Shown here: piece by piece, positions 1-64,000 of the stretch
How positions within the stretch are numbered: the first letter of the stretch is position 1
Layout of the letters: the number at the start of each line of letters is the position of its first letter
Sequence record: OZ335963.1
Origin: a phage
Length of the DNA stretch: 64,000 nucleotides
Strand: one strand, 5' to 3'
The notes under the pieces: generated by a model
What the model was told of the DNA's origin: nothing
The model's input: only the letters and a program-made list of their open reading frames with translations
Database searches by the model: none
Position numbers and translations under genes: made by a program

Positions 1-1
1 T

Positions 2-1036
2 GCGCGTGATAACATTATTCAGTTAGAAGACAGCAAAGGCGCTCATTTTTCCACTGAACGTACTTTAGCGACTGGTGCAATTAAGACTAAATTTTTTGGT
101 GAAATTGAATCCGATGGTAAATTGGTTATTAAACGTCCGGGTGATTCTATTGTATTATCAACAACTGCTAGTAATTCTTTGCATATTCGTGGTGACATAG
201 ACGGGACTGGTAACTGGTATATTGGTAAGGGTGGTGCTGATAATGGATTAGCGTTATATAGTTATGCTACTAATGCTGGTGTATACATTACAAACGCAGG
301 AGATATCACGCTAAGTCCAAAAGGCGTCGAAATGGCCCATGTCAATAACGTTCGATTATATGTTCACGGTGAACGTTGGACTGCTAGTCAACCAGGTGAT
401 TGGGGTAGTCAGTGGCAAGTGGAAGCGCCAATATTCGTCGATCATGGTTATGTTTCACAGGATTGTTATTATCCAATTATTAAAGGAAGAAGTGTAATCA
501 CCAATCAAGGGTTTGTAACTGCCGTCGATCTTGGTATTCGTCGTGTCAATAACAATTGGGGACAAGCAATTATTCGTGTTGGATCTGCGGAGGCATCGCC
601 AGCGGCTGGACACCCTAACGCGGTATTTGAATTTCATTACGACGGTACTTTCTATTCTCCTGGTAATGGTAACTTTAACGATGTGTATATTCGTTCCGAT
701 GGTCGTCTTAAGATTAATAAAAAAGAGCTAGAAAACGGAGCACTTGAAAAAGTATGCCGACTGAAAGTTTATACATACGATAAGGTTAAGTCTATTAAAG
801 ATCGTAGTGTTATTAAACGTGAAGTTGGTATTATTGCTCAGGATCTTGAAAAAGAATTACCAGAAGCTGTGTCTAAAGTTGAAGTTGATGGATCTGATGT
901 TCTGACAATTTCTAACTCCGCTGTGAATGCTCTTTTAATTAAGGCTATCCAAGAAATGAGCGAAGAAATTAAAGAATTGAAAACGCCTTTCTTCACTAAA
1001 ATTGCTCGCAAAATTAGTAATTATTTTAAATTCTAA
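2..1036 (+). CDS. 37: long tail fiber distal subunit gp37, C-terminal 344 aa (5' end outside window)
   Basis: Frame open from window edge to stop at 1036; lies directly upstream of gp38 and t as in T-even phages; C-terminal coiled/chaperone-like tail. Confidence 0.8.
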
Positions 1037-1068
1037 CAACAAGGGGCTTTGCCCCTTTGGAGAAAATT

Positions 1069-1869
1069 ATGGCAGTAGTTGGTGTTCCCGGTTGGATTGG
1101 AAGTTCATCTGTAAATGAAACAGGACAACGATGGATGAGTCAAGCGGCTGGTCAATTAAGATTGGGTGTTCCTTGCTGGATGAGCCAATTCGCCGGACGC
1201 TCAAGAGAGATTATTCATACCGTAACAGCAAACCATAACTTTAATGGTCAATGGTTCCGCGACCGTTGCTTTGAAGCTGGCGGTGCACCCATTGTATTCA
1301 ATATTGTTGGTGATATCGTTTCTTATTCTAAAGATGTGCCACTTTTCTTTATGTATGGGGATACGCCTAATGAATATGTTGTTCTTAATATTCATGGTGG
1401 TGTTCATATGTGGGGTCGTGGTGGTAATGGTGGATACACTCACTCAGGAGGCGACGGTAACGGTACACAAGGCGGTCATGTTATTCAAAATGATATCGGT
1501 GGACGGCTTCGTATTTGGAACTACGGTGTTATAGCTGCTGGGGGTGGCGGCGGTGGTGGTATTGCATATCGTCCACACTCAGGGGCAAACTGGCAAGATA
1601 TCGGCGGCGGTGGTGGTCGACCTTTCGGTGGCGCAGGCGGCGGCGGTTATTCCGGTGGTGCTGCTTCGTATGAAGGTCCGGGTGGTGGTTATGACTATGG
1701 TAACGCACACTCCGGCGCAGGCGGTAATGCTGGTGCTGCTGGTCAGAATGCATGGTATGACGGCGGTAAAGTTCTTAAAGTTGGTGTTGGTGGTGCGTCT
1801 GGTCATGCAGTGTTTGGGTCTTCTCCAACTTGGGGTGCTGTTGGAACAATTTACGGACCAAGAGTATAA
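1069..1869 (+). CDS. 38: tail fiber adhesin gp38, T2-type with glycine-rich motifs
   Basis: ATG at 1069 with GGAG 8 nt upstream; N-terminus [13 protein letters not shown]; several poly-Gly blocks (GGGGGGG) between variable segments; position between 37 and t. Confidence 0.8.
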
Positions 1870-1899
1870 TTTGAATAAATATCTTTAAAAGGAGGGTCT

Positions 1900-2556
1900 A
1901 TGGCAGCACCTAGAATATCATTTTCGCCCTCTGGTATTCTGTTTGGTGTTCTGGATCGCTTGTTCAAAGATAACGCTACCGGGAAGGTTCTTGCTTCCCG
2001 AGTAGCTGTCGTAATTCTTTTATTTATGATGGCGATTGTTTGGTATAGGGGAGATAGTTTCTTTGAGTACTATAAGCAATCAAAGTATGAAACATACAGT
2101 GAAATTATTGAAAAGGAAAGAAACGCACGCTTTGAATCTGTCGCCCTGGAACAACTCCAGATAGTTCATATATCATCTGAGGCAGACTTTAGTGTGGTGT
2201 ATTCTTTCCGCCCTAAAAACTTAAACTATTTTGTTGATATTATAGCATATGAAGGAAAATTACCTTCAACAATAAGTGAAAAATCACTTGGAGGATATCC
2301 TGTTGATAAAACTATGGATGAATATGCAGTTCATTTAAATGGACGTCATTATTATTCCAACTCAAAATTTGCTTTTTTACCAACCAAAAAGCCTACTCCC
2401 GAAATAAATTACATGTACAGTTGTCCATATTTTAATTTGGATAACATCTATGCTGGAACAATAACCATGTACTGGTATAGAAATGATCATATAAGTAATG
2501 ACCGCCTTGAATCAATATGTGCTCAGGCGGCCAGAATATTAGGAAGGGCTAAATAA
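1900..2556 (+). CDS. t: holin T
   Basis: 218-aa ORF matching T4 holin T almost residue-for-residue by recall (MAAPRISFSPS...); strong SD AAGGAGGG; follows gp38. Confidence 0.9.
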   Translation: MAAPRISFSPSGILFGVLDRLFKDNATGKVLASRVAVVILLFMMAIVWYRGDSFFEYYKQSKYETYSEIIEKERNARFESVALEQLQIVHISSEADFSVVYSFRPKNLNYFVDIIAYEGKLPSTISEKSLGGYPVDKTMDEYAVHLNGRHYYSNSKFAFLPTKKPTPEINYMYSCPYFNLDNIYAGTITMYWYRNDHISNDRLESICAQAARILGRAK

Positions 2557-2829
2557 TTATTTGTTCGTATACATCTCTAGATATCGATATACACCCTCAA
2601 AACCCTCGTTGAATTCGTCGATGAGGGTTTTCTTATCTTCTTGAGTTAATTCAGAAACAATTTTACGGAATGAATTCTGATTTAACTTTCTACCTTCATG
2701 CGTTACTCCAATCTCATTCAGAAATGCGATAAAATTAGCACGATTCTCAACAATATCTTCTCTGGAAAATTTAATCAAAATAGACGCAACAGTAATAATT
2801 TCACGAACTGTATCAATGTTTTTATTCAT
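2557..2829 (-). CDS. asiA: anti-sigma70 factor AsiA
   Basis: 90-aa ORF matching T4 AsiA by recall (MNKNIDTVREIITVASILIKFSRED...); convergent with t. Confidence 0.9.
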   Translation of the reverse strand: MNKNIDTVREIITVASILIKFSREDIVENRANFIAFLNEIGVTHEGRKLNQNSFRKIVSELTQEDKKTLIDEFNEGFEGVYRYLEMYTNK

Positions 2830-2841
2830 TAACTATACCAC

Positions 2842-2994
2842 TCAATTAGTTGACTTTACTATAATATCATCAGACGCTTGATTTGTAAACTGGTCTGTGT
2901 TATTTTCTTCAAAAATTTTTTCTACGAATTCCTTGAACGACTCACGTTCCTGAGCTACATTATGCTCGATTACCTTTTCAAGATTATGACTCAT
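2842..2994 (-). CDS. hypothetical protein, 50 aa
   Basis: Small ORF whose ATG overlaps the arn stop (ATGA); acidic. Confidence 0.35.
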   Translation of the reverse strand: MSHNLEKVIEHNVAQERESFKEFVEKIFEENNTDQFTNQASDDIIVKSTN

Positions 2995-3269
2995 TCAAAA
3001 TAATCTTCAATTTCATAATCATGGACATAAACCATTATAGTTTTTAATACATCATCAATACTTTTTCCTGGAGCTGGAATTACGTAAAAATATCCTGCTT
3101 TTGAGAGGTCTTTATAAGTTCCAACTAAGAAATCATTATTCTCAAGATGTAGTTCTTCAACTAATTCATTAACAATTGAGTGGTATAAATTTGGTAGAAA
3201 CTTATATAGCTTTTCTAGAATATCAATTTTGATTGTGTATTGAACCACAGACTGAGAATCAATAATCAT
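2991..3269 (-). CDS. arn: Arn-like anti-restriction protein (92 aa)
   Basis: 92-aa acidic ORF at the position of arn upstream of asiA in T4 order; size matches. Confidence 0.5.
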   Translation of the reverse strand: MIIDSQSVVQYTIKIDILEKLYKFLPNLYHSIVNELVEELHLENNDFLVGTYKDLSKAGYFYVIPAPGKSIDDVLKTIMVYVHDYEIEDYFE

Positions 3270-3352
3270 AGACCTTCCCCTTATGTTTCTGTTTGCGATT
3301 AGATTCTTTAAACGCTTTCTTCTTATCTTTATGGACAGAAGCTTTATTAAAA

Positions 3353-3571
3353 TTATGTTTTGCGACTAAATTGTTCATAGTGCTGAATTACCTCTCTCAA
3401 ACATTTGCATGTGAATGAAAACTTTTTAGCTACACCACATTCAAATATATGTTCTCTTAAATCACGTGTATCAGTATATCCCATCTCAACGATAAAATGC
3501 CGTATTAGATTTTTATCTTTATCATTGAGAGAATTAAAATAATCGGATTTTGAATTAATTTCCCTGGCCAA
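3353..3571 (-). CDS. hypothetical protein, 72 aa
   Basis: ORF in arn-motA interval; Cys-containing (CGVAKKFSFTCKC). Confidence 0.4.
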   Translation of the reverse strand: MAREINSKSDYFNSLNDKDKNLIRHFIVEMGYTDTRDLREHIFECGVAKKFSFTCKCLREVIQHYEQFSRKT

Positions 3572-3851
3572 ATTGAATCACCCTCAGTTGACGTTTTAGT
3601 TCTTTTATCATTTCTTCGTTCATCGCAATATAAAGATCGCGTAAAGCAGGTTTTAACATTCCATTTACTGGAGAACTAAATGGACATACATAATCTTTTC
3701 CTACGAGCTTTTTGGTGAATTCCATATTACAGAACTGAAATGCTGGTTCATTGGCATAAATTCCCCAATTAGTTGACATCATTTTATTGGCATATTCCAG
3801 TGCCTGGATTTGATTCATAATTCCATCAATTTGAAACTTTTTAATATTCAT
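3555..3851 (-). CDS. hypothetical protein, 98 aa
   Basis: ORF with compact spacing to neighbours. Confidence 0.45.
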   Translation of the reverse strand: MNIKKFQIDGIMNQIQALEYANKMMSTNWGIYANEPAFQFCNMEFTKKLVGKDYVCPFSSPVNGMLKPALRDLYIAMNEEMIKELKRQLRVIQFGQGN

Positions 3852-4312
3852 TAGTAAAGGTCCTCAGAGTAAAGTTCTTTTTCACTACCACCACGTTCAA
3901 TACGTACTTGTCCGGCGTAAGTTGCAATAATCATTGCTTCTTCACGTGTCCAATAATTACTATATTGGTCAATAAATCCTTGGTCATCATCACAAACTTG
4001 TTGAGTAACTAATTGAGGTTTAACTACATCTAAAACTTCTGCCATATCTTTAGAATAATGACGAGCACCTGGAATAACAAGAGTTCGTCCATCTTTTAAT
4101 TTAAAACGGTTGGCAGCACAAACAATTCGTCGTTGATACTTTTGGTTTTTATCCCAGTATGCGGTCTGCCAACAGATTTCAGGAACTTCATCTAAAACAT
4201 TTTGTTCTGTGTATTCACCACTGTAAGAAGCTAATTTAGCAGCCAAACTTTCTGGGGTCTCACGTGACAAAGCTTTATCTAACAGAGCTAAACGTTCTTT
4301 AAAAGTTTTCAT
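3851..4312 (-). CDS. hypothetical protein, 153 aa
   Basis: ORF; start overlaps stop of upstream ORF. Confidence 0.5.
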
Positions 4313-4638
4313 TTAAACCATCCTTTAATACGCTGCCACAAAGTTTTCTGTTGAGCTTTGTTAACACCAATTGATCGAATAACTGGTTGAGATTCCTGGA
4401 ATTCTTTATAATCAGCAAGGTAAATTTCGTAAGCTGCATCCGTAAATGAACTTATCGCCGCCATAAAATTATTGCGAATACCTACTGGAGCATCTTTACT
4501 TTCACGAATAATCATGTATTTACCAGTCTTAATCTTTACAATACTTCCAAGATAAGCTCCATGGTACCAGATGTCCCACCCCTCTTGAGTGGGTTCTGCA
4601 CAACGACGAAGTTCATTGATAATTTCTAACTTGTTCAT
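4309..4638 (-). CDS. hypothetical protein, 109 aa
   Basis: ORF immediately downstream of motA. Confidence 0.5.
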
Positions 4639-4648
4639 TATTTATTCC

Positions 4649-5284
4649 TCACAGTTCAGATGCTACGGTGATTACTGCTTCAATGTTTTCTGCCGAGCGT
4701 TTAATGTCAAGATACACATTACCGTTTTTAGCGATTTTACATGACATTCCGATATCAGTAAATTTCTGAATATGATGTTCCATCATTTTGTATCCAAAAA
4801 TTCGCATATTTCCGTTGTTGTTAATTTCAAAATTGCGAATTCCGTGAGTGCGTTTTTCTAAAATAGCAAGATAGTTACTACGGTAAGTTTCAACTTTTTT
4901 AAGAACAAATCCATTTTCATCTAAAAGTTTTAACATGAGGTCTTTATCTTCTTCCATATCGGAAGTAATCTCACGAGCTTTACGAGTTGCTCGTTTTTTC
5001 AGTAGTTCAGGAGCATTTTCCTGTGCGTATAAAGTTGCTGCATTTGAAATAATATCCTGAGCTTCACCTGTAATGATTAATCCATCACCAGATTTCTCCA
5101 CCAGGCCTTTTTTAATCAATACCCCAATATTACTATTAACTACTGCATTACCTAAATCTGGATGCACCTCACGAACTTCTGCAGCTGTAATGAAATCTTT
5201 CTTAGCAATGGTAATTAAAATTGCAGCAGTTTTTTCATTCAGAACATCGTTAGAAGCTTTGATGATGTAAGTTACTTTAGACAT
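4649..5284 (-). CDS. motA: middle-transcription activator MotA
   Basis: 211-aa ORF matching T4 MotA by recall (MSKVTYIIKASNDVLNEKTAAILITIAKKDFITAAEVREVHPDLGNA...). Confidence 0.9.
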   Translation of the reverse strand: MSKVTYIIKASNDVLNEKTAAILITIAKKDFITAAEVREVHPDLGNAVVNSNIGVLIKKGLVEKSGDGLIITGEAQDIISNAATLYAQENAPELLKKRATRKAREITSDMEEDKDLMLKLLDENGFVLKKVETYRSNYLAILEKRTHGIRNFEINNNGNMRIFGYKMMEHHIQKFTDIGMSCKIAKNGNVYLDIKRSAENIEAVITVASEL

Positions 5285-5325
5285 TTTCTAATCTCCGTAA
5301 TTCTGTATCAGTAGTTGATAGTTGT

Positions 5326-5355
5326 ATAGTACCACAGTATGCTTTGGTTGTAAAC
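5326..5355 (-). promoter_or_regulatory. T4 early-type promoter upstream of motA (GTTTAC, 18-bp spacer, TACTAT)
   Basis: Minus-sense GTTTAC at 5350-5355 and TACTAT at 5326-5331 with A/T-rich upstream tract; same module recurs across the window. Confidence 0.55.
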
Positions 5356-5374
5356 CGTTTTGTGAAAAAAATTT

Positions 5375-5407
5375 TTGAAATAAAAAAGGGAGAGCCTCGG
5401 CTCTCCC
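5375..5407 (-). terminator. rho-independent terminator (UUCG-loop hairpin plus U-tract)
   Basis: gggagagcc-gagg-gctctccc stem-loop followed on minus strand by TTTTTTATTTC. Confidence 0.6.
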
Positions 5408-5412
5408 TAAAA

Positions 5413-5562
5413 TTACTGCATAACTGTGATAACTGTCATGATAATACGTTGAATTCCGAATGCAAGAAGACCTCCTGCTACAGCAGGAACAACACCTAAA
5501 CCCGCCAGTAAAATGCTACCAGATACTAATGCAGCGCTTGTAATACCAATGAATGGACTCAT
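5413..5562 (-). CDS. small hydrophobic protein, 49 aa
   Basis: ATG overlaps gene 52 stop (ATGA); very hydrophobic (MSPFIGITSAALVSGSILLAGLGVVPAVAGG...). Confidence 0.4.
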   Translation of the reverse strand: MSPFIGITSAALVSGSILLAGLGVVPAVAGGLLAFGIQRIIMTVITVMQ

Positions 5563-6887
5563 TTGATTTCCTCTAAATCTTTGGTGTATTCTGTAACTAC
5601 ATCAGTAGTTTTCCAATATTCGTTTTCTTCTTTTTTAGCTTTAGCTTCTTCAGCAAGTTTCTTTGCTTCGTCGGAAGTCATATGAAAAATATTCATTCCG
5701 ACTAGTTTATCAACATAAGAAGAATACATATCAATTTTAGAAAGTTCTTCGGTCAGTTCTTTACGAGTTTTACCTTGTACAACAATTTCACCTGAAATTA
5801 CTTTCTTAATGAAATGCGCCTTGGCAAAGGCTAAACGAAATGCTGATTCAGTTTCTTTGATTTTGTTATCAATTCGTTTTTGGACATAAGTTTTACGAAC
5901 TTCAACGAAGTCTTTGATTAAATCAACTACGTTATCGTAAACTTGTAGCTTTCCTTTCTCATTAATAACGGTGATATTCTGGGAACGACGCTCAATCAAC
6001 CCAAAGTCTTTCATGATTTTTGCATGGCGTTCTTCTTCGTTATCGCTCAAAGAATATTCTTTGCGGAATTTAACTTTGAAGCCAAACCCGTGCTCACCAC
6101 AAGCATCATCCCACGTAATGAAGCCTTTATCTTCAAGCGGGTCTAAGATTTTACTCACATAAGTTTCACGATCATACTTATACGGAATCTCAGTGATATT
6201 CATTTGAGTTCGTGAAGTAAACTTGTACGTTCCACGAATTTCATATTGACCATCAATTTCAACGACTTCACCACGAAATTCTGGGAATTCTACCTTCGGT
6301 TTAGTTACTTTCTTTCCTTGAAGAGCTTGCAATACAGCTTTCTTGACAGAAGAAACACTATGAGGAAGAATGTAAGTTGCATAACCAGTTGCAATACCGG
6401 AAACACCATTAAGAAGAACGGTAGGAATAATAGGCAAATAGAAAGCAGGCGGAATGTGTTCTTTATCTTCATGTACCGGAGCATATTCAGTATCTTTATA
6501 TACGTTATAGAAATTTTTACTTACACGAGCAAAAATATAACGACTTGCCGCTGCTTTTTGAACGGTACGAGAACCAAAGTTTCCTTGACCATCTAACAAA
6601 GGAAAGTTATTATTCCAAGTGTTAGCCATCAAAGCGCCCGCGTCTTGTGCAGAGTTTTCACCATGATGATATCCAAGGTCCGCTACACCACCTGCAATAG
6701 AAGCGAGTTTGTGAAACTTATCTTTATTTCCTCGTGCCAAATCAAGAGCTCGAGCAATAACAAATCGTTGAACTGGCTTAAATCCATCAATCATATTTGG
6801 GATAGCACGATTTTCAACCGTGTACATAGCATAAGCCAATGCTTCATTATCAATGATACTTTTTAAATCGCGATTATTCAGTTGCAT
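5559..6887 (-). CDS. 52: DNA topoisomerase II medium subunit gp52 (GyrA-like)
   Basis: 442-aa ORF, size and N-terminal sequence as T4 gp52 by recall; GyrA-like motifs. Confidence 0.9.
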   Translation of the reverse strand: MQLNNRDLKSIIDNEALAYAMYTVENRAIPNMIDGFKPVQRFVIARALDLARGNKDKFHKLASIAGGVADLGYHHGENSAQDAGALMANTWNNNFPLLDGQGNFGSRTVQKAAASRYIFARVSKNFYNVYKDTEYAPVHEDKEHIPPAFYLPIIPTVLLNGVSGIATGYATYILPHSVSSVKKAVLQALQGKKVTKPKVEFPEFRGEVVEIDGQYEIRGTYKFTSRTQMNITEIPYKYDRETYVSKILDPLEDKGFITWDDACGEHGFGFKVKFRKEYSLSDNEEERHAKIMKDFGLIERRSQNITVINEKGKLQVYDNVVDLIKDFVEVRKTYVQKRIDNKIKETESAFRLAFAKAHFIKKVISGEIVVQGKTRKELTEELSKIDMYSSYVDKLVGMNIFHMTSDEAKKLAEEAKAKKEENEYWKTTDVVTEYTKDLEEIK

Positions 6888-6891
6888 AAAT

Positions 6892-7032
6892 TTACCATAC
6901 TAGTGAATGTAGTGCCATAATAACATCAGAAATGAAAAGCACGACTTGAATTAATCCGAACATTACTCCATAATATAGTGCTACCAATAAAGTAGCAAGG
7001 GCTAATGAATAGCCCAAGATTTTCTTAATCAT
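6892..7032 (-). CDS. small membrane protein, 46 aa
   Basis: Hydrophobic ORF (MIKKILGYSLALATLLVALYYGVMFGLIQ...) 5 nt upstream of gene 52 start. Confidence 0.4.
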   Translation of the reverse strand: MIKKILGYSLALATLLVALYYGVMFGLIQVVLFISDVIMALHSLVW

Positions 7033-7182
7033 TAGTAGATAACAACACAAATGTTAAATATGCACACATACCCTGGGCTAAAGCTTGTGAAAACACACTG
7101 CTAGCATCGATACAGATAGTTAAAACACATGCTACTATCCAACAAATAAATGAAATAACTCCTAATAATTTTGCAATATTCA
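7025..7182 (-). pseudogene. ac: ac-like small membrane protein gene, apparently disrupted by a 1-nt frameshift
   Basis: ATG with AGGAAA SD gives MNIAKLLGVISFIC then stop; the -1 frame continues WIVACVLTICIDASSVFSQALAQGMCAYLTFVLLSTND to a stop; joined length ~52 aa; sits between stp and gene 52. Confidence 0.4.
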
Positions 7183-7189
7183 TATTTTC

Positions 7190-7270
7190 CTCACTGGCGT
7201 CCGAAGACGCCTTTGGTTTTAAGATTGTTACGATAGAACTGCATCACATGTTCGTTATGGAAATTACTCA
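7190..7270 (-). CDS. stp: Stp peptide (26 aa)
   Basis: Translates exactly to [26 protein letters not shown], the T4 Stp peptide by recall; immediately downstream of ndd. Confidence 0.85.
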
Positions 7271-7726
7271 TTAATATGCCTGCAAAACAAATTTAAAGTT
7301 ATCAGCCAACATACGGTTCATTTCTTCAAGCGTTTGATACTCAGAATGATGATTACGAGTAAACGCCAAAGCTAACTGACCTTTTCCAAATCCCGTCGTC
7401 AGAGGTTTCATCTTAGAAGCAGGCAAATAAAATACTGTGTATGGAACATTGTTATTTGCAATAGTACGCGCAAGCTGAGACCGACGTTGACGAATATGAC
7501 TTAGAACTGCACTGAACCCTTGCTTAGAACGCTGATTACCTACATAAAATCGCGCAGATACACATGGACTATCAAATGGACCACCAAATTTGCTCACTAA
7601 AAAGTAAAATCCAGGTTTAGACAAAATGTCTTTATGTGGAGTTCCAAAAACCCATTCACCGCCCTTGATTGTACCAATAACAGTTGCGCCTGCATTATTC
7701 AGATCAGTAACAGTCATGTATTTCAT
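7271..7726 (-). CDS. ndd: nucleoid disruption protein Ndd
   Basis: Start taken at internal ATG with GAGGAAA SD ([18 protein letters not shown]...), 151 aa, matches T4 Ndd by recall; track ORF has a 16-codon upstream extension. Confidence 0.85.
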
Positions 7727-7786
7727 ATTAATTTCCTCTAAATTATTTTCTACTCCAAGGCCGCATGAATACACACGGCCAATAAA

Positions 7787-8002
7787 TTAATCGTCACAGT
7801 CGACGCTCAATTCCCAGAACTCTTCTACGGTATAAGTTTCAGTATCATTTTCAATACAGAAACGCTCATTACTGTTGTTTTCTAAAGTAGCGTTAACTGT
7901 CATTTTCTCGCTAGTGCTCTTAAGAGGTGAAATACGAATTAACTGATCACCATTATCTAAACAAAAAATTTCACCAACTTTTACATCTTTAAAAATTTTC
8001 AT
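7787..8002 (-). CDS. hypothetical protein, 71 aa
   Basis: ORF in ndd-denB small-gene cluster. Confidence 0.45.
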   Translation of the reverse strand: MKIFKDVKVGEIFCLDNGDQLIRISPLKSTSEKMTVNATLENNSNERFCIENDTETYTVEEFWELSVDCDD

Positions 8003-8117
8003 AATTCACCTCAAGGAGTATAAAATCCGAATGCAGTTGTTGACCATCCCATCCAATACGGAAAATTTGCACCAACGTAAAACATGAGAATATAAAACCA
8101 ACCGCTCAGCAAATTCA

Positions 8118-8315
8118 TCATTTTACACCATTCCAAATTGTTTCAACCACAGATTTTAAGCCATTTTGATGAATGTCCATTCCGACAACCGCCATCAAAT
8201 AAATTCCAACTACAACTGAACCTAAGGCAAAAATCAGCATGAAAATGAATAAAGCCGGAAAAATATTATCAAAAAACCATTCCATAAATGTAAAAGCACT
8301 GCGTTTACGCTTCAT
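8118..8315 (-). CDS. small membrane protein, 65 aa
   Basis: Start at ATG with GAGGAAAAT SD (MKRKRSAFTFMEWFF...); hydrophobic core. Confidence 0.45.
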   Translation of the reverse strand: MKRKRSAFTFMEWFFDNIFPALFIFMLIFALGSVVVGIYLMAVVGMDIHQNGLKSVVETIWNGVK

Positions 8316-8322
8316 ATTTTCC

Positions 8323-8436
8323 TCACATAAATCCAAAGTAAGCGTTTAATACATCAATCATTAAAACGATTGGGAATATACTCAAAACTACTAGTATTAT
8401 AACTACATTCCATATAGCTTTAACAATCTTTTTCAT
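8323..8436 (-). CDS. small membrane peptide, 37 aa
   Basis: MKKIVKAIWNVVIILVVLSIFPIVLMIDVLNAYFGFM downstream of GGAGGAACAG SD; the longer track ORF is read-through of the promoter. Confidence 0.35.
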   Translation of the reverse strand: MKKIVKAIWNVVIILVVLSIFPIVLMIDVLNAYFGFM

Positions 8437-8464
8437 TTTCTGTTCCTCCGTAGTTGATAGGGTA

Positions 8465-8494
8465 ATAATACCACAGAGGAACAGTCTTGTAAAC
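8465..8494 (-). promoter_or_regulatory. T4 early-type promoter (GTTTAC, 18 bp, TATTAT)
   Basis: Minus-sense GTTTAC 8489-8494, TATTAT 8465-8470. Confidence 0.5.
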
Positions 8495-8679
8495 AACTTT
8501 TTTAAAAATATTCGTAATAAATGTGAATACCAACTACTACTGCTGAAACTTGCGCAACCCACCATGCACAAGCAATAAGTACAGAATTCAAAATTTTCAT
8601 AATAACCTCATCACAAAAGTAAATACTAAACAAATCAATGGAATACTAATTAACCAAACAAAACACCACCATAATGAAC

Positions 8680-8943
8680 TCATAGTTCAATCTCAGCGAT
8701 TTTCATTTCATTACTATTAATAGCCGCTTTAAGACTATCTGAAAGAATTACATCCCAGTGGTCATTCATATGACCATTAACTAAGCGTGTAATTTCTTCG
8801 GGAGTTGAAAAATAAGGCGTATCAGACTCCCAGTGTGATAATCCCAAACGAGTATAAATCATGCCTTCATCATCGCTAGAATATTCAACTGACACAAACT
8901 CATCAGTTATTTTATGTTTAGCGTAATAAAATTTAAATTTCAT
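8680..8943 (-). CDS. hypothetical protein, 87 aa
   Basis: ORF with GGAGGAG SD directly downstream of an early promoter. Confidence 0.5.
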   Translation of the reverse strand: MKFKFYYAKHKITDEFVSVEYSSDDEGMIYTRLGLSHWESDTPYFSTPEEITRLVNGHMNDHWDVILSDSLKAAINSNEMKIAEIEL

Positions 8944-8970
8944 TTTTACTCCTCCGTAGCTGATAGTTGT

Positions 8971-9000
8971 ATAGTACCACAGTCCTTGTGGTATGTAAAC
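8971..9000 (-). promoter_or_regulatory. T4 early-type promoter (GTTTAC, 18 bp, TACTAT)
   Basis: Minus-sense GTTTAC 8995-9000, TACTAT 8971-8976. Confidence 0.5.
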
Positions 9001-9018
9001 AGTTTTGTGAAAATTTTT

Positions 9019-9576
9019 TTAAATGGAAAGATACCATCCGTTGTAGTTGCTTTTTCTTACAACCTTACGAAGGTCTTCTCTATCACCGATGAACTTCGGA
9101 GTGTACTGGATGACACCTGGGTGAATTTCTTTAGTGTTGAATATAATTATACAGTCAGCGACCTGATGATTCAGAATGGGCCCTAGATTTATTCCAGAAC
9201 CGTATGGATACTCTCCGCTGCATCCTGTTGTTACAGAAATCCAACGCGAGTCAGTTTGATGTGTCTTAACTTCTACACGAAGCCCACAGTATCTTGGATG
9301 CGCCAATACATCCCATGCGTATGTATACGGGTCATTAACATCCTCTTGGCCTTTGTTAACATACCCGCTCAGCCAATCTGCTACAAAAAACTCTGCGTAC
9401 ACCGCGATACGACATCTTTCGATAACTTCTGCTTTATCCTGGTTCGGGTTTTGTTTTAAAGAGTATCTTGCTGTATCAGCAATTTTGACCTTCATTTCAC
9501 TAGTCAAGTCACTGTTCGATAGGGTAAATGTCGGAATCTGAAATAGTCTCTGTAAACCCGGATTCGTTTTCTGCAT
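9019..9576 (-). CDS. denB: endonuclease IV DenB
   Basis: 185-aa ORF at the T4 denB position between ndd cluster and rIIB; size matches. Confidence 0.75.
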   Translation of the reverse strand: MQKTNPGLQRLFQIPTFTLSNSDLTSEMKVKIADTARYSLKQNPNQDKAEVIERCRIAVYAEFFVADWLSGYVNKGQEDVNDPYTYAWDVLAHPRYCGLRVEVKTHQTDSRWISVTTGCSGEYPYGSGINLGPILNHQVADCIIIFNTKEIHPGVIQYTPKFIGDREDLRKVVRKSNYNGWYLSI

Positions 9577-9838
9577 TTAGACTTTCCTTTTTACCGCTGA
9601 GATAAGCGTTATATACTTTAAGAGTGCCGTAATAAATTCGGTCATTTTCATCTAAAGACTCACGGTCAAGTTCATCGAGTTCCTTTTTATCCATGACTAT
9701 AATATCATTGCAGTAAAGAAACCCAAGTTTTTCGTGACCAAACTCAAATTTATTGCAGTACACAATATTAGCGTGATGATTTCCGTGCAGTTTAATCTCT
9801 TTTATGTCGGAATCACCGATATTCATACAATAAATCAT
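9509..9838 (-). CDS. hypothetical protein, 109 aa
   Basis: ORF; 3' end overlaps denB 5' end. Confidence 0.45.
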   Translation of the reverse strand: MIYCMNIGDSDIKEIKLHGNHHANIVYCNKFEFGHEKLGFLYCNDIIVMDKKELDELDRESLDENDRIYYGTLKVYNAYLSGKKESLNAENESGFTETISDSDIYPIEQ

Positions 9839-9847
9839 AATTTTTCC

Positions 9848-9873
9848 TTAAAACAAAAGGGCCGAAGCCCCTT
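9848..9873 (-). terminator. UUCG-loop hairpin with downstream U-rich tract (terminator-like)
   Basis: aaggggcttcggccctt followed by TTGTTTT on minus strand. Confidence 0.4.
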
Positions 9874-9876
9874 ATT

Positions 9877-10071
9877 TTATTTGAATTGTGCAATTCTTTT
9901 TTCTAAACAATCTGCGTAAGATTTCATTGAGATGAACTGTGAAAGCAGTAATTCTTGCTCAACTTCATTAATCGTTAGAAACTTTGTGCTTTCTAAAAAT
10001 TTGCTCAGTGCATTAATTTTGAGCATTAATTGATCGTATTCTTCTTTTACTCGTGCTTGATAACCTAACAT
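9877..10071 (-). CDS. hypothetical protein, 64 aa
   Basis: ORF immediately downstream of rIIB. Confidence 0.45.
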   Translation of the reverse strand: MLGYQARVKEEYDQLMLKINALSKFLESTKFLTINEVEQELLLSQFISMKSYADCLEKRIAQFK

Positions 10072-10099
10072 AATTTTCCTTAGTTAAGGGCCGAAGCCC

Positions 10100-11038
10100 T
10101 TATTTAAATTGTTCAGTAACGTCTTCAACTACTTCGTATTGGCAAGTACGCATTTTAGCATCGTTGTAATCAATCGGAATTGATACTACATCACGCGGAT
10201 GCACTTTAACTTTTACAACTCGACTGGTTGAACTGCCAAAGTGACGAATATAAGATTTAGAACACACATGCAGACCACGAGAACAAGTTTGTGTATCATC
10301 GTCATTCACACGAGTACGTGGCATTTTAACTACTTTACCAGGACTGTTATCAAAAGTATTTGAATGACAGTCAAAGTAATTACTGCGAACTACTTTCCAA
10401 GCATAGAAGTAACCATCTTCTGTGATTTCAATATCGTTTGCTACCAAGAAATCAAAGAGTCGAGATACCGCTTTTTGGCTCGGGTTTTCCAACAGATTTT
10501 CCAAGAACGGAAAATAAAATTCAAAGTTTTCGCCTTTTTCCATCGAATCGAGAATACGATCAACTAAACCAGATCGCAATTCAATATTTTGATAGAACAA
10601 GCTTCCACCTTCAATTCGAACATCACCGGAAATATATTTTTCAACAGCGCGACGAACATTAATTTTTTGTGCCGCTTCTTCCAATTTATCTGCAACAAGC
10701 AGATTAAGAATTTCCTGGAAGTTTGAATGAGTATTAGGAGTTGCGTTATAAGTTACACCATCAACAGTAATTGAAATGAATTTTTTAGATGCATTCCAAA
10801 TAATGTCAGATTTAGCAACTGGAGCAATAGCTGTATCGCTATTAACTTTAACAGTAATGTCACCGCTAATAGTAACTTTGGAGCGCTCAGCTTCTTCAGC
10901 ATTTTTCAAAACACGACGGATTGTGTCAACCGATACACCTTGCCAATCAGCCAATTCCTGTTGGGTGTAATTACCACTTGAATACAGTTTGACAATTTCA
11001 GCTTGTTCGTTTTTGGTCAGGCATTTAATATTGTACAT
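10100..11038 (-). CDS. rIIB: rIIB protein
   Basis: 312-aa ORF, same length as T4 rIIB, adjacent to rIIA. Confidence 0.9.
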   Translation of the reverse strand: MYNIKCLTKNEQAEIVKLYSSGNYTQQELADWQGVSVDTIRRVLKNAEEAERSKVTISGDITVKVNSDTAIAPVAKSDIIWNASKKFISITVDGVTYNATPNTHSNFQEILNLLVADKLEEAAQKINVRRAVEKYISGDVRIEGGSLFYQNIELRSGLVDRILDSMEKGENFEFYFPFLENLLENPSQKAVSRLFDFLVANDIEITEDGYFYAWKVVRSNYFDCHSNTFDNSPGKVVKMPRTRVNDDDTQTCSRGLHVCSKSYIRHFGSSTSRVVKVKVHPRDVVSIPIDYNDAKMRTCQYEVVEDVTEQFK

Positions 11039-11049
11039 AATTTTCCTTA

Positions 11050-13227
11050 TTAGGCCGCAAGGGCCTTCATAGTTTTAGCGATTTGGGAAACTTCATCATC
11101 ACTTAAAGAATTACGATAACCGATGAAGTCGGAAACAATACGGAATTTCTTGGTAAACTCAGCAACCATTTTATCACTATTTTTTGAAGCATTATATGAT
11201 AGTGTTTCAAAAAGATTAGTTACTGTCCAGATGTCATGACCGATGGTATCTTTTCCACCGTTGAAATATACACCCTGTAATGAACTCACCATATTAGCGA
11301 GTCGTGTATATTCTTCAGAAACTTCATCTACACTGAAGTACTTCATCATAAAATCTAGTTCAGGATACTTGATAATTTTATCAATATATCGTTTAGCTGA
11401 ACTTGAATAACCTACATACTTATCATAATCTACATCATCAAAAGCATCTACATATAAATCACGCAAAGTTTCAAAAATACATTGGCACTGACCAAGTTCT
11501 TTTACCTTTTTCTGCAAAAGCGGACGAATAACATAAAATTCATTAATGCCAATAAGATTAGCCATACGAATCAAAATATTCGTAGATGGATGACAAAGCG
11601 ATGTAGTACCATCCATAGAGAAAATATCAGAACGATGCATGTATGCTACATAACCAGTAATTTCATCTGCTTCTGACGTAAGTGTAAACAATTCCTCTTT
11701 TTCCCAGCGCCCGTCTTTAATTTCAAACTTAAATGCAGTGGCAGCTTTAGGACGAGGAGCTGTACTTTTTACTGCCTTTGGAATATAACTTTTAACTAAA
11801 GCTTCAATTTCTGACAAATAATGAATGTTAACTTCATCACTTTCAAACATTGCCATAATATCAGGGAGTAAATCAATCTGCGATTCTACTTCCGGATTAA
11901 TAAACAGAAGACGCTCATTGTGATGAATATTCAAAGTGTTATTAAATTCGCTATCATCTAATGCACGTGCTAATCCACGGACAATATTAACACGATTTTT
12001 AATATTATCAATAACAATATTAATTTTTGTCGTATTAATACCAAACAGACGATAACTTGATGCAACGGCTGAAGTTTCATGACTTTGCTTAATGCGTTTC
12101 AGTCGAGGGTCAAGATTTACTTCATACACAACCCCTGCATTGCATAACTTACTGTCAGGTTCAAACATGCTTTGCATCTTCTTATATGACAGATTTTTAG
12201 TCGTAAATTTGACTGAATTACTAATCATATAATCTCGAGCAGAATATCCCATCTTCATCAATTCACGGTATGTATGACGAGGAGATGTAGATTCTTTAAA
12301 TCGTTTTACATCTTCATTGAATGCTTTCTCACTAAGCTCTTTAACACGCTCAATAATATTTTTACGAGTACGATCATCTAGTGAAAGAGCTTCGCGTGAT
12401 GGAGCAATATCAAGTGAACCCATTGGAAACTTAATGTAATTCACTTCATTGCGGATGCTTAACCAGTTACGGTCTCTAATAACACCATCGATAGGATAAA
12501 CAATACCACCATAGATAGCATACAATCCACCGCGATCTGGCCAGTATCTTTCTGGATTTACGCCGTAATAGTCATCAAAATCCGGAAAATAATCAATTTC
12601 GCGGTCAAGACCATTAATGATAGCTAAATCTTTGAATGGTCGCATGATATAAGAAACTTCATAAGCAAAGTTTCTAAAGTCCTTTTCTTCAACTGGAACT
12701 ACGATTTCAATACCAGTTTTATCATCTGGACCCATTTCTTTTACAAACGTAGGTTTAATCTGCGGACCGTCACCATCCATGTAAGCTACATAACCACGAA
12801 TTTCACCTTTATGGTACGAAGTAATACTAAACGTATCAGTATAGCTAAACGGAGATTTAGAACCTAAACCAAATCCACCAATGAAATCGTTAGATTCGGC
12901 TTTAGATGAACTAAAGTATGAATTATACAACCCAGGAGAATTATCATCACCCTGAATATCAAAATCGCTCATACCTGGACCAAAATCTCGACAAACAAAT
13001 CGCGGATCTAATCGTCCTGGAACTTGAATGATAAATTTTTCAGGATTTCCATTGAGAGCATGGGCATCAATCATGTTAGTAATCAATTCACGGACTACTG
13101 CGCGAATTTTATTTGTATACAAATCAGATGACAGAATTTTAAATACTTTAGGAGATGCTGTGATGCTAAATGCTTTTGATTTAGAACCATTACCAAGAAT
13201 TGTTTCTTTTTCAGTGGTGATAATCAT
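11050..13227 (-). CDS. rIIA: rIIA protein
   Basis: 725-aa ORF, same length as T4 rIIA; GHKL-type ATPase-like N-terminus. Confidence 0.9.
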
Positions 13228-13237
13228 AATTTCCTCA

Positions 13238-13441
13238 TTAATTCATATTGCGTTTAATAACTTCAGCAACTTCTAGTAGTTCATCTTTAGTTGCGGTGTC
13301 GGATTGAATTTTATCTCTAATATCCTTAAAGCGGTTTTTAAACTCTTCAGCTTCTCCCATATCGAAAAAGCGTTGAATGATTCTATATTCTCGATGAACT
13401 GCTTTATCAAAAAGTTCTAAATTTACTCTATATGATTTCAT
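13238..13441 (-). CDS. rIIA.1-like small protein, 67 aa
   Basis: ORF directly upstream of rIIA with its own early promoter and GAGGA SD. Confidence 0.6.
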
Positions 13442-13466
13442 TTCAATATCCTCATTTGCCCAATTA

Positions 13467-13496
13467 ATTATACCACATCCTTGTGGTAAAGTAAAC
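13467..13496 (-). promoter_or_regulatory. T4 early-type promoter (GTTTAC, 18 bp, TATAAT)
   Basis: Minus-sense GTTTAC 13491-13496, TATAAT 13467-13472; overlaps 3' end of gene 39. Confidence 0.55.
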
Positions 13497-15316
13497 TATT
13501 GGCTCATCCATTCTTTACGAAGGTCAGCATTATCTCCCATGAGCATTTCAAAAAGCTCTTTCCAGTTCTCAGGAAGTTTAACAACATCATATACTGGGTT
13601 TTGAATCATCTCACGATATTCAGATTTTTCCAAAGAGCCAAGTCCCTTAATATAACGGATGCTATGTTTAGGTAGAGCATCTTTGGCACTCTCATATTCA
13701 GCGACTGTATAAAACCATTCTTGTTTTTTACCGACCTGAGCGATGATTACAGGAGTTTTGACGAAGCGAATTCTTCCTTGTTCAAACAGTTCTGGCCAAT
13801 TACTAAAAAATCCGAGCAGAGAAGGATAAATGCTTCCTAGACCATCATGGTCAGCATCAGTCATAATAGCAATATTATGATAATTCAAGTTTTCAGCCTT
13901 TTCACCAAGAACTAATCCAGTGATTGCGCAAATATCAAACAGTTCTTTGTTTTTAAGCATATCAGCATATGACATACCCCAACTGTTGAGAACTTTACCA
14001 CGTAATGGATAACCACCATGAAGTTCTTTATCACGAACATCAATAAGATATCCGATAGCAGAATCACCCTCAGTCAAGAAAAGAGTCGTGTCAGCGTCTT
14101 TACCACAAAGATTCGCTTTAATATGTTTATGAACCTTAGCTTTAGAAGCCTTTTTAGCTGCTTTAGTTTCTGCTGCCTTTTCTGCAGCCAATTTACGAGC
14201 CAAGGCAGCTTCAATAATTGGCATTAAAATTGCTTCATTATTTAAAATAGCGCGTGAAATCTTTTTAGCATCAAGCTGAATATGACTACGAATTTCACCA
14301 AATGGAGAAGTCAAACGCTCTTTAGTCTGAGAATCAAATCGCATGTTTTTCATATCACGAACAAACATAACGATAGTCAAACATTCTTTAACACGTGCTT
14401 TAGTTACATCAATTTTGAATTTACGTTTGATTTGTGGAATAAGGTCTTCACAAATATCATCCATAACACAATCAATGTGATGGCCACCATTCTTAGTATG
14501 AATGTTATTGACGTATGTTAATTGACGAAAACCATCCGGTGAACGACCAACCGCAATAGAACAATTTTCTTGTTCTTGAACAATAGCATGCTCATCATAT
14601 TGGCGTGCATATTTCTTAAAATTACCCTGAACCTTTTTACCATTAAAGGTAAATTGAATATCAGGATAAACTACTGCAAGTGTCTGGAGACGATCCAGTG
14701 TAATGTCAAGATAAACTTGAGATAGCTCATTAGTTTCAAATGACATAAAATCAGGAATGAAAGTAACGCGAGTTCCTTTCCATTTTCCAGGAATATCTTC
14801 CCATGATTTATTTTCCATGCCATTTGAACAACGAACTACAATATTATTTTGACCGTCGCCAGTTTCACCGACAAACATCACAGAAAAAATGTTAGTTAAA
14901 CTAGAGCCAACACCGTTCATACCGCCAGTGACGCGTTCTTTATCATCACCAAAGTTACCACCTGCTTTTGGAATAGTCCAGGCAGCAACAGGACCAGGAA
15001 TTTCTTCACCAGTAGGTGTTTTAACCATCGCTTGTGGAATACCACGACCGTTATCTTCAACTGTTACTTGATTGTTTTTAATAGTAACATTAATTTTATT
15101 CGCGAATTTAAACTTAGTACGAATACCTTCATCTACTGAGTTATCGATAATTTCATCAATAAGCTTAACAAGACCAGGTACATACTGAACACTTTCCCAT
15201 TTACCAAACAGAAAGCGCTCATGCATTTCATTAGCAGAAGAACCAATGTACATGCCGCTACGCTTTTTGATATGTTCAATATCGCTCAGAATTTTAATTT
15301 CATTCTTAATCATCAC
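13496..15316 (-). CDS. 39: DNA topoisomerase II large subunit gp39 (GyrB-like), unsplit
   Basis: 606-aa continuous ORF (MIKNEIKILSDIEHIKKRSGMYIGSS...), GHKL ATPase plus toprim; no separate gene 60. Confidence 0.9.
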   Translation of the reverse strand: MMIKNEIKILSDIEHIKKRSGMYIGSSANEMHERFLFGKWESVQYVPGLVKLIDEIIDNSVDEGIRTKFKFANKINVTIKNNQVTVEDNGRGIPQAMVKTPTGEEIPGPVAAWTIPKAGGNFGDDKERVTGGMNGVGSSLTNIFSVMFVGETGDGQNNIVVRCSNGMENKSWEDIPGKWKGTRVTFIPDFMSFETNELSQVYLDITLDRLQTLAVVYPDIQFTFNGKKVQGNFKKYARQYDEHAIVQEQENCSIAVGRSPDGFRQLTYVNNIHTKNGGHHIDCVMDDICEDLIPQIKRKFKIDVTKARVKECLTIVMFVRDMKNMRFDSQTKERLTSPFGEIRSHIQLDAKKISRAILNNEAILMPIIEAALARKLAAEKAAETKAAKKASKAKVHKHIKANLCGKDADTTLFLTEGDSAIGYLIDVRDKELHGGYPLRGKVLNSWGMSYADMLKNKELFDICAITGLVLGEKAENLNYHNIAIMTDADHDGLGSIYPSLLGFFSNWPELFEQGRIRFVKTPVIIAQVGKKQEWFYTVAEYESAKDALPKHSIRYIKGLGSLEKSEYREMIQNPVYDVVKLPENWKELFEMLMGDNADLRKEWMSQ

Positions 15317-15382
15317 TTATCCTCGTTTGGTTTCGGGAATATTATACTCCGGTAATCATAAAGCTAAAGGCCCGAAGGCCTT

Positions 15383-15655
15383 TTATTTAAAACGGATAGT
15401 TGAATCCTTGAAGAATAGACCAGAACATACGGTTCCTTCTACTTTCTGCCCGGTAGGTCCAATAGCGCGAAATCCAGTATGTTGGAAATCATTTTCAGAG
15501 CAACCGAACCAATTATATCCAGTGATTTCAATATTAGTAAAACCGCTTGAAGACAAAACTTTGGTTGCATTATCAGCATCAGTACATCCTACTAAAGATA
15601 CTGCTAATACTAATGCCGCGATAGAACGATTAACATATTTCATAATTTCACTCAA
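15383..15655 (-). CDS. putative lipoprotein, 90 aa
   Basis: Signal peptide with lipobox (LAVSLVGC). Confidence 0.5.
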   Translation of the reverse strand: MSEIMKYVNRSIAALVLAVSLVGCTDADNATKVLSSSGFTNIEITGYNWFGCSENDFQHTGFRAIGPTGQKVEGTVCSGLFFKDSTIRFK

Positions 15656-16019
15656 ATTTAATGGCTTGAAGGAGACTAATAATTCTCAAGCGGCTTCTTT
15701 CATCTTTAACTGTAAAAGAAAGAGGATCGCCAGATTTCATAGTGATAGTACATTCAAAATCAAAATCTTCAGGAACTTCTTCGAAGAAATCAAATTCTTC
15801 ATCATAAATTAGAACATTACTCTGAAAACTGTGAAGAATTTTTCCATCATTTCCAGATGCTGTACTAATCATTGTAACATTATGGCCTTTCATATCTTCA
15901 ACGATAAATTCGCTTGTAGATATTACGGCATTAATAGAACCATTCCTATAAATAGAAGAAAGTAAATATTTCTTTTCTTCACCTTCACGAATGCGATATT
16001 TCTTACCGATTTTAAACAT
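15648..16019 (-). CDS. hypothetical protein, ~123 aa
   Basis: ORF; start chosen at first ATG (MFKIGKKY...). Confidence 0.45.
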   Translation of the reverse strand: MFKIGKKYRIREGEEKKYLLSSIYRNGSINAVISTSEFIVEDMKGHNVTMISTASGNDGKILHSFQSNVLIYDEEFDFFEEVPEDFDFECTITMKSGDPLSFTVKDERSRLRIISLLQAIKFE

Positions 16020-16021
16020 AA

Positions 16022-16198
16022 TCACCCTTTAAGTAAGTCGTAAAAACCACCATTCACATGCTTAGGAGCAGAAGGCCGACGAGTAGACAGACGATGACAT
16101 TTAGGGCAAACATCATTTTCTCGTTCAGAAATCTTTTTAATTTTTTCATATTTATGGCCGCAATCTTCGGATTGGCATTTATAATCATACATTGGCAT
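16022..16198 (-). CDS. zinc-ribbon protein, 58 aa
   Basis: MPMYDYKCQSEDCGHKYE...CPKCHRL: two CxxC pairs. Confidence 0.45.
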   Translation of the reverse strand: MPMYDYKCQSEDCGHKYEKIKKISERENDVCPKCHRLSTRRPSAPKHVNGGFYDLLKG

Positions 16199-16200
16199 AA

Positions 16201-16620
16201 TTATTCCTTAAAGTGAGCTTTCAACATCTGGTACAAGGACCATGCCTGTTCATTATTTTCAATAGTAACTTTCATGACAGGAAATGCTGTGAAATCTTCT
16301 ATTTGTTCTTGCTCTTCCTGCTCTTGCTCTTCAGCTGCCTGATATGGATTTTCAACTTCATTAAAGAATTCAGCTTCATTCGATGAAAGCCAAATAAAAT
16401 CTTCATCCAAAATATCTTTACCAGAAGATAGTACTAAATTTCCAGCAAATGACATAATTTTAATAGGACGCCCAAGAGCATCCACATCTAAAATTTTAAA
16501 AGGATGCATACCTAAACGGCGTGCATAGATTCCGTTATCAGTATGGTCTTTAATAAAATTTTCTTGAGCTTGTTTATTTTTAAATTGATACCATTTATTA
16601 ACTTCAAATCTAATAGCCAT
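16201..16620 (-). CDS. hypothetical protein, 139 aa, with acidic EQ repeat
   Basis: ORF; internal [10 protein letters not shown] tract encoded by short repeats. Confidence 0.5.
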
Positions 16621-16835
16621 TAATAAATTTCCTTCCAGTAAGTTGTGCCGTCTTCAGTGATTTCACGGAATACACCGTAAATTGGCTGTTTATCACCAAT
16701 CTTTTCGTACACATAAACCGAAGTCAAGTGAGTAAACTTAACGGTGTGTTCCTTTTGAACTACTACCAAATCTGGATCGAATAACACATCTTCAAATTCG
16801 TCATTAGTGCAGTTCTGAACAATTTTACGTTTCAT
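16620..16835 (-). CDS. hypothetical protein, 71 aa
   Basis: ORF overlapping downstream start by 1 nt. Confidence 0.45.
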
Positions 16836-17006
16836 TACAATTTCCTCATTAATTGAACATTGGAGCGATGCGTTTCAGAAGAGTGGCAGCACCTTTGGCA
16901 AATTTTCCATTTTATTCTCCAAGTTATTTTCTGTATCAGTAGTTGATATTGATATAGTACCATAATCAACTACTGATGTATATAGTTTTATGAAAAAATT
17001 TAAACT

Positions 17007-17504
17007 TTATGCATAGCGAGCTTTGCTATAGTGTTTAATCCAACTTTCAGGAATGACTTTGTATGTTCCTAAAAATACCGCATTGTACAACTTAACGCCA
17101 TCTTCTACCCATTGATCGGTAATGTATGCACACATAGCGCGAGTACGATGTTTTTGAACAACCCCTTCTTCGTCTTCGGTAAATTCAAATTCATAAGGAG
17201 CGACGAACTTAATAGCTTGACCGAGTTTCCACTTAAAGTCTACACCTACATGCGAAGTATCAATCGTTTCAATTCCTTTAGCAGGAACAGCTTTCAAAAA
17301 CGCAGACTCAAGAAATTTCGCACGAACATAGCCAAACTGGGGTTTAGACTTTCCATCTTTAGGAATGATACGCACTTTTACTTCAGAATCTTCATCTTTA
17401 ACACCGTGTTTAAGCTGAATGCTTACAATTTCAACCAATTTTCCTGCTGCTTTAGAACGGGATTTATCAGATACACGAGCAATTTCACCAATATTAATAA
17501 TCAT
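17007..17504 (-). CDS. MotB-like protein (paralog 1), 165 aa
   Basis: ORF at motB position of T4 order; C-terminal motif ITDQWVEDGVKLYNAV shared with next ORF. Confidence 0.45.
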   Translation of the reverse strand: MIINIGEIARVSDKSRSKAAGKLVEIVSIQLKHGVKDEDSEVKVRIIPKDGKSKPQFGYVRAKFLESAFLKAVPAKGIETIDTSHVGVDFKWKLGQAIKFVAPYEFEFTEDEEGVVQKHRTRAMCAYITDQWVEDGVKLYNAVFLGTYKVIPESWIKHYSKARYA

Positions 17505-17548
17505 AGTTATCTCTCACTTGTTAAAAAGATTTTATACTCCACAGGACC

Positions 17549-17578
17549 ATTATACTCTGGTCCCAAGAGTTTGTAAAC
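17549..17578 (-). promoter_or_regulatory. T4 early-type promoter (GTTTAC, 18 bp, TATAAT)
   Basis: Minus-sense GTTTAC 17573-17578, TATAAT 17549-17554. Confidence 0.5.
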
Positions 17579-17580
17579 TA

Positions 17581-18120
17581 TTAATTCAAAATAGCTACCA
17601 CTGCACTACGAGGTACTACGCTAAAATCACCTGCATGAACAACGTTCAGGAGTTCAACGCCATCTTCAATCCACTGGTCTGTTACCCAACCACAGACCGA
17701 AATAAATGGAGTCTTGATAGCTACTGCACGAGTCAAAAGGTCAGTAGGATCAACTTCTTTGAAGAGGATAATCTCTGCTTCAAAGACTATAGTTTTAATT
17801 ACTTCATCATTATCTAAGCGTTGTGCTCGAATCACGTAAGCTTTATTCTTATCATACCAATTACTTTTTGAAAAACTTTTAACCACAAACTCGCCTTCAC
17901 CAAAAACACTAGTCAATGCTTTATAACCCAAATCTAGTTCAGTAGTTTTAATTTCAGTTTCAACCAGTTTGTAGATTTTGCCGATTTCAATAGCGGTAGT
18001 CATAGTAGGTTCCTTAATTTCCAGTGGTTTAACAGGGCATACATAAGTGCTTACAACATCAAAATCAATCAGTTTAGCTACCGGATTTGGTGTGTATTCA
18101 GGATTATAATTAAATTTCAT
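17581..18120 (-). CDS. MotB-like protein (paralog 2), 179 aa
   Basis: C-terminal motif VTDQWIEDGVELLNVV homologous to 17007-17504. Confidence 0.45.
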   Translation of the reverse strand: MKFNYNPEYTPNPVAKLIDFDVVSTYVCPVKPLEIKEPTMTTAIEIGKIYKLVETEIKTTELDLGYKALTSVFGEGEFVVKSFSKSNWYDKNKAYVIRAQRLDNDEVIKTIVFEAEIILFKEVDPTDLLTRAVAIKTPFISVCGWVTDQWIEDGVELLNVVHAGDFSVVPRSAVVAILN

Positions 18121-18122
18121 AA

Positions 18123-18624
18123 TTATCTCATTTCAATAAAATCTATAAGTTCAGCATGGGATTTACGGAACATTACTTGATGTCCGCCAATGATAACTTG
18201 GTCATCTGGCACTTCGTATACAGCAAGATAAAATCCTTTAGAAGATAATTCTTCACGCTCTTCTCGTGTGAACCATCTCATCATATCATATTCGCTAGCG
18301 AAAGCAAAATGATAAAGACCTATAAACCATCCTGGAATATGATATTCTACTCCAACATAATCTTTCTTGAACTTAGTATTAATTACTATATTAGCGTTTT
18401 TAACTAATTGTTTATCTTCATGTGGTACAGGAATTCTTTTATTATCCTCATTATGATGCATAAAATTAGGTCTACTATAACCTACACGTAATAGCCACTC
18501 TTCGCTCCATGAATCTATTATACTCCTATATGGTGTTATTTGAACACAAAGATTTCGACGTATTGTTATAGCATCTTCACAATCAAGAATACTAAACGAT
18601 GATTCAACACGATAAATTTTCATT
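18123..18624 (-). CDS. hypothetical protein, 167 aa
   Basis: Start at ATG after promoter (MKIYRVESSF...); track ORF extends through the promoter. Confidence 0.5.
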
Positions 18625-18650
18625 TTATTATCCTCAGTAGCTATGGTGTT

Positions 18651-18680
18651 ATAATACCACAACTAACCGAGGAAGTAAAC
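18651..18680 (-). promoter_or_regulatory. T4 early-type promoter (GTTTAC, 18 bp, TATTAT)
   Basis: Minus-sense GTTTAC 18675-18680, TATTAT 18651-18656. Confidence 0.5.
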
Positions 18681-18686
18681 AACTTT

Positions 18687-19370
18687 TTATCGTTTTGTTG
18701 GAAGAGACAGAGGATCGCACTCTTCCTCTGACGGAGCATCTTCAAGACCCATAGCATATCGCAAAGCATACTTCATCATCAGGATGTCTTTCGCACAATC
18801 ATGAATAGAATCATGCGCAACGAATCCGTCTAAAGTTCCCTTTGGAAGAGGACATGTGGTCATATCACGAACAAGCAGAAGTGCTTCAATTCTGGTACGA
18901 ATATCACGCTGATTCCAGAATTTACATGGTTCTAACTTAAATGTATCAAGCTCATTCTCAGAAACGCCGTTAAAACGTTGAATATCGCGAATGAGATCAA
19001 CTAAAATTGGAAAATCAAACGACATTCCACGGCACCAGCCTTGAGATTTCCAAGGATCGATGTTATGTGCATTGATATAATCATTAAATTTTACAATACC
19101 ATCGATGGTGCTTACATCTTCATCTGATGGTGCAATATTTTTTCGAGCTTCAGGAGACTGATTTTTCCACCATTCGATAGTGCTTTTAGTAAAAAGACGA
19201 TGTCCTTTTTGACTTTTTAAATCAAATTTGATTTTAATGCCGCGCGAAACTAATTCATCAAATGTTTCAACTACTTCTGGGTTAGGATCAAAGGCAATAA
19301 CAGCTAAGTCAATAACAGCTGCTTTTTCACCGCTTCCCATTGTTTCAAAATCTATAATAAAATCAAACAT
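18687..19370 (-). CDS. dexA: exonuclease A DexA (DnaQ-like 3'-5' exonuclease)
   Basis: Start at MFDFIIDFETMG (DEDD-type exo motif), 227 aa as in T4 DexA. Confidence 0.75.
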   Translation of the reverse strand: MFDFIIDFETMGSGEKAAVIDLAVIAFDPNPEVVETFDELVSRGIKIKFDLKSQKGHRLFTKSTIEWWKNQSPEARKNIAPSDEDVSTIDGIVKFNDYINAHNIDPWKSQGWCRGMSFDFPILVDLIRDIQRFNGVSENELDTFKLEPCKFWNQRDIRTRIEALLLVRDMTTCPLPKGTLDGFVAHDSIHDCAKDILMMKYALRYAMGLEDAPSEEECDPLSLPTKR

Positions 19371-19623
19371 TAATAATCGCCTTATAAAGATGGCTAATTT
19401 CACCTAAAATATAATCACTGATTGTGACAGTTTTCACTCTACCGCAAAAGAATTCTAACGCAGTCAAATCTCGTTCAATTTCTTCCAATTGAAGCATTAA
19501 CTTACTAGACTCAATTTTTACAGTTTCATAATTTTTACTATAAGATATTTCATAAATTTCGCTTACTTTATCTTGAAGAAGATAAAACTGATCTTTAGTT
19601 ATTTCCACGAATAGCTTCCTCAA
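19363..19623 (-). CDS. hypothetical protein, 86 aa
   Basis: ORF between dda and dexA. Confidence 0.45.
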   Translation of the reverse strand: MRKLFVEITKDQFYLLQDKVSEIYEISYSKNYETVKIESSKLMLQLEEIERDLTALEFFCGRVKTVTISDYILGEISHLYKAIINV

Positions 19624-19855
19624 ATTTAATCAGCAGCTTACAGACACTTTCATCTAGCGTAATTACCGTGTCTGTATTACTATGATATGATTGTTTTTCA
19701 ATTCGTTTAACTGCTAGTATAGTATCACTTATAAGATTAAGCTTATAAAGGAGCTCAGCTCCTGTTATCATAACACTGAGGTTATCTTGCTTATCAGTAT
19801 GCTTCTTTATACCATCTATTAGACGATTTAAATATTTTGAATTGATGTTAATCAT
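19595..19855 (-). CDS. hypothetical protein, 86 aa
   Basis: ORF between dda and dexA. Confidence 0.45.
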   Translation of the reverse strand: MININSKYLNRLIDGIKKHTDKQDNLSVMITGAELLYKLNLISDTILAVKRIEKQSYHSNTDTVITLDESVCKLLIKFEEAIRGNN

Positions 19856-19861
19856 ATATCC

Positions 19862-21181
19862 TCACACATAAAACACATCATAACGACCACGAGTGACACC
19901 AACATAAAGAAGCTGCTGAGCTAGTTCAGCATCTGCATAATGAATACAAGGCGTATAGATGAAAGCACGGTCTACAGACATACCCTGAGCTTTATGGAAT
20001 GTTGATGCAGGAAGTGCTTTCACTTTACTAAACTGTGATTTAGCATCCCAAAAATCACTCCACGGAGCTTTTCCACCTTTATTCCAATTTTTATAAGTTT
20101 CTGCCGTTTTACCTAAAAATAAGTTAAACTTATACAGCTCTTCATCAGATGAAATTATTTTAATCTTTTCACGATAATATTCATCATCGCCGTAAGTTTC
20201 TACTGTTAAATCCCAATGACGAATTAGATATTCTCCAGAAACACCACGAGCTTTAACAAATGTTGATGTATACTCTGCTTCTATAATACGAACTAATTGT
20301 CCGTTATTAAAAATAATTTCTGACACAGGTTTTCCATCAATTTTATATGTTTTAATTAATGGTTCCTGCATTACAATAATTTCGCCAACGATAAAATCTT
20401 TATCAGTTTCAAAAATCTTTTTGCGAATAATGCTATTTAACTTGTCGACAGATTTATTCGTAAATGCCATTACGCGATTTTCAAACAAATCATCTAGTGA
20501 TTTTACGATTGAAAAATAATTTACCATAAAATCGCGTAAAGCGGTATCACCAGTAAATCCACGTACTCCATGCCCGTCAACAACTTTATCATAAATCCAC
20601 TTACCATTACGAACATCAGTAGCTACATCAATAATAGGAGCATTACTGCGTTTAACTTCGGTGAGTTCACACTGATAAAAATCTTTGTGCGTAAAGAATG
20701 GACTGATATAAGCAGTGTTTTCTCCTGGGTCAACGGGTCTAATTTGCTTATTATCGCCTATTCCAATTATAGTACACCATGGCGGGATAGTTGAAAGCAG
20801 AATTTTAAATAGCTTTCTATCATACATTGACACTTCGTCGCAGATTAATACTCTACATTTAGCTAAATCCGGCACTTCTTTTTGTTCAAAAAGAACGTTT
20901 TCTTCATATGTTACTGGGTTAATTTTGAGAATACTGTGAATAGTACTCGCTTCTTTCCCTGACAGTTTTGAAAGAATCTTTTTAGCTGCATGAGTAGGAG
21001 CTGCTAAAATAATGCCAGTTTCGCCCGTAGATATTAAGGCTTCAATGATGAACTTAGTAAGAGTAGTCTTACCAGTACCAGCAGGTCCATTAATAGTTAC
21101 ATGATGTTTCTTTTCTTTAATAGCCCTCATAACGATGTTAAAGGCATTTTTCTGACCTTCGGTCAAATCATCAAATGTCAT
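19862..21181 (-). CDS. dda: Dda DNA helicase (SF1)
   Basis: 439-aa ORF matching T4 Dda by recall (MTFDDLTEGQKNAFNIV...GPAGTGKTT). Confidence 0.9.
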   Translation of the reverse strand: MTFDDLTEGQKNAFNIVMRAIKEKKHHVTINGPAGTGKTTLTKFIIEALISTGETGIILAAPTHAAKKILSKLSGKEASTIHSILKINPVTYEENVLFEQKEVPDLAKCRVLICDEVSMYDRKLFKILLSTIPPWCTIIGIGDNKQIRPVDPGENTAYISPFFTHKDFYQCELTEVKRSNAPIIDVATDVRNGKWIYDKVVDGHGVRGFTGDTALRDFMVNYFSIVKSLDDLFENRVMAFTNKSVDKLNSIIRKKIFETDKDFIVGEIIVMQEPLIKTYKIDGKPVSEIIFNNGQLVRIIEAEYTSTFVKARGVSGEYLIRHWDLTVETYGDDEYYREKIKIISSDEELYKFNLFLGKTAETYKNWNKGGKAPWSDFWDAKSQFSKVKALPASTFHKAQGMSVDRAFIYTPCIHYADAELAQQLLYVGVTRGRYDVFYV

Positions 21182-21489
21182 CGTAAATTCCCTGCAATTG
21201 GTATACTAACAATACGCCCAGTATCTAAAATTCGCCGATATAATCTTTGTGTGTCTACATCAGGCTTAACATGTTTAACTTCTATTTTATTAAACCAAAA
21301 CTTACGTGGAGTCTCGACTAATCTCGGAATTCCCATACCTAAAGCTAGTCGATACTGATCTTTAAGAGTTGTAAATACTTTATCAGCAATCTCCCTTTCA
21401 AAAAATACAGCAGGACGATGTTCATCAAGCGGAACAGGCACTGCAAATCCATCTTTATCTCTATACACTATCGCATATACATAAAACAT
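21178..21489 (-). CDS. hypothetical protein, 103 aa
   Basis: ORF overlapping dda start by 4 nt. Confidence 0.5.
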   Translation of the reverse strand: MFYVYAIVYRDKDGFAVPVPLDEHRPAVFFEREIADKVFTTLKDQYRLALGMGIPRLVETPRKFWFNKIEVKHVKPDVDTQRLYRRILDTGRIVSIPIAGNLR

Positions 21490-21490
21490 A

Positions 21491-22237
21491 TTATCCTCGG
21501 ATAAGTTTAAAAATTGAACAATTTAGCGGGTATCCTCTTTTCAGTTTAAGTTTATCAATAAAAGACAAGTTTTGATACCGCTCTACACCTTGAATAATTT
21601 TATCACACATATCATATTGCATTTCTGCTTCTGACAACTTTTTCACAGTTTTCCAATCCGAGCCTTTAAGAAGAACGTTCAATTTAACAACTTCAGCGCC
21701 TTCTGCTATACGAGAACCATCAATACGAGCTTTGAGTGCTATAATCGTTAGCTTAACGTCAGAGGTTTGTTTTGATTTAGAAAGCTGAGAAATGTGTTCA
21801 ATTCGGTTTTCACGTTTTTTCTGTATAGCTTTAATTTGATTATAAGTCTTTTTGATTTTAGCCCATTTCTTTTCATCTAAATTTAGTTTATGAACTTTTT
21901 TCGCAGATGAACGACCAATTCGCAAAGCAAATAAATCACGCTTTTCAATCAACTCTTCTAAAGTATAATCAGAACGAAATGTATTGTACTTTTTCTTTAC
22001 TGCAATAACATTCCCTTTAATGTATCCAACGTTATTATCAAAACGTTCTAATGATAATTTCTCTCCTTCAATACGGTTATCAAAAGGTTCTCCCGAGTAA
22101 GCGCAAACTTTCTGATCTAAAATGTTCTTAATGTAATTGAAGTCTAAGTTAAAATCTTTAGAACGTCTTTTAGCAGATGCCTGAGTGTGCTCTAGACGAC
22201 GTGTAATTTTACGAATTTGATTTTTAGACAGTTTCAT
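21491..22237 (-). CDS. Srd-like protein, 248 aa
   Basis: Basic ORF at the srd position between dda and modA; early promoter upstream. Confidence 0.4.
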   Translation of the reverse strand: MKLSKNQIRKITRRLEHTQASAKRRSKDFNLDFNYIKNILDQKVCAYSGEPFDNRIEGEKLSLERFDNNVGYIKGNVIAVKKKYNTFRSDYTLEELIEKRDLFALRIGRSSAKKVHKLNLDEKKWAKIKKTYNQIKAIQKKRENRIEHISQLSKSKQTSDVKLTIIALKARIDGSRIAEGAEVVKLNVLLKGSDWKTVKKLSEAEMQYDMCDKIIQGVERYQNLSFIDKLKLKRGYPLNCSIFKLIRG

Positions 22238-22267
22238 ATTTTTCTCACGGACAGGTTAACTACTTAT

Positions 22268-22297
22268 ACTATAACATTTTTACTTCAGCTTGTAAAC
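22268..22297 (-). promoter_or_regulatory. T4 early-type promoter (GTTTAC, 18 bp, TATAGT)
   Basis: Minus-sense GTTTAC 22292-22297, TATAGT 22268-22273. Confidence 0.5.
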
Positions 22298-22353
22298 AAC
22301 TTTATGAAAAATGCTTTAAAACTTTCATGGTATAATGAATCTAAGTCCTTCCA

Positions 22354-22956
22354 TTATAGATTAAATCCTTCAAAGTCAAGAGTATAGATAGTGTATGTTG
22401 AATACTTTTTATACTCGTATCTATCCGCAATTCTAAATACACTTCCAGCTGGTATCATTACTTCTTGTTCATCTGAAACTAATTCCATATTACGATAGCG
22501 ATGGCTATCTGGAAACTTAAAACTCGGGCTATATTCTTTACAACGTAGAGCTTTTATAGCATACTCCTGGAAATTAAATACCATAGGAGCTTTGAATTCA
22601 AAAATAACTTGTGTGTTGTATTCTAATCCAGAAGCAAAATGTAGAGCTATATTTTTATCATATGAAGCTGATACTACTTTATCAAATGTAATAATATCAA
22701 TTCCTTGATTTAACACCTGCTTAGTCTCGACTGGAACACCTCTCCAAAGAGGTTTATCGTTTGGAACCAAACGAGATTTGATTATTTCATTTAACCAAGA
22801 ATGATCGTCTGGCTTATTAGTAATACAATGAATTAAAAGTTCAATTTCGGATAAATTAAATCCTTCAGAAAGTAATTCTTCACGAATAGAAGCACGCACC
22901 GATGCATCCATTGATTTGATTTTAAAATCTTTTAATTGCATTGCTGAATATTTCAT
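22354..22956 (-). CDS. modA: ADP-ribosyltransferase ModA
   Basis: 200-aa ORF; ART-like motifs (LWRGV ... EQEVMIP); adjacent to modB. Confidence 0.75.
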   Translation of the reverse strand: MKYSAMQLKDFKIKSMDASVRASIREELLSEGFNLSEIELLIHCITNKPDDHSWLNEIIKSRLVPNDKPLWRGVPVETKQVLNQGIDIITFDKVVSASYDKNIALHFASGLEYNTQVIFEFKAPMVFNFQEYAIKALRCKEYSPSFKFPDSHRYRNMELVSDEQEVMIPAGSVFRIADRYEYKKYSTYTIYTLDFEGFNL

Positions 22957-23588
22957 TCAACTACCTCAATATCATACACTTTAAATGTTCCAAATGAATC
23001 GTGTAATTTTTCTTTTGAAATAGAAGTTATTTTATACTTTCCAATTGGAATCATCCATTCTTGTTCACGTACAATCATCATTAAGTTATCAGTACGTTCT
23101 GAATCTAATCCATCAGTATCTTCATATGTATACTTAAACTCAGTGTTAGGAGAAGAAAGTATAATATCGCTGATATGGTCAGAATAATTAAAAGCTTTAT
23201 CAGTTTTTAAGCGAAATATTATTTCAGTGGAATATTCAACATAAGAAAAACCGCATGCTGTGTGCAAACTAGTAGTAAATGAATCTACTCTGTTCGTTGA
23301 AAACACTTCTCCAGCTTGTAAATCTTTAATGAGTTCTTTTGTCGATTTTGATATACCACGATATAGCTGATAAGGCGATTTAGTTAAATGCTTTTTAACG
23401 ATTTTATTCAACTGCCGATGAAGAGCTTCATTCTTTTTGGCTTCCATACATTGCCAAAGAACTGACTGTTCAAAGTCAGTAAATTTTTCACAGACCTTTT
23501 TATACATATCATATTGAAAATCGACACTTTCAGCTTTTATAGATAACTGTTCAACATCTGCTAGATTAATAATCATGATAGCCTCCAT
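22953..23588 (-). CDS. modB: ADP-ribosyltransferase ModB
   Basis: 211-aa ORF paralogous to modA (LYRGIS ... REQEWMIP). Confidence 0.75.
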   Translation of the reverse strand: MEAIMIINLADVEQLSIKAESVDFQYDMYKKVCEKFTDFEQSVLWQCMEAKKNEALHRQLNKIVKKHLTKSPYQLYRGISKSTKELIKDLQAGEVFSTNRVDSFTTSLHTACGFSYVEYSTEIIFRLKTDKAFNYSDHISDIILSSPNTEFKYTYEDTDGLDSERTDNLMMIVREQEWMIPIGKYKITSISKEKLHDSFGTFKVYDIEVVE

Positions 23589-23602
23589 ATACTTCAGAAG
23601 CT

Positions 23603-23632
23603 ATCATATCATTGTTAGGAAGGAAAGTAAAC
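23603..23632 (-). promoter_or_regulatory. T4 early-type promoter (GTTTAC, 18 bp, TATGAT)
   Basis: Minus-sense GTTTAC 23627-23632, TATGAT 23603-23608. Confidence 0.45.
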
Positions 23633-23643
23633 AACTTTTTGAA

Positions 23644-24561
23644 TTATTTTGCCCAGGGAGCCCAGGGCGGAGGGTCAAGATGGTATGAAGCTAGTTCTTC
23701 TAGAAGAGCATCTGGGGCTTCAATTCCATAATTCTGTAATACTATACGGTACTCTTTCTTATAATCACTAGAATCATTCTGGATATTCGTAGAATGATTA
23801 TCTTCTAACATCTCAAATAAATCCATATTAATTCCTAGCGATAAAAAACCAAAATAACGATTAGCTTCAATAATCTTTCTTTCTTCTTCAGACATTCTCC
23901 AGCGTAGTCCAACATCAAAATGAGCCCAGACCATCTTAACAAATGCATTTATATCTTTAATATCTTCAATAATGAATGATTTACTTTTAGAAGGTTGACT
24001 CGCTAATTTAACTTTATCGTCTTCAAACAGGTCAAAAAGACCATATTCATGATTATCTTCTAACATCTCAAATAAATCCATATTAATTCCTAGCGATAAA
24101 AAACCAAAATAACGATTAGCTTCAATAATCTTTCTTTCTTCTTCAGACATTCTCCAGCGTAGTCCAACATCAAAATGAGCCCAGACCATCTTAACAAATG
24201 CATTTATATCTTTAATATCTTCAATAATGAATGATTTACTTTTAGAAGGTTGACTCGCTAATTTAACTTTATCGTCTTCAAACAGGTCAAAAAGACCATA
24301 TTCATGGGCTCTTTTATAGCCTTTAATAGTTAAAGCTTCAGAAGAAGAAAAAGGTGAATCAGTATTCTGCAAAATATCTTCAGTATGCTTTATAATTAGA
24401 ATAACATTTTCTGGATATTTTCTTTCTTTTATATCTTTAATTAAAAGATCCGGATTTTCTGCTAAAGGAATAATTAATGAGCACTTTTTATCAAGTGTAT
24501 TTACCGATTTACCTTCTTTGGACATAAATTCTATTGAATAATGTTTTGCTACTTCAATCAT
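23644..24561 (-). CDS. hypothetical protein, 305 aa, containing an exact internal 85-aa tandem duplication
   Basis: Continuous ORF; residues [18 protein letters not shown]...LFEMLEDNH occur twice back to back. Confidence 0.55.
23794..24306. repeat. perfect direct tandem duplication, 2 x 255 bp plus 3-bp junction microhomology
   Basis: 23794-24048 is identical to 24049-24303; ATG repeated at 24304-24306; in frame within the ORF. Confidence 0.9.
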
Positions 24562-24706
24562 GTGATTTCCTCTTGCCTACTAACGGACCATCAGGAATTT
24601 TGTTTTCCTGGATATATTTCTCATTTTCTTCCATCATTTTACTGCCAATTTTAAGAAGCAAATCCATTGCTTCATTTGCTTTAGCCTTGGCCTCTTCTAG
24701 CGTCAT
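24554..24706 (-). CDS. hypothetical protein, 50 aa
   Basis: Small ORF whose stop overlaps the downstream ATG. Confidence 0.3.
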
Positions 24707-24714
24707 ATCTCTGT

Positions 24715-24918
24715 TCACGATTTATCCCCATAGATGTCTCTCATCAATTTAAGCGCTGAGCGTTCTAATTTCTTTTCTTTCTCAGCACCAATCATTGATT
24801 TCATCCATTCTTCTGATTCGTTCTGCATTTCTTTATTTGCTTGTTCAACCCAACCATCATCAATATACATTGAGTTTGGTCTATTGAACCATTCAAGCAT
24901 TTTCTTCAGAACTTTCAT
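24715..24918 (-). CDS. hypothetical protein, 67 aa
   Basis: ORF. Confidence 0.4.
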
Positions 24919-25390
24919 TTGTTTTACCTAAAACAACAGTAGGAGCATCGTCAAATTTATGAATTTTTAGCAAATTTGGATGTAAAATATTCCACACAGA
25001 AGAAATAAAGTATGATAAAGCATCTTCACTTGCAATTATAAATTTATTTCCTTTATCTATTTTCCAACTATATACTGAATCATACGAATAAAAAGATAAA
25101 GGTTTATCATTATATTGTTCTGCGCTAACATTAATGTATTCTGATTTAGTAAATGCTTCAATTGCTCTAAACGGAATATTTGGTACAGTTTCAATAATAC
25201 CAATCTTTTTAAGTTTTATTTCAGCATCTTCTGGAACTGGCATTGAAACGAAATTTTCTACGAGATACATTGGGTCACAATAACCCTTATCAATCATTAC
25301 TGCTACGGTAATTGGAACGTCTTTAGCAAACGACAAACTATTACTGCTAATATACATTTCAAACAAAATCGCTTCCATAATTTTCCTCAA
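24893..25390 (-). CDS. hypothetical protein, ~161-165 aa
   Basis: ORF in modB-soc interval. Confidence 0.5.
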
Positions 25391-25725
25391 TCACAAGATG
25401 TAGATGAACAACTAGAATCACAAGAACTTCCACACGAATCGCCTGCCCATACATGAACAGGAACATTAGTGTCATATGAATCAGAACTAGACTGTGTATT
25501 CTGCGTATTAGATGATGCAGGTGTTGACCAGCGCCAAGGATTTTTATAATATTCTTGGGCTTCTTCATAAGTCATAGTAACTGCTTCTACTGTTCCATCT
25601 CCCATATAAACATATTCAACTACAGTTAAAGGAAGGTAGTCATTTGAAATAGGAACTACACCTTCTCCGGGAGTTGTAGAGAAAAAATCCGTAAAGAAAC
25701 TTTTAAACCAATTAAAGATAAACAT
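25387..25725 (-). CDS. hypothetical protein, 112 aa, with Cys/Ser-rich C-terminal tail
   Basis: ORF ending ...[18 protein letters not shown]. Confidence 0.45.
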
Positions 25726-25937
25726 TACAAAAAGCCTCTTTGAAATTCGACTCTTTGAAATCCACCCCAGTCAGTGTATCGCATTTCAGCATTGAACTCG
25801 ACTGAACCATCTGTATGCATCATGAATGAATGCGTGACGATATCACAATCCCAGCTTTTCATACCCCATTTATCAGAGATAGCTTTGTCAAGAACCTTCT
25901 GGAGGTCTTCATTTGGTTTAATCCAGCGATTTAACAT
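25725..25937 (-). CDS. hypothetical protein, 70 aa
   Basis: ORF downstream of an early promoter. Confidence 0.45.
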   Translation of the reverse strand: MLNRWIKPNEDLQKVLDKAISDKWGMKSWDCDIVTHSFMMHTDGSVEFNAEMRYTDWGGFQRVEFQRGFL

Positions 25938-25963
25938 AGTGCTCTCCTCTATAAGATAGTTTT

Positions 25964-25993
25964 ATTATACCATACTCATTTTGGAAAGTAAAC
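25964..25993 (-). promoter_or_regulatory. T4 early-type promoter (GTTTAC, 18 bp, TATAAT)
   Basis: Minus-sense GTTTAC 25988-25993, TATAAT 25964-25969. Confidence 0.5.
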
Positions 25994-25999
25994 CGGTAA

Positions 26000-26027
26000 A
26001 ATGAAAAAGGACTCCCGAAGGAGTCCT
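26000..26027 (-). terminator. rho-independent terminator downstream of soc
   Basis: aggactcc-uucg-ggagtcct hairpin followed by TTTTTCATTTT on minus strand. Confidence 0.6.
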
Positions 26028-26034
26028 TGAATTA

Positions 26035-26280
26035 TTAACCACCAGTTACTTTCCACAAATCTTCATTTGCAGTAATCCATTCAGTACGTTGATTTTCTTC
26101 ATATACTGTAGTATATGCTGCTTTTTCTGAAGGGAATATCTGATAATGAGCGCCAGAAATTTTGTGAACGTCAGAATAAAGAGGGAAAGCTACAGAAATT
26201 TCTTTTCCTTCAATTTTCTTATTTCCATCTAATTTCTGCTCAAATGTTTTAATATTAACATAACCGCGAGTACTAGCCAT
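26035..26280 (-). CDS. soc: small outer capsid protein Soc
   Basis: 81-aa ORF matching T4 Soc by recall (MASTRGYVNIKTFEQKLDGNKKIEGKEISVAFPLY...). Confidence 0.9.
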   Translation of the reverse strand: MASTRGYVNIKTFEQKLDGNKKIEGKEISVAFPLYSDVHKISGAHYQIFPSEKAAYTTVYEENQRTEWITANEDLWKVTGG

Positions 26281-26310
26281 GTAATTCTCCTTTTATTTAA
26301 ATTACATGAC

Positions 26311-26318
26311 TATTTATA
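26311..26318 (-). promoter_or_regulatory. late promoter TATAAATA upstream of soc
   Basis: Exact TATAAATA on minus strand ~30 nt upstream of soc ATG with AAGGAGA SD between. Confidence 0.55.
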
Positions 26319-26352
26319 ATAAATTCTCACAGCTTTTAAGCTGTCGTTTATA

Positions 26353-26871
26353 TTAATAACCTCGGTCTTGACGAGCGAAGTTTTCGGCATTTTTTAGATA
26401 ATAAAGTTTAAAGATTTCTTCAGCCGTAAGACCGAGACCTTGGAACATGTTCAGAACGAAATGAAGAATATCAATCATTTCGAATTTAATTTCCAACTGG
26501 TCTTGCGGAGACAAATCAGTAATTAGAGTTTCACGGCGTTCACCGTGTTGAGCTTTCCAAGGCTTCCATACAGCGGATGCATCTTTTTCACCATTGCTCA
26601 TACCACCAAGAGAAGTCAGAAGTTCGCGGAATTCATCATCAATATAATCTTTCTGATTACGCAACCAATCAACAACTTCGCCTGCGGTAGCCAAATCATC
26701 AGGATGACGGTTATATTCAGGTTTATCTTTAGCTAAACGAACCTGCAGAGATTTCTGCATATCAAGCATAACCTGCAGCGGGTCTTTTTCATCACCGAGA
26801 ATATCCCAGTATTCATTTTGAGCTTTATCAGCGCCTTCAATCAGTTGACTACATTCGTTGAAATGTGGCAT
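26353..26871 (-). CDS. 56: dCTP pyrophosphatase gp56 (MazG-like)
   Basis: 172-aa ORF at the gene 56 position; size and N-terminus as T4 gp56 by recall. Confidence 0.85.
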   Translation of the reverse strand: MPHFNECSQLIEGADKAQNEYWDILGDEKDPLQVMLDMQKSLQVRLAKDKPEYNRHPDDLATAGEVVDWLRNQKDYIDDEFRELLTSLGGMSNGEKDASAVWKPWKAQHGERRETLITDLSPQDQLEIKFEMIDILHFVLNMFQGLGLTAEEIFKLYYLKNAENFARQDRGY

Positions 26872-26872
26872 G

Positions 26873-27523
26873 TTATTTTTCCTTTCTTATGAAGTTTTCT
26901 ATCATATGTCTATAGCAGATATTAGGATAACCTGCCTTGACAGCTATTTTATTAAATTTTGTGCGCTTAGGTCTATTATTATAAACCCATAATTCATAAA
27001 GCGCATCATAACTATTCCATATTTCTCCTCGCCTAGGATTTGGTAAACCATATCGAGGCGAATTTTTACCGCTAAATCTTCCTTTTCGGGCTTTACTCAT
27101 ATTAGCCTTGGCTTCATCGGATATAATTTTACCTTTATGAGCTAGACGCATTTTGGCTTTAGTTTCTTCTGGAGTCTTTTTGCCTTTAATCCATGACGGC
27201 TTGCCATATCTAGGATTATTTTCACCCGAGAAAAGAACAGAGTTTTGGATTTTAAGGGTTTCTATTAATCTACTTGTTAATTTAACACCTTTATTATATC
27301 GCATTAAATTTACAGCATAATGCAATCCTCTCACATCTGGATATATTTTAGTTAATAATCTATGAGCTATAAAATGCTCACGCGCAGTTAACTCAACAAG
27401 ATTGTTTTTGCCATCTGCTCCTCCCATACATCTAGGAATTATATGATGGCGTTCTTTATATCCGCCAAGATGCCGGCATTTAGCTTTTGTAATTAAAGCC
27501 GAGTAAATTTTTTGGTAATTCAC
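26873..27523 (-). CDS. HNH homing endonuclease
   Basis: 216-aa ORF with HNH core (RHHIIPRCMGGADGKNNLVELTAREHFIAHR); GTG start with AAAGGA SD; stop 1 nt from gene 56 ATG. Confidence 0.75.
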   Translation of the reverse strand: MNYQKIYSALITKAKCRHLGGYKERHHIIPRCMGGADGKNNLVELTAREHFIAHRLLTKIYPDVRGLHYAVNLMRYNKGVKLTSRLIETLKIQNSVLFSGENNPRYGKPSWIKGKKTPEETKAKMRLAHKGKIISDEAKANMSKARKGRFSGKNSPRYGLPNPRRGEIWNSYDALYELWVYNNRPKRTKFNKIAVKAGYPNICYRHMIENFIRKEK

Positions 27524-27593
27524 ATATATCCTTTCAATTCATGGGTTAGTAGATTAATTATACAATAAATATATAAAGCAATAAGGAGGATAT

Positions 27594-27794
27594 ATGGTAC
27601 AAAAATTAATGGCACTTGTAGATGCCATAAAAGGTAATAAAAGACGTATAGCTTTTACTATTTCTGCTATGGTAGGAATTTTACTTTGGAATTTTGTTTT
27701 ATCGCCAGTTGCTATTGCTCATGGTGTTAGTATTCCAGTAATTACTCTCGATACATTCGTAGATTTAGCATTTGCTTTAGTTGGGTTAATTTAA
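27594..27794 (+). CDS. small hydrophobic protein, 66 aa, antisense to the early genes
   Basis: ATG preceded by AAGGAGG SD; fills the gap between HNH gene and gene 61; predicted TM segment. Confidence 0.4.
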   Translation: MVQKLMALVDAIKGNKRRIAFTISAMVGILLWNFVLSPVAIAHGVSIPVITLDTFVDLAFALVGLI

Positions 27795-28819
27795 ATCTTA
27801 GCATATTTAGATAGCCGCATTTTGGCCATCAACCCTTGGGCAATATTATTTTTCATATATTCCATAATTTGTTCAGGGGTTGCACCTTCCTTTCTAATCA
27901 TATCATTAACATCTTTTGATTTCCAGGGAGATTTGTCCCAAAACATAACCCTTTCTCCTGCATCAACCAATTTAGTCATTCGTTTAATAGTATCAGGGTG
28001 ACGAGGTTCATTATCTAAAACCCATACACGTCTATCTTTAAATGGAACAATTTCTAGGTCTAATTGACCACCCGTAATAGCTATACCATTTTCAATAAAA
28101 AGTGAATCTATAGGTCCTTCTAGAACATATACATCACCATCTTTGACCCGTTCAACGCCATAGATTTTTGTTGCCTCAGGATAAGCTTTGATGGTGATAT
28201 ATTTTTGGGGAGCATCTTTCTTTAATGCACGTCCTTGAAAAGACTCAGCTTTTCCGTTAGCATTATAAATTGGAATAACAAGACGAGGCTCAGGTATTTC
28301 CTTTTTATATGTTCCTGGCGCTATACTATTAACTAATTTAGGCCATTCGGTTGTAAACCAAAGATATTTCCATTTATCCTTTGGAATACAACGGGCTTTT
28401 ACATATTTTATAATTGGATGGTCTTCCGCCAGTTTATCTAATCTAATGCATGACGGAAGAGATTTAATTATTTTTTTCTCAGGTTGTTTAGGAAGTTCTT
28501 TAGGTTTTTCTACTGGACGACTTTTACCTTTTTCTTTTCTTATTTCAAAGATATACTCACGATATAAATCGGGTTCAAACTCCTTTAAATATATTCTGAT
28601 TGGTGCATGATAGTTACAGTTATAACAATGAATATTTCCTTCATTATTATCGCCATAATACCATCCACGAGCTTTATTTTGGTCGGTTTTTGAATCTCCA
28701 CAAACAGGGCATCTAAACCGCAATTTAAAAGTTGAACTATTATTTACTTGTGCGAATTTAGGTAAATGAGCCAATGCACGGTATGCAAACTCATTATCAA
28801 TCCAAGGTATTGATGACAT
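27791..28819 (-). CDS. 61: DNA primase gp61
   Basis: 342-aa ORF matching T4 gp61 by recall; zinc-binding CPVCGDS...CYNC motif. Confidence 0.9.
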   Translation of the reverse strand: MSSIPWIDNEFAYRALAHLPKFAQVNNSSTFKLRFRCPVCGDSKTDQNKARGWYYGDNNEGNIHCYNCNYHAPIRIYLKEFEPDLYREYIFEIRKEKGKSRPVEKPKELPKQPEKKIIKSLPSCIRLDKLAEDHPIIKYVKARCIPKDKWKYLWFTTEWPKLVNSIAPGTYKKEIPEPRLVIPIYNANGKAESFQGRALKKDAPQKYITIKAYPEATKIYGVERVKDGDVYVLEGPIDSLFIENGIAITGGQLDLEIVPFKDRRVWVLDNEPRHPDTIKRMTKLVDAGERVMFWDKSPWKSKDVNDMIRKEGATPEQIMEYMKNNIAQGLMAKMRLSKYAKI

Positions 28820-28821
28820 TT

Positions 28822-28986
28822 TTACTCTTCTTTTTCTTTAGATTCCTCTTTTTTCTTTTTAGGAATCTGTTCAGGACCTTTATTTACTACAGCGCCTGAC
28901 GTTGTTCCAGTGGAGATATTTTCAGGATTACCACCTGAGTCTCCAGCTACCATATCTTCTTTAATAAATTCTTTATATGTTTTCAT
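28822..28986 (-). CDS. hypothetical protein, 54 aa
   Basis: Small Lys/Glu-rich ORF adjacent to gene 61 start. Confidence 0.4.
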   Translation of the reverse strand: MKTYKEFIKEDMVAGDSGGNPENISTGTTSGAVVNKGPEQIPKKKKEESKEKEE

Positions 28987-28987
28987 A

Positions 28988-29614
28988 TTAACCTCTATTC
29001 ATAAAAGCATTAAAAATTTGGTCATCAATAGAAACATTTACTTTAGACTGTTTTTCTGATGGTAATTCATATCCACATATTACAATTTTGTGATCAATAT
29101 CAAAATACACAGAAGCAATATGATTAATGATGTTTTCAGTAAAGTCTAAATCAACATCAATATCTTTTTGACCACAGCCCAAAGGATAAATAATGCGAGT
29201 AATTCGATTATCTTTAACAAAGATTCCACCGACATACTCTGTGCTGCGTTTAAAATCTACACGCCGACGAAATGAAAAATATTCAGGCTCTTTATGAGCT
29301 CTGCTCATAGGACACAACGAGTAACTAGAATAAGAGATGTCAAATCCTACGCCTTCAATATGAGCCAAAGTATCATGATTAAACCAATTATAATCGTACG
29401 CCAAATCCATTAGATTATAATATGTAAAAGGCACTGGATTAACATCATTAGTCACAAGCACGTAATTAGCAATTGCTATAATTTCATTGTTTTTAACGAA
29501 TACAAACCGTGATTGATGGGAATGACCTGGACCCGCGTTTTCACGATTAATGATATAACACTGGGCACCTTTATATTTGTATGTATCTTTGCACTTGTGC
29601 ATTTGATAGAGCAT
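28988..29614 (-). CDS. hypothetical protein, 208 aa
   Basis: ORF in the 61.x cluster. Confidence 0.5.
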   Translation of the reverse strand: MLYQMHKCKDTYKYKGAQCYIINRENAGPGHSHQSRFVFVKNNEIIAIANYVLVTNDVNPVPFTYYNLMDLAYDYNWFNHDTLAHIEGVGFDISYSSYSLCPMSRAHKEPEYFSFRRRVDFKRSTEYVGGIFVKDNRITRIIYPLGCGQKDIDVDLDFTENIINHIASVYFDIDHKIVICGYELPSEKQSKVNVSIDDQIFNAFMNRG

Positions 29615-29907
29615 TATTCACCTACCACTTCAGCGATGATATTTTTATTATTAAAGTTTTTATCACAATACAGAACATAATTATACTGCATTACACCACC
29701 AGATTTAAGTTGTTTTTGCACTTCAGCTTTCATTTCAGGACGATCACGCTCAACGATATTCATAATATCCGCTTCAATTTGAATTTCAACCTCAGTCTGA
29801 TCTGCAGTCATAGACCACTCGCACAAATCTTTATCATAACCCGCCATAGCAGGCTGAGCAGCACAAGAAGATAAAGCAAAAATTGCAGCAAAGATAAATT
29901 TTTTCAT
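29614..29907 (-). CDS. sp: Spackle (Sp) periplasmic superinfection-exclusion protein
   Basis: 97-aa ORF with signal peptide (MKKFIFAAIFALSSCAAQPAMA); size and position as T4 sp. Confidence 0.7.
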   Translation of the reverse strand: MKKFIFAAIFALSSCAAQPAMAGYDKDLCEWSMTADQTEVEIQIEADIMNIVERDRPEMKAEVQKQLKSGGVMQYNYVLYCDKNFNNKNIIAEVVGE

Positions 29908-29964
29908 GATAATCTCCTCAGTAGTTTATGTTCATATAGTATCTCAATTTCCAACAAAAGTAAA

Positions 29965-30219
29965 CTATTTTATTTCCTCAAGTTCGTTAATCAGTAAAAG
30001 TTCTCTGACGCTAAAAACAAAGAAAAATGTGTTCCCATCAACCAGAGCATGACCGCTAATAGAACACCCTCTGCGGAATTTAGAAACTTCACAATCTAGA
30101 ACTGTAAAGGGTTTTAATCCTATGACTTTAGCTATGTGTCTATTCAGTTCACAACCACTTGCGAATTTTTCCAAATCTTCTTCTGATTTAAACTGATATT
30201 CTCTATTAACTAGCATCAT
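29965..30219 (-). CDS. hypothetical protein, 84 aa
   Basis: ORF downstream of an early promoter. Confidence 0.45.
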   Translation of the reverse strand: MMLVNREYQFKSEEDLEKFASGCELNRHIAKVIGLKPFTVLDCEVSKFRRGCSISGHALVDGNTFFFVFSVRELLLINELEEIK

Positions 30220-30250
30220 TTTCTTTTCTCCGCGATTAGCTGATAGAATT

Positions 30251-30280
30251 ACTATAACACAACTCTATCAGCTTGTAAAC
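30251..30280 (-). promoter_or_regulatory. T4 early-type promoter (GTTTAC, 18 bp, TATAGT) bracketed by a 10-bp inverted repeat
   Basis: Minus-sense GTTTAC 30275-30280, TATAGT 30251-30256; arms agctgataga / tctatcagct at 30238-30247 and 30264-30273. Confidence 0.5.
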
Positions 30281-30282
30281 TA

Positions 30283-30567
30283 CTATTTTACTAGCATCAA
30301 TAACTGTTTCTCTAACTTAATAATTTTACGAAAGTATCTTTTGCATTGACGAATCTGCCGCTTCGTAGGGCGCACAGCAAACTTAATAAATTCCACTCGA
30401 CCAAATGGAGGGCTTTCTTCTGATGGAATATCTAACACCAATTCCCACGTATCCGCAATAAGTGCCTTGAATTGAGTATTTTTCCTGACGTTATACGGAG
30501 TAGGTTTAAATAAAACAATATGCATATTACCCTCGGCAATCCACTTCACATACTTTCTTGTCATCAA
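30283..30567 (-). CDS. hypothetical protein, 94 aa
   Basis: ORF. Confidence 0.45.
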   Translation of the reverse strand: MMTRKYVKWIAEGNMHIVLFKPTPYNVRKNTQFKALIADTWELVLDIPSEESPPFGRVEFIKFAVRPTKRQIRQCKRYFRKIIKLEKQLLMLVK

Positions 30568-30709
30568 TGAAAGCTTTAACTAGCGCTTTATTAACTTCAG
30601 CATATTGAGTAGTAGCCCATTGAACGTCATCTTTCATCATTGTGATTTCTTTAGTAAACATGCTTTCATTCTTAAACCACCCCATAAAAACTACCTTTAC
30701 CAATTCCAT
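30527..30709 (-). CDS. hypothetical protein, 60 aa
   Basis: ORF overlapping its neighbour; uncertain. Confidence 0.3.
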   Translation of the reverse strand: MELVKVVFMGWFKNESMFTKEITMMKDDVQWATTQYAEVNKALVKAFIDDKKVCEVDCRG

Positions 30710-30767
30710 AACAATCTCCTCATTTAACCAACAAGACTACTATACCATAGTCTTGTTGGCTTGTAAA

Positions 30768-32195
30768 CTAAAATTTTAATTCATTTGCCAAAGCATCTAA
30801 CTGAGCTCGAGCTGATTCGTTTCTTTGATAGCGATTCTGTTCAGCCTGAATCTGCTGTGAACCTGCTACTTCGTTTACTTCGGTTGGAGTAGAATCTTGC
30901 TCAATTTCTACCCATTTTTGATTTCCTTTTTGAACACCCATCAAAAACTTATTCCATTTATTCTTATCACCATATCGTGATTTGATTTGCTTAATGAGTT
31001 GTTGTTCAGCGGCTGCTAACTCCTCGGTTTCAATGACCGCAAGCATAAAATCGGCTGTTGCTGGAAGACCGGCAGATTCTGCAATATCGCTCATGTTAAC
31101 ATCAGAAGAATCCCAAGCTTGCTTACCAACCTGTGCTGCAGTCCAAAGAACAGTTTCGGTTTCAACAGCCAGAGCACGCAATTCTTCTGCGATGGCTTTA
31201 ACAGTTGTGTAACTATTTTCTGAATAAACTCTGATGCGACAAGATTTACAAATACCCAGATAGTCAACAATAATGATTGTTGGAACAAAATTCTTCTTGA
31301 GCTTTAATTCGTTTAAAAGCGATCGAAATGTATTAGCGTCTGCTCCACCAGTAGGATATTGCTTAACGATTAAACGACCGAGAGTAGATTTCTCACGCCA
31401 TTTTTCCATTTTTCCTTTATACTCAGCGTAAGAAATATGCCCATCATCAATGTCATCAAGAGAAACATCAAGCATGTTAGCGTCAATACGCTTAGCACAG
31501 ACTTCTTCTGCCATTTCCATGGAAATGTAAAGAACATTGTGTCCGAGTTGTAAATAATCCGCTGCCAATGAACACAGACCTAATGACTTACCGACGTTAA
31601 CACCAGCCATTAAAACGTTCAGTGTTCCAGTTTCAGCTCCACCTTTAGTAATTTTATTTAGAATTTTGAGTCTAAATGGAACCTTACGAGCTTTATTCAT
31701 ATAAGATAGCCAACGTGCTTCGTAGTCATCCATCCAATCATGACCAACGTAACTATCAAATGAAATTGATAATGCTTGGCGCATGATGTCAGGAATAGCG
31801 CCAACATCCGGCATTTTCTTATTTCGTTTTTCTGGAGGAAGCTCAGCATTAGTTTGAATTTCAATTATTTTAGACGTAGCATTAAACATCGCCCTTTGCT
31901 GAACATATTTTTCTGTTTCTTTTACTAACCAGCTGTGGTCTTCTGGAGAATCGGCTAGTTTCGAAATAAGTGTTTTTACACCAGAATATTCTGTTTCAGT
32001 AAATGAACTATTTTCTAATGCAACATTCAACGCATTAATAGATGGAACGCTATGGTACTCATTAACATGAGATTTAATTAATTTGAATGTATTTTTAGCT
32101 GGACCACTTTCAAAATATTCTGAATCCATATATGGCCAAACTTTTGAAAAATAAGCTTGATCAAATATGAGATGAGAAAGAATAATTTCTACCAC
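30768..32195 (-). CDS. 41: replicative DNA helicase gp41 (DnaB-like)
   Basis: 475-aa ORF, same length as T4 gp41; Walker A GVNVGKS. Confidence 0.9.
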   Translation of the reverse strand: MVEIILSHLIFDQAYFSKVWPYMDSEYFESGPAKNTFKLIKSHVNEYHSVPSINALNVALENSSFTETEYSGVKTLISKLADSPEDHSWLVKETEKYVQQRAMFNATSKIIEIQTNAELPPEKRNKKMPDVGAIPDIMRQALSISFDSYVGHDWMDDYEARWLSYMNKARKVPFRLKILNKITKGGAETGTLNVLMAGVNVGKSLGLCSLAADYLQLGHNVLYISMEMAEEVCAKRIDANMLDVSLDDIDDGHISYAEYKGKMEKWREKSTLGRLIVKQYPTGGADANTFRSLLNELKLKKNFVPTIIIVDYLGICKSCRIRVYSENSYTTVKAIAEELRALAVETETVLWTAAQVGKQAWDSSDVNMSDIAESAGLPATADFMLAVIETEELAAAEQQLIKQIKSRYGDKNKWNKFLMGVQKGNQKWVEIEQDSTPTEVNEVAGSQQIQAEQNRYQRNESARAQLDALANELKF

Positions 32196-32204
32196 ACTTA
32201 CTCC

Positions 32205-32567
32205 TTAAAAGAATTTAAATTTTTTCTTTGACCTTTTATTAAATGCATCTTGTAGTTGCATTGTAATACATTTTTCTACATGAGGAGCTAACTCAGCTTT
32301 TCTTTCTTGGTCAAGAACAGCAAAGTCCATTACAACTTTTCCATCAACCCAATCTAATTTTGTCACATACACAATGTGTGTAGAACCATCTTCTAATTTA
32401 ATGACAATCTCCTGGATAACATTTTCCATGGCAGATTTAATTATCTTAAGAGATTCATTAAAAAGACGTTCTTTTCTTTCTTCTTCCCCCTCCGAAGAGG
32501 GGGATTCATCGATAATTTCTAGATCTAAATCTAAATCATCTTTATTCATTAAATTCTTCCATATCAC
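32205..32567 (-). CDS. 40: gp40-like head assembly protein
   Basis: ~115-120 aa ORF between uvsX and 41 as in T4. Confidence 0.55.
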   Translation of the reverse strand: MIWKNLMNKDDLDLDLEIIDESPSSEGEEERKERLFNESLKIIKSAMENVIQEIVIKLEDGSTHIVYVTKLDWVDGKVVMDFAVLDQERKAELAPHVEKCITMQLQDAFNKRSKKKFKFF

Positions 32568-33723
32568 TTAACTGATCTAGGTCAGTTTCTAAATCAGCTG
32601 CTGATTTACTTTTACTTTCTGGAGATTTAAATTTTTCAACCTTTGAGTTAATCAATTCATCAACTTCAGCTTCAACAATTTCATTACTATCAATAGCACC
32701 TAACTGATAAGCGCGTTTAATAGCATCTCGGAATGGCTGATGCTTAAATAAAGGACCCCAGAATGTAGTGCAGTTGGTATCTTTTGCACGCCAAGATTTT
32801 TCTTCGCGAATCATCTCGCCGGTTTCTTCATCAAGAAATTCACGAGCATACCAGCCATTTTTAGGTTTTACCACAAATCCTAATTCAAGAGCCATATCTA
32901 ACAATCCAGAATAAGGATCGATACCACCGTCAAATTTAACATCAATAAAGAATTTACTTTTTTCTTTAACGGTACGAGATTTTTCTACATTTAGAACAAA
33001 CTGATACCCCTGAAGATCTGAACCATCTTTAATCTGGCGCTTACCGATAATGAATACGGTATCAGCCGAATACATTACGCCTGTACCACCTGTCATCACA
33101 GTTTTACTAAACATTTCAATTGTTTCAATTGTATGGTTAACCGCAACGCATGGAATGTTTTTAATACTAAAATAAGGAGTAACAATACGGAATAATGACT
33201 TCAGTGATTTAGCACGAGTCATATCTGCCACAGATTTTTCATTCAAGGCATCTTCCGTTTCTTTCTTAGAAGCCATATTACCGATTGAGTCGATGAATAC
33301 AATAACTTTTTCACCGCGCTCAATAGCTTCAAGCTGATTCACCATATCAATTTTCAGCTGTTCAACTGACTGGATTGGTGTATGAATTACTCGTTCCGGG
33401 TCAACTCCCATGGATCGCAAATAAGCTGGAGTAATACCAAATTCGCTATCATAGAATAGACATACCGCGTCAGGATATTTGTTCAAATACGCCGCAACCA
33501 TAGTCAAAGACATATTTGATTTAAAGTGTTTAGAAGGACCTGCAAAAATGGTTAAACCAGACTGCATACCACCATCAATCGCACCAGAAATAGCGATATT
33601 AAGCATTGGGATTTTTGTACGGATTACATCCTTTTCATTAAAGAATTTAGATGTAGTCAGTTCAGCAGTCATTTTAGAAGTGGAAGCTTTAATCAAACGG
33701 GATTTTAAATCTGCAATAGACAT
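32542..33723 (-). CDS. uvsX: UvsX recombinase (RecA-like)
   Basis: 393-aa ORF matching T4 UvsX by recall; RecA-like Walker A GPSKHFKS. Confidence 0.9.
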   Translation of the reverse strand: MSIADLKSRLIKASTSKMTAELTTSKFFNEKDVIRTKIPMLNIAISGAIDGGMQSGLTIFAGPSKHFKSNMSLTMVAAYLNKYPDAVCLFYDSEFGITPAYLRSMGVDPERVIHTPIQSVEQLKIDMVNQLEAIERGEKVIVFIDSIGNMASKKETEDALNEKSVADMTRAKSLKSLFRIVTPYFSIKNIPCVAVNHTIETIEMFSKTVMTGGTGVMYSADTVFIIGKRQIKDGSDLQGYQFVLNVEKSRTVKEKSKFFIDVKFDGGIDPYSGLLDMALELGFVVKPKNGWYAREFLDEETGEMIREEKSWRAKDTNCTTFWGPLFKHQPFRDAIKRAYQLGAIDSNEIVEAEVDELINSKVEKFKSPESKSKSAADLETDLDQLSDMEEFNE

Positions 33724-33802
33724 TCATTTTTTCCATAGGCATCATTATATTTTCCTCACTGGTTAAAGATAGAGTAATTATAACACAAAATAAATTTAGG
33801 CA

Positions 33803-34651
33803 TTAATCAACTGCTATTGGATGAATAGCATTAAACTTATGAAATGCTTCTGATTTTTCTTTGCGCGAAACACACATGCGAAGAACCTTTAATGGCTCGT
33901 CTTCTTCACCCAACGATTTTCTCTTTTCAATATTCGATGTTTTCCAACGAGCTTGCTCTGGAAACTCTCTATTGATTTGCTCAAGAGCTCTATTATGTTT
34001 TGAATTACTACGAATTGAACTGCACCCGCCCGGAGCCTGTGCTTTTCCAGATACAACCAGATATTTGAACAAGGCCAAATGCGGATAACCTTGATTAATT
34101 AAATTGAGAAATGCATACATATCTTCGCATAAATCAATTTTTCCATACCCAATTTGTTCTGTTGTAAGTTTCCCAAGGTCATACCATGTATTCGTGAATC
34201 CATATGAATTTTCACGATAATTACCCCAAGATGAAGTAATTTTAAAAATAGGTAAACGAGCATGACCGTGATAATACCCGCAATCCATGGCATCTTCAAC
34301 GTATTGAATCAATTCATAGAACTGTTCACGAGTTAATTGATTAATTTTATCTACGCAGCGACGATCATCTTTCTTTCGCATTGAACTCATACGAATAGTA
34401 GTATCATCATCAATCATCCAAATTCGTTGACCTGCATACATATCAGTAATTGCTTTACGAGTACCAGCAATTCCGTTAACATCATCAGGAATAGTTATAA
34501 TTTTAGCTCTAGACCCGTAAGCGTCATAATAAGCTTTTTCTTCGTGTTCACGTACTACAATATGAGGTTCATAATCAGTCGGAAACATATCAAGGGCAGA
34601 AACTGCCCCTACGCGTTGATAGCTTGGAATTACGAATTGAATCATTTCCAT
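33803..34651 (-). CDS. GT-A fold glycosyltransferase, candidate beta-alpha-glucosyl-HMC glucosyltransferase
   Basis: 282-aa ORF with DDD motif (WMIDDDTT) at the position T4 uses for beta-gt between uvsX and 42. Confidence 0.5.
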   Translation of the reverse strand: MEMIQFVIPSYQRVGAVSALDMFPTDYEPHIVVREHEEKAYYDAYGSRAKIITIPDDVNGIAGTRKAITDMYAGQRIWMIDDDTTIRMSSMRKKDDRRCVDKINQLTREQFYELIQYVEDAMDCGYYHGHARLPIFKITSSWGNYRENSYGFTNTWYDLGKLTTEQIGYGKIDLCEDMYAFLNLINQGYPHLALFKYLVVSGKAQAPGGCSSIRSNSKHNRALEQINREFPEQARWKTSNIEKRKSLGEEDEPLKVLRMCVSRKEKSEAFHKFNAIHPIAVD

Positions 34652-35382
34652 TCACCGTTATAATCTTTTTTCGCAATATGAGTTTCGCCAGTTTTCCACC
34701 AATGGTCAACCAAATAAAAATGACGGGAATACACATGAAGGCTCCCGACATTCCATATAATGGAACCTGCTTTATACTGACGAGTTGAATCACCTGCATT
34801 CAAATCAGATACTAATTTATCTAGTACGTATTTTTGCCATGCATAATCATTACGGAATCCGAAGACTACGTCATTTGAACGCATGCTTACTACTGCATTG
34901 ACTTTCTTATCACGAATCAGGTACTGTACTGTATTCGTACACATGAAATCTGACATACCATCTTTATTGTAGTCAAACTGCATGGATGGACGAGTATAAA
35001 TCATGATACCACGTCGAGAATCAGGATTTTGACCAAGTTCAGCTAAACACATATCATACTGGGCATAGTTATCTTCTGACCAGATAGCCCAACCATAATT
35101 CGAGTTAATTTCGCCTTTAGAAGATGCTACCTGTTGCCAAATCTTCGGTGTTTCACCCGGAATATCTTTAACAAACAGACTTTGAGACTTATACCATTCA
35201 AGTTCACGTTGAATGTATTCATCATTAAGAGCGCCAAAAATAAAAGGTTCATCTGCTACAAATGATGCACCAATAATTTCAATAGTTTTAACACCAGTTT
35301 TATCAATTACGAAATCTTTTTCCTTTAATGCAAGACCCAAATCAAGACGGATTTCTTCAACTGTCATATAATCGTTAATCAT
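34642..35382 (-). CDS. 42: dCMP hydroxymethylase gp42
   Basis: 246-aa ORF, same length as T4 gp42; thymidylate-synthase-like fold motifs. Confidence 0.9.
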   Translation of the reverse strand: MINDYMTVEEIRLDLGLALKEKDFVIDKTGVKTIEIIGASFVADEPFIFGALNDEYIQRELEWYKSQSLFVKDIPGETPKIWQQVASSKGEINSNYGWAIWSEDNYAQYDMCLAELGQNPDSRRGIMIYTRPSMQFDYNKDGMSDFMCTNTVQYLIRDKKVNAVVSMRSNDVVFGFRNDYAWQKYVLDKLVSDLNAGDSTRQYKAGSIIWNVGSLHVYSRHFYLVDHWWKTGETHIAKKDYNGEWK

Positions 35383-35389
35383 TTAAACC

Positions 35390-35539
35390 TCAATTGATGC
35401 ATTCATATTTAACTTGTAACAGTAATAAACCCCAACCTATAATAAGTGTCGGAATCATACAAGGAACCGTTACGCTATAGTATATACTTATTATAATCAT
35501 CAAAATTAAAAGCAATACTGCTAAAATTTTGCTTTTCAT
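35390..35539 (-). CDS. small membrane protein, 49 aa
   Basis: Hydrophobic ORF (MKSKILAVLLLILMIIISIYY...); ATG overlaps imm stop. Confidence 0.4.
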   Translation of the reverse strand: MKSKILAVLLLILMIIISIYYSVTVPCMIPTLIIGWGLLLLQVKYECIN

Positions 35540-35787
35540 TCCTTCTCTCTGATGATAATTACTTGGTTTTGCTGTGCAGATTTTTTAGTTTCACCCGCAA
35601 TTGACCAAATAAATGTAATAAACCAACCAATAATTGACCAATTAAACAGTAAAGATGTGAAAAAGATTCCTACTGTCGATTTTGACCCACGCATCAAGGC
35701 GATGAACCACGGAAGCATGTATATAATAATAGCCAACACGCCTGAAACTAAAACCATAAAAATTGAACCTGCTACTAAAGTTTCCAT
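35536..35787 (-). CDS. imm: superinfection immunity protein Imm
   Basis: 83-aa two-TM ORF at the imm position between 43 and 42. Confidence 0.8.
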   Translation of the reverse strand: METLVAGSIFMVLVSGVLAIIIYMLPWFIALMRGSKSTVGIFFTSLLFNWSIIGWFITFIWSIAGETKKSAQQNQVIIIREKE

Positions 35788-35794
35788 GTTTTCC

Positions 35795-36175
35795 TCACTT
35801 AGTCAAATTTTTTACACATGAATTATAAGAATTCACTACATACTCCATTGGAGCATTTTTACCAGTACGCCATTGGTAATTATTAGCCCAATTAGCCCAA
35901 AGTTCGGCGCAGTAGTTTTCAATTTTTTCTTCGCGTGTAATTACATCTGAATTACGATATGCTTGAGCAGATTCATCTGGACGAATAGCTTCGTCAAAAT
36001 TCGCCTGCATTTGTTCTACTGTCTGTTTTGGAGCTTCTTTATAACACTTGACGTTAGGATTATAAAATTTGCTTGAACAGTTTACAATTTTTCCTACATC
36101 AGATTGATTTACTACTGGTCCTTGAGCTACACAACCAGTAAGACCTAATGCAATAACCAAAATAGCGATTTTCAT
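35795..36175 (-). CDS. putative lipoprotein, 126 aa
   Basis: Start at MKIAILVIALGLTGC (lipobox) with GGAGAA SD; track ORF extends through the promoter. Confidence 0.5.
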   Translation of the reverse strand: MKIAILVIALGLTGCVAQGPVVNQSDVGKIVNCSSKFYNPNVKCYKEAPKQTVEQMQANFDEAIRPDESAQAYRNSDVITREEKIENYCAELWANWANNYQWRTGKNAPMEYVVNSYNSCVKNLTK

Positions 36176-36209
36176 TTCATTCTCCAAATTTGTATTGGTT
36201 GATAGTTGT

Positions 36210-36239
36210 ATAGTACCACAGAGGAACAGTCTTGTAAAC
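36210..36239 (-). promoter_or_regulatory. T4 early-type promoter (GTTTAC, 18 bp, TACTAT)
   Basis: Minus-sense GTTTAC 36234-36239, TACTAT 36210-36215. Confidence 0.5.
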
Positions 36240-36310
36240 AGTTTTGTGAAAAAATTTTTAATGAATTTAAAGGACCTAGAATCATCTATTTTTCCTAAGT
36301 ATAGATTTAT

Positions 36311-36334
36311 ATTACTTGTATGAAAAAGGGACCC
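36311..36334 (-). terminator. rho-independent terminator downstream of gene 43
   Basis: agggacc-uccg-ggtccct hairpin followed by TTTTTCAT on minus strand. Confidence 0.55.
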
Positions 36335-36356
36335 GGAGGTCCCTAGATTTATTCTA

Positions 36357-39053
36357 TCAGCCAAACAGGAAGTCTAACGAAGCTTTTTCCTCATAGTCCA
36401 TACCTGCTGATTCACACATGCCAGCAAGCGGTTTAACAAACGATTTTTGGAACAAAGTTGAGTAGTCAATCCAAGACAGTACATCAGAACGAATTTCTTT
36501 TGGAAGTTCTGTACCTGATGGCCAAGCAATGCACTTGTCACCAAATGGATTTCCTTCACGTAATGGAAGAACCATTACCTTATTTCCATCCAAAATTGGA
36601 GCTACACCTAAACCGTTAACAGCTCGACGATAAGTTAGCACACCACGAATATGGAATGGACATTTAAATCCTGGCCAGCCTTTATCATCATATTTCGCTA
36701 TATCGTTCGCAGTTTTTACTTCAGCAATAACTTTATAATCAAGTTGACGATATTCTTTCTCAAAGTTCTTGTAATATTCTTGGACGGACTCTTCGCCTTC
36801 CTGAAGAATACGACGAATACTTTCTTCGAGAGCTTCTTGTACTGCTTTTGGTGTTGAACTCTGCTGAGTTTCCATACCCATGATTTTTAGATGCGGTTCA
36901 GCAAATCGCTTATCTTCCATATCATAAACGTTCAGAGCATAACGTTTTTTCGCTTTCCAAAATCCACCAACACCCTTTGAACCAAGTGGAGGGCAAGAAA
37001 TAGCTTCACGGTCCATATGCATCAGATGCTCGCGGTTATTCATATAATCACATAACTCACGATATGCAACATCAATCATAGGTTCCATCTTTTTCTTACC
37101 AAACTGATTCATGAATTCAACTAAATCATTTTGTTCTTTAAAGCGGTCAAGACCTACTTTTTCAATAACTTTATCTACACAAACGTATACCGAATCAGTA
37201 TCACCTGCTGCGATGAAATCTTCACCATTAGTTCCACACACTTTGTTTAGATACTCATTAATTTTACGAGCAATCCACTGAATACCGACTTGACCGAAAA
37301 TTGTGATAGCAGTAGCATTTCGCAAATCATAGTAGCGGAAATGAATATTACCAAGAGCACCATAAAGACTGTTAATAAGAATTTTACGGTTCAGCTGATT
37401 TGTGTTAGCGAGTGTAGCTGCTTTTTCGCATTCTTCGATCAGACTATTAAGAACAGATTCGGTGTAATTCGATAATTCGTTTAAGAAATCATCACTGAAC
37501 TTAACATATCGTTCAACTTCTGGTTTAGTTGAGCAAGACCCTGCGCCTTTCATAATAATCTTTTTAATAGCTTCGGCATTCATTTCTTCCGCGAACATTT
37601 TCTTTTTCCAATCTTTACGCTGGAAAAATACTTTAGCGATTTCCTTTGGAATGATACCTTCTTGGTGCTTATCATACATCCATCCATTCGGAGAACAAGA
37701 ATATTCATCACTTGGCTTAGGAGCTGTTCCTGCGATATATTCATGAATTGGATGAACTTTAAACTGCCCGCGAATAGTCTCAGGACTAATGTTAACCTGA
37801 CGAATAATGCTAGGATACAGAGACGTCAAGTCAAAACTCATAATGTATCGACGAGCAATCGGTTTAGGTTCAAACACAAATGCACCTGGAAAACTCTGTT
37901 TAACGTGCGAACCTTGTTGAGGAATAACCTTATGTTCACCTTTCAGTGAGTTAAAAATAATAGCATCCCAAGTTTTAATAGGACTCATTACACCAGAAAA
38001 AGGCATTTTAGCGTAATAAGACATACTTAAAACTAGATCGATAAACCCACGAATTTTATCAATTGCTTGAACTGATTCTACGTCAATGATGTTATAACTA
38101 ATGTATCGTTGATGATTAGTCTCACGAAGTTTATTAATAGGACCATCGTACGGCAATTTACCTTTTTTGGTTTCATGTTGAGCAACTGATTCCAAAGAGA
38201 ACGATGGCAAATTAGTAAATGCGAATTTCTTGTATAAATCTAAATAATCAAGAATAGATACGCCATCAATAGAATAAATTTCTTTGCTACCGTACATATT
38301 TTGAATTAGTTTAGATTTTACTCGACCGATTGGAGAGAAGCGTTTCATACTACGTTCACCGAGAACCATTTTAACGCGATTCATGATATACGGAACGTCA
38401 AATCCCTCAATATTCCAACCGGTAAAAATAGCAGGTCGTTTCTGTTCCCAGAGATTAATATATTCCATGAGCATATCACGCTCATTATCAAATGGCATAT
38501 AAATTACTCGGTCAAGAATTTCTTGAGGAACTTCATCACCACCTTCACAGTCAAGCTTAGCAGCTAACTTTGCATCCCATTTTGATACTGAACCGTACAT
38601 TGAATTCAATAAATCAAAGACGTAAAAACGATCGTCAATTGAATCATAATGAGTGATAGCATCAATTTCATATTCTGCTTTCATTGGGTCAGGAAATTTA
38701 TCGCCAGTAACCTCAATGTCACAGTTAGCTACACGAACAAATTTTCGGTCATAAACAATTTCTGAACCATATGTATCACTGATATAAGCGAGTTTAAAAT
38801 CGTTCATACCGAGAGCTTCGAGACCGATGTCTTCCATTCGCTTCATCCAGTCTCGCGCATCTTTCATTGATGGAAATTTTTGAGGAGCGCAATTTTTACC
38901 ATAAATGTCTTTGTATTTTGACTCTTCCTTACAATGCCTAAACATAGTCGGAAGATATTCTACTTCGCGAGTACGTTCCTTTCCGTTTTCATCAATATAA
39001 CGCTCAACAATATTATTTCCGACTGTTTCGATAGAGATATAAAATTCTTTCAT
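36357..39053 (-). CDS. 43: DNA polymerase gp43 (family B)
   Basis: 898-aa ORF, same length as T4 gp43; exonuclease and polymerase motifs. Confidence 0.95.
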   Translation of the reverse strand: MKEFYISIETVGNNIVERYIDENGKERTREVEYLPTMFRHCKEESKYKDIYGKNCAPQKFPSMKDARDWMKRMEDIGLEALGMNDFKLAYISDTYGSEIVYDRKFVRVANCDIEVTGDKFPDPMKAEYEIDAITHYDSIDDRFYVFDLLNSMYGSVSKWDAKLAAKLDCEGGDEVPQEILDRVIYMPFDNERDMLMEYINLWEQKRPAIFTGWNIEGFDVPYIMNRVKMVLGERSMKRFSPIGRVKSKLIQNMYGSKEIYSIDGVSILDYLDLYKKFAFTNLPSFSLESVAQHETKKGKLPYDGPINKLRETNHQRYISYNIIDVESVQAIDKIRGFIDLVLSMSYYAKMPFSGVMSPIKTWDAIIFNSLKGEHKVIPQQGSHVKQSFPGAFVFEPKPIARRYIMSFDLTSLYPSIIRQVNISPETIRGQFKVHPIHEYIAGTAPKPSDEYSCSPNGWMYDKHQEGIIPKEIAKVFFQRKDWKKKMFAEEMNAEAIKKIIMKGAGSCSTKPEVERYVKFSDDFLNELSNYTESVLNSLIEECEKAATLANTNQLNRKILINSLYGALGNIHFRYYDLRNATAITIFGQVGIQWIARKINEYLNKVCGTNGEDFIAAGDTDSVYVCVDKVIEKVGLDRFKEQNDLVEFMNQFGKKKMEPMIDVAYRELCDYMNNREHLMHMDREAISCPPLGSKGVGGFWKAKKRYALNVYDMEDKRFAEPHLKIMGMETQQSSTPKAVQEALEESIRRILQEGEESVQEYYKNFEKEYRQLDYKVIAEVKTANDIAKYDDKGWPGFKCPFHIRGVLTYRRAVNGLGVAPILDGNKVMVLPLREGNPFGDKCIAWPSGTELPKEIRSDVLSWIDYSTLFQKSFVKPLAGMCESAGMDYEEKASLDFLFG

Positions 39054-39058
39054 AGATA

Positions 39059-39089
39059 TTCCTTAGTTTATAGCCCGAGTTATTAGGCT
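39059..39089 (-). promoter_or_regulatory. gene 43 translational operator hairpin plus SD
   Basis: mRNA-sense AGCCU-AAUAACUC-GGGCU (5-bp stem, 8-nt loop) immediately 5' of AAGGAA SD and ATG, as described for gp43 autoregulation. Confidence 0.5.
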
Positions 39090-39131
39090 CTTGATATATT
39101 ATACTCCAAATAAGGGGCCGAAGCCCCTTGC

Positions 39132-39353
39132 TTAAATTAATACCAGTTGTCGGTGAAAAATTGTTAATCCATCTGCATTAATTGACTTAACCACTGCGGT
39201 AAAGTGTTTTTGTTCTGGGTGAACTAATTTTTGAAATTCTACCTGAAATTTTAGTTGGAGGTTTTCTGGTAAATCAAAAAGTGTTTCTGTTGCAGAAAGA
39301 TTATATTTTTCTTTAAGGGACGCCATGTATTCTTGCGGAGTTATAGCAGTCAT
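39132..39353 (-). CDS. hypothetical protein, 73 aa, translationally coupled to regA
   Basis: ATG 1 nt after regA stop (TAAtATG); ORF fills the regA-43 interval. Confidence 0.4.
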   Translation of the reverse strand: MTAITPQEYMASLKEKYNLSATETLFDLPENLQLKFQVEFQKLVHPEQKHFTAVVKSINADGLTIFHRQLVLI

Positions 39354-39354
39354 A

Positions 39355-39723
39355 TTAATTACCAATCGTATATTTAGGAACGAGTTTCCATTCGTGTTTT
39401 TGTTTAAAAGAAATAACTCGGAAGTTATTGGTTAAATCTTTCATAAAAGTTCTTTGACCAGGAACGATTTCAATCAGCCCCCAATCTTCTAACAGCCACG
39501 CAATCGAATCACGACGAACTTCATCTTCTTCTGTCATTTCAACCTGACGGCCATCCATACGAAGCATTTCTTTAAAATGAACGATATAGTATAGTCCTTT
39601 TTTCTGAAGAATATGACAGGACTGATACAGAACTTTATCTTTATTATTAGCAATTCCCATACGAGTCAAGGTTTCTTTTACTTTCAGAAAATCTTCAGGT
39701 TTTTTAAGAGTAATTTCAATCAT
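39355..39723 (-). CDS. regA: translational repressor RegA
   Basis: 122-aa ORF, same length and position as T4 RegA. Confidence 0.85.
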   Translation of the reverse strand: MIEITLKKPEDFLKVKETLTRMGIANNKDKVLYQSCHILQKKGLYYIVHFKEMLRMDGRQVEMTEEDEVRRDSIAWLLEDWGLIEIVPGQRTFMKDLTNNFRVISFKQKHEWKLVPKYTIGN

Positions 39724-39724
39724 T

Positions 39725-40288
39725 TTACCATTCCAATGCTAGTTTTTTGAGTTGTTTCTGTTCTTTTACGTTCTTAGTCACTTCTTTTAAAAAATCATCC
39801 GTGACTAAACCTTTTAGTTCTTTTAATACTAAAGGAAGTTTTCCATTTTTAGTAAGAATTGATTTATAGTTAATTGCATCATTTGTATTAACTTGATACC
39901 GCTTAGCAAGTAACTTAATAATCAATACTTCAGTAGAATCTTCGACCAGTTTTGCCCATTTACCATATCTTTTACCACGAGGAACAGCAGCCATCAGATA
40001 ATTAAAATGGGCTTCATCGCTTAAACCTGATCCAATTAAATTCATAGCATATACAGCTGGCATGCATTCAGGAAATTGTGATAATGCATTCTCAACCATG
40101 TATTTTGAATAATCTTTTTGAGCAATAGAGCATTTAGTTTTATTATTAATAGCTCCAATTATTTCAAAAAATTCATTTTCAGCTTTTTCCTTAAAAGAAT
40201 CAGCAGCAGATTGGACAGCTGTCCAATCTTTTGAATACCAAGCAACTTGATGCTCGTTTAATTGAATATCATCTTCAAATAAGCTCAT
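39725..40288 (-). CDS. 62: clamp loader small subunit gp62
   Basis: 187-aa ORF between regA and 44. Confidence 0.85.
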
Positions 40289-40289
40289 A

Positions 40290-41264
40290 TCACTTCCACT
40301 GCATTTCGCATGCCAATTGAATGAAAAGATATGCTAAATGTAATTCCGTATTAGCCGCAATTCCATGATACTGGTTATTTTCACCAACAATTTCATACAT
40401 ACGAATAATACTTTGCGGAGTTACGCGTGTATAGATTTCTTCGGCAAGTTTACCTACGAACCACGAATAATCAGCTGCATATTTTGGCGCTAAAGCTCTG
40501 AGCTGTTTAACATCTTTATTTTTGAGAGATTCAAGAACATCATCAATAGCACCACGATCGTTAGTAACCAGTGATAAAATACCAGCATCCAAAACACCTT
40601 TAGATGAATAACTATCGAGCTCGCCAATAGTTTTACGAAAATCAGGAAAATTCTTTTTAACCAAAGCTGCTACAACTTTCATATCAGCTATAGCAATTCC
40701 TTCATGCTTGCAGATTTCAGTCAATCGACGAATCATCTGCTTCATCATTTCAATTTTATCTTCATCAGTCGGTTGACCGAACGTAATAACTCGGCAGCGT
40801 GACTGAAGCGGTTTAATAATACCATCAATATTGTTAGCAGTAATAATAATACTACAGTTTGAACTATAAGCTTCCATAAAGGAACGAAGATGCCGCTGAG
40901 ACTCTGCTAACCCTGAACGGTCAAATTCATCAATAACGATTACTTTTTGACGACCATCAAATGAAGCTGCGCTAGCAAAATTAGTCAAAGGACCACGAAC
41001 GAAATCAATTTTACAATCTGACCCATTTACAAACATCATATCAGCATTTACATCATGACACAATGCTTTTGCTACAGTTGTTTTACCTGTTCCTGGAGAA
41101 GGAGAATGAAGAATAATATGTGGAATCTTACCTTTACTTGTAATAGATTTAAAGGTTTCTTTATCAAAGGCGGGAAGAATACATTCATCGATAGTAGATG
41201 GACGATATTTCTGTTCAAGAATGTGTTCTTTTTCATTTACAGTAATCATAATTTCCTCATTCAA
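40290..41264 (-). CDS. 44: clamp loader large subunit gp44 (AAA+)
   Basis: 324-aa ORF with Walker [11 protein letters not shown]. Confidence 0.9.
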
Positions 41265-41300
41265 GTTTTAGTGTAAATTATAAAGGGCCGAAGCCCTTTA

Positions 41301-41987
41301 TTAAAAATCGTGGGTAGAATCAGCTTCAAGAGCTACTACATAATTCGCATGTTCACCTTCAAATTTAGCAGCACCTTGTTTACCTTTTGCCCAGAGCAGA
41401 AGTTTATAATTTCCTGGTTGCATTTTCATATTTGCCATATTGATAATGAAATTAAATGTATTTTCACCATCATAATCACCAAGAGTCAAAGAATATTTAA
41501 CACGGGTCAAAGCAGAATCTTCTACTTTGTTAAAACCGTTAATTACGATTTTACCTTCTTTTACTGTGATAGCAATTGTATCAATCTGCAGACCACGAGA
41601 TACACGCAACAGCTGTTGAAGGTCTTCAGCTTTAATTTCGGTAACAACAGATGCTACCGGGAATGGAATTGGTTTATTAGGAGCAACTACTGTACTTGGA
41701 TCGGCTGCTGGCCAAAAAATTGTTGAACGAGCATCAGCAATTTTAATATTTCCATCTTCTGACTGGGAAATTTCTGCATCGTCATTAACTAGGGACAGAA
41801 TACCGAGAAAACCGTTCAAATCGTAAATTGCTACATCAAAATCAATGGTGTCAGAAATATTTGCTTCCGCATAAGTTGTACCATTAACTGCGCGAGTCAT
41901 AATAAATTGACCGGATTTAAGCATAATACCAGAGTTAATAGTAGCGAAATTTTTAAGCAGAGCAGTAGTATCTTTAGACAGTTTCAT
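41301..41987 (-). CDS. 45: sliding clamp gp45
   Basis: 228-aa ORF, same length as T4 gp45, upstream of gene 44. Confidence 0.9.
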   Translation of the reverse strand: MKLSKDTTALLKNFATINSGIMLKSGQFIMTRAVNGTTYAEANISDTIDFDVAIYDLNGFLGILSLVNDDAEISQSEDGNIKIADARSTIFWPAADPSTVVAPNKPIPFPVASVVTEIKAEDLQQLLRVSRGLQIDTIAITVKEGKIVINGFNKVEDSALTRVKYSLTLGDYDGENTFNFIINMANMKMQPGNYKLLLWAKGKQGAAKFEGEHANYVVALEADSTHDF

Positions 41988-42042
41988 GTAATTTCCTTCA
42001 ATTCAAATGAGATTTAATTTTATAACTAATTTAATAAAGCAA

Positions 42043-42432
42043 TTAACGATTAAAATCGGCAGCAATTGTTTCCGCAACAAGTTGAGCAGCAACAATTAGA
42101 CGTTCATCTGCATTACCGCAATAATCATCTTCAAGGCGTTCACCACATGAAGTCATAATAAATTTAGCACCAGCATTTAAAGATTCTGTCGTATGTTTGC
42201 GCATTAGTTCAATCCATTTATTGCTTACTTCACGATCGATAGCTTCATAATACGCATGACGAGCAGGTGCAGATTTAATTTTATTCTGAATAACTTCCAT
42301 CGCGTTATCAGAAAGAGACAAAACCCATGCTCGACGAATTTTATTTTGATTTTGTGGATTTGATTCAGAACGCACGTGTTTTGGCTGAATATCTTTTACA
42401 TCAACAGTATAATTCACAGTAATTTTAGTCAT
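42043..42432 (-). CDS. rpbA: RNA polymerase binding protein RpbA
   Basis: 129-aa ORF at rpbA position between 46 and 45. Confidence 0.75.
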
Positions 42433-42441
42433 AATACACCT

Positions 42442-42630
42442 TTAGTCATAATAATCAGTAACAGTCCAAGCTTCATTTCTGTTGGACATTATTTTCGTAT
42501 ATTCTGCTTTAAATGCATTCTTAAGCATAGATTCAGTAACTATATGCTCTTCATTAGAAAAATTATTTCTCAGAATATATCGTTTTATTTCAGGAATAGT
42601 TAATAGATGCTGTCCAGTTGAATATTCCAT
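42442..42630 (-). CDS. hypothetical protein, 62 aa (45.2-like)
   Basis: Small ORF between gene 46 and rpbA. Confidence 0.5.
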   Translation of the reverse strand: MEYSTGQHLLTIPEIKRYILRNNFSNEEHIVTESMLKNAFKAEYTKIMSNRNEAWTVTDYYD

Positions 42631-42685
42631 GTTTTTCCTCCATAGAGATTATACTCTAATAAATTAAAGCATAATCTCTTATAAA

Positions 42686-44368
42686 TTAAACCATTACAGT
42701 AAATCGACCAACTTTCTTCATTTGAAGATGTTGACCGTATGCTTGCGGGTCATGGTCTCTATGTGAAATAACAAAAACATTAGTATTTTTTAAACTATCT
42801 AAAATAGTTGAAATAGCTTTTACGCCTTCAACATCGGTTGCTGAATCAAAAACTTCATCAAGAATTAATGTGTTTATTTTAACACCTGAAACTTTTTCGG
42901 CAATATCACGCCAAGTAAATAAAAGAGCAATATCAATTCGTGCTTTTTCACCTTGACTGAATGAAGCATAACTAAAATCTTCACGACCACGGGATTTAAT
43001 TGTCTCATTAAATTCTTCATCTAATGTAAACACATAATCCGCTTCCATTATTTTAAGATAATGGTTAATCTGCTTATTAAATAATGGAATGTACTTTTTA
43101 ATAATAGCACCTTTAATACCAGAATCTTTGAGCATATCAGTCAAAATTCCTCTGTGGTATTTTTCCATTACTAAATTAGTTTTTGTCTTAACAATTTTAT
43201 CAAGTTCTTCTTGAAGCAGTGCTATTTCATCAGCATGGTCAATAAACTCGGATGATGCTTTTTCTATAGCTGCTTTAACTTTTTTAGCTTTATCTACCGT
43301 CGTGATTAGAGATTGCTTTTTATTGCGAATATCATTCGCCAACGTCTGCTGGGTTTTAATATTATCTCGGTATTCATCAACGAGAACTTTTAAATTATCA
43401 CGATGTGTTGAAAGCTGTTCAAACGAATGCGTGCATTCAGAAACTTTATCTTTAATTTTAGAAACAACTTTATCACCGGAACTTAATTGTGACAAACAGG
43501 TTGGACATAATCCACCTTCGTGATACATATTAATGACTTTATTATACGAGTCAATTTTTGATTTAATTAAAAATGCTTCTTGACCGATTTTATTAAATGC
43601 ATCAGTGGGGTCTTCATCCAAAACAATATTAACTAATCTTTCATTAGCTTCTTCTATTTCCGATTTTAGCGTTCTAGCTTCTTTTGCCAAATCATCATAC
43701 ATATTCTGCAGACGAGTAAGGTTATCACCGGTTAATTTTTTCTGACGTTCAACGTTATCATTATATATTTTAATTTGTTGGATAATACTATCTTTTTTAA
43801 CATCAAGCACTTGGTTTTGTGAATTTAATTCACGTATTAGTGCTTTATTAAGCTTATCCATTTCAGCTAATGTTCCTACCTCGAGTAGGTCTTCGACAAG
43901 CTTTCTTCTTGCAGGAGTGGATAGGCCCATAAAAGGGGTATATCCAGCCGTGCCGAGTACGACGATCTGTTTGAAACTGGCGTATGACATTCCGATAAGC
44001 TGTTCAAATTCTGCTTGGAAATCTTTACTGCTGGCAGATTCATTAAGACGTGTACCGTTAACGGTGATTTCGAAAACATTCGGTTTTTGTCCTCTTTTGA
44101 TATAGTACTTTTTCTCATCATATTCCATCCACAGTTCAACTAAAAGTTCTTTCTTATTTGTGCTGTTTATTAATTGACCTTTCTTTACATCACGAAATGG
44201 CTTGCCAAAAAGCCCAAATGTGATGGCTTCTAACATAGTAGACTTACCACCGCCATTTCGTCCAGTAATAAGAGTTTTTTGAACCTTATCTAGTTGAATG
44301 TCAATAGGATTTCCACCTACTGACATTATATTTTGATACCTAACTCGGTTTAGTTTAAAATTCTTCAC
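42686..44368 (-). CDS. 46: recombination endonuclease subunit gp46 (Rad50/SbcC-like)
   Basis: 560-aa ORF; Walker A GRNGGGKST; long coiled-coil middle; zinc-hook CPTC. Confidence 0.9.
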   Translation of the reverse strand: MKNFKLNRVRYQNIMSVGGNPIDIQLDKVQKTLITGRNGGGKSTMLEAITFGLFGKPFRDVKKGQLINSTNKKELLVELWMEYDEKKYYIKRGQKPNVFEITVNGTRLNESASSKDFQAEFEQLIGMSYASFKQIVVLGTAGYTPFMGLSTPARRKLVEDLLEVGTLAEMDKLNKALIRELNSQNQVLDVKKDSIIQQIKIYNDNVERQKKLTGDNLTRLQNMYDDLAKEARTLKSEIEEANERLVNIVLDEDPTDAFNKIGQEAFLIKSKIDSYNKVINMYHEGGLCPTCLSQLSSGDKVVSKIKDKVSECTHSFEQLSTHRDNLKVLVDEYRDNIKTQQTLANDIRNKKQSLITTVDKAKKVKAAIEKASSEFIDHADEIALLQEELDKIVKTKTNLVMEKYHRGILTDMLKDSGIKGAIIKKYIPLFNKQINHYLKIMEADYVFTLDEEFNETIKSRGREDFSYASFSQGEKARIDIALLFTWRDIAEKVSGVKINTLILDEVFDSATDVEGVKAISTILDSLKNTNVFVISHRDHDPQAYGQHLQMKKVGRFTVMV

Positions 44369-44628
44369 AAAAGATTCCTTTTAATGTATCTTTTAGACCA
44401 TTCTATCATATCATCATAATCTAAAAAGTATTCATCAAATTCAGCCATGCAAACAACACCTTGTGCTGCCTTTGATGTGATATAAATTATTCCAACATAT
44501 CTAGAATCTTCTTCGGTGTAATCAATATTTGCTATGAATTCATCGTTAATGTCAAATGTCGAAAACTTCACAGTATGCATCCTTAATACAAGATACAGCC
44601 ATATCTTGTAATGATTTAGGTGTGTCAT
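44365..44628 (-). CDS. hypothetical protein (46.1-like)
   Basis: ORF between 47 and 46; true start may be the internal ATG. Confidence 0.45.
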   Translation of the reverse strand: MTHLNHYKIWLYLVLRMHTVKFSTFDINDEFIANIDYTEEDSRYVGIIYITSKAAQGVVCMAEFDEYFLDYDDMIEWSKRYIKRNLL

Positions 44629-44815
44629 TATCTAAAATGTTGAAATTAAAAGATACAGCCCAATCAGTGCAGACCGTAACCTTTTTAATACAATTATCTT
44701 CAACCTCTAGCGGTTCAAACCAATATTCAATAATTTCTTTATGCCCAATATCATCTTTTACTTCGCATTCAAAATGCTGACTCATCATAACATTTTTAAA
44801 TTCATCAAAAGTCAT
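44552..44815 (-). CDS. hypothetical protein, 87 aa
   Basis: ORF; start overlaps gene 47 stop. Confidence 0.45.
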   Translation of the reverse strand: MTFDEFKNVMMSQHFECEVKDDIGHKEIIEYWFEPLEVEDNCIKKVTVCTDWAVSFNFNILDNDTPKSLQDMAVSCIKDAYCEVFDI

Positions 44816-45831
44816 TGTGTTGCCTCTACATATAACTGATTTGCATATTGAATAAGTGCTTCGCGGTCAGAATCAGTGATGTCTGGAATTGCATTAATGT
44901 ATTCTTCCATCAACATCTGAAGAGATTGAACTTCAACTTCTTCACTATCATCTGACTCGACAGAGTTATCAATCTTTGACACAACTCGTAATGAATGCAC
45001 AACTTTTTCTAGTTCAGATTCGAACTTCGTTAGATTTTTGTCTACTTCAGTTACTATAACACGCACTGATAGATTTGTAAAATCTTTATAGTCAATTTTT
45101 CCCTTAAATGGATACTGAATTCGACGATGCCAGGTGGTGTTGTTTGGAATAAATTCCATTCGTTCTGTTTCTGTATCAAACATCCAGAACCCGCGAGGGT
45201 CATTCTCGTCACCTGCAGTTAGTGTCCATGGTGTCCCAATATATCTGACGTTAGCAGCCTCAGAGATAGTATGGAAGTGACCAGACCACACCTCTTTATA
45301 AGTCTTAAGGAAATCAGGTTCAAGACCATGAGATTTCATTCCTTTATAAAAATAAAATCCATTCAGTTCCCAGTGACCAACACAAAAAGAAGCAGATGAA
45401 GTTTTGATGTGTTCAAGAATTTCACCAGTATTTTCTTCGCACATCCAAGGAATTAAATCAATCAAACATCCGTCAAAATCTACTGTAGTAGGCTTATCAT
45501 ATACTTTAACATTAGGATATTTAGCCAAAAGCTCAGTAGAAGCATTTGGAGTTAAAGTATTTTTAAAGTGCATATCATGGTTTCCTACAACAGTATGTAG
45601 GGTAATACCAGCATCATCAAGCATTTGAACTATTTCACGGGCGAATTCCATAGTTTTATGCGTGATTGCTTTTCGCACATCAAAAATATCGCCGTATTGA
45701 ATCCATGTAGTAATTCCATTTTTCTTAGAATATTCTATTGCTTGTTTAATTCCATCCAACTGAATGGATTGAACCCACTCATCATCGGCTTTAACACCTA
45801 AATGCCAATCACCTAAATTTAAAATTTTCAT
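44812..45831 (-). CDS. 47: recombination nuclease gp47 (Mre11/SbcD-like)
   Basis: 339-aa ORF; calcineurin-like phosphoesterase motifs (GDWH, GNHD). Confidence 0.9.
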   Translation of the reverse strand: MKILNLGDWHLGVKADDEWVQSIQLDGIKQAIEYSKKNGITTWIQYGDIFDVRKAITHKTMEFAREIVQMLDDAGITLHTVVGNHDMHFKNTLTPNASTELLAKYPNVKVYDKPTTVDFDGCLIDLIPWMCEENTGEILEHIKTSSASFCVGHWELNGFYFYKGMKSHGLEPDFLKTYKEVWSGHFHTISEAANVRYIGTPWTLTAGDENDPRGFWMFDTETERMEFIPNNTTWHRRIQYPFKGKIDYKDFTNLSVRVIVTEVDKNLTKFESELEKVVHSLRVVSKIDNSVESDDSEEVEVQSLQMLMEEYINAIPDITDSDREALIQYANQLYVEATQ

Positions 45832-45968
45832 ATATCAAGAACCGTCATTGAAATGCAAAATAAAATTATTGAAATAAATCCATCTGGAGTGCTAAAGAAC
45901 CCAATCCAACATGCTCTAGTGAATAGATAAAATGCGAGAAAAAGTATCACATATCCAAGAAATATCAT
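45828..45968 (-). CDS. small membrane protein, 46 aa
   Basis: Hydrophobic ORF (MIFLGYVILFLAFYLF...) whose stop overlaps the gene 47 ATG. Confidence 0.35.
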   Translation of the reverse strand: MIFLGYVILFLAFYLFTRACWIGFFSTPDGFISIILFCISMTVLDI

Positions 45969-46007
45969 TATATCAAACTCCGTATAAAGCTAAAGGGCCG
46001 AAGCCCT

Positions 46008-47210
46008 TTATTTTGTAATAATGTCAAACTGTTCTTTAAAGCAGAAGCTTGAATCTTGATGCTGATACAAAAATTCATAAGCTTTTTCGCGTTCACGGTC
46101 ATAAAGATTTCGGTCAGATGACAGTTCTTTAATACGCTCAAATGTTGATTCCATGTCATTTTCATCAAACCAAACGATACCGCTATCATGAGAAATTAAC
46201 GGAGTATTATCAACACGGAATTTTAAATTTTCGCCAGTAGATTTCCAAAATACCGGAATTGTTCCACACGCACCAAGCTCGAGATGAGTATATTCTAAAG
46301 AACGTTGTAGATATTTTTTGTCCAACTTACTCAACTGATAACCAAATCCGGATTTACTCATGCGTTCAAGCATCTCGCTATTTACATAACGGTCAAGAAT
46401 TTGCGTTGGCAAATTAGGAGCAATTTTAATTTGGTCTACTTGATGAAGACGATAATATTCGTATGGAATTCCTTTTTCTTTAATAGGAATGAACGCTGGA
46501 GAACGTTCCAGACCTTCCATAATAGTACTTAGCCCAGCAGGTTTAAGATGTTTTTCGTGAAAATCAAACATCTGATAAAAACCTTTCCATGTAGTCGTAC
46601 GACCAATCCAACGGTTGACATTCATGTTAATTTCAGAAACATCTTTCCAGTAGGTTGATCGAACCTTCGCAATATCCATAGGAGGCTGAAAGTTGTATAC
46701 AGTCGGTGCTTCTTCAATATCGTCAAACAGTGAAACAGTTTCTGGATACCATTCTTTCATCAGAACTTTATTAAAATCACCATTATCAGAATGACTAAAA
46801 ATAACATCAGCTCGGCGAACAGTTTCTTCTAATCCCAAATTTCGGCGCAAAGAAAGAGAAGAATGGTCATGTTGATAAACTACAACACGAACCGAAGGTT
46901 TAATGTTATCAATAATTTTTTTATAGTTATTAATAGTGTCTTCTTCGACTGAAGTAGCAGGAACTGAATTGATAATTAGAATATCACAATCATTTACCAG
47001 CTTAAGTGTTTTATCGTATTCTTTTGCCAATAAAACCGGAATTGAAAATGATTTATAATCATGCGCGCAATTACGGGTAAATGATTTATCTTTAGCATAA
47101 ACCAAAGTTACTTCATGACCATTTTTAATAAACCAATCACGTTGCTCAAGAGAAAATTTAGTTACGCCACAACCTTCAAGACCTCGAGCCATAAAAATGC
47201 ATACTTTCAT
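46008..47210 (-). CDS. agt: alpha-glucosyltransferase
   Basis: 400-aa ORF, same length and position (between 55 and 47) as T4 alpha-gt. Confidence 0.8.
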   Translation of the reverse strand: MKVCIFMARGLEGCGVTKFSLEQRDWFIKNGHEVTLVYAKDKSFTRNCAHDYKSFSIPVLLAKEYDKTLKLVNDCDILIINSVPATSVEEDTINNYKKIIDNIKPSVRVVVYQHDHSSLSLRRNLGLEETVRRADVIFSHSDNGDFNKVLMKEWYPETVSLFDDIEEAPTVYNFQPPMDIAKVRSTYWKDVSEINMNVNRWIGRTTTWKGFYQMFDFHEKHLKPAGLSTIMEGLERSPAFIPIKEKGIPYEYYRLHQVDQIKIAPNLPTQILDRYVNSEMLERMSKSGFGYQLSKLDKKYLQRSLEYTHLELGACGTIPVFWKSTGENLKFRVDNTPLISHDSGIVWFDENDMESTFERIKELSSDRNLYDREREKAYEFLYQHQDSSFCFKEQFDIITK

Positions 47211-47276
47211 TTAATATCCTCATTGTTTTGGTTTATTTTACCAAAAATTTATAAAGCAATATAGGAGCCGAAGCTC

Positions 47277-47660
47277 CTATCCGCATAATACACCATACAG
47301 AGGCTCATTAGAGCTTCTAAATTTTATGCGTTTATGTGTTATAGTTCCTTCTGCTTTAGCTTTATCATGAGACTCTTTAAAGCGTCTCATCATTTCTACT
47401 TTAGAGGAACGAATTTTATTATAATCTATTTCACAAGTCTGGGCGTTCATCTTTCACAGTTGCCACCATTTTTTGACTTGATAGGAATCAACCCACACTT
47501 TCATATTAGGGTCTGCTCTTACAATAGGAGGATTAACTTCTTTAATTGAACTATCGTGGTATTCTTTTTCAGAAATTTTCACACAAAGATGACCATTCAA
47601 AGATTCAGTAAATCCTGCATTAATTTTAAGACGCTTGAATTTTACGTGTGTAAGCATCAA
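47277..47660 (-). pseudogene. ORF interrupted by an in-frame TGA (68 aa + 57 aa), possible degraded or two-part gene
   Basis: 47454-47660 ends at TGA; same frame reopens with ATG two codons later and runs to 47277. Confidence 0.3.
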
Positions 47661-47943
47661 TCATATCCTCAATCTGCGATCTAGTAGTCTTCCAAAGAAT
47701 ACTAATGAGTTCATCGTTATATGGCTGTTTTAGAATATCCCGACTTTTCTTGATAGCATATTCGTATTGAGCAAAATTATTGTTTTCAGCTGCAATCTGA
47801 GCGTGCTTATAAAGACGGTTCAGTTCGCGTTTGTTTTTAGACAATAACTTATTTGCTTTTCTTTCTGCTTCAAGACGGTTCTTTTCTTCAAGAGAAGAAA
47901 TAAGCTTTTCCACTTCATCATTAATTTCGGGTTTATCAGTCAT
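47626..47943 (-). CDS. hypothetical protein, 105 aa
   Basis: Coiled-coil-like ORF downstream of gene 55. Confidence 0.45.
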   Translation of the reverse strand: MTDKPEINDEVEKLISSLEEKNRLEAERKANKLLSKNKRELNRLYKHAQIAAENNNFAQYEYAIKKSRDILKQPYNDELISILWKTTRSQIEDMIDAYTRKIQAS

Positions 47944-47944
47944 A

Positions 47945-48163
47945 TTATTTCTCTAATATAAAATAAAAATCATCATCTGTTAAATGATACCGATAGTTTA
48001 ATTCTACACCATTAGATTTAAAAGCGGTATCATACGGATTTTCTGGATCAATATCAATGTCAAGAGCTAAAACTTCCCTGAGATACATTTTAAGTAAATA
48101 GGGAATAGCTTCAACTTCAGGTATTTCTTCCAAGAATCCGGAGAGGTTAATCGTTAGCCTCAT
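47945..48163 (-). CDS. hypothetical protein, 72 aa
   Basis: ORF. Confidence 0.45.
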
Positions 48164-48710
48164 ATAAAAAATCCAAACTAGGAGAATCGTCTACAACACT
48201 TTTCTTTTCAGCCCCCGGTGTTCTATAGGTTGATTCTTCGTAATGCGTCATTTTATCGTAGATGTCTTGAATAAAAGTTTCATCTACTAACGCAACCATA
48301 TCGTCGTCACGACTGTCATAGACATTGTGAACGAAGTAACTATATTTCTTTGCAACTTCCTTACGTTCTTTTTTAATACGCTGGACGAATGCATTAAAAC
48401 AAGCTTGAGTTATATATGCATGTGGGTTTTTATATTTCGTTTCATCAAAATTATGAAGCCCCTTAATAGAAGCTTCTATACCATCTGCAATCATTTCTTG
48501 TTTCCAAGATTGGGTGTATCCTGAAAAGTTGAAACGTTTAGATAAGCCTTCTGCGATAAGCATAATGGCTAATCCGATAGTATCATTCTGACGAACTACT
48601 TTATTTGGGTCTTTATTATTTGCTAATTCTGTTTTCCAATCAATAATAGCTTGTAAAAGCTCTTTATTGTTTACGTAATTATATTTAGGCTTAGTTTCTG
48701 ACATTTTCAC
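48147..48710 (-). CDS. 55: late sigma factor gp55
   Basis: ~185-aa ORF matching T4 gp55 by recall ([24 protein letters not shown]...). Confidence 0.85.
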
Positions 48711-48782
48711 CTCTTAGCTCAATTCATAGATCTATTATATCATAATATTTGAAGATCTATCTTAAAGCATAGAGGATATCAG

Positions 48783-49052
48783 TTATCTAAGTAAGCAGTA
48801 TGCTTGGAATACTTTCTCCATCATCTTTTTAAATTCATGAATATCTATATAATGACTAGTTAAATCAGCATGATATAAAAAGTCTAAAAACTTTTCATGT
48901 GTGCTAACATATTCACTTTCATTTAATTCAGAAACATGGCTTTCCCAATATCCAACACCAGTCTTATTTGGGAAAAATGAAATTTTCATATATTGGTCAA
49001 CATAGAAAATTCCATAATTTTCAATAGTAATAGAAATATTAATAAATTTCAT
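48783..49052 (-). CDS. hypothetical protein, 89 aa
   Basis: ORF. Confidence 0.45.
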   Translation of the reverse strand: MKFINISITIENYGIFYVDQYMKISFFPNKTGVGYWESHVSELNESEYVSTHEKFLDFLYHADLTSHYIDIHEFKKMMEKVFQAYCLLR

Positions 49053-49270
49053 ACATTCATCAACTTAGCCGCTTCAAGAGCTGCATCTAGTGAATCAAAT
49101 TGGTCAACGTATTCAATCAATTCGCCGTAATTAGCGTATAACCACCATTGGCTAAATTCATACTCAAGGATGAATCCATTTCCTTCAATTTGAGTTAAAC
49201 CAATGCCGTTTGTATTTACTTCATATCCAGCAAGACGCAAATCGTTAATAAGAGCTTCGTTCATATTCAT
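49049..49270 (-). CDS. hypothetical protein, 73 aa
   Basis: ORF, 4-nt overlaps with neighbours. Confidence 0.45.
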   Translation of the reverse strand: MNMNEALINDLRLAGYEVNTNGIGLTQIEGNGFILEYEFSQWWLYANYGELIEYVDQFDSLDAALEAAKLMNV

Positions 49271-49593
49271 ACCTTAGCAATTTTCAGGTCAGCAAATTTT
49301 TTCTTGCGTTGATTTTTCATACGACGAATAGTTTTATCAGAAATTTCATGCTTTTGATAAGCTTTAGATTCTACACCAAAAGCTTTAACATCAAATTCTG
49401 ACAAGATATATTGAACCAACAATTCACGGACAGTATTGCGTCCAATCTTCTGATCATTCTGTTTCATCATCTGATGAAGCTCTTTTTCCCATTTATCCAA
49501 AATTTGAGGAGTTACAATATCGCCTTTTTCTAACAAAGAAACTACTTTATCATATGCGTAAGAATTGATGGCGTTTTTAATTTGAATAGTCAT
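49267..49593 (-). CDS. hypothetical protein, 108 aa
   Basis: ORF. Confidence 0.45.
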   Translation of the reverse strand: MTIQIKNAINSYAYDKVVSLLEKGDIVTPQILDKWEKELHQMMKQNDQKIGRNTVRELLVQYILSEFDVKAFGVESKAYQKHEISDKTIRRMKNQRKKKFADLKIAKV

Positions 49594-49621
49594 ACATTAT
49601 CCTCAATTACATTAAAATTTT

Positions 49622-49647
49622 ATTATCCAAAAAGGGCCGAAGCCCTT
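49622..49647 (-). terminator. UUCG-loop hairpin with U-tract (terminator)
   Basis: aagggcttcggccctt followed by TTTTTGGATAATAAAATTTT on minus strand. Confidence 0.5.
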
Positions 49648-49846
49648 AGCTAAACTTTTTGGCACCCTTCCAGCCTTCGTACATCATTGCGGCTGATATT
49701 AATATTGCTCCTGCGCATTTTGAATATTTGTGATTCCAAAACCAGTTTAGAAAAACTTCGTCATCAATACCTTGGGCTATCATATTTTCAAAGAACTGAC
49801 GACGAGATTCAGCAATTCGTTGCGATAATTTAGATTCAGGATTCAT
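49646..49846 (-). CDS. hypothetical protein, 66 aa
   Basis: ORF. Confidence 0.45.
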   Translation of the reverse strand: MNPESKLSQRIAESRRQFFENMIAQGIDDEVFLNWFWNHKYSKCAGAILISAAMMYEGWKGAKKFS

Positions 49847-49978
49847 TTAAATTTTCCAGTTACCATTTTCATCAATAAATTTAATCCAGTCATTTACTGA
49901 CCACTTGGTCGTATCGCCCTTTGGAGCAACATTTAAAGTGTATAATCCTTGTTTAAAAAGCATGCGTTTGATATTCAT
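49847..49978 (-). CDS. hypothetical protein, 43 aa
   Basis: Start at ATG with GAGGAAAAT SD (MNIKRMLFKQG...). Confidence 0.35.
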   Translation of the reverse strand: MNIKRMLFKQGLYTLNVAPKGDTTKWSVNDWIKFIDENGNWKI

Positions 49979-49985
49979 ATTTTCC

Positions 49986-50279
49986 TCAGCTGTAACGATA
50001 GCACTCGTTTGATTTACGCTTAGCAACTCGTTGAGAAGTATTGTAATCAAAATCATCGTCAATGTAAACTGATTTTTTCAACTTTCTTACTTCACCACGT
50101 AATTGACGATTTAGCTCATCTTTAACTTCTGAATCGATGCCTTTCATTCTACGCCATTTATCAGAGCGAAAAATGTTTTCAACCATATCTTTATGACTTA
50201 CACCATCAGGAGCTTTACGCTTTCCGAAATAGTCATAATCACGAACTTTCAAGTCTTTACGACGATACGTTTTACCCAT
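49986..50279 (-). CDS. hypothetical basic protein, 97 aa
   Basis: Start at MGKTYRRKDLKV...; Lys/Arg-rich. Confidence 0.45.
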   Translation of the reverse strand: MGKTYRRKDLKVRDYDYFGKRKAPDGVSHKDMVENIFRSDKWRRMKGIDSEVKDELNRQLRGEVRKLKKSVYIDDDFDYNTSQRVAKRKSNECYRYS

Positions 50280-50450
50280 GGAGTTTAATTTCCTTAGCAA
50301 CTGAACTAAATACAGCACGGTCACAAATCATCTGTTTATTCCATTTAAGTACAGTATAATGAACATCTAGATCATCTACTGCTGTAACAATAACAATATG
50401 TCCGTTAACACGATAATACTGATCTCTTTTAATCTCTTTATCAACCATAT
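50276..50450 (-). CDS. hypothetical protein, 57 aa
   Basis: ORF downstream of a degenerate early promoter. Confidence 0.35.
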
Positions 50451-50579
50451 CAAATCCTCAAAGGCAATTCATATGTTAATAATACCACAGTTTGAACTTC
50501 CTGTAACAACTTTGTGAAAATTATTTTAGGGAACGATAAGAAGGGAACGATAGCTTAGAATGGTAATATACAGAATGTG

Positions 50580-50605
50580 AGAAAGAAAGGCCCAGAGGGC
50601 CCGTC
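50580..50605 (-). terminator. hairpin with U-rich tract (terminator-like)
   Basis: GGGCCC-ucu-GGGCC stem followed by TTTCTTTCTC on minus strand. Confidence 0.35.
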
Positions 50606-50929
50606 TTAATCTTCTATGATATCTCTATCATATCCAAGTGAAATGAGAGTTTCTTTGAAGTGTTTAATGTTCTTTTGTCTAGAATCATTAATGAAAATGA
50701 CTGGATAACGAATGTTAAGAGATGTGAATCCAGCGCGTTTAGCAAGAGATACGATTAAAGGACGGTCGTATTCAATCTTACCATTATTAGTGAGGACTTT
50801 ATAAAATGTATAAGGAGCATTGAGCTCCTTTAAAAGTTTTGTAACAGTATAACATCCTGGACAACGTCCTACTTCTTCAGGGATGCCATAAATTTCAATC
50901 TTGTTCTTTAAGTTCGAGTTTTGTTCCAC
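50606..50929 (-). CDS. glutaredoxin-like protein (NrdH/Grx family), CPGC active site
   Basis: KIEIYGIPEEVGRCPGCYTVTKLL thioredoxin-fold N-terminus; start uncertain (GTG with AAGGA SD chosen); beside nrdG/nrdD. Confidence 0.5.
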   Translation of the reverse strand: MEQNSNLKNKIEIYGIPEEVGRCPGCYTVTKLLKELNAPYTFYKVLTNNGKIEYDRPLIVSLAKRAGFTSLNIRYPVIFINDSRQKNIKHFKETLISLGYDRDIIED

Positions 50930-51212
50930 GAGAAATAATTCCTTGGTAAGCCCAATACGGTGGGTTAACAGAATCATCACCAGAATTTTCTTCAGGAAAA
51001 TAAACCTGGATAACAAATCCGGATGCATCAAAGGTAAAATAAACCGTAGGTAATTCACCTAACAATTCGGCACGATTATTAATTTCTTCGAGTTCTCTTT
51101 CACGTCCGGCCCAAAAACTAGGATTTAGACTACATTCATAGAAATAATAGTCATTACCGAACATATCAAAACCTTTCCAACTCTCTACCACATACCGCTC
51201 AAAACTAATCAT
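50895..51212 (-). CDS. hypothetical protein, 105 aa
   Basis: ORF. Confidence 0.45.
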   Translation of the reverse strand: MISFERYVVESWKGFDMFGNDYYFYECSLNPSFWAGRERELEEINNRAELLGELPTVYFTFDASGFVIQVYFPEENSGDDSVNPPYWAYQGIISRGTKLELKEQD

Positions 51213-51214
51213 AA

Positions 51215-51430
51215 TTAAGCCTTTTTATCAAGAACAGAATTCAGTTTATTAGTAATTTTGTCCAAACGTTCATTGAATTCGCTGGAGGATAAACCCTTTT
51301 CAGGAGAAATTAAACTAATCAAGAAAAATACAACAGTAAAAGGAATAAGAAAAATAGCTCCAACTGCCATAAACAAAAAGAATGTTACGGTTGTAAGAAA
51401 ATCAGCTAAACCTTTACGAAATTTATACAT
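51215..51430 (-). CDS. small membrane protein, 71 aa
   Basis: TM segment (VTFFLFMAVGAIFLIPFTVVFFLISLI). Confidence 0.45.
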   Translation of the reverse strand: MYKFRKGLADFLTTVTFFLFMAVGAIFLIPFTVVFFLISLISPEKGLSSSEFNERLDKITNKLNSVLDKKA

Positions 51431-51546
51431 ATTTTAACCCTTAATTGATTAACCAAGCATTGATAAGCACTAAACTATATTGTGAATAAAATTCTGGACC
51501 AAAATGAAAAATCATATCATTTATAGTGTCCATAATATAATTCAAT

Positions 51547-52017
51547 TTAATCATGTTTCCACACCCCATCGGTATTTGACCAAAGTCGCTGATTATCTGA
51601 TCCTCGCCACAGCTTTTTGGTCGGAAGATTTTTCTCATACTTCCCATCAATAATAACATCAACATATTTAAGCATTTCTAGTTGTTTAATATCTTCAAAC
51701 TTATATCCTGTCCACAACCAAATGCTTTTATTTGGATAAAGATTTTTTACTGTTTGAACAATGCAATGAATAACATCTCGGTTATCAGGATAAAGAGGGT
51801 CACCTCCAGTTATAGTTAATCCTTCTATATAATCATTATTCAAACATTCAATTAATTGTTCTAGTGTTTCACCAGTGAATGGAACGCCATTTCTAGCGTT
51901 CCATGTTGATTTATTATAACATCCTTCACATTTATGCAAACAACCTGTAACGAAAAGAACGACCCTGCATCCAGGGCCATTCACAAAATCGCAAGGATAA
52001 AATCTATCATAATTCAT
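51547..52017 (-). CDS. nrdG: anaerobic ribonucleotide reductase activating protein NrdG (radical SAM)
   Basis: 156-aa ORF with Cys cluster CPGCRVVLFVTGCLHKCEGC. Confidence 0.85.
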   Translation of the reverse strand: MNYDRFYPCDFVNGPGCRVVLFVTGCLHKCEGCYNKSTWNARNGVPFTGETLEQLIECLNNDYIEGLTITGGDPLYPDNRDVIHCIVQTVKNLYPNKSIWLWTGYKFEDIKQLEMLKYVDVIIDGKYEKNLPTKKLWRGSDNQRLWSNTDGVWKHD

Positions 52018-53831
52018 TGGTGTTTAATCCTATGCATGATTTCTTTATTTTTACCGAGATTAAATCCGCGTTCGTTCGGATTTCCCAAATAACCACAAGT
52101 TCTTCTTATTGTGTTCATCTTTTTAGGATCAGTTTCTCCACAAATAGAACAAACAAACCCGTTTTCAGTAGGAGTCATTTCATGTGTACTTCCGCATGTA
52201 AAACATTTATCTACTGGCATATTAACACCAAAATAATCTAAATGTTGTGCAGCATAATCCCATACAGCCTCAAGACCTTTTAGGTTATTTTTCATATCAG
52301 GAAGTTCAACATAAGAAATGTGACCACCTGTCGCAATGAAATGATATGGTGCTTCTCGAGAAATCTTTTCAAACGGAGTAATATTTTCTTCTACTGAAAC
52401 GTGGAAACTATTAGTGTACCATCCTTTATCAGTAACATCTTTTACACTTCCATATTTCTCAGTATCAAGTTTACAGAAGCGATAGCACAGGTTTTCAGCA
52501 GGTGTAGAATACAAACTAAAAGCAAAACCAGTTCTTTCAGTCCACTGCTTAAGACGAGCATTCATTTTAGTCAAAATTTCCTGTCCAATATCACGACCGA
52601 CAAGAATATTCAATTCGTGAATACCAATGTATCCTAGGGACACTGAACTTCTACCGTTTTTAAATAACTCAATTATGTCGTCATCAGGTTTAAGACGAAC
52701 CCCGAATGCACCTTCTTGGTAAAGAATAGGAGCAACAGTCGCTTTAACTCCTTTTAAGGAACTAATTCTACACATCAAAGCTTCAAAACACAAATCCATT
52801 CGTTCATTGAACAATTCGGCAAATTTCTGTTCATTGAATTGTGTTCCAATATAAGAATCTAACGCAATACGAGGAAGATTCAGTGTTACAACACCAAGAT
52901 TATTACGTCCATCAAGAATTTCATTACCAGTCGAATCTTTCCATACGCTTAAGAAACTACGGCAACCCATTGGAGAAACAGGAATAGATGAACCGGTGAT
53001 AGCTTTATTGTTCTTAGCTGAAATAATATCAGGATACATTCTTTTGCTTGCACACTCTAAAGCAAGCTGCTTAATATCATAGTTCGGATCATCTTTATAA
53101 AGATTAACACCTTCTTCAACGAACATAACAAGTTTAGGGAAAATAGGAGTTATCCCATCGCGACCAAGGCCTTTAATACGATTTTTCAGAATTGCTTTCT
53201 GAATCATTCGTTCAGTCCAGTCAGTTCCAGTACCAAATGTAATTGTTACAAAAGGCGTTTGTCCGTTTGAACTAAAGAGAGTATTTACTTCATATTCATA
53301 AGCTTGGAATGCATCGTATACGTCTTTTTCTGTTTTAGATTGGGCATAATTCAATGCATCGGCGATTTGCCATTTTTCTGCATCCTCAATATGTTTTGCA
53401 TAGGTGCGTTTAACATAAGGAGAAAGTACTTTATCTACATTCGCAAAAGTCGTTCCGCCATATTGATGAGAAGCAACCTGCGCAGTAATTTGTGCCATAA
53501 TTGCAGTAGCAACGCCGATTGATTTAGGAGTTTCAATCTGCGCATTACCGAGCTTAAATCCGTTCTCAAGCATTCCTTTTAAATCTACTAAACAGCAATT
53601 AGTAAATGGAAGAGCAGGGGAATAATCAATATCGTGGAAATGGATAATTCCGCTTTCATGCGCTTTCATAATAAAAGACGGGACCATATTTTTGGCAATG
53701 TGTTTAGACACAATACCAGCCATAAGGTCCCGTTGAGTTGGAAAAACACGAGAATCTTTATTAGCATTCTCGTTTAAAAGGTCTTTATTAGTTTTATGAA
53801 TCAATCCTTCAATTTCTTTTTCAATTGTCAT
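52014..53831 (-). CDS. nrdD: anaerobic ribonucleoside-triphosphate reductase NrdD, uninterrupted
   Basis: 605-aa ORF with glycyl-radical C-terminus (RRTCGYLG) and Cys motifs; no intron. Confidence 0.9.
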   Translation of the reverse strand: MTIEKEIEGLIHKTNKDLLNENANKDSRVFPTQRDLMAGIVSKHIAKNMVPSFIMKAHESGIIHFHDIDYSPALPFTNCCLVDLKGMLENGFKLGNAQIETPKSIGVATAIMAQITAQVASHQYGGTTFANVDKVLSPYVKRTYAKHIEDAEKWQIADALNYAQSKTEKDVYDAFQAYEYEVNTLFSSNGQTPFVTITFGTGTDWTERMIQKAILKNRIKGLGRDGITPIFPKLVMFVEEGVNLYKDDPNYDIKQLALECASKRMYPDIISAKNNKAITGSSIPVSPMGCRSFLSVWKDSTGNEILDGRNNLGVVTLNLPRIALDSYIGTQFNEQKFAELFNERMDLCFEALMCRISSLKGVKATVAPILYQEGAFGVRLKPDDDIIELFKNGRSSVSLGYIGIHELNILVGRDIGQEILTKMNARLKQWTERTGFAFSLYSTPAENLCYRFCKLDTEKYGSVKDVTDKGWYTNSFHVSVEENITPFEKISREAPYHFIATGGHISYVELPDMKNNLKGLEAVWDYAAQHLDYFGVNMPVDKCFTCGSTHEMTPTENGFVCSICGETDPKKMNTIRRTCGYLGNPNERGFNLGKNKEIMHRIKHQ

Positions 53832-54301
53832 TTTAAACTCTTTCTAAGCTGCTTCTTAAATGAAGCTATTAATTGTGTTTTAGTGTCAGATTCATTATAT
53901 TCAAATCCTCTTTGAAGCATCTCAGCCATCATTTCCTCTTTTCCTAAACGAGAAAATTCCTTTGATTTATCTCCAACGAAGTTAGGGTGAATATTATTTT
54001 GGGTGTAATCGGATTTTAAATAAGTAAGTAAATTTTCTAACCATTCAAGATAATCAACACCTTGTCCCTTTAAGCCAGAACGATTAAATTTATGCTTCAT
54101 TTGACCTTCCGCTGCATTGCAGAGATTACAGAGCAATCCACGTACCTTTCCTGCTTTTGGTCCATTTAATTCATGGTCATGGTCAAGGTGATTAGCTTGA
54201 ACATCAGGATTTAGTTCTCGTTGGCAAATTAAGCATTTACCGTTTTGTGCATCATAAAATTTCTGTTTTTCTTCTTTGTATAATTTGCCAGTCAATAACA
54301 T
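53828..54301 (-). CDS. 49: endonuclease VII gp49 (Holliday junction resolvase)
   Basis: 157-aa ORF with zinc-binding Cys pairs (CLICQ...CNLCN) and HNH-like His; T4 gp49 length. Confidence 0.85.
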   Translation of the reverse strand: MLLTGKLYKEEKQKFYDAQNGKCLICQRELNPDVQANHLDHDHELNGPKAGKVRGLLCNLCNAAEGQMKHKFNRSGLKGQGVDYLEWLENLLTYLKSDYTQNNIHPNFVGDKSKEFSRLGKEEMMAEMLQRGFEYNESDTKTQLIASFKKQLRKSLK

Positions 54302-54350
54302 AATAAAACCCTTACCTTGAATAGATAAGGGTATTTATTATTTTCAAGTA

Positions 54351-54815
54351 TTAAAATGCTCGGCCAGAAAAAGAATTTTGAGTTTCAAGCCATTCAATAT
54401 ATTCTGCTGCAGCTTGCATTAAATTTCCTTCATAACCATCATTATTTTCTTGTGCAGCTAATTTAGCTAATGCATATGAAATACGTTCACCTTGAAAAGC
54501 AGCTTCAGGCTTCCGAATAACTTGATCAACTCGTTCTACAACTTCTTCAATTTCGCCATTTTCTACTGATTCAGTATTCCACAAGCACCAATAGGCAGTT
54601 GGCTTATCGTAGATGTTAATAATCTTTCCATCAGAAAGTTCAATTTCAATAATTCCAGTATCAGGTTCTATATCATCTTCGCATTCTTTTGCAAGTTCAC
54701 GAACTTTAAAGACAGTACCTGCACTAAGTTCCGGCCAGTAATTACACAGCTCTTTATCAGCACGATTAATTCTAAACCACTTATCTACTACAATCATATC
54801 CCATCTCCATATCAA
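54351..54815 (-). CDS. hypothetical protein, ~150 aa
   Basis: ORF in 49-nrdC interval. Confidence 0.45.
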   Translation of the reverse strand: MIWRWDMIVVDKWFRINRADKELCNYWPELSAGTVFKVRELAKECEDDIEPDTGIIEIELSDGKIINIYDKPTAYWCLWNTESVENGEIEEVVERVDQVIRKPEAAFQGERISYALAKLAAQENNDGYEGNLMQAAAEYIEWLETQNSFSGRAF

Positions 54816-54920
54816 TTAAGTCGTTTATCGTTGGTTCATTATATACTGTTTCTTCATCAGTGTAAACCGGTTCTTCCGGCTCTGGCTCTACTGTTTCCCA
54901 TCTAGCCGCCCACCAGGGTT

Positions 54921-55241
54921 TTATAGCGTAATCCATTCTCGTATTGTCTGAGTTACTACACGTTCACGGGGCTCGACTAGTTCAACAGTCGGAACTGCAT
55001 AATACCAGTCAGAATGGTAAGAACCTGAGCGAGATTCATTTACAGACACATGAACGTTATGTTTTGGACTAAAATAAACACACTGCCGATATTGGCATTT
55101 GCCATCTTGTACCCAATCTTCTATTTCGACAGGTTTAAGATAATCCGAAAAATCGAAATCATAATTTTCTGAAAATGCATCATGGTCTTCGATGATTTCA
55201 CTCAGAACTGCATCAACATCTAATTTATTTTCAATAGTCAT
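54921..55241 (-). CDS. hypothetical protein, 106 aa
   Basis: ORF. Confidence 0.45.
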   Translation of the reverse strand: MTIENKLDVDAVLSEIIEDHDAFSENYDFDFSDYLKPVEIEDWVQDGKCQYRQCVYFSPKHNVHVSVNESRSGSYHSDWYYAVPTVELVEPRERVVTQTIREWITL

Positions 55242-55546
55242 TTGTCACACCACCAATTCGATACTTCAAAATCAGGTTCACCGTTTTCCCAATACCAAGG
55301 ACCCACCGGATGCCAATCACCATGCTCATCTTCTTCAAATTCTTCAGATTCAAGCCCAACATATTGCCATTGGACTTCATAAGCGGTATCACCGATTACA
55401 ACCGTGTTCTCACCATACGGATTAGCCACAACAAAGTCAATACCTTCTGCTTTAGCCAACCAAACCATGTATTCATAGAGTTTATATTCTAGGTCGTCTT
55501 CGGTGCCATCACCTAGAAAAATGGTTTGTTCGTTTAACCCAATCAT
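55238..55546 (-). CDS. hypothetical acidic protein, 102 aa
   Basis: ORF. Confidence 0.45.
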   Translation of the reverse strand: MIGLNEQTIFLGDGTEDDLEYKLYEYMVWLAKAEGIDFVVANPYGENTVVIGDTAYEVQWQYVGLESEEFEEDEHGDWHPVGPWYWENGEPDFEVSNWWCDK

Positions 55547-55731
55547 AATTCCACCATAAATTCAAATAACTGGTCGCGTACACAAGTATCAGTCCAACCC
55601 CATTCGTTGGCTTCTTCTTTTAACCAATCCGGGAGATTTGCTAATACGGTTTCTTTACTAGGGGCAGGAGTATCAAACTCTCTCGCCAACTCTCTTGCGC
55701 AGGTTTTATAGGCCATATCAAATTCAGTCAT
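55543..55731 (-). CDS. hypothetical protein, 62 aa
   Basis: ORF. Confidence 0.4.
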   Translation of the reverse strand: MTEFDMAYKTCARELAREFDTPAPSKETVLANLPDWLKEEANEWGWTDTCVRDQLFEFMVEL

Positions 55732-55991
55732 TTGAAATATGCTCGCAGTTCGTCAAATCCGCCAATAGAAGTTCCATCAGGAGCAAATACCTGAGGCATC
55801 GTCAATCCGATTTGAGTATCACGACCTAGTTTCGTCAGAAGCTCAGCGATTTTCTCATCATCAAAAACGCCTTTTTCCGGCATAATGTTGATAAATTCAA
55901 ACGGCTGTTTCTTCACAGTCAAAAGACGTTTTGCATTATCGCAATACACACATTTGTGGATGTTGCTATCATAACCATATACTTTAAACAT
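55728..55991 (-). CDS. nrdC: thioredoxin/glutaredoxin NrdC
   Basis: 87-aa ORF with CVYC active site (MFKVYGYDSNIHKCVYCDNAKRLL...). Confidence 0.85.
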   Translation of the reverse strand: MFKVYGYDSNIHKCVYCDNAKRLLTVKKQPFEFINIMPEKGVFDDEKIAELLTKLGRDTQIGLTMPQVFAPDGTSIGGFDELRAYFK

Positions 55992-56220
55992 ATTATTCCT
56001 TAATTCCTAGTACTTGTTTAAAAGTCTCGTCGTAATCAAGACTTTGGCCCGTTTGTTCTTTATGTTTGTATATAATATCACTTACTTCTGATAGCATATT
56101 TTATATGAACGAGTTAAAGCAGATTTAAGCACGCTGTATCTATCAGGAAATTTACCATGTTCATTATAATACGCTATTGCTAATTCACGGACTGCCTTTT
56201 CAGCAATCTCCATATATTCT

Positions 56221-56538
56221 TTACGCTTGGTCATTTTCTTCTCGGTCAAATCGGTGTTTGCAATGACGACATTTATAACGAAGATTACTAGTCTGCCAAT
56301 GGACTAATTGAACCTGTTCAGTACCGCATTCAGGACAATTAGGAACGTTTTTAGAAGCCCTTTCGCGACGTTCAACCATAGCCATAATGGCATCCCAAGC
56401 TGGAGGTTTAAAGTCTAAATCATCACAATCATGAATCTTTCCACGCATTTCCAGATCGTCTTCTTCACCAGCCATAATAATTTTAATTAGACTGGAATTA
56501 CTTGAAGCTGCGATATCTTCTAATAGACGCTTTTTCAT
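56221..56538 (-). CDS. zinc-ribbon protein, 105 aa
   Basis: CPECGTE...CRHCKHRF Cys pairs. Confidence 0.45.
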
Positions 56539-57464
56539 TTTAATACCTCAATAGCATTACGTAAACCATTTGCTTTTGCATTAAGAGCTTTTAACAATTT
56601 GGTGTGTTCGGCAATCTGGGCTTCAACTTCAATTAAGCGAGCATTGAGATATTCACGTTCTTCGCTCAAGTTATCAATCTTTTCTACTTTAGGCTCTTTT
56701 ACAACTGTCTTATATGTATTAGGGTTCTTCAGTTTAATTAGAATGCGTGAACTGTATAACATTGAACCATTATCTTCGGTTTCGTCATACATTTCTACTA
56801 CGTCCATGATTTTTAGCATCATGCGGAGTTTATAAGACAACGAACGAATAGTTTTGTTGTGCTTATTAATTTCTTTAGAGTTCATGGTGCCGAGATTACG
56901 TGAGTAATAATAAGGAACCTGGATATCAATTGACAATGATGCGTTACCATTACCAGTTGGTTTGAATACTGCAGTAACCCAATCTTTAACATGAACTTTA
57001 TTTGTACGGTCATCGCCAGCGGTAAATAGTTTACGAGCATGCTTAAAAAGCATATTCACTTGGTCATTGAATTGACAAGAGAATTTATCAGCAAATTTAG
57101 TTTCAGGAATGGTAGATAGCCAATCAGCCAAATGGGTCTTTTTAACATCGTTAACAATAGTAAATTCAACCAAATCGGTTATAGATGTCGTAGATTTAAT
57201 GAAGCTCGGCTTCATAAAGTTTTTAATGTTATCGCGAGCTACAGTAGAAGATAACATACGAGAACGTTTAAACCATTCAAGCAAATTGCCTAATGAATGA
57301 GAATAGGCGTTCTGAGTATCTTTACAGATATGATTTTCCTGGCCAACATATTGAAGGAAATCACGAAGAATATTATTGATTACTGCTCTGTGTCCGATAT
57401 TATAATTACGGTGTTTAGTAATAAGACTGTCAAAATAATCAATATAATGTTTACGAGTTTTCAT
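56535..57464 (-). CDS. paralog-array protein A, 309 aa, C-terminal coiled coil
   Basis: ORF; C-terminal heptad-like tail ([37 protein letters not shown]); motif EWFKRSRMLSSTVAR resembles B-D. Confidence 0.55.
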   Translation of the reverse strand: MKTRKHYIDYFDSLITKHRNYNIGHRAVINNILRDFLQYVGQENHICKDTQNAYSHSLGNLLEWFKRSRMLSSTVARDNIKNFMKPSFIKSTTSITDLVEFTIVNDVKKTHLADWLSTIPETKFADKFSCQFNDQVNMLFKHARKLFTAGDDRTNKVHVKDWVTAVFKPTGNGNASLSIDIQVPYYYSRNLGTMNSKEINKHNKTIRSLSYKLRMMLKIMDVVEMYDETEDNGSMLYSSRILIKLKNPNTYKTVVKEPKVEKIDNLSEEREYLNARLIEVEAQIAEHTKLLKALNAKANGLRNAIEVLK

Positions 57465-57516
57465 GTTCTTCTCACTTGGTTAATGATTTATACTCCGAGC
57501 CATCCATGGCTTTAAA

Positions 57517-58518
57517 TTACTTAATTAACTGTAAAGCTTGTTCAAGACGATCCAGGCGATTAACAGATTCTTCCCAAATCCTTTTAGCCTGCTCATAATC
57601 TTTCTGCGCTTTATTAGAAATTTCTAGAGCTTCTTTATAAGCTTTTTCTAATGCAATAACTTCTGGACGAATTTCTACCGATTCAGGTGAATCATCAAGA
57701 TTATCCATTAGTTCCTCAGGGGTAGTTTCTTCTTTAGGAGTATTCACAATTTCCTCACATTTTTGTTGATAAATTTCTTTATCAGTCGGTGAGTACGCGC
57801 ACTTTACTTCACGAAGACTAACTACAATTTTGTATCCTTCCCAACCGCACATATTTTTAAAAGGATAAGTATAAATATTTTCTACTGTTTCCATACAAAG
57901 TAGTGCAGTCTCTAATTGACGAGTTATATCGCTAGCGATTGAGAAAAATTTATTAATGTTCTTTTGATTAGCTTCTGGTGTAAAAAATTCATAATTCACA
58001 AAAATAGCTGCTTTATTTTTATCAAGCTCATATTCTTTTATGATAATCATATCAGAAGCCCAAGGATGGATTTGACGATAATCGCCATAGCATAATTTAG
58101 AAGCTGATTTTAGAATTTGCTTCTTGAAAAGTCTAAAATTACTAATCCAACGACGAGTAAAAATATTCTCAGGGTCTTCTTTAATATTAAGATGATAAGA
58201 ATTAACATCACCGAACCAATTGTATCCTACTACATCTTTAGTTCGTTTAATTTCTTTCCCAAATTTACTAAGAATATCTTGATTAACTAAATATGAAAGA
58301 AGACGAGACCCTTTAAAGGTTTCCTTAATATCATCTTTATATTCGCGACTAGAAATTTTATGAACTTCATGAATAAATTTGTTGGAAGAAACAATACTTG
58401 CATCAGTATTATTGAGCCATTGATTGATAATGGAAATAACACTATTCTGACTAGACATAGGTTTAACTTTATCATCAATAACACTATTGAACGATTTGAT
58501 ATATTCGTTACGAGTCAT
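57517..58518 (-). CDS. paralog-array protein B, 333 aa, C-terminal coiled coil
   Basis: Start at MTRNEYIKSF after early promoter; motif RRWISNFRLFKKQILKSASKL shared with C and D. Confidence 0.55.
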   Translation of the reverse strand: MTRNEYIKSFNSVIDDKVKPMSSQNSVISIINQWLNNTDASIVSSNKFIHEVHKISSREYKDDIKETFKGSRLLSYLVNQDILSKFGKEIKRTKDVVGYNWFGDVNSYHLNIKEDPENIFTRRWISNFRLFKKQILKSASKLCYGDYRQIHPWASDMIIIKEYELDKNKAAIFVNYEFFTPEANQKNINKFFSIASDITRQLETALLCMETVENIYTYPFKNMCGWEGYKIVVSLREVKCAYSPTDKEIYQQKCEEIVNTPKEETTPEELMDNLDDSPESVEIRPEVIALEKAYKEALEISNKAQKDYEQAKRIWEESVNRLDRLEQALQLIK

Positions 58519-58546
58519 ATTAATCTCCTCAGTAGAAAGTAAGAAC

Positions 58547-58576
58547 ATTATACCACATCCTTGTGGCAAAGTAAAC
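58547..58576 (-). promoter_or_regulatory. T4 early-type promoter (GTTTAC, 18 bp, TATAAT)
   Basis: Minus-sense GTTTAC 58571-58576, TATAAT 58547-58552; nearly identical to promoter at 13467-13496. Confidence 0.55.
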
Positions 58577-59604
58577 TAGTTTAGTGCATTTAGTGCATTG
58601 TTCAGTTTAGAACGTTGCTTCGTGAGATTTTTGACTTTTTCTTGAGCTTTTTCTAGCATCTTTTCAGCTTCTAACACTTCATTAGTTGCTTTAACGAGTT
58701 CATCATCTACTGCCTTGATAGACTTCTCAATCGCATCTGCATGCCATTTTTCAACAGGTTTAAGACTCGGATTTTCAACAGGAAGAAAATTCGCTTTATT
58801 GAATTTCCATGCATCCTTATTACCTGAACTATACATCCAAAATTTAGGATCGTTTGATGAGCAATTGGATAAATTTAAGTTATAGTTATCTTGTACTTCC
58901 TGCTTTTTCTCTTGCGGGATTTCGTCCTTTCTCAAAAAATCATATTTAAATGAAACGATCATATCAAGTTCATATGTTGTTGTGTCTAATTTAAATCGTT
59001 CGAAATGCTGTGAAATCTTAGACTGAACAGCAGCAACAACATCCATATACTTAAATGCTTCTGTCAACTGCGATTTAAGGCATTCGCAAATTGAAAGAGA
59101 ATTTTTTGTATTAGGTTTAAAGCTAATTCGTGCAGTTCTATTATTTTCTTTTAATGGTCTTACTTCCATCTGAAGAGTATAACCATCAAATTTCAGATTC
59201 TTTAAATTAATGTCAGAACCTTTTAATCGACTAGCCGTCGACAAAATTTGTTTTAATTGTTTACGGAATAGAGCAATAAATCTCCATTCAATACGATAAT
59301 GATTTGGATTGAAAAATCCAGATGATAAATCGACCTTACTTTGACCAACGCCTTGAACAAATAGAGGATTTTTATAATCAATAGTTTTACAGAAATCGGT
59401 GAGCTGCTCACGAGCCGTCATTTGTGTAATATACCCCGCTTTACTAAAATTACTCACCCATTCACTGCTATTTAGATATTTAAAGTGATGAATAGCACGA
59501 TTAACTTTATCAGGGTCTAAATTATTTTCACACAAAAATGTCATAACATTACGAGTATCGCTGGCAGTACGAACCATATCTTCAATTTGAGAACGAGTTT
59601 TCAT
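58576..59604 (-). CDS. paralog-array protein C, 342 aa, C-terminal coiled coil
   Basis: Motif RIEWRFIALFRKQLKQILSTASRL; tail ...KATNEVLEAEKMLEKAQEKVKNLTKQRSKLNNALNALN. Confidence 0.55.
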   Translation of the reverse strand: MKTRSQIEDMVRTASDTRNVMTFLCENNLDPDKVNRAIHHFKYLNSSEWVSNFSKAGYITQMTAREQLTDFCKTIDYKNPLFVQGVGQSKVDLSSGFFNPNHYRIEWRFIALFRKQLKQILSTASRLKGSDINLKNLKFDGYTLQMEVRPLKENNRTARISFKPNTKNSLSICECLKSQLTEAFKYMDVVAAVQSKISQHFERFKLDTTTYELDMIVSFKYDFLRKDEIPQEKKQEVQDNYNLNLSNCSSNDPKFWMYSSGNKDAWKFNKANFLPVENPSLKPVEKWHADAIEKSIKAVDDELVKATNEVLEAEKMLEKAQEKVKNLTKQRSKLNNALNALN

Positions 59605-59612
59605 GGTGTTCC

Positions 59613-60518
59613 TTAAGATTTAAGTAAATCAACAATTTTAATTAACTTTTCACGCTCAGATTTAGCTTTACTACTCAATCCAGATAGTCTGAAAATTTCA
59701 TCATCATATTGTTGAATAGAAATATTCAGCTCTTCAATTTGCTTATTAAAATAATCAATTTGTTCAGAATGTTTTTCATTACTACTAATTGGTACAGGTT
59801 TCGTAGGTAATGTAGTTGAACTGGATTCATCCGGGCGGTAAATTAAAATACAACTTGAACCAATAGGGCATTTTGCACCAGATGAATATTCTAATGTTCC
59901 AGATTCTTTTAAAACTTCAAAAGCTAAACAGAGATGATGCCCCATATTAACATAATCTGTGGAGCGAGCTCTGATGTAATAATCATCGCCACGAATACTA
60001 AATTTAAAGCATTTAAGGTCTTCCGTATTATTGGTCTTAAAAATCATTTGTTTATCTAGACCTTTAGCTAATCGAGCGCCTAATGCTAATAATCGTCGTT
60101 GATTTTCCCACAAATCCGCAATCATTTGATCGAATGATAATTTCGGCATTAGTCGACCATAAAGGTCATATCCTTTATTATAATTACGAAGGATTTCACT
60201 CGCGTTAATACGAGACAATGCTCCAATTTTATTAAGAGCTTTCATAATGCGATTAGATAAACTCATTCCAGACCCATTTGTTCGCTGTAAATGTTTTTCT
60301 AATCCAAATCCAATATCAACTTTAAACTTATCTAAAATTTCTGCATGAACATCTCTGTCGATAACATTCAAATCCAAAGTTGGGTTAAATCTATGAAAAA
60401 ATTTATCTGGCTCTGCACTGCGAAATACAGTCCATTCATTCATCATTTTTTTATTAACTAAAGATTTAATTACTGCATTGACATTATTAATTACTACTGA
60501 CATATTTTCCTCACTCAA
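59613..60518 (-). CDS. paralog-array protein D, 301 aa, C-terminal coiled coil
   Basis: Motif LWENQRRLLALGARLAKGL; tail ...IEELNISIQQYDDEIFRLSGLSSKAKSEREKLIKIVDLLKS. Confidence 0.55.
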   Translation of the reverse strand: MSEENMSVVINNVNAVIKSLVNKKMMNEWTVFRSAEPDKFFHRFNPTLDLNVIDRDVHAEILDKFKVDIGFGLEKHLQRTNGSGMSLSNRIMKALNKIGALSRINASEILRNYNKGYDLYGRLMPKLSFDQMIADLWENQRRLLALGARLAKGLDKQMIFKTNNTEDLKCFKFSIRGDDYYIRARSTDYVNMGHHLCLAFEVLKESGTLEYSSGAKCPIGSSCILIYRPDESSSTTLPTKPVPISSNEKHSEQIDYFNKQIEELNISIQQYDDEIFRLSGLSSKAKSEREKLIKIVDLLKS

Positions 60519-60922
60519 TCAATTTCAATTTTACTAAATATACAGAATAAGATGGAACAGACTATATAAGCACCACACACAGATTGAACTAATACCATTC
60601 CAAAGAACCAAACAATATTATCAAACAATGTCTGTTTTACGTCGAAAGGACGTAAACTTACAGTAATATTATCACCTTTTTCTATTGAAGAATACATCTC
60701 TGGGGAAATATATTCACTAAATCTATAACCGTCTTTGAGTTCATATACGGCAATAAACGATAAACTAGACCCTTTTCCTTGTGTTCCTGTAATGGTATTA
60801 ACTACAGTAACATCATAATCTTTATAATGCATATAATCATTAATTGCGTAATAACCATATGCAACTACTACACATAAACAACATATCAATAAATTCAATC
60901 TTCTAATTATCAACCGTTTCAT
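60515..60922 (-). CDS. membrane protein, 135 aa (N- and C-terminal TM segments)
   Basis: Hydrophobic N-terminus LLICCLCVVVAYGYYAI and C-terminus FFGMVLVQSVCGAYIVCSILFCIF. Confidence 0.5.
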   Translation of the reverse strand: MKRLIIRRLNLLICCLCVVVAYGYYAINDYMHYKDYDVTVVNTITGTQGKGSSLSFIAVYELKDGYRFSEYISPEMYSSIEKGDNITVSLRPFDVKQTLFDNIVWFFGMVLVQSVCGAYIVCSILFCIFSKIEID

Positions 60923-60977
60923 AATAATCTCAATTAAAAGGGCTTAGAACCATTATACCATCCTTGGTATAAAGCGG

Positions 60978-61505
60978 TTATGCGAGTACCGTCTTTAACC
61001 GTTCTTCAAACTTCCGAAGAGTATTTTGGCGTTCAGCTCTTTGCTTTTTGTAAGTTTCAATACGCTCTGAAATGAGAGAGTATCGTTCATTTACTGATTC
61101 TTTCATAAAATCAGGAATTTCACGAGAAGCTTTAATCTCGTCAAATTTATCAATAACAGCTTGCTCTTCAGCAATTAAGTTATCATACATTAAAATATCT
61201 TTCTTGATGAACTCAATATCTTCTTGAGTTACACGAGATAATTTAGATGCTTTATCCTTTTTGTACTGTTCGTTAGTATCACGAGACCAGTGTAATGTAC
61301 GATTTTTATTCGTATTTTTGTAAATTTCTACAATACCGATCTCATCAATAATAACGATCCAATTCCAACGGGATTTGTAAATTTGTCCTCCATCAACAGT
61401 GATTTCACCTCCGATTGAGATGTCATTAAAGAACTTGCTTTGTGCTTCAGATTTAAATTTACCATCATTGTAATTTACCAAGTTGAAAATATCTTTAGCG
61501 TTCAT
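60978..61505 (-). CDS. hypothetical protein, 175 aa, C-terminal coiled coil
   Basis: ORF after early promoter; tail ...ERIETYKKQRAERQNTLRKFEERLKTVLA. Confidence 0.5.
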   Translation of the reverse strand: MNAKDIFNLVNYNDGKFKSEAQSKFFNDISIGGEITVDGGQIYKSRWNWIVIIDEIGIVEIYKNTNKNRTLHWSRDTNEQYKKDKASKLSRVTQEDIEFIKKDILMYDNLIAEEQAVIDKFDEIKASREIPDFMKESVNERYSLISERIETYKKQRAERQNTLRKFEERLKTVLA

Positions 61506-61525
61506 TTTCTGTTCCTCCGTAGTTG

Positions 61526-61555
61526 ATAGAGTAATAATACCACAGAGGAACAGTC
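61526..61555 (-). promoter_or_regulatory. T4 early-type promoter (GTTTAC, 18 bp, TATTAT) with SD-complementary spacer
   Basis: Minus-sense GTTTAC 61550-61555, TATTAT 61526-61531; spacer CTGTTCCTC complementary to downstream SD GGAGGAACAG. Confidence 0.5.
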
Positions 61556-61565
61556 TTGTAAACCA

Positions 61566-61880
61566 CTAAAAGAAACTTCTTTCACAATTTTTTCCACTGA
61601 ACCATGCACTTACCGCTTTCTTAGTCTCAGGAGCAGTGTTATCCATAAACCATTCAAAGGCAGCCTTTTTATGATTCTGGAGGGCTTCTCGGGCTTTAAT
61701 CTGTTCACGGTCTATTAACACTAACATATGAGCCTTTCTTGTCACCATGGGCTTCTTATGATTTTTTGAATACTCCCAATCATTTGTCCATCGCATTGTC
61801 GTTGCGAACTGAAATACTGCTTCTTTAATTTTAGTTTCGTAAATTTCACGAGCCTTTGAGTATAACATCACTACCTCCAT
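61566..61880 (-). CDS. hypothetical protein, ~100 aa
   Basis: ORF. Confidence 0.45.
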   Translation of the reverse strand: MEVVMLYSKAREIYETKIKEAVFQFATTMRWTNDWEYSKNHKKPMVTRKAHMLVLIDREQIKAREALQNHKKAAFEWFMDNTAPETKKAVSAWFSGKNCERSFF

Positions 61881-61969
61881 TCACCAGTTTAATTCTAGTC
61901 ATCTTTTTAATGGCAGTCCATATAATCTATTTCTGAACTGCCTTTTTGTCATAGAAGTCCTCTTATGAA

Positions 61970-62938
61970 TTATTTCAGAAGAGTAACCTCAGCGATTTCT
62001 TCCCAACCGTTTTTGTCGGTCATAATAAAGTCAGCAAGATAAAGAGCAGTACGCAGTGAAACATTGCGTAAACGATTAACATTAACTTTCATCCATGATA
62101 ATGCTTTATAAGTTTCTTCATCAGAAAGACCGCGCTTTTGCATCATGTCAGTTGAAAGAATAACATCTTCAACCCTGACCATAATTTCTTCATTAGTATG
62201 AACACCCAAATCCAAATAAACCGAGCGGGACACTAATGCTTGTAAATGTGGAGCAAGTTTAGTACCACGGTCTAATTCGCGGTCAATGTCAACGTTTGTG
62301 ATAAAAACAATCGTTCCTTTAAATTCAAACTCACGCTCAATGCCTTTTTCTTCTAAGTAAGAAGACGCAGTGCTCCAGCAGACTTTACGGGTCTCTCCAG
62401 TGTCCAGAGCAGCTTTTAGAAGATTAAGAATGTCCATATCAGAGAAAACATCCACATCATCAATCAAAAGGACAGAATTCTCTTCACGATTATTCCAAAG
62501 CTGTTCATAAAGACCAATACCAGAGATTTTACCATTAATGCTTTTATATTCAATGTATCCAATATCATTTGCTTTATTCAAAGCTTTATCTAAAGAATAC
62601 GTTTTACCAATACCTGCTGCGCCAGAGATAATTAATGAACGAATATTTCCATTAATAATACCATTCGTCATCATTCCCATAACATTAAATCTTTTATTAA
62701 TGCGGGTTTTCATATCTTCATACGATTCTTTAACTTCTTCAACTTTTACACCATCATATGAAATATCTGATTTGTAAACCCAAACACCGCGACGTTTACC
62801 GTCAATTTCAACAAAAACTTTACCATCTCCTTGTGCATCTACCGGAGCATTATCTGGGAACCATTCGCCTAAGAGCTCAAAAGTTCCAGAGATTTCTTTA
62901 CCGAAGTAGATACCCTTATTGATAGTTACAGTTTTCAT
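61970..62938 (-). CDS. P-loop NTPase (AAA-like ATPase), 322 aa
   Basis: Start at ATG with GGAG SD; Walker A GAAGIGKT and Walker B LLIDDVD. Confidence 0.6.
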   Translation of the reverse strand: MKTVTINKGIYFGKEISGTFELLGEWFPDNAPVDAQGDGKVFVEIDGKRRGVWVYKSDISYDGVKVEEVKESYEDMKTRINKRFNVMGMMTNGIINGNIRSLIISGAAGIGKTYSLDKALNKANDIGYIEYKSINGKISGIGLYEQLWNNREENSVLLIDDVDVFSDMDILNLLKAALDTGETRKVCWSTASSYLEEKGIEREFEFKGTIVFITNVDIDRELDRGTKLAPHLQALVSRSVYLDLGVHTNEEIMVRVEDVILSTDMMQKRGLSDEETYKALSWMKVNVNRLRNVSLRTALYLADFIMTDKNGWEEIAEVTLLK

Positions 62939-63007
62939 TTTATTCTCCAATTTCACATTTGTTTTGATAGGGTAATAGTATCACACTACTACCCTACTGT
63001 AAACAAT

Positions 63008-63271
63008 TTATTTTAGTGTTTGCCAAATTTTTACTGCTTCGCGACGAGATACTTCTACAGCTCCAAGTTCTACGGCTTTTTGACGTCGGCGAGCATGTAA
63101 GTCATAATGTTTAATGCGTTTATCTTGAAACCAAGAACGTTTCATTCCTATTGCTTCTGCCATTTCATGGAGCTCTTCAATATCTCCATCAGTGAACATA
63201 TGACAATTTTTAGTTAGATGACCGCGAAGTTTCCATCCATGATTCATTAAAACATCTACGTAAACTGTCAT
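63008..63271 (-). CDS. DUF4031-like small protein, 87 aa
   Basis: Motifs HLxxD...ELHxMAEAIGMKRSWFQ...HYDL recalled as DUF4031 signature (from memory). Confidence 0.45.
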   Translation of the reverse strand: MTVYVDVLMNHGWKLRGHLTKNCHMFTDGDIEELHEMAEAIGMKRSWFQDKRIKHYDLHARRRQKAVELGAVEVSRREAVKIWQTLK

Positions 63272-63417
63272 TGATTCTGCTCCAAATATGTTTCTATAAT
63301 TTTCTGAGCGAGATAAACTGCGTTATCTTCAGTTGCGTCTTCTAAGAAATTTTCAAAATAAGCTGAAATTTCTTCTGTGTCAATCAACTTTTTTACTTCA
63401 ATTAACGTAGTTTTCAT
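63268..63417 (-). CDS. hypothetical protein, 49 aa
   Basis: Start at MKTTLIEVKK... after early promoter; track ORF extends through the promoter. Confidence 0.4.
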   Translation of the reverse strand: MKTTLIEVKKLIDTEEISAYFENFLEDATEDNAVYLAQKIIETYLEQNQ

Positions 63418-63451
63418 TTTATTCCCCAAATCCGTATCAGTTGATAGTTGT

Positions 63452-63481
63452 ATAGTACCATAAAGCTTTATGCTTGTAAAC
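63452..63481 (-). promoter_or_regulatory. T4 early-type promoter (GTTTAC, 18 bp, TACTAT)
   Basis: Minus-sense GTTTAC 63476-63481, TACTAT 63452-63457; paralogous to the motA promoter cassette. Confidence 0.55.
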
Positions 63482-63502
63482 CGTTTTGTGAAAAAATTTT
63501 TG

Positions 63503-63530
63503 AAATAAAAAAGGGAGCCCGAAGGCTCCC
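63503..63530 (-). terminator. rho-independent terminator (UUCG-loop hairpin plus U-tract)
   Basis: gggagcc-uucg-ggctccc hairpin followed by TTTTTTATTTC on minus strand. Confidence 0.6.
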
Positions 63531-63532
63531 TA

Positions 63533-64000
63533 TCATTTATAATAACTTCGGTGGTTTTCAAGATAAACCCTCTCAAGGAAGTCATCCCAGAAACCCATGT
63601 CTACTTTTTGCTGCATACCGTTCTTAGAAGCTTCAATAGATGCTGCTTCTACTTGATCGACCACATCTTCCAAAAACTCTTGAACAGTTTTAAATGGATG
63701 TTTACCCAACTTCACGTCGAGAATAAATGGAGCGTCTTGAAGTGGATAGACTAAGTCACCAGTTTTGTAAATTTCCAATAGTTGGAGTCCGCCACGACAA
63801 GCATGACTTAGAGCTTTCCAGTCAATGCCCTCATTCGCTTCAGCCTTACGAGCGCGTTCGCCGTATTCAGCATCTAATTTGTTCAGTGACTGCTTAAGCT
63901 CGATAAGAGAAAGCGTTGTCTGATATTTACGGCCCAACACAGTGTAGAACGTTTGTGGGCCTGTTTTCTCATGATTATGGAATACCCATTCACAGAATTC
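63533..64000 (-). CDS. hypothetical protein, partial (5' end beyond window)
   Basis: Frame open from the window edge to stop at 63533; terminator immediately downstream. Confidence 0.5.
   Translation of the reverse strand, partial: EFCEWVFHNHEKTGPQTFYTVLGRKYQTTLSLIELKQSLNKLDAEYGERARKAEANEGIDWKALSHACRGGLQLLEIYKTGDLVYPLQDAPFILDVKLGKHPFKTVQEFLEDVVDQVEAASIEASKNGMQQKVDMGFWDDFLERVYLENHRSYYK

Follow-up and report, generated by a model that had tools for sequence, protein, structure and literature searches.

An early promoter of a T4-like phage carries a hairpin predicted to hide the ndd.4 SD in read-through transcripts and not in its own

Can an early promoter of a T4-type phage also decide which of the transcripts that cross it are translated? 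The question is raised by the 66-nt intergenic region from ndd.5 to ndd.4 in the 64,000-nt stretch of phage DNA (record OZ335963.1) that was analysed here, referred to as the window, where a sequence-only reading had proposed that the spacer of a promoter is complementary to the SD of the gene that follows. The window is from a Tequatrovirus (T4-like), which hundreds of Tequatrovirus genomes match at 95-98.5% identity with Shigella phage sb2 as the top match to the region, and its minus-strand gene order is that of T4: denB, an 87-aa ORF, ndd.6, ndd.5, ndd.4, ndd.3/2a, ndd.1 and ndd. The ndd.4 gene, a member of this early denB-ndd cluster, is found in 596 phage records, and its product carries the T4 annotation of predicted inner membrane. 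In mRNA sense (minus strand) the site is laid out as aaaaaagttg TTTACA agaCTGTTCCTCTGTGG TATTAT taccctatcaACTACGGAGGAACAGaaa ATG, and its parts, in window coordinates, are as follows.

8502 to 8600, minus strand: ndd.5, the upstream gene, stop codon TAA at 8504-8502 (ORF list, T4 annotation)
8494 to 8510, minus strand: A+T-rich tract 5' of the -35, UP-element-like by sequence, including the ndd.5 stop TAA
8488 to 8493, minus strand: -35 hexamer TTTACA (promoter scan); GTTTAC at 8494-8489 is the T4 early-promoter form
8470 to 8484, minus strand: hairpin 5' arm CUGUUCCUCUGUGGU, made of spacer positions 4-17 and the first T of the -10
8465 to 8470, minus strand: -10 hexamer TATTAT (promoter scan), with TGG just before it as an extended -10 (TGn)
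8455 to 8469, minus strand: hairpin loop of 15 nt, within which lie the greater part of the -10, the predicted +1 and the beginning of the conserved CTATCAAC leader motif
8440 to 8454, minus strand: hairpin 3' arm ACUACGGAGGAACAG, containing the ndd.4 SD GGAGG at 8449-8445
8323 to 8436, minus strand: ndd.4, encoding a 37-aa hydrophobic peptide, ATG at 8436-8434 (ORF list, phrog_3098)

The promoter has the GTTTAC...gtggTAttaT shape typical of T4 early promoters, with a hexamer spacing of 17 nt and 10 of the 12 hexamer positions matching sigma-70, the best match in the 3.5-kb neighbourhood. The same cassette is also present in T4 and its relatives, a T4-type early promoter is annotated at the ndd.4 cassette in the related phage record SA21RB, and AT-rich upstream regions are a described part both of T4 early promoters (PMC2988021) and of PeSLs (PMC2839356). 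That it is an early promoter which carries the hairpin, as had been claimed, agrees with the TTTACA-17-TATTAT arrangement with TGn and with the place of ndd.4 in the early cluster. The predicted +1 is an A at about 8458, placed the standard 7 nt beyond the -10 (T4 consensus numbering, PMC1524935), and 8 nt separate GGAGG from the ndd.4 ATG.

The two sequences on which the proposal was built are present in the form described, CTGTTCCTC at 8484-8476 within the 17-nt spacer and GGAGGAACAG at 8449-8440, with 27 nt between the 9-mers. The complementarity of spacer and SD is likewise there, but its extent had been underestimated, since the stem has 15 bp rather than 9-10 bp, of which 13 are Watson-Crick and 2 are G.U pairs, and its 5' arm holds both the anti-SD CCUC and the TGn extended -10. 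The free energy of the stem is -23.2 kcal/mol, compared with -8.4 +/- 2.4 kcal/mol in shuffled sequences (z -6.1), none of 200 shuffles being equally stable, and the hairpin appears in MFE and centroid folds alike in contexts of 76-150 nt. The window contains the pattern CTGTTCCTC-N27-GAGGAACAG at two places, 8440-8484 and 61509-61553, and 100 dinucleotide shuffles do not contain it at all. The spacer-SD pairing is real and lies far beyond chance. A comparison of the ndd.4 cassette with Rfam families gave sub-threshold chance matches only.

Folding predictions for the two kinds of RNA that could carry this SD differ sharply. In read-through RNA the SD is predicted to be paired with a probability of about 1.0, and opening the segment from SD to AUG would cost 18.7-18.8 kcal/mol, whereas RNA initiated at the promoter, from about 8458, has a leader without predicted structure and an opening cost of 0.8 kcal/mol. 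The sequence-only reading had held that transcripts entering from upstream could fold so as to hide the SD, and the model agrees (P(SD unpaired) 0.00, opening 18.7 kcal/mol); it had also held that the promoter's own transcripts begin in the loop and leave the SD free, which is likewise what is predicted, with the +1 at about 8458 in the loop and an opening of 0.8 kcal/mol. Comparing the folds of read-through and promoter-initiated 5' ends was one of the checks that it had named, and the outcome is about 18.7 versus 0.8 kcal/mol. The difference between the isoforms holds for any plausible transcription start site, since no part of the 5' arm extends downstream of the first base of the -10. Every prediction of that reading that can be put to an in silico test is supported.

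The next early promoter upstream is at 8999, and since the terminator scan predicts no intrinsic terminator between it and the ndd.4 cassette, read-through is to be expected. The ndd.5 stop ends 17 nt ahead of the hairpin, so that a terminating ribosome, given its footprint, should not melt the stem. Downstream, Hinton's table places the middle promoter Pndd.3 at T4 166702, within ndd.4, and the genes that follow therefore have a middle-mode supply of their own. That ndd.4 itself has an early promoter only is consistent with an immediate-early-only design.

The pairing was followed through the ndd.4 orthologs, whose arms read as follows in four genera.

Tequatrovirus (window): 5' arm CUGUUCCUCUGUGGU, 3' arm ACUACGGAGGAACAG
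Dhakavirus (JS98, IME341, ESCO10, MX01, C6): 5' arm CAUCUCCAUUAG, 3' arm CUAAUGGAGAUG
Gaprivervirus (VR7, P479, RZ): 5' arm CAUCUCCGGUGGUUG, 3' arm CAACUACUGGAGAUG
Kanagawavirus (CIP9, MY742), weaker: 5' arm UUACAUCCAUU, 3' arm AAUGGAGGUGAA

Judged from the sequences, spacer-SD pairing is kept at ndd.4 in all four genera despite different arm sequences, the Kanagawavirus version being weak at about -10 to -12 kcal/mol. Folding of 11 ndd.4 orthologs, a set confined to Tequatro-, Dhaka- and Gaprivervirus, gave predicted opening costs of 12.4-21.6 kcal/mol for read-through RNA versus 0.8-2.0 kcal/mol for promoter-initiated RNA. When upstream and leader sequences were swapped between genera, duplexes of Tequatrovirus with the others reached -6 to -16 kcal/mol, with most of them between -6 and -11, compared with -14 to -26 kcal/mol for the cognate pairs. 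Between Tequatrovirus and Gaprivervirus the anti-SD shifts its register in the spacer by about 8 nt, and the stems are therefore not position-by-position homologs.

Variation inside Tequatrovirus is thin, as searches of IMG/VR and of metagenome contigs for the exact pattern gave 5 loci each. Eight distinct orthologous ndd.4 cassettes were available in the genus, and the nine rows of alignment A2 consist of seven of these together with two nrdC.8 paralog cassettes. Over the nine variants 97.8% of arm cells are paired; the internal changes are three C/U exchanges opposite G, each of which keeps the pair, and a terminal C-G pair is absent in three variants. No change in alignment A2 is double-sided, and shuffling gives no informative control for it. 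Between Dhakavirus and Gaprivervirus there is one compensatory exchange of U-A for G-C, accompanied by three one-sided compatible changes; for alignment A1, with its one compensatory pair, 34 of 500 shuffles score as high or higher. With covariation within genera this weak, the comparative case rests on the differences between genera and on the occlusion that is kept gene by gene. The between-genus differences in the arms could reflect wholesale replacement of cassettes by PeSL recombination and not stepwise compensation.

Whether other genes share the arrangement was assessed by ranking all 109 candidate gene starts on the minus strand of the window by the predicted cost of opening positions -14 to +3 in a context of -75 to +18. 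The five most occluded starts, all on the minus strand, were these.

ATG 61505, minus strand: nrdC.8 ortholog (ndd.4-type cassette), opening 23.2 kcal/mol
ATG 8436, minus strand: ndd.4, opening 18.8 kcal/mol
ATG 18623, minus strand: motB.2, opening 15.3 kcal/mol
ATG 23576, minus strand: modB, opening 14.8 kcal/mol
ATG 26280, minus strand: soc, the known late-promoter case, in fifth place, opening 13.5 kcal/mol

Each of the top four of the 109 has an embedded early promoter, an enrichment with a hypergeometric p of 5.5e-4, or 3.3e-3 when paralogs are merged. The contrast between isoforms recurs in T4, where predicted opening falls from 15.3 kcal/mol in read-through to 2.8 kcal/mol in promoter-initiated RNA for motB.2 and from 16.7 to 2.4 kcal/mol for modB. 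In JS98 (Dhakavirus, 90 annotated genes) the ranking is headed by motB.2 at 19.4, gene 49 (a known case) at 18.0, modB at 17.7 and 55.6 at 15.6 kcal/mol, with nrdH at 13.8, nrdC.8 at 12.3 and soc at 10.6 kcal/mol further down (p 0.008), and in RB69 (Mosigvirus) motB.2 at 21.0 and modB at 19.4 kcal/mol are the top two of 23 genes. Here too the arms are not the same from genus to genus, as the motB.2 hairpin of these phages illustrates.

motB.2, T4: UCCUCGGUUAGUUGUGGU / ACCAUAGCUACUGAGGA
motB.2, JS98: UUCUCCUCAUG / CAUGAGGAGAA
motB.2, RB69: UUCUCCUCUGGUU / AACCAGAGGAGAA

Ten promoter-proximal genes are orthologous in the window and JS98; four of them exceed 12 kcal/mol in both phages and the other six stay below 9 in both, for which the chance is 1/210; modB was paired in this comparison by synteny and annotation, as its first tblastn match is the modA paralog. 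Of the 18 early promoters of the window, 4 have significant complementarity of upstream and leader sequences, the outliers being P8493 and P61562 (z about -6) and P18679 (z -3.5), with P23631 marginal. Others in the window have hairpins that cross the -10 and end short of the SD, or small hairpins internal to the spacer. Spacer/leader complementarity as a general property of early promoters was rejected on the same count of 4 of 18. The SD-covering hairpin is thus gene-specific and conserved, which argues for a role at the ribosome-binding site. The ndd.4 element does not stand alone but belongs to a small conserved class (modB, motB.2 and nrdC.8, with 55.6 in JS98) and lies within the described PeSL cassettes.

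The nrdC.8 ortholog of the window is preceded by a near copy of the ndd.4 cassette.

61509 to 61562, minus strand: paralogous promoter/hairpin/SD cassette, sharing with the ndd.4 cassette 62 of the 63 nt that run from the -35 to ATGAA

The gene that follows it (175 aa, ATG 61505) is the ortholog of JS98 nrdC.8, and opening is predicted to cost 19.7-23.2 kcal/mol in read-through RNA versus 0.8 kcal/mol in promoter-initiated RNA. At 36238 there is a chimeric cassette with the same spacer and 5' arm and another leader, which offers no pairing partner. BLAST places the cassette at 2-5 sites per genome. The sharing of a cassette by ndd.4 and nrdC.8 in both Tequatrovirus and Dhakavirus points to concerted evolution; the near-identical copy, the 36238 chimera and the shared cassettes show the expected signs of mobility.

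Published work on the T4 nuclease RegB bears on the state of these SDs in the cell. In 2006 Durand et al. tried in vivo RegB cleavage on 68 of the 71 intergenic GGAG motifs and on 30 intergenic GGAU motifs of T4, and RegB cuts the SDs of modB and motB.2 and, 'moderately', that of nrdC.8 (PMC1702504), this last being a result for T4, while the ndd.4-type cassette is read at nrdC.8 of the window phage. RegB needs single-stranded targets and is blocked by secondary structure (PMC1702504, PMC3014915), and cleavage at these three genes therefore implies that isoforms with an open SD exist in vivo. The modB RNA behaves as structured and RegB-resistant in vitro and is cut in vivo, which its authors attributed to cleavage of nascent RNA (PMC1702504); a promoter-initiated isoform that lacks the 5' arm would fit as an alternative explanation. 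In time-resolved omics of T4, ModB is an early protein (PMC9697503). The RegB/S1 11-mer consensus GGAGAAUAAAA consists of GGA, G/U and an A-rich tail with C nearly excluded. At ndd.4, GGAGGAACAGA has the favourable G at positions 4-5 and a C at position 8, and it is predicted to be single-stranded in the short isoform only.

A further indication of the level at which the hairpins act comes from comparing the two strands. In 10 of 16 such hairpins the sense RNA exceeds the antisense in stability by 2-10 kcal/mol; in the remaining six the two strands are within about 2 kcal/mol (four hairpins) or the antisense is more stable (two). For the T4 hairpin the values are -19.8 kcal/mol for sense and -10.7 kcal/mol for antisense. 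The bias toward the sense strand arises from G.U pairs, and it moderately favours a function of the sense RNA. A common operator for a repressor of early promoters was also considered and was rejected, as the inverted repeats differ from promoter to promoter.

Taken together, we favour, with a probability of roughly 0.6, a reading in which the ndd.4 hairpin acts as an isoform-specific translational gate in a T4-type, PeSL-like early promoter cassette; we infer the position of the start site and the existence and amount of read-through RNA and, from the folding and comparative data, the effect on translation. Transcripts that enter from upstream, from 8999 or from early or middle promoters of the rIIB/denB region, would carry both arms, fold the 15-bp hairpin and bury the SD, leaving ndd.4 untranslated. 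Polymerase at the embedded promoter would start in the loop and yield a translatable mRNA without the 5' arm, its 22-nt leader unstructured. With only the promoter-born mRNA translatable, Ndd.4 synthesis would be tied to the firing of its own immediate-early promoter, and would stop when early promoters shut off although read-through RNA persists. The GGAGG exposed on the short mRNA would be open to RegB as well. Such a gate may serve to limit the dosage or the timing of small or toxic early proteins. That modB, motB.2, ndd.4 and nrdC.8, with 55.6 in JS98, form a conserved 'immediate-early-only' class, each with an anti-SD in its own promoter spacer and each silent in all read-through RNA, whether delayed-early or middle, is a broader proposition to which we would give even odds.

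The same hairpin could instead work on transcription, the PeSL stem-loop attenuating or terminating RNA synthesis from upstream and so insulating the cassette, with coverage of the SD incidental. Arbiol et al. described promoter-embedded stem-loops in the RB49/phi1 cassettes in 2010, one of which lowered lacZ expression from a transcriptional fusion to the same degree as rrnB T1 (PMC2839356), and Comeau et al. placed PeSLs around T4 ndd.4/.5 in 2014 (PMC4122927); the SA21RB record labels the ndd.4 hairpin a rho-independent terminator (WebGeSTer), and the window promoters 30767, 30279, 63003 and 17577 do have hairpins that stop short of the SD. We nevertheless regard this account as unlikely, since none of the orthologs has a U tract after the stem (the tail is AAAAUGAAAAAG here and GAUUAUGAAAAA in Dhaka- and Gaprivervirus) and since SD coverage is kept gene by gene across genera while the arms change, a constancy that an attenuator would not require. 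An intrinsic terminator in the strict sense was rejected on the missing U tract, the 15-nt loop and the silence of the terminator scan, and the WebGeSTer call in SA21RB is unsupported.

A role in RNA stability or processing, in which the hairpin protects the 3' end of ndd.6/ndd.5 mRNA after cleavage or shields the GGAG of the long transcript from RegB, is in our view improbable as the main function. Bacterial mRNAs are often protected by stable hairpins at their 3' ends. RegB cleaves the GGAG of early SDs and is stopped by structure (PMC3014915, PMC1702504), and GGAGGAACAGA combines the preferred G at 4-5 with an A-rich tail. Such a role, however, leaves unexplained why the promoter always sits where its own transcripts lose exactly the 5' arm, and with Pndd.3 inside ndd.4 the downstream genes can do without the long transcripts. 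Stabilisation and shielding from RegB are compatible with the gate and do not exclude it. Least probable, and in our judgement very much so, is a feature or by-product at the DNA level, an inverted repeat that serves PeSL recombination or protein binding or simply hitch-hikes, with no function in RNA. The cassette is indeed repeated (8493, 61562) and recombinant (36238), it is shared by ndd.4 and nrdC.8 in Tequatrovirus and Dhakavirus, and mini-circle recombination of PeSLs has been demonstrated (PMC2839356). In most versions, though, the G.U pairs markedly weaken the stem as DNA or as antisense RNA, the differences between the arms of different promoters make a common operator protein unlikely, and in different genera the complementarity always takes in the SD, at the same four genes. 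A translational gate may be partly compatible with attenuation, with RNA stabilisation or RegB shielding and with a DNA-level role in mobility.

T4 serves as the reference for temporal gene control, and the switch-off of its immediate-early proteins is only partly explained; the shut-off of early promoters has been called 'not completely understood', and RegB is dispensable (PMC3014915). If the gate operates as proposed, a defined set of early genes, including that of the ADP-ribosyltransferase ModB, would be translatable from their own promoters only, through a cis-encoded control that runs parallel to RegB, links translational shut-off to that of the early promoters and mirrors the late-gene switch of e, soc and 49. 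It would explain how tandem strong promoters in hyperplastic regions escape cumulative over-expression, and why some SDs, such as that of modB, behave as structured in vitro yet are sensitive to RegB in vivo (PMC1702504). It would also give mobile PeSL stem-loops a second function other than the published one. For annotation, such hairpins are currently recorded as terminators.

Both parents of this design were known before, the PeSL cassettes and the promoter-embedded SD hairpins of T4, and what appears to be new is a version in an early promoter that covers the SD. A PeSL consists of an AT-rich tract, a strong early promoter, a stem-loop, an SD and an ATG, is repeated in hyperplastic regions and mediates gene shuffling (PMC2839356, PMC4122927), and the PST/T4 promoter consensus is TTTACW-N17-TAYWAT (PMC4122927). 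The ndd.4 cassette has aaaaaagttgTTTACA-N17-TATTAT behind an AT-rich upstream region, together with a stable stem-loop, an SD and start codon at its 3' end and genomic repeats beside exchanges, and T4 ndd.4/.5 was itself drawn as a PeSL-flanked exchange unit by Comeau et al. (PMC4122927 Fig. 6A). Like PeSLs, it packs promoter, stem-loop, SD and start codon into about 100 bp and is recombinogenic. The published stem-loops, however, take five positions, all upstream of the transcription start, and were read as terminators or attenuators (PMC2839356); those of PST/T4 PeSLs are drawn just upstream of the promoter, whereas the 3' arm at ndd.4 is transcribed leader that contains the SD and lacks a U tract.

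The classical T4 examples of an SD that stays sequestered unless an embedded promoter frees it are e, soc, 49 and I-TevI (PMC3014915), and Edgell et al. state that the genes regulated in this way 'are all late genes' (PMC2988022). The sequence-only reading was therefore correct that T4 uses this logic at several genes, the documented cases being late genes with late promoters (PMC3014915, PMC2988022). A description of an early-promoter version was not found in the literature consulted, and an older T4 paper may have noted the spacer-SD complementarity. As at ndd.4, the SD or AUG of the late genes (e, soc, 49 and I-TevI, also segB and Aeh1 mobE) is paired with upstream sequence in read-through RNA, and the ndd.4 promoter, like theirs, lies inside the hairpin region, so that its own transcripts are predicted to lack the 5' strand and to be translatable. 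Opening energies are comparable, with soc at 13.5 kcal/mol in the window and soc and gene 49 at 10.6 and 18.0 kcal/mol in JS98, against 15-23 kcal/mol for the early-promoter cases of the window. The promoters differ: ndd.4 has a sigma-70 early promoter whose own spacer is the 5' arm, and the late genes have a gp55 late promoter (TATAAATA). RegB resembles the hairpin in that it targets the SD of early genes (GGAG) and ends their translation, but it is a trans-acting nuclease that attacks exposed SDs, whereas the ndd.4 hairpin would be a cis structure that silences the long isoform, and the two would be complementary. In the proposed model the timing of the known late-gene switch is inverted, as ndd.4 would be translated only right after infection and later read-through denied, whereas the known cases deny translation early and allow it late.

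Two further early promoters in the window carry an upstream part that pairs with the SD or AUG of their own gene, and the predicted cost of opening the SD-to-AUG region is given here for read-through versus promoter-initiated RNA.

18679-18620, minus strand: motB.2 early promoter (14.7 versus 2.8 kcal/mol)
23631-23573, minus strand: modB early promoter (14.1 versus 3.2 kcal/mol)

The pairing sequences at these two promoters are independent ones, and the pairing is also kept in T4, JS98 and RB69. The ndd.4 cassette itself is represented elsewhere in the window by one near-identical copy and one chimeric version.

61509-61562, minus strand: promoter/hairpin/SD cassette identical to that of ndd.4 at 62 of 63 nt
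36238-36180, minus strand: chimeric early-promoter cassette with the -35 element and spacer agactgttcctctgtgg of the ndd.4 cassette

The gene 3' of the first copy (ATG at 61505, 175 amino acids, phrog_2274) is the ortholog of JS98 nrdC.8, and in JS98 the 5' half of the cassette is likewise common to ndd.4 and nrdC.8. The near-identity of the window cassettes, taken together with this common half, suggests concerted evolution of the two loci or cassette exchange between them. A T4-type nrdC.8 cassette and gene, with at least ~88% identity to the window, are also present in the 142-kb record PV654520 ("Pseudomonas phage vB_PSGBLB0006"), which appears to be a Tequatrovirus-like genome, although it is named as a Pseudomonas phage and carries no taxonomy. 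In the chimeric cassette the -10 element and leader (…ttggagaatgaaATG) differ from those of ndd.4, the partner of the anti-SD arm is absent, and occlusion of the SD is lost (5.7 versus 3.9 kcal/mol); this cassette seems to have arisen by recombination, with the breakpoint close to the -10 element.

The annotated ndd.4 start in the T4 record (T4 166764, position 1750 of the extracted locus) is an upstream ATG within the 3' arm of the hairpin (ACUAUGGAGG). Since the corresponding codon (window 8451-8449) is ACG here and in most relatives, the comparison indicates that the conserved product is the 37-amino acid peptide starting at the downstream ATG. The orthologous hairpin of phage SA21RB (OL960580, 2902-2944 of the extracted locus) bears a WebGeSTer annotation as rho-independent terminator even though the stem lacks a 3' U tract; the label is probably a mis-annotation, one that other T4-like genome records may share.

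Past the ndd.4 start lie two further features.

8396-8401, minus strand: TATAAT of a middle promoter inside ndd.4, predicted TSS ~8388
8118-8315, minus strand: single 65-amino acid ORF

The first is the counterpart of the T4 middle promoter Pndd.3, with its TSS at T4 166702 (Hinton 2010, Table 1), and a middle-mode promoter for the genes past ndd.4 sits within the ndd.4 coding sequence. The second corresponds to a T4 segment (1886-2082 of the extracted locus) annotated as two genes, ndd.3 (26 amino acids) and ndd.2a (40 amino acids). T4 reads atgaa-cgtaaacgc in this region versus atgaaGcgtaaacgc in the window, apparently a 1-nt frameshift in the T4 reference; VR7 ndd.3 is annotated as 68 amino acids.

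Many early-promoter leaders contain the motif CTATCAAC(TA) around +1, 4-6 nt past the -10 element.

8461-8452, 8967-8958 and 5322-5313: examples of the motif, found also in JS98, VR7 and RB69 cassettes

Conserved between promoters and in four genera, it could act as an initial transcribed sequence, as an aid to promoter escape or as recombination homology.

Other early promoters of the window form stable hairpins that leave the SD untouched.

30767, 30279, 63003 and 17577: promoter-spanning hairpins enclosing the -10 element
8999, 13495 and 58575: spacer-internal hairpins CCACAAGGAnTGTGG

The hairpin CCAACAAGACU/AGUCUUGUUGG upstream of dmd is an example. These hairpins fit the published stem-loop subclasses of PeSL, the promoter-early stem-loop cassette of T4-type phages, in which the stem-loops are read as terminators or attenuators.

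Follow-up and report, generated by a model that had tools for sequence, protein, structure and literature searches.

An open reading frame of 305 codons, lying next to modB in the 64-kb stretch of phage DNA analyzed here (the window), contains a perfect tandem repeat of 255 nucleotides. The locus raises two questions: whether the long frame is a gene, and whether the repeat exists in the phage or only in its sequence record. The preliminary description of this DNA had offered a very recent event or an assembly artefact as the two possible origins of the repeat, and that alternative remains the real one.

Geometry of the repeat and anatomy of the reading frame

Tandem Repeats Finder reported a perfect head-to-tail array at positions 23794–24306, with a period of 255 nucleotides, 2.0 copies, 100% matches, no indels and a score of 1026. 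Direct comparison indicated that the two copies are string-identical and follow one another without a spacer (Table 1). A perfect repeat of 255 nucleotides makes an origin by chance impossible. The identity runs exactly three nucleotides past the two full units, into an ATG, and the bases immediately to the left of the two copies differ (left flank, TTCGTAGA/ATGATT; junction, CATATTC/ATGATT; right flank, CATATTC/ATGGGC, where the slash marks the boundary; in its longer form the copy–copy junction reads AAAAGACCATATTC/ATGATTATCTTC). The same ATG stands at both unit starts and again just after copy 2. On the coding strand it reads CAT, which encodes His86 in modA.3 and His11 in modA.2. Identity of at least 3 nucleotides at the junction is expected in 7.7% of arbitrary 255-bp duplications in the window (∼1 in 13).

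A repeat scan found no tandem repeat other than this array in the 64-kb window, and ∼221 kb of related loci contained no perfect tandem duplication at any period from 30 to 1500 nucleotides. The window's other direct-repeat families consist of dispersed elements of 30–90 nucleotides with a resemblance to T4 early promoters. Dispersed direct repeats of 67–91 nucleotides are located at 5285–5375, 8424–8514, 8930–9020, 16929–17001, 36169–36259, 61501–61567 and 63411–63501; the sequence of this family (…GTTGATAGTTGTATAGTACCACAG…TTGTAAAC…) resembles, on its minus strand, T4 early promoter regions, as is normal for this type of genome, and is unrelated to the duplication.

Table 1. Coordinates of the repeat, of the reading frame that contains it and of associated features in the window.
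Feature	Position	Strand	Content or evidence
Fused, duplicated ORF, 305 aa, 35.6 kDa	23644–24561	−	Translation and profile matches
modA.3, codons 1–154	24100–24561	−	98.7% identical to JE01 ModA.3; T4_MRH member
Intact modA.2 CDS, 60 aa	23644–23826	−	100% identical to JE01 ModA.2; annotated in T4 and PP01
Duplication copy 1 (adjoining the rest of modA.2)	23794–24048	−	Identical to 24049–24303; encodes ORF aa 172–256
Duplication copy 2 (upstream copy in the direction of transcription)	24049–24303	−	Encodes ORF aa 87–171
ATG microhomology, 3 nt	24304–24306; same ATG at 23794–23796 and 24049–24051		Sequence; both ATGs present in single-copy PP01
A6 run (coding strand T6), copy 1	23843–23848		+1 relative to A5 in relatives; PP01 alignment
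A6 run, copy 2	24098–24103		Sequence
Second (duplicated) modA.2 start region	24079–24092	−	ATG 24079–24081; AGGA 24088–24091; out-of-frame modA.3 TAG remnant 24090–24092

In T4, PP01, SH-2, JE01 and ten more contigs from isolates or metagenomes, the corresponding region is occupied by two minus-strand genes: modA.3, which encodes 156 amino acids (160 in a variant with a 12-nucleotide insertion), and modA.2, which encodes 60. The two are separated in these relatives by the TAG stop codon of modA.3 and an 8-nucleotide spacer, with an AGGA ribosome-binding site that overlaps the stop. ModA.3 belongs to the Pfam family T4_MRH (PF24070, E = 3.4e-38) and to PHROG 1234, and is therefore a paralogue of Mrh, whereas ModA.2 falls into PHROG 1647 and Pfam PF26838 (Phage_T4_Y01E). 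Both are small early genes without demonstrated function, for which a literature search returned spurious matches only. Their home, the gene 39–56 early region, can be deleted in T4 and is dispensable (PMC8262927).

The names under which these genes are deposited vary. Many T4-like genomes in GenBank that match positions 23500–24700 (for example MG775043, PQ871103 and PQ471460) label modA.2, modA.3 and modA.4 ‘molybdenum ABC transporter, periplasmic molybdenum-binding protein ModA’, a mix-up with the bacterial gene name modA that has been spread by annotation pipelines. RefSeq calls modA.3 ‘Mrh transcription modulator’, although it is merely a paralogue of Mrh.

Alignment of the collapsed window allele to PP01 revealed one additional A in a homopolymer run within the unit (GATAAAAAACC, with A6 at 23843–23848, versus GATAAAAACC). 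On the coding strand, GGT TTT TAT CGC TAG (…GFYR*) becomes GGT TTT TTA TCG CTA GGA ATT AAT ATG (…GFLSLGIN-M…), so that the modA.3 TAG falls out of frame and modA.3 is fused to modA.2. The run lies 49 nucleotides within the duplicated unit, and both copies have it. The ‘305-aa ORF’ is thus no natural gene, being created by a private +1 insertion inside the unit.

Its layout is as follows: ModA.3 residues 1–154, the linker LSLGIN, ModA.2 residues 1–11, ModA.3 residues 87–154, a second LSLGIN and ModA.2 residues 1–60. The first 86 residues, ending at His86, are the unique N-terminal part of ModA.3; the segment encoded by copy 2 (ModA.3 87–154, linker and ModA.2 1–11) ends at His11, the segment encoded by copy 1 has the same content, and residues 257–305 supply the rest of ModA.2. 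At the level of DNA each unit contains modA.3 codons 87–154 (the 3′ 44% of that gene), the disabled stop codon and ribosome-binding site, the six-codon linker and modA.2 codons 1–11. A unit composed of ∼42% of the T4_MRH domain, disabled signals and the start of another gene corresponds neither to a domain duplication nor to a gene duplication.

Profile searches resolved the same parts. The 305-aa ORF matched T4_MRH with 167.2 bits (gathering cut-off 24.4; E = 2.5e-49) over residues 5–147 and again in a second, partial stretch, and matched PHROG 1234 in two stretches (E = 4.9e-70); residues 246–305 covered the full profile of PHROG 1647 (positions 1–62 of 62, E = 4e-32). A tblastn search of the window with JE01 ModA.3 likewise gave two matches, of query residues 1–154 at 24561–24100 and of residues 86–154 at 24051–23845. 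The N-terminal 154 and C-terminal 60 residues of the ORF are 97–100% identical to ModA.3 and ModA.2 of close relatives.

The predicted product of the sequence as recorded is a 35.6-kDa ModA.3–ModA.2 chimera in which half of the Mrh-like domain occurs twice. The intact modA.2 keeps its own AGGA (23833–23836) and ATG (23824–23826), and free ModA.2 is probably made from this retained ribosome-binding site; the duplicated modA.2 start region could also initiate a chimera of 145 residues. No promoter or terminator signal above chance was found inside the unit. Structure prediction for the 305-aa product returned a mean pLDDT of 52.6, with values below 50 across residues 132–262 (low confidence), and no PDB relatives were found.

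These results uphold much of the preliminary description: the duplication is confirmed as perfect by both the repeat finder and the string comparison, the 3-bp ATG microhomology is found where it had been placed, and the ORF does adjoin modB. Two further statements hold in part. The duplication of 85 codons inside a 305-aa ORF is correct in length and frame, but what had been taken for one ORF is in relatives two genes, fused here by the extra A. The repeat had also been said to lengthen the protein without disrupting it, which is true of the reading frame only, as the product would be a chimera with a repeated half-domain and the unit spans a gene boundary.

The single-copy allele in related phages

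The window belongs to a Tequatrovirus (T4-like) phage. A 1.2-kb query around the repeat matched 538 phage records, the best with 98.7% identity; identity to the closest genomes falls to 96–97% over 24 kb, and exact-protein look-ups with the 305-aa ORF, Mrh and gp61 returned no record. The phage is therefore a distinct strain, not represented in collections. Contigs whose ModB or Dda matches exactly belong to other strains, which carry single-copy alleles.

Comparison with related phages, a check that the preliminary description had proposed, located the single-copy allele. Among the top matches listed, 40 of 40 spanned ∼945 bp for the 1201-bp query, and two anchors that are 513 nucleotides apart in the window are separated by 257 or 269 nucleotides in 14 related loci. 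The single-copy sequence of PP01 has an ATG at the start of the unit and another just after its end, of which one is kept at the window's junction.

Outside the window, neither lesion was recovered. The exact 33-mer across the junction was absent from IMG/VR, JGI metagenomes and GTDB genomes, and BLAST with a 40-nucleotide junction probe found nothing in 50,697 phage records or in E. coli genomes, under an E-value limit that a perfect 30-mer passed in a control. The homopolymer run is five nucleotides long in all 14 comparison loci (L001–L014). A 50-mer containing A6 was found in 0 of 502 matching phage records, and an exact A6 30-mer in no phage record, versus 248 records matched by the A5 control 30-mer (154 of them exactly); in IMG/VR the A5 form is present and the A6 form absent. 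Matches to an A6 20-mer in metagenome and GTDB contigs were rejected as chance, with only 20–27 nucleotides in common with the window in otherwise unrelated DNA.

A different change in length does occur naturally at this locus. Some relatives (L004 3260–3742, L005 2854–3336 and P0001) carry a 12-nucleotide in-frame insertion in modA.3 that extends its product to 160 residues. The site of this insertion corresponds to positions ∼24010–24020 and ∼24265–24275 of the window, within the duplicated segment (…KVKLALNLAGQP… versus …KVKLASQP…), indicating that this part of ModA.3 tolerates variation in length.

At the protein level, the fused or duplicated form was found neither among 1.84 billion representative proteins, where ModA.3-like sequences measure 145–160 residues and ModA.2-like sequences 54–64, nor among about 500 relatives. 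The representative proteins include one that is 95% identical to the 305-aa ORF. A highly repetitive protein of 1356 residues (P0010), which matched residues 26–69 of the query in 14 stretches (E = 3.9e-8), was rejected as a homologue, the match being an artefact of composition and repetition.

These comparisons bear on one possible reading of the locus, in which the 305-aa frame would represent a family with a natural architecture of two internal repeats. All that speaks for it is the in-frame length of the repeat. Against it stand the complete lack of nucleotide divergence between the copies, a unit that straddles two genes and includes the remains of a stop codon and ribosome-binding site, the single-copy, two-gene arrangement of all relatives, and the lack of any homologue above 160 residues except for the one spurious repetitive match. 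We consider such an architecture vanishingly improbable: an evolved protein repeat is refuted by the PP01 alignment, the representative-protein search and the single-copy, two-gene relatives, and, with the junction, the fusion and the duplication absent from all other sequences searched, neither an evolved repeat nor a conserved fusion is tenable.

Recent event or assembly artefact

The sequence around the repeat is otherwise in good order. When 82 JE01 proteins were compared with the window by tblastn, all those with an ortholog there matched it in a single frame, most over their full length, and only ModA.3 gave two matches within its own locus. A census of DNA indels relative to JE01 revealed no uncompensated coding frameshift in the window apart from that of modA.3, and the other ∼80 genes are intact. 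Within the ∼3 kb from modA to mrh, five positions of the window are shared by none of 14 relatives, namely four single-nucleotide substitutions and the A insertion.

Several differences from JE01 of other kinds were also observed. Directly upstream of the modA.x cluster lies a local mosaic or divergent patch, in which Mrh (mrh, 24896–25378) is 79% and Mrh.2 (mrh.1/mrh.2, 25447–25937) 57% identical to its JE01 counterpart, versus 96–100% for flanking genes. A homing-endonuclease gene of JE01 (L003 43193–43909), situated between a 63-aa ORF (L003 42950–43141) and gene 46, is missing from the window at ∼42627–42695, and the C-terminal end of gp46 differs from that of JE01 (query residues 1–558 of 562 aligned).

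The only frameshift in the 64-kb window therefore falls inside its only tandem repeat, a coincidence with a probability of ∼0.004 if the two were independent. Frameshift and repeat therefore share a cause. The coincidence suggests a local problem of sequence quality and counts against a real event. We regard an error of assembly or finishing as a substantial possibility, in which two contig ends (or both ends of one circular contig, the genome being circularly permuted) had 255 bp in common and were joined or rotated untrimmed, so that the shared segment was written twice. The A6 run would then reflect a consensus error, or else a minority variant, at the same weak spot, and the phage itself would have a single copy, probably with A5 and with normal modA.3 and modA.2. 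The complete identity of the copies, including the private +1 insertion, and the restriction of both the junction and A6 to this one record are what such an overlap would produce, and the 3-nucleotide match at the junction is compatible with chance at the frequency calculated above.

Circular contigs from de Bruijn assemblers carry k bases repeated at their ends. In this respect the value of 255, which is the largest k-mer available in MEGAHIT, lends faint support to an untrimmed overlap; the option ‘--k-max 255’ appears in eight of the papers searched, one of them on a phage virome. The usual overlaps are 55, 77, 99, 127 or 141 nucleotides, and k = 255 is so rare that the coincidence carries little weight. 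The lack of assembly or homopolymer errors in the rest of the window also speaks against an artefact, and the ATG microhomology mildly favors a biological event. A simple contig break at a variant bubble was considered and rejected, since such a break would put the variant at the margin of the overlap, whereas it lies 49 nucleotides within the unit.

Graph (de Bruijn) assemblers presumably rarely invent internal junctions without support from reads. The clean assembly elsewhere, the presence of an ATG at both boundaries in the single-copy ancestor, the 7.7% chance of such a match and the dispensable locus likewise argue that the phage DNA itself may carry the duplication. We tentatively favor, at a confidence somewhat short of even, a real, very recent and selectively unimportant tandem duplication; this reading includes the case of a real duplication combined with an erroneous consensus call at A6. 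In that case the true unit would be 254 bp long and both genes would be intact, accompanied by a chimeric ORF of 81 residues. The simulated products with A5 in both runs are an intact ModA.3 of 156 residues, the 81-aa chimera and an intact ModA.2 of 60 residues.

If both lesions are real, the presence of A6 in both copies indicates that the +1 slip preceded the duplication. The first step would have been a slip of one nucleotide in the T5 run, two codons before the modA.3 stop. In a second step, the two 3-nucleotide ATG minihomologies, 255 nucleotides apart, would have paired, either by template switching or by unequal UvsX-mediated pairing. In the course of break repair or of replication that depends on recombination, a 3′ terminus ending in the downstream ATG could pair with the upstream ATG, extend and recopy the unit, leaving one ATG at the new junction. 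The location within the dispensable 39–56 region would allow the duplication to be tolerated, and the extra 255 bp should be negligible for headful packaging.

In view of T4 recombination, copies of 255 bp are expected to recombine with each other, with loss of one unit at an appreciable rate per cycle. Taken together with the zero divergence between the copies, this expected loss places the putative origin of the duplication at or shortly before plaque purification. The need for so recent an origin is itself a point against a real event. Recombination dependent on UvsX operates in T4 on minihomologies of as few as 3–4 nucleotides (PMC8262927), and T4 forms duplications, tandem amplifications and deletions at short homologies that are typically 6–10 nucleotides long, with 3 nucleotides as the reported minimum (PMC9391042). 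Tandem duplication, to which the preliminary description had appealed as a known, unstable class of T-even mutation, is thus borne out in its short-homology form by both studies. The 3 nucleotides at the present junction equal the minimal homology for T4 and would be met by chance about once in 13 duplications, which weighs against a real event.

It is also conceivable, though improbable in our estimate, that the phage truly carries the +1 fusion and the duplication, and that selection favored both because they alter ModA.3 or ModA.2. The gain could lie, for instance, in evading a host defence that recognizes either protein, or in a useful new chimeric early protein. The clustering of two private mutations within the same 255 bp is a classic sign of selection, the frame remains open through 305 codons, and adaptation of T4 through microhomology-based amplification has been documented (PMC9391042). 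The known adaptive amplifications, however, carry whole genes, whereas this unit contains no complete gene or domain, only ∼42% of T4_MRH and 11 codons of modA.2. The fused or duplicated form is absent from the representative proteins and relatives searched, and the structure model, with its low pLDDT, gives no sign of a foldable extra module. A T4 ‘accordion’ amplification like that at dmd-tifA was rejected as well, because it requires a complete gene with its expression signals inside the unit, which here holds only modA.3 codons 87–154 and modA.2 codons 1–11. The more specific proposition that selection acted on a genuine fusion and a genuine partial duplication, yielding a new 35.6-kDa chimera of a Mrh-like domain, a repeated half-domain and ModA.2, is a shade less credible again. 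Presumed neutrality is part of the reading that we prefer, in which a duplication of this kind would have had little consequence for the phage.

The duplication is a strain-private lesion, or an error, of a well-known kind, unconserved and without evidence of function, and it has little import beyond this one genome. If real, it adds to the examples of T4 making and losing duplications where homology is very short, the genes affected here being two that are dispensable. Should it prove an artefact, 255 bp would have to be trimmed from the record and the homopolymer probably corrected, and the ‘305-aa protein’ should stay out of databases as a new ModA.3–ModA.2 fusion. Were the adaptive explanation true, the locus would offer a snapshot of the birth of a gene fusion or new architecture, or of escape from a defence, in a wild T4-like phage. 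For annotation, the lesson is that a perfect internal repeat that holds a region's only frameshift calls for inspection of the reads ahead of any annotation.

Comparison with known systems

The closest parallels among real events are the short-homology duplications of T4, at rII and at dmd-tifA (Srikant et al. 2022, PMC9391042). These are likewise head-to-tail direct repeats in a Tequatrovirus, arising from an ancestor with short flanking homology of which one copy is left at the junction, and they are recent, unstable and unconserved. They differ from the window's duplication in scale and in selection: the rII and dmd-tifA cases involve whole genes and lengths of 0.7 kb to several kb, are often present in more than two copies, are selected for dosage and typically use 6–10 bp of homology, whereas the present duplication has 255 bp, no complete gene, two copies, 3 bp of homology and no known selection.

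The UvsX-dependent minihomology recombination described by Wu et al. (2021, PMC8262927) resembles the junction more closely. It uses identities of 3–4 nucleotides in dispensable regions that include 39–56, and forms precise junctions in which one copy of the minihomology is retained. It was described, however, for deletions that follow CRISPR-induced breaks, whereas the window contains a duplication with no known source of a break.

An untrimmed overlap of contig ends shares with the window a perfect, undiverged tandem duplicate that is unique to one record, and any consensus error nearby would be carried into each unit. It differs in that the typical overlap equals the k-mer of the assembler (55–141) and is situated at the ends of a record unless the latter has been rotated, and in that microhomology would be present by chance only. 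The proteins themselves are equally familiar: members of the T4 Mrh/ModA.3 family (PF24070) and ModA.2 (PF26838, PHROG 1647) are separate proteins in all other genomes, and are fused and partly duplicated here.

Follow-up and report, generated by a model that had tools for sequence, protein, structure and literature searches.

A 651-bp cassette with a probable Mob-type HNH homing endonuclease gene in front of gene 56 of a Tequatrovirus

The ORF that abuts gene 56 in the Tequatrovirus studied here is, going by its sequence, very probably a Mob-type homing endonuclease gene cassette. It lies in a 64,000-nt stretch of phage DNA (from sequence record OZ335963.1), the whole of which was analysed and is referred to below as the window. 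The window is identical to no record in the phage collection, its best matches being EcNP1 (96.9%, first 25 kb) and Killian (97.3%, positions 26000-29000). The initial annotation of this site recorded a real observation and interpreted it correctly, and there is nothing in it that the field would not expect. About thirty Tequatrovirus records already have the gene annotated at the same place, under the names "homing endonuclease", "HNH endonuclease" or "mobE", and it is ordinary rather than new. The features of the region are as follows.

26035-26280, minus strand: soc (Pfam Soc, E 4e-53).
26281..26352, minus strand: soc-56 intergenic spacer, 72 bp, empty, with a late-promoter motif TATAAATA at 26318-26311.
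26353..26871, minus strand: gene 56 (dCTPase/dUTPase; Pfam dUTPase_2), directly downstream of the HNH gene and its presumed target.
26873..27523, minus strand: free-standing HNH gene, a probable homing endonuclease gene of 216 aa with a GTG start and a TAA stop; 651-bp presence/absence cassette.
26876..27028, minus strand: C-terminal helical region of the HNH protein, residues 166-216, from sequence and structure model.
27029..27226, minus strand: NUMOD3 repeat region, approximately residues 100-165, a presumed DNA-binding module.
27362..27454, minus strand: H-N-H catalytic motif, residues 24-54, with E24, H26, H27, P30, G35, N41, E49, H50 and H54.
27524..27535, minus strand: translation initiation region of the HNH gene, GAAAGGA (27535-27529), TATAT, then GTG.
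27543..27567, no strand assigned: 25-bp linker GGGTTAGTAGATTAATTATACAATA, which replaces the dam segment (about 0.9 kb) of T4, T2 and ELT1.
27557..27580, minus strand: MotA-type middle promoter, TGCTTTA (27580-27574), 11 nt, TATAAT (27562-27557), recognized by eye from the T4 consensus.
27594..27794, plus strand: conserved hydrophobic ORF of 66 aa, oriented convergently with gene 61 (PHROG 2024, function unknown, E 8.8e-30).
27791-28819, minus strand: gene 61 (primase), followed by 61.1, 61.2, sp, 61.4, dmd, 41, 40 and uvsX.

The order of the minus-strand genes around the HNH gene is that of T4, and the product of gene 56 was 99% identical to proteins annotated as dCTP pyrophosphatase in close relatives. 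The 66-aa ORF was found in Killian, ELT1, EC121, T4, T2 and T6; it flanks the variable interval and lies outside the mobile cassette.

The ORF list and the raw sequence agreed exactly with the reading frame first described, that is, 216 aa from a GTG start and an end 1 nt ahead of the ATG of gene 56. The GTG (27523-27521) is the first start codon past the upstream in-frame stop, and the ATG beside it belongs to another frame that runs directly into a TGA. At the other end, the TAA (26875-26873) is separated from the gene 56 ATG (26871-26869) by a single spacer base (26872). The final codons of the ORF read AGA AAG GAA AAA TAA (R-K-E-K-stop), followed by a C and then the ATG, such that the gene 56 Shine-Dalgarno sequence GAAAGGA (26886-26880) sits within the coding sequence of the HNH gene. 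This arrangement was also found in the orthologues of the Klebsiella phage, VR5 and the loci L061 and L063. The GAAAGGA in front of the GTG, which is a weak start, is a second copy of the same Shine-Dalgarno core. Read in this way, the junction sequences suggest that the cassette borrows a copy of the gene 56 Shine-Dalgarno sequence and rebuilds one in its own 3' end. RNA folding revealed no hairpin beyond that of shuffled sequence over the ribosome-binding site of the HNH gene (z-score 0.37) or over that of gene 56 (z 0.39); in Aeh1 mobE, an RNA hairpin is known to hide the ribosome-binding site.

A profile-based check of the family bore out the HNH assignment. PHROG 655 ("homing endonuclease") matched residues 1-210 with an E value of 3.7e-59, the residues listed above for the H-N-H motif (HHIIPRCMGGADGKNNLVELTAREHFIAH) were invariant in an alignment of 44 family sequences, and the profile derived from these 44 sequences matched, over residues 22-55, the HNH motifs of McrA (6GHC, E 1.4e-3), a group II intron maturase (6ME0, E 2.7e-3) and Cas8f-HNH. 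The profile was needed, as a PDB search with the single sequence yielded weak HNH matches only (E >0.1). Pfam HNH (PF01844) remained below threshold (14.7 bits for a cut-off of 21.4, E 0.036), there was no NCBIfam match to the protein, and a Foldseek search against the PDB gave nothing significant, the best matches being HNH domains (E 0.5). The AlphaFold model was confident for residues 1-100 and placed strands at 24-27 and 42-45, followed by a helix at 47-60, with pLDDT values >90, which is the expected HNH core; the helices predicted at 167-215 were of modest confidence. The sole Pfam match at the default threshold was NUMOD3, in three stretches and above the curated cut-off (E 7.4e-7), and in this region the 44-sequence profile matched the DNA-binding domain of I-TevI (1I3J, E 6.9e-4). 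A large protein database contained 3061 homologues, almost all with NUMOD3. The nearest T4 paralogues were MobE, 44-46% identical across some 80% of the protein, and MobD (34%).

The position of the ORF relative to the gene 56 promoter suggests how it is expressed. The consensus of MotA-dependent middle promoters is well established for T4, and the promoter read by eye in the window coincides with a sequence annotated as "predicted middle promoter" at the homologous position in fPS-2. T6 and EC121 have the same MotA-type promoter sequence upstream of gene 56, and in HNH-less phages this promoter directly precedes the gene, with TGCTTTA, 11 nt and TATAAT leading to GAATTGAAAGGAAAAATA and then immediately to the gene 56 ATG (the empty site of the T6/EC121 type reads ATGGCWYACTTT). 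In the window, the promoter (27580-27557) is followed by GAATTGAAAGGATATAT, the GTG and the HNH ORF. A five-way alignment showed the HNH gene to be an exact insertion of 651 bp with respect to EC121 and T4, with GAAAGGA at both borders, and the comparison between T6 and the window likewise yielded a precise 651-bp indel. The cassette therefore appears to be placed between the middle promoter and Shine-Dalgarno sequence of gene 56 and the gene 56 start. On the strand of the HNH gene no internal terminator was found and no separate sigma-70-like promoter stood out, in a scan of a kind that does not detect MotA-type promoters. According to the annotation of T4, oriA is located 22 bp inside gene 56 and its primer is the gene 56 transcript. 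With the cassette in place, the middle promoter lies 651 bp farther from gene 56, and since the transcript of this promoter is said to prime oriA, one may speculate that use of the origin might be altered.

We compared the interval between genes 56 and 61 with the corresponding regions of T4, T2 and T6, as the initial annotation had proposed. The HNH gene was absent from all three, leaving a clean 651-bp indel; it was also absent from EC121 and from most Tequatroviruses, and is not a conserved core gene at this site. In T6, soc is followed by two small ORFs, gene 56 and gene 61; both dam and the HNH gene are missing, and the 56-61 spacer is of the same dam-less type as that of the window. T2 has soc, two small ORFs, gene 56, dam, an extra ORF of 181 aa and then gene 61. 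This comparison with T4, T2 and T6 leads us to describe the window as a T6-type dam-less backbone carrying one cassette. In the five-way alignment, HNH and dam corresponded to two separate, adjacent indels, and all four combinations were observed: neither gene in EC121 and T6, HNH only in the window and Killian, both in ELT1 and IME537, and dam only in T4 and T2. As phages with both genes exist, the dam indel can be considered separate from the HNH indel.

The same gene is annotated in Killian, WL-3, IME340, G50 and G4498 (Escherichia phages), in fPS-90 and fPS-2 (Yersinia phages), in Klebsiella Jiaodaviruses and, as "mobE", in the Dhakavirus VR5. The Tequatrovirus and Jiaodavirus copies occupy an identical position and are 93-99.5% identical to the window protein at the amino acid level, with only allelic differences (D38G, for example). 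Among the approximately 510 Tequatrovirus records matching a 3-kb interval at >=90% identity, the gene was present in about 32, 29 of which had a junction between HNH and orf66 and three a junction between HNH and dam. T4-type dam was found in three of the 32 HNH-bearing records and in about 180 of the approximately 481 HNH-less records (Fisher p ~9e-4, with approximate denominators and records that are non-independent and partly duplicated). Given these properties of the records, and because ELT1 and IME537 carry both genes, we read the negative association as linkage of the HNH gene to the T6-type backbone rather than as a functional incompatibility of HNH and dam. A search of IMG/VR with the HNH protein returned only three loci, and gp56 was used as the bait instead. 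Loci L006 and L043 (a 155-kb IMG/VR contig) had a truncated HNH gene and fragmented gp56 and gp61 frames, and were set aside as probably error-ridden sequence.

Taken as a whole, the soc-56-dam-61 stretch is a hotspot for mobile elements, in which at least four slots vary independently. The slot upstream of gene 56 is empty or holds HNH, the dam cassette is present or absent, T2 has its extra ORF beside dam, and the slot downstream of gene 56 may be empty or contain segF, another HNH gene or the two small ORFs of T2 and T6. The last of these slots is occupied by segF in T4, by a different HNH gene in fPS-2, which thus carries both this HNH gene in the segF position and the same HNH gene as the window upstream of gene 56, and in T2 and T6 by two small ORFs, which we take to be soc.1 and soc.2. 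The T4 order is soc-segF-56-(oriA)-dam-61, in agreement with the initial annotation, which placed segF near gene 56 and dam between 56 and 61 in T4. Its statement that no ORF lies between soc and gene 56 in the window was also correct: the ORF list leaves a gap of 72 bp with no minus-strand ORF and no segF, and tblastn found no homologue of T4 SegF in the 64-kb window (best E 5.7).

Neither tblastn with T4 Dam (best E 0.76) nor a motif scan identified a DPPY-type methyltransferase ORF in the window, in agreement with the initial reading. The pair of amino-methyltransferase motifs was absent from all open frames of 100 aa or more in the window, and the sole (D/N/S)PP(Y/F/W/H) motif in such frames was in one of 109 aa that lacks FxGxG. 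Searches for a dam homologue elsewhere were negative in the window and, at E <= 1, in the whole genome of Killian. This phage also has HNH without dam, and most of its alignment with the 64-kb window shows about 94-98% identity. The two small ORFs of Killian labelled "methyltransferase" correspond to DUF7247 and DUF7202. Short of having the remainder of the genome, the conclusion that the phage encodes no Dam is therefore as well supported as is possible. From the lack of a dam gene in the phage nothing follows directly about 6mA in virion DNA, for which the host enzyme also counts.

The proposal that mobile-element occupancy differs at this hotspot was upheld, but the dam-less interval proved not to be unusual, as it is the T6 state and that of about two thirds of Tequatrovirus-like records. 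In the five-way alignment, the 25-bp linker is common to the window, Killian and EC121; T6 has a linker of the same type. T4-type dam was identified in 184 records, or about one third of the Tequatrovirus-like records matching the interval, making dam-less the commoner state in Tequatroviruses. Of the 45 IMG/VR gene 56 loci, only three have dam within 2.5 kb upstream, all with a gp61 98-99% identical to that of the window, and it is missing there from every locus whose gp61 is 57-74% identical. This restriction of dam to loci with a near-identical gp61 suggests that dam is the inserted state. The missing dam is therefore common and probably ancestral, and no peculiarity of the phage from which the window derives. 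Our literature search yielded no usable published statement that T6 lacks Dam, and the description of T6 as dam-less is based on the T6 locus itself.

The HNH gene is also found at this site beyond the Tequatroviruses. It lies directly upstream of gene 56 in the Klebsiella Jiaodavirus 15882-6-1 and in the Dhakavirus VR5, both of which have sister phages without the gene, and relatives with 80% and 55% identity on metagenomic T4-like contigs are also located directly upstream of a gene 56 homologue. The HNH protein of the window was 93% identical to that of 15882-6-1, as against 61% for gp61, 79% for gp56 and 49% for soc, and it was 79% identical to that of VR5. At the nucleotide level, the window and the Klebsiella phage go from about 45-75% identity to mostly 90-100% at position ~27540 and drop back at ~26855, with a central patch of the gene (27001-27200) at only 72-82%. 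From these two steps, the transferred unit would be approximately the ORF plus 15-30 flanking bases, and the near-identical Jiaodavirus cassette amid diverged flanks points to a comparatively recent transfer. Within the gene there is a mosaic pattern: relative to the window, the VR5 allele has 94-98% identity in the 3' half and 42-76% in the HNH half, whereas the Klebsiella allele displays the reverse pattern in the central patch.

The best account of these data is a free-standing, promoter-less gene of the T4 Mob type, whose product has its HNH nuclease at the N terminus and DNA-binding modules of the NUMOD3 type at the C terminus. The gene would be transcribed together with gene 56 from the gene 56 middle promoter and translated from its copy of the gene 56 Shine-Dalgarno sequence at the weak GTG. 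The essential dCTPase would still be made, because the last codons of the HNH gene supply a replacement Shine-Dalgarno sequence. In a mixed infection, the enzyme would nick or cut the HNH-less allele in or near the highly conserved start of gene 56, and recombinational repair off the HNH-bearing genome would, to judge from what is known of this family, copy the cassette into the recipient together with a small number of bases on either side. Indirect support for such homing comes from the sharp identity steps of the cross-genus transfer and from the purifying selection on the gene. The putative target can be placed at or near the insertion site, given how short the conserved flanks are and how extremely the gene 56 start is conserved between genera, and conservation of the target sequence across genera would explain the spread among Tequatro-, Jiaoda- and Dhakaviruses. 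The cassette could be lost by recombination between the two GAAAGGA copies, and the missing dam and segF would be independent presence/absence polymorphisms of the same hotspot. As to whether the window allele is currently active and targets the start region of gene 56, we would put the chances at about even.

The alleles without the gene are informative about its possible loss. The HNH-bearing Tequatrovirus and Jiaodavirus genomes examined share a junction in which AAAATAAC is followed by ATG CCA CAT TTC AAC, the variant of codons 2-4 of gene 56 (26868-26860) being linked to HNH; the corresponding junction of the HNH-less T4, T2, T6 and EC121 is AAAA(A/C)TA followed by ATG GC(A/T) (T/C)AC TTT AA(C/T). 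We constructed an excision product in silico, in which the cassette was removed by recombination between the two GAAAGGA copies. This product matched exactly (65/65) 21 HNH-less records, which represent about 18 different phages (Kha5h, Sf23 and W143 among them), and was near-exact in five dam-bearing records and in the IMG/VR locus L013. Full or partial versions occur in the Jiaodavirus loci L028 and L029. These scar-like alleles either arose by excision or represent the state into which the cassette was first inserted, and either origin ties many of the empty genomes to the HNH lineage and fits a cycle of gain and loss. Such a cycle is usual for homing endonuclease genes. The flank changes, including Ala2Pro, could be the signature of immunity to cleavage. 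The CCA CAT TTC variant is not common to the VR5 and L063 lineages, which makes it weak evidence for such a signature.

Gene 56 itself is an island of divergence. The window gp56 was 99% identical to those of Killian, ELT1 and EC121, 90-91% to those of Dhakaviruses and only 71-74% to those of T4, T2 and T6, whereas gp61 and soc were 96-98% identical to their T4 counterparts (as the global MAFFT alignment of the window with T4 and T6 was misaligned inside large indels, only bins outside the indels were used). It is conceivable, if doubtful, that HNH and the Dhakavirus-like gene 56 form a module exchanged among Tevenvirinae genera by homing, with the HNH-less genomes in which AAAATAAC is followed by ATGCCACATTTC as cleavage-immune scars. 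The same divergence could be seen as a sign that the nuclease has been co-opted for the benefit of the phage, excluding the gene 56 region of relatives, shuffling gene 56 alleles or acting in counter-defence. This gene 56 allele is present in all the HNH-bearing Tequatroviruses examined, marker exclusion by SegF has been reported at gene 56 (Table 1 in PMC2988022), and a beneficial role has been reported for SegB (PMC13096335). However, many HNH-less phages, EC121 and the loci L010-L012 among them, have the same allele, and a sporadic distribution with apparent losses fits a selfish element. We consider co-option unlikely; it is compatible with, and does not exclude, the mobile Mob-type gene proposed above.

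We also find it improbable, to a slightly greater degree, that the gene is a decaying, inactive relic of a homing endonuclease hitch-hiking with gene 56. The life cycle of these elements predicts degeneration once fixed, many genomes look as though they had lost the gene, and the window copy combines a weak GTG start with a private D38G beside the catalytic motif, within the stretch GGADDKNN. However, column 38 is not invariant in the family, and in every orthologue examined the ORF is intact and the H-N-H residues are invariant. Furthermore, dN/dS values among the orthologues are 0.06-0.26, cross-genus pairs included, and the gene is under purifying selection; the near-identity of the Jiaodavirus cassette, as opposed to its diverged flanks, also argues for a comparatively recent transfer rather than decay. 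A conserved core gene, or a spurious ORF annotated opposite a real gene, would have nothing more than the tight packing against gene 56 in its favour and can be dismissed on the strong family matches, the number of homologues, the purifying selection and, already decisive, the absence of the gene from T4, T2, T6, EC121 and most relatives.

The Mob-type gene favoured here can be compared with several characterized elements. In the Mob genes, an HNH domain is fused to a distinct C-terminal region; these genes are mostly promoter-less cassettes dependent on upstream promoters, and nicking of the target is reported for MobA and MobE (PMC2988022). MobE, the closest T4 paralogue, shares with the window protein an N-terminal HNH domain and C-terminal modules of the NUMOD type, and is likewise a promoter-less cassette beside an essential gene of nucleotide metabolism, sporadic in T-even phages (PMC2988022). 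However, mobE lies between nrdA and nrdB, and the window gene upstream of gene 56, presumably with another target; the C-terminal third of the window protein cannot be aligned to MobE; and mobE overlaps the nrdA stop, whereas the window gene has its own Shine-Dalgarno sequence and GTG and is without an internal terminator on its strand. A MobE-like homing endonuclease has been reported upstream of the dCTPase gene in the Jiaodavirus Kpn5N (PMC9960720). SegF resembles the window gene in being a presence/absence cassette that abuts gene 56 in the same hotspot and exploits this gene, as the HNH element may also do, but it is a GIY-YIG enzyme of an unrelated family, encoded on the 3' side of gene 56 (between 56 and soc). 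The I-TevI and I-HmuI types are also modular, with a nuclease and an extended DNA-binding tail, and NUMOD3 matches the I-TevI DNA-binding domain, but they are intron-encoded and the catalytic domain of I-TevI is GIY-YIG rather than HNH. The window gene is not among the named, characterized T4 endonucleases (Table 1 in PMC2988022), and we found no biochemical study of a window-type HNH enzyme in the literature.

The importance of the finding beyond bookkeeping is small, and it confirms the soc-56-dam-61 stretch of T-even phages as a hotspot. Nevertheless, the presumed target at the conserved dCTPase start and the abundance of alleles of the post-excision type would make this site a convenient natural system for studying the gain and loss of free-standing homing endonucleases. 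If the exchange of HNH and gene 56 as a module, with cleavage-immune scars, were true, a complete cycle of gain, fixation and loss would be recorded in natural phage populations.

The gene 61 side of the interval contains a small conserved ORF next to the primase gene, and phage T2 (comparison locus L059) carries an additional frame between this ORF and dam:

Window, 27594-27794, plus strand: hydrophobic ORF of 66 aa, matching PHROG 2024 (a family of unknown function)
Phage T2 locus L059, 2996-3541, minus strand: extra ORF of 181 aa, between dam and the 66-aa ORF

The 66-aa ORF is preceded by a strong Shine-Dalgarno sequence (AGGAGG), is convergent with gene 61, which it overlaps by 4 nt, and displays 89-95% amino-acid conservation across T4, T2, T6, EC121 and Killian. 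The feature table of T4 NC_000866.4 has no entry for this conserved ORF. In Pfam, the T2 181-aa ORF resembles the GATC restriction endonuclease DpnII (E 0.0096) as well as BanI and HSDR_N, in each case below the threshold; these similarities hint that the dam cassette descended from a restriction-modification module. In the window, an NPPY motif was found in only one of the open frames of at least 100 aa (50898-51224, minus strand, 109 aa); this frame was rejected as a methyltransferase, being too short and lacking FxGxG, and its NPPY sequence is most likely a chance occurrence.

A perfect repeat was identified within a T4_MRH-family ORF of the window (23644-24561, minus strand):

Window, 23794-24306: tandem duplication of 255 bp inside this ORF, 2.0 copies, 100% match

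The duplication maintains the reading frame, corresponding to 85 codons of the host ORF, which encodes 305 aa; the homologue in Killian has 160 aa. Either the duplication happened very recently or the repeat is an artefact of the assembly.

The identity of the window HNH gene to its homologues was uneven along its length. For the allele of a Klebsiella Jiaodavirus (L008), nucleotide identity to the window fell to 72-82% at positions 27001-27200, the central and distal NUMOD3 region, and the allele of Dhakavirus VR5 (L009) was 94-98% identical in the 3' half and 42-76% identical in the HNH half (27201-27523). These patterns indicate that the HNH gene is itself mosaic and that its alleles have recombined. 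The 155-kb contig IMGVR_UViG_2974741249 (L006/L043) carries a copy of the window-type HNH truncated at the N-terminus, a fragmented or duplicated gp56 and a fragmented gp61. Downstream of gene 56 this contig also has a second HNH-like ORF, a distant one, and its sequence is probably of low quality.

The other end of gene 56 is also occupied by an endonuclease gene in Yersinia phage fPS-2 (L064):

fPS-2 locus L064, 608-1444: a different HNH endonuclease, 278 aa, in the segF position

This gene overlaps the 3' end of gene 56 and, in fPS-2 and its relatives, the window-type HNH is also present upstream, so gene 56 is flanked by two endonuclease genes. In the window, the gene 56 product (26353-26871) was much closer to gp56 of Dhakavirus (90-91% amino-acid identity) than to gp56 of T4, T2 and T6 (71-74%), and the neighbouring gp61 and Soc were 96-98% identical to those of T4. 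Gene 56 is thus a divergence island, and the location of a Dhakavirus-like gp56 between a T4-like gp61 and Soc suggests that gene 56 alleles are swapped between genera at this endonuclease hotspot.

Follow-up and report, generated by a model that had tools for sequence, protein, structure and literature searches.

A Plus-Strand Gene Convergent with Gene 61 Is a Resident Gene of T-Even Phages and Is Predicted To Encode a Small Inner-Membrane Protein

INTRODUCTION

Why does a single short open reading frame (ORF) read against a long series of genes on the opposite strand, and what, if anything, does it encode? This question is raised by positions 27594 to 27794 of a 64,000-nucleotide stretch of phage DNA (sequence record OZ335963.1; the whole of this stretch is called the window below), which comes from a T4-like phage of the genus Tequatrovirus. 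An earlier note on this DNA had described here a hydrophobic 66-amino-acid (aa) ORF with a strong Shine-Dalgarno (SD) site. It had proposed that the product might be a small membrane toxin or immunity-type protein delivered with a neighboring HNH element, or that the transcript might act as antisense to gene 61 or HNH mRNA.

RESULTS

A single late-strand gene in a long early/middle gene block

The features of the locus are listed in Table 1. Both the 66-aa ORF and its AAGGAGG site are present as had been described, and so is the position of the ORF between the HNH gene and gene 61, where the two stop codons overlap by 4 nt. The ORF, whose product has the sequence MVQKLMALVDAIKGNKRRIAFTISAMVGILLWNFVLSPVAIAHGVSIPVITLDTFVDLAFALVGLI, lies in the 267 nt that separate the HNH gene from the primase gene, and the overlap takes the form of a TTTAAA in which positions 27791-27794 are common to both genes.

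A mechanical ORF scan found that minus-strand ORFs fill the window from ~2.6 kb to 64 kb, and that over this range just one plus-strand ORF that begins with ATG and comprises 40 aa or more is situated in a gap between minus-strand ORFs, namely, the 66-aa ORF. The other plus-strand candidate, a 51-aa TTG ORF at 5344, has no SD site. The initial claim that this is the only well-supported plus-strand ORF within about 60 kb thus holds for ~2.6 to 64 kb, but not for the first 2.5 kb of the window, which does contain plus-strand late genes, including holin t (1900..2556). The region 27594..27794 is the one late-strand gene embedded in a long block of early/middle genes. Paralogs of the 66-aa protein were found neither in the window nor in 60 kb of T4.

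Table 1. Features in and around the 66-aa ORF (window coordinates)
Feature	Coordinates	Strand	Remarks
soc	26035..26280	-	Neighborhood of the 66-aa ORF
Gene 56 (dCTPase)	26353..26871	-	Neighborhood of the 66-aa ORF
HNH/NUMOD3 homing-endonuclease gene	26873..27523	-	Variable insert at the position of T4 dam
Putative MotA-type middle promoter of the HNH/56 unit	27557..27581	-	Read from the sequence
Putative late-promoter word AATAAATA	27564..27571	+	7/8 match to the T4 consensus TATAAATA; ends 22 nt before the ATG
Shine-Dalgarno site AAGGAGG	27583..27589	+	4 nt upstream of the ATG of the ORF
66-aa ORF	27594..27794 (stop included)	+	ATG start; predicted bitopic inner-membrane protein
Terminator-like hairpin ATGGCA-N8-TGCCAT plus T-run	27609..27628	-	Inside codons 6-12 of the ORF
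Gene 61 (DNA primase)	27791..28819	-	Convergent with the 66-aa ORF; 4 nt in common

The reading frame is conserved and under purifying selection

At the DNA level, the ORF occurs at 90-99% identity in 503 phage records. With the 66-aa protein as the query, tblastn retrieved 693 phage records, 686 of them with at least 80% query coverage; identities were 85-97% in Tequatrovirus and 44-52% in Mosigvirus and Gaprivervirus, and orthologs in other genera are ~17-50% identical. Use of the Jiaodavirus ortholog as the query added a further 169 records, including Moonvirus and one Karamvirus.

The pattern of substitution is that of a coding sequence. The values of dN/dS were 0.12-0.36 in 12 pairwise comparisons (Nei-Gojobori), synonymous sites are saturated between genera, and the variable alignment columns are distributed over codon positions 1, 2 and 3 as 44, 20 and 56. 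Five residues (W32, N33, P38, G44, and P48) are invariant in orthologs from seven genera, and GGAG(G) precedes the ATG in every ortholog examined. The earlier note had named the absence of a conserved frame in relatives as evidence against its proposals; what we found is a conserved frame, intact in all 18 of the 18 loci collected and with the low dN/dS values given above. The 66-aa ORF is a genuine protein-coding gene under purifying selection.

One could suppose that the frame is open by chance, within a spacer conserved for its regulatory elements, namely, the terminator of gene 61 and the promoters for the unit downstream. In favor of this view, the region does carry a middle promoter and, on the minus strand, a hairpin resembling a terminator, and nothing is annotated there in the T4 RefSeq record. 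We regard this explanation as extremely improbable, because the substitution pattern is frame specific across the ORF, the SD site and start are conserved, and the invariant residues persist across seven genera at 17-50% identity.

A narrow, phage-specific family

The family to which the ORF belongs is already known, being present as "hypothetical protein" in hundreds of GenBank records and collected in PHROG 2024. The window protein matches the PHROG 2024 profile with an E value of 8.8e-30 (residues 2-66 against positions 1-65 of 65), and the same profile is matched by 10 of 10 diverse orthologs. Its members include RB69ORF029w, VR7ORF033w, RB32ORF030w, and S16 gp16.1, all of them hypothetical proteins of T-even phages. 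The window protein shares with the PHROG 2024/RB69ORF029w family its length, its opposite-strand position between genes 56 and 61, and a single predicted transmembrane (TM) helix; we see no difference of substance, and the ORF is a member.

At least seven genera (Tequatrovirus, Mosigvirus, Gaprivervirus, Dhakavirus, Gelderlandvirus, Jiaodavirus, and Kanagawavirus) have the ORF in this slot, between genes 56 and 61 and on the opposite strand. Distant orthologs were located by using gene 61 as an anchor, which led to those of Dhakavirus MX01 (ORF29), Gelderlandvirus S16 (gp16.1), Jiaodavirus UTI-K4, and Kanagawavirus KLB31. The slot beside gene 61 does not contain the ORF in Karamvirus ZX13, Krischvirus kvi, Pseudotevenvirus GAP161, or Serratia phage 92A1. 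The slot in Karamvirus ZX13 is occupied by a same-strand 94-aa ORF, not by a small opposite-strand gene, and Karamvirus IME523 has a weak match adjoining its primase.

A profile search of 1.84 billion representative proteins gave only seven matches, all from the same phage family or its fragments. The family thus has no bacterial relatives and no wider superfamily in this collection, and is narrow and phage specific. Sequence searches of Pfam, NCBIfam, and PDB returned nothing meaningful and no family with a known function; the sole matches, which we rejected, were to DUF6124 (E value of 0.09), to YwcE in one member (0.02), and to an NqrE chain (0.35). Beyond the Tequatrovirus ortholog, a Foldseek search against viral models retrieved only two small proteins of T4-like phages, at ~25-27% identity.

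The gene is resident and is not cargo of the HNH element

Could the ORF have arrived with the neighboring homing-endonuclease gene, as a small toxin or immunity protein belonging to the HNH cassette? The two genes do adjoin each other in the window, in fPS-2, and in WL-3. In T4, the left neighbor of the ORF is dam, which takes the place of the HNH gene, and the window contains neither dam nor segF. The HNH gene is absent from that side of the ORF in Mosigvirus, Gaprivervirus, Dhakavirus, Gelderlandvirus, Jiaodavirus, and Kanagawavirus. In RB69, phage 55, VR7, S16, UTI-K4, and KLB31, there is no insert at all, and the ORF directly follows gene 56 or another gene. A homing endonuclease is found on the opposite side of the ORF in RZ and YenP8, where it separates the ORF from gene 61.

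The point at which the variable cassette ends can be placed precisely. Homology between the window and T4 (95.7%) begins exactly at 27583, which is the SD site, and the genomes are unrelated to the left of this point. Because the break falls outside the ORF, it is the HNH gene that varies, as an insert, next to a resident ORF. A comparison of phages with and without the HNH gene had been suggested as a check in the earlier note, and the ORF is kept in both kinds. Our results clearly establish that the 66-aa ORF is a resident gene of T-even phages (Tevenvirinae) and not HNH cargo. The proposal of delivery with the HNH element is refuted by dam in T4, by the phages such as RB69 and VR7 that have no HNH gene there, and by the boundary at 27583, and we consider membership of the product in the HNH cassette highly improbable.

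The T4 copy is missing from the reference annotation

The T4 ortholog lies at NC_000866 17738..17938 (plus strand). Its product and that of the window copy are distinguished by 6 residues, and the SD sites are identical. The gap between dam and gene 61 (NC_000866.4 17626..17934; 309 nt) is nevertheless empty in the RefSeq annotation despite the conserved 66-aa ORF. In a large protein collection, the exact T4 protein sequence is present only from raw-read assemblies, and all named members are called "hypothetical protein." Nolan et al. (2006) listed the RB69 copy with a predicted TM helix and treated RB69ORF029w as a novel ORF, because the T4 reference leaves its ortholog unannotated.

The omission has consequences for published data sets. 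In a T4 omics study, reads were mapped only to the RefSeq annotation, which omits the 66-aa gene; read or peptide counts made against NC_000866 cannot see a gene that this annotation leaves out. Full-text searching of the literature returned no transcript, Ribo-seq, proteomic, or genetic data on the ORF. Judged from the sequence, trypsin would yield a single convenient peptide, LMALVNAIK in T4 and LMALVDAIK in the window, so that failure to detect the protein by proteomics would carry little weight. The best-studied phage, T4, thus carries an overlooked gene that is under purifying selection in at least seven genera. Since the gene is conserved, unannotated in T4, and without an assigned function, it is a cheap and defined target for knockout and expression in a model phage.

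The product is predicted to be a bitopic inner-membrane protein

The TM helix that had been predicted for the product is supported by three approaches. The best 19-residue Kyte-Doolittle window has a value of 1.99 (residues 23-41). AlphaFold2 gave helices at residues 2-12, 16-42, and 52-63, with a mean pLDDT of 78.5. For the RB69 ortholog, RB69ORF029w, Nolan et al. (2006) reported that a helix was predicted by TMHMM at residues 21-41 and that SignalP was negative. Net charge is +4 on the N-terminal side of the helix and -2 on the C-terminal side, an asymmetry that holds across genera; the C-terminal side contains no basic residues, and the C terminus (...DLAFALVGLI) is hydrophobic.

Hydropathy, charge asymmetry, the AlphaFold2 model, and the published TMHMM and SignalP results together point to an N-in/C-out orientation with a short amphipathic periplasmic tail. 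We therefore predict a 66-residue bitopic inner-membrane protein. Its basic N-terminal amphipathic helix (residues 2-12, net charge of +4) would stay in the cytoplasm, one TM helix would span approximately residues 19-41, and an acidic amphipathic tail of ~25 residues would be exposed on the periplasmic face.

The same features could be read as a long cleavable Sec signal peptide comprising the N-terminal 42 residues, with cleavage at P38-x-A40-x-A42 / H43 and release of a 24-residue secreted or periplasmic peptide. A basic N-region, a helix-breaking Pro at -5, and small residues at -3 and -1 in most orthologs (AIA, ALA, AAS) are in agreement with such processing. However, the hydrophobic stretch of ~23 residues has the length of a membrane helix rather than of a signal h-region, position -3 is occupied by Leu in Mosigvirus and position -1 by Thr in Jiaodavirus, and SignalP was negative for RB69ORF029w (Nolan et al., 2006). 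Cleavage by this route is thus very unlikely.

A putative late promoter precedes the ORF

According to PMC1524935, the T4 late-promoter consensus TATAAATA is situated at -13 to -6, and its first T is poorly conserved in relatives. We infer from the position of the word AATAAATA upstream of the ORF (Table 1) that transcription would start near 27577-27578. The corresponding word is GATAAATA in T4, CATAAATA in Gaprivervirus and Kanagawavirus, and AATAAATA in Mosigvirus; Dhakavirus MX01 has a perfect TATAAATA upstream of the ORF, and Jiaodavirus has two copies of the promoter word. At the ORF, a perfect TATAAATA never occurs in Tequatrovirus, Mosigvirus, or Gaprivervirus, and the upstream region of S16 has only TTAAATA and no ATAAATA.

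Of 7 genus representatives, 6 have ATAAATA within the 45 nt that precede the ATG, and none of 20,000 composition-matched shuffles reached at least 5 representatives, although the seven are not fully independent because their upstream regions are homologous. The ATAAATA is also retained across the 27583 breakpoint, in two unrelated upstream contexts (HNH type and dam type). On both strands of the window, such words are avoided: TATAAATA was observed 3 times against 10.1 expected, and VATAAATA was observed 7 times against 28.1 expected, with every shuffle containing at least 7. Two of these rare copies immediately precede late genes, one (1874-1881) the gene t and the other (26318-26311) soc. 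Plus-strand copies of TATAAATA at 15947-15954 and 57870-57877 were rejected as gene promoters, as they lie inside minus-strand genes and have no credible ORF behind them. These two copies could be antisense late transcript starts or chance survivors.

The ORF is most likely transcribed from the late (clockwise) strand, with the word at 27564-27571 serving as a gp55-type late promoter. The short leader would carry a strong SD site. Folding of the 5' end of the plus-strand mRNA revealed no unusual structure (z = -0.5). Speaking against a late promoter, the word is so near the SD site in some genera that a leader of only ~10 nt would result, and the late promoters predicted by Nolan et al. (2006) include none on the plus strand in the vicinity of RB69ORF029w. 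Of the proposals in the earlier note, that of a small hydrophobic membrane protein, encoded by a genuine gene on the plus strand whose ribosome-binding site is strong, is supported.

Minus-strand elements and possible antisense effects

Two putative minus-strand elements overlap or adjoin the start of the ORF. The predicted middle promoter consists of a MotA box, TTGCTTTA (27581..27574), an 11-nt spacer, and TATAAT (27562..27557). It is back-to-back with the plus-strand AATAAATA, and the late word is enclosed in it as its spacer. At the matching place, the fPS-2 record carries the annotation "predicted middle promoter." The hairpin within the ORF has a predicted stability of -8.2 kcal/mol (z = -1.9) and coincides with a terminator annotated in the fPS-2 record. 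It is specific to Tequatrovirus, being conserved in T4 with changes in the loop and absent from other genera, and it is likely the end of gene 61 transcripts.

No intrinsic terminator was found on the plus strand for 4.2 kb after the ORF, and the late transcript would therefore run antisense into gene 61. A search of the ORF region against Rfam gave no match on either strand. Of the two antisense targets proposed in the earlier note, HNH mRNA is impossible, because the two promoters are back-to-back and divergent; the absence of a terminator for 4.2 kb leaves gene 61 mRNA as a possible one.

This raises the possibility that the functional product is an RNA, namely, a late antisense transcript that would pair with gene 61 mRNA at its 3' end and shut off primase late in infection, the ORF being secondary. 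In five genera, the convergent ORF and gene 61 overlap by 4 nt, and plus-strand termination is absent as described above. In addition, the minus-strand transcript probably reaches the hairpin, so that most of the ORF would be covered by both RNAs. Selection nevertheless acts on the protein, as seen in the low dN/dS, the retained amino acid motif, and the saturated synonymous sites. Several genera also have no such overlap with gene 61, and the geometry is not constant, with a 206-nt gap between the ORF and gene 61 in VR7 and a whole homing-endonuclease gene between them in RZ and YenP8, and neither an Rfam match nor an unusually stable fold was obtained. An RNA as the main product is accordingly quite unlikely in our judgment. 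Antisense action on gene 61 is possible as a side effect of a protein-coding transcript, and it is not needed to explain conservation, because conservation is at the protein level.

DISCUSSION

A proposed role at the envelope late in infection

Our preferred explanation, which we consider probable, is that the ORF is a resident gene for a small protein of the inner membrane that is made late in infection. More speculatively, this protein would work through a partner in the membrane and would modulate an event at the envelope during late infection. Since no family of known function matches, this functional guess is based solely on the size, topology, and timing. The invariant residues W32, N33, P38, G44, and P48 are positioned in and just after the predicted membrane helix, and we infer that this W-N...P...G...P face would dock onto the partner. 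Which event docking would modulate can only be guessed at; lysis timing, lysis inhibition, and superinfection control are candidates. We think that the protein would neither form holes nor act as a stand-alone toxin.

A bolder reading, which we consider rather unlikely, is that T4 carries an overlooked late gene, conserved in the subfamily, whose product would be an unrecognized component of a late envelope process. The protein might take part in lysis inhibition as an additional factor, contribute to the control of superinfection, or regulate or inhibit some membrane protein of the host, and its unterminated transcript could also silence primase mRNA by antisense pairing.

A direct lysis protein, whether holin, antiholin, or other, is a related possibility. 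The protein is small, has a predicted TM helix, and is probably expressed late, and one UniRef entry names the phage OE5505 ortholog "Holin." In a single comparison, the membrane helix also weakly resembled the signal-anchor of T4 RI (8 of 20 residues identical; E value of 0.009). The "Holin" name, however, apparently comes from automatic annotation, and no holin family in Pfam or PHROGs was matched. The C terminus is hydrophobic rather than charged and hydrophilic. No endolysin or other lysis gene adjoins the ORF, whose neighbors are the primase, HNH, and dCTPase genes, and holin t is 25 kb away. A search for RI with the family profile gave no match, and the FVLSP stretch common to the window protein and RI is not conserved within PHROG 2024. 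Homology to RI was rejected, because the likeness is weak and the family profile gives no support. A direct function in lysis is thus unlikely.

Comparison with known systems

The T4 antiholin RI resembles the window protein in being small, with an N-terminal hydrophobic anchor of weak similarity followed by a short periplasmic part. It differs in that its periplasmic domain is globular and comprises ~70 residues, compared with ~25 residues in the window protein, and there is no significant homology between the two. The RI gene is located elsewhere in the genome and on the minus strand, unlike the plus-strand 66-aa ORF. Phage holins in general are likewise small membrane proteins with at least one TM domain, and the window protein resembles them in this respect and in its probable late expression. 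It lacks their charged C-terminal tail, their lysis-cassette context, and a match to their profiles, and these phages already possess holin T.

A comparison can also be made with type I toxin-antitoxin systems, in which a small hydrophobic toxin is repressed by an overlapping antisense RNA. The peptide is small and hydrophobic, and a gene 61 read-through RNA, if it ends at the hairpin at 27609-27628, would be antisense to the ORF.

AcrZ, MgtS, and KdpF are small bacterial regulators of membrane proteins. Like the window protein, they comprise fewer than 70 residues and a single helix, with conserved polar or helix-breaking residues in the membrane span. They have no sequence relationship to the 66-aa protein, and the analogy is one of mechanism only. 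The shared pattern suggests, by this analogy, that the product of the 66-aa ORF may act by binding a larger membrane protein.
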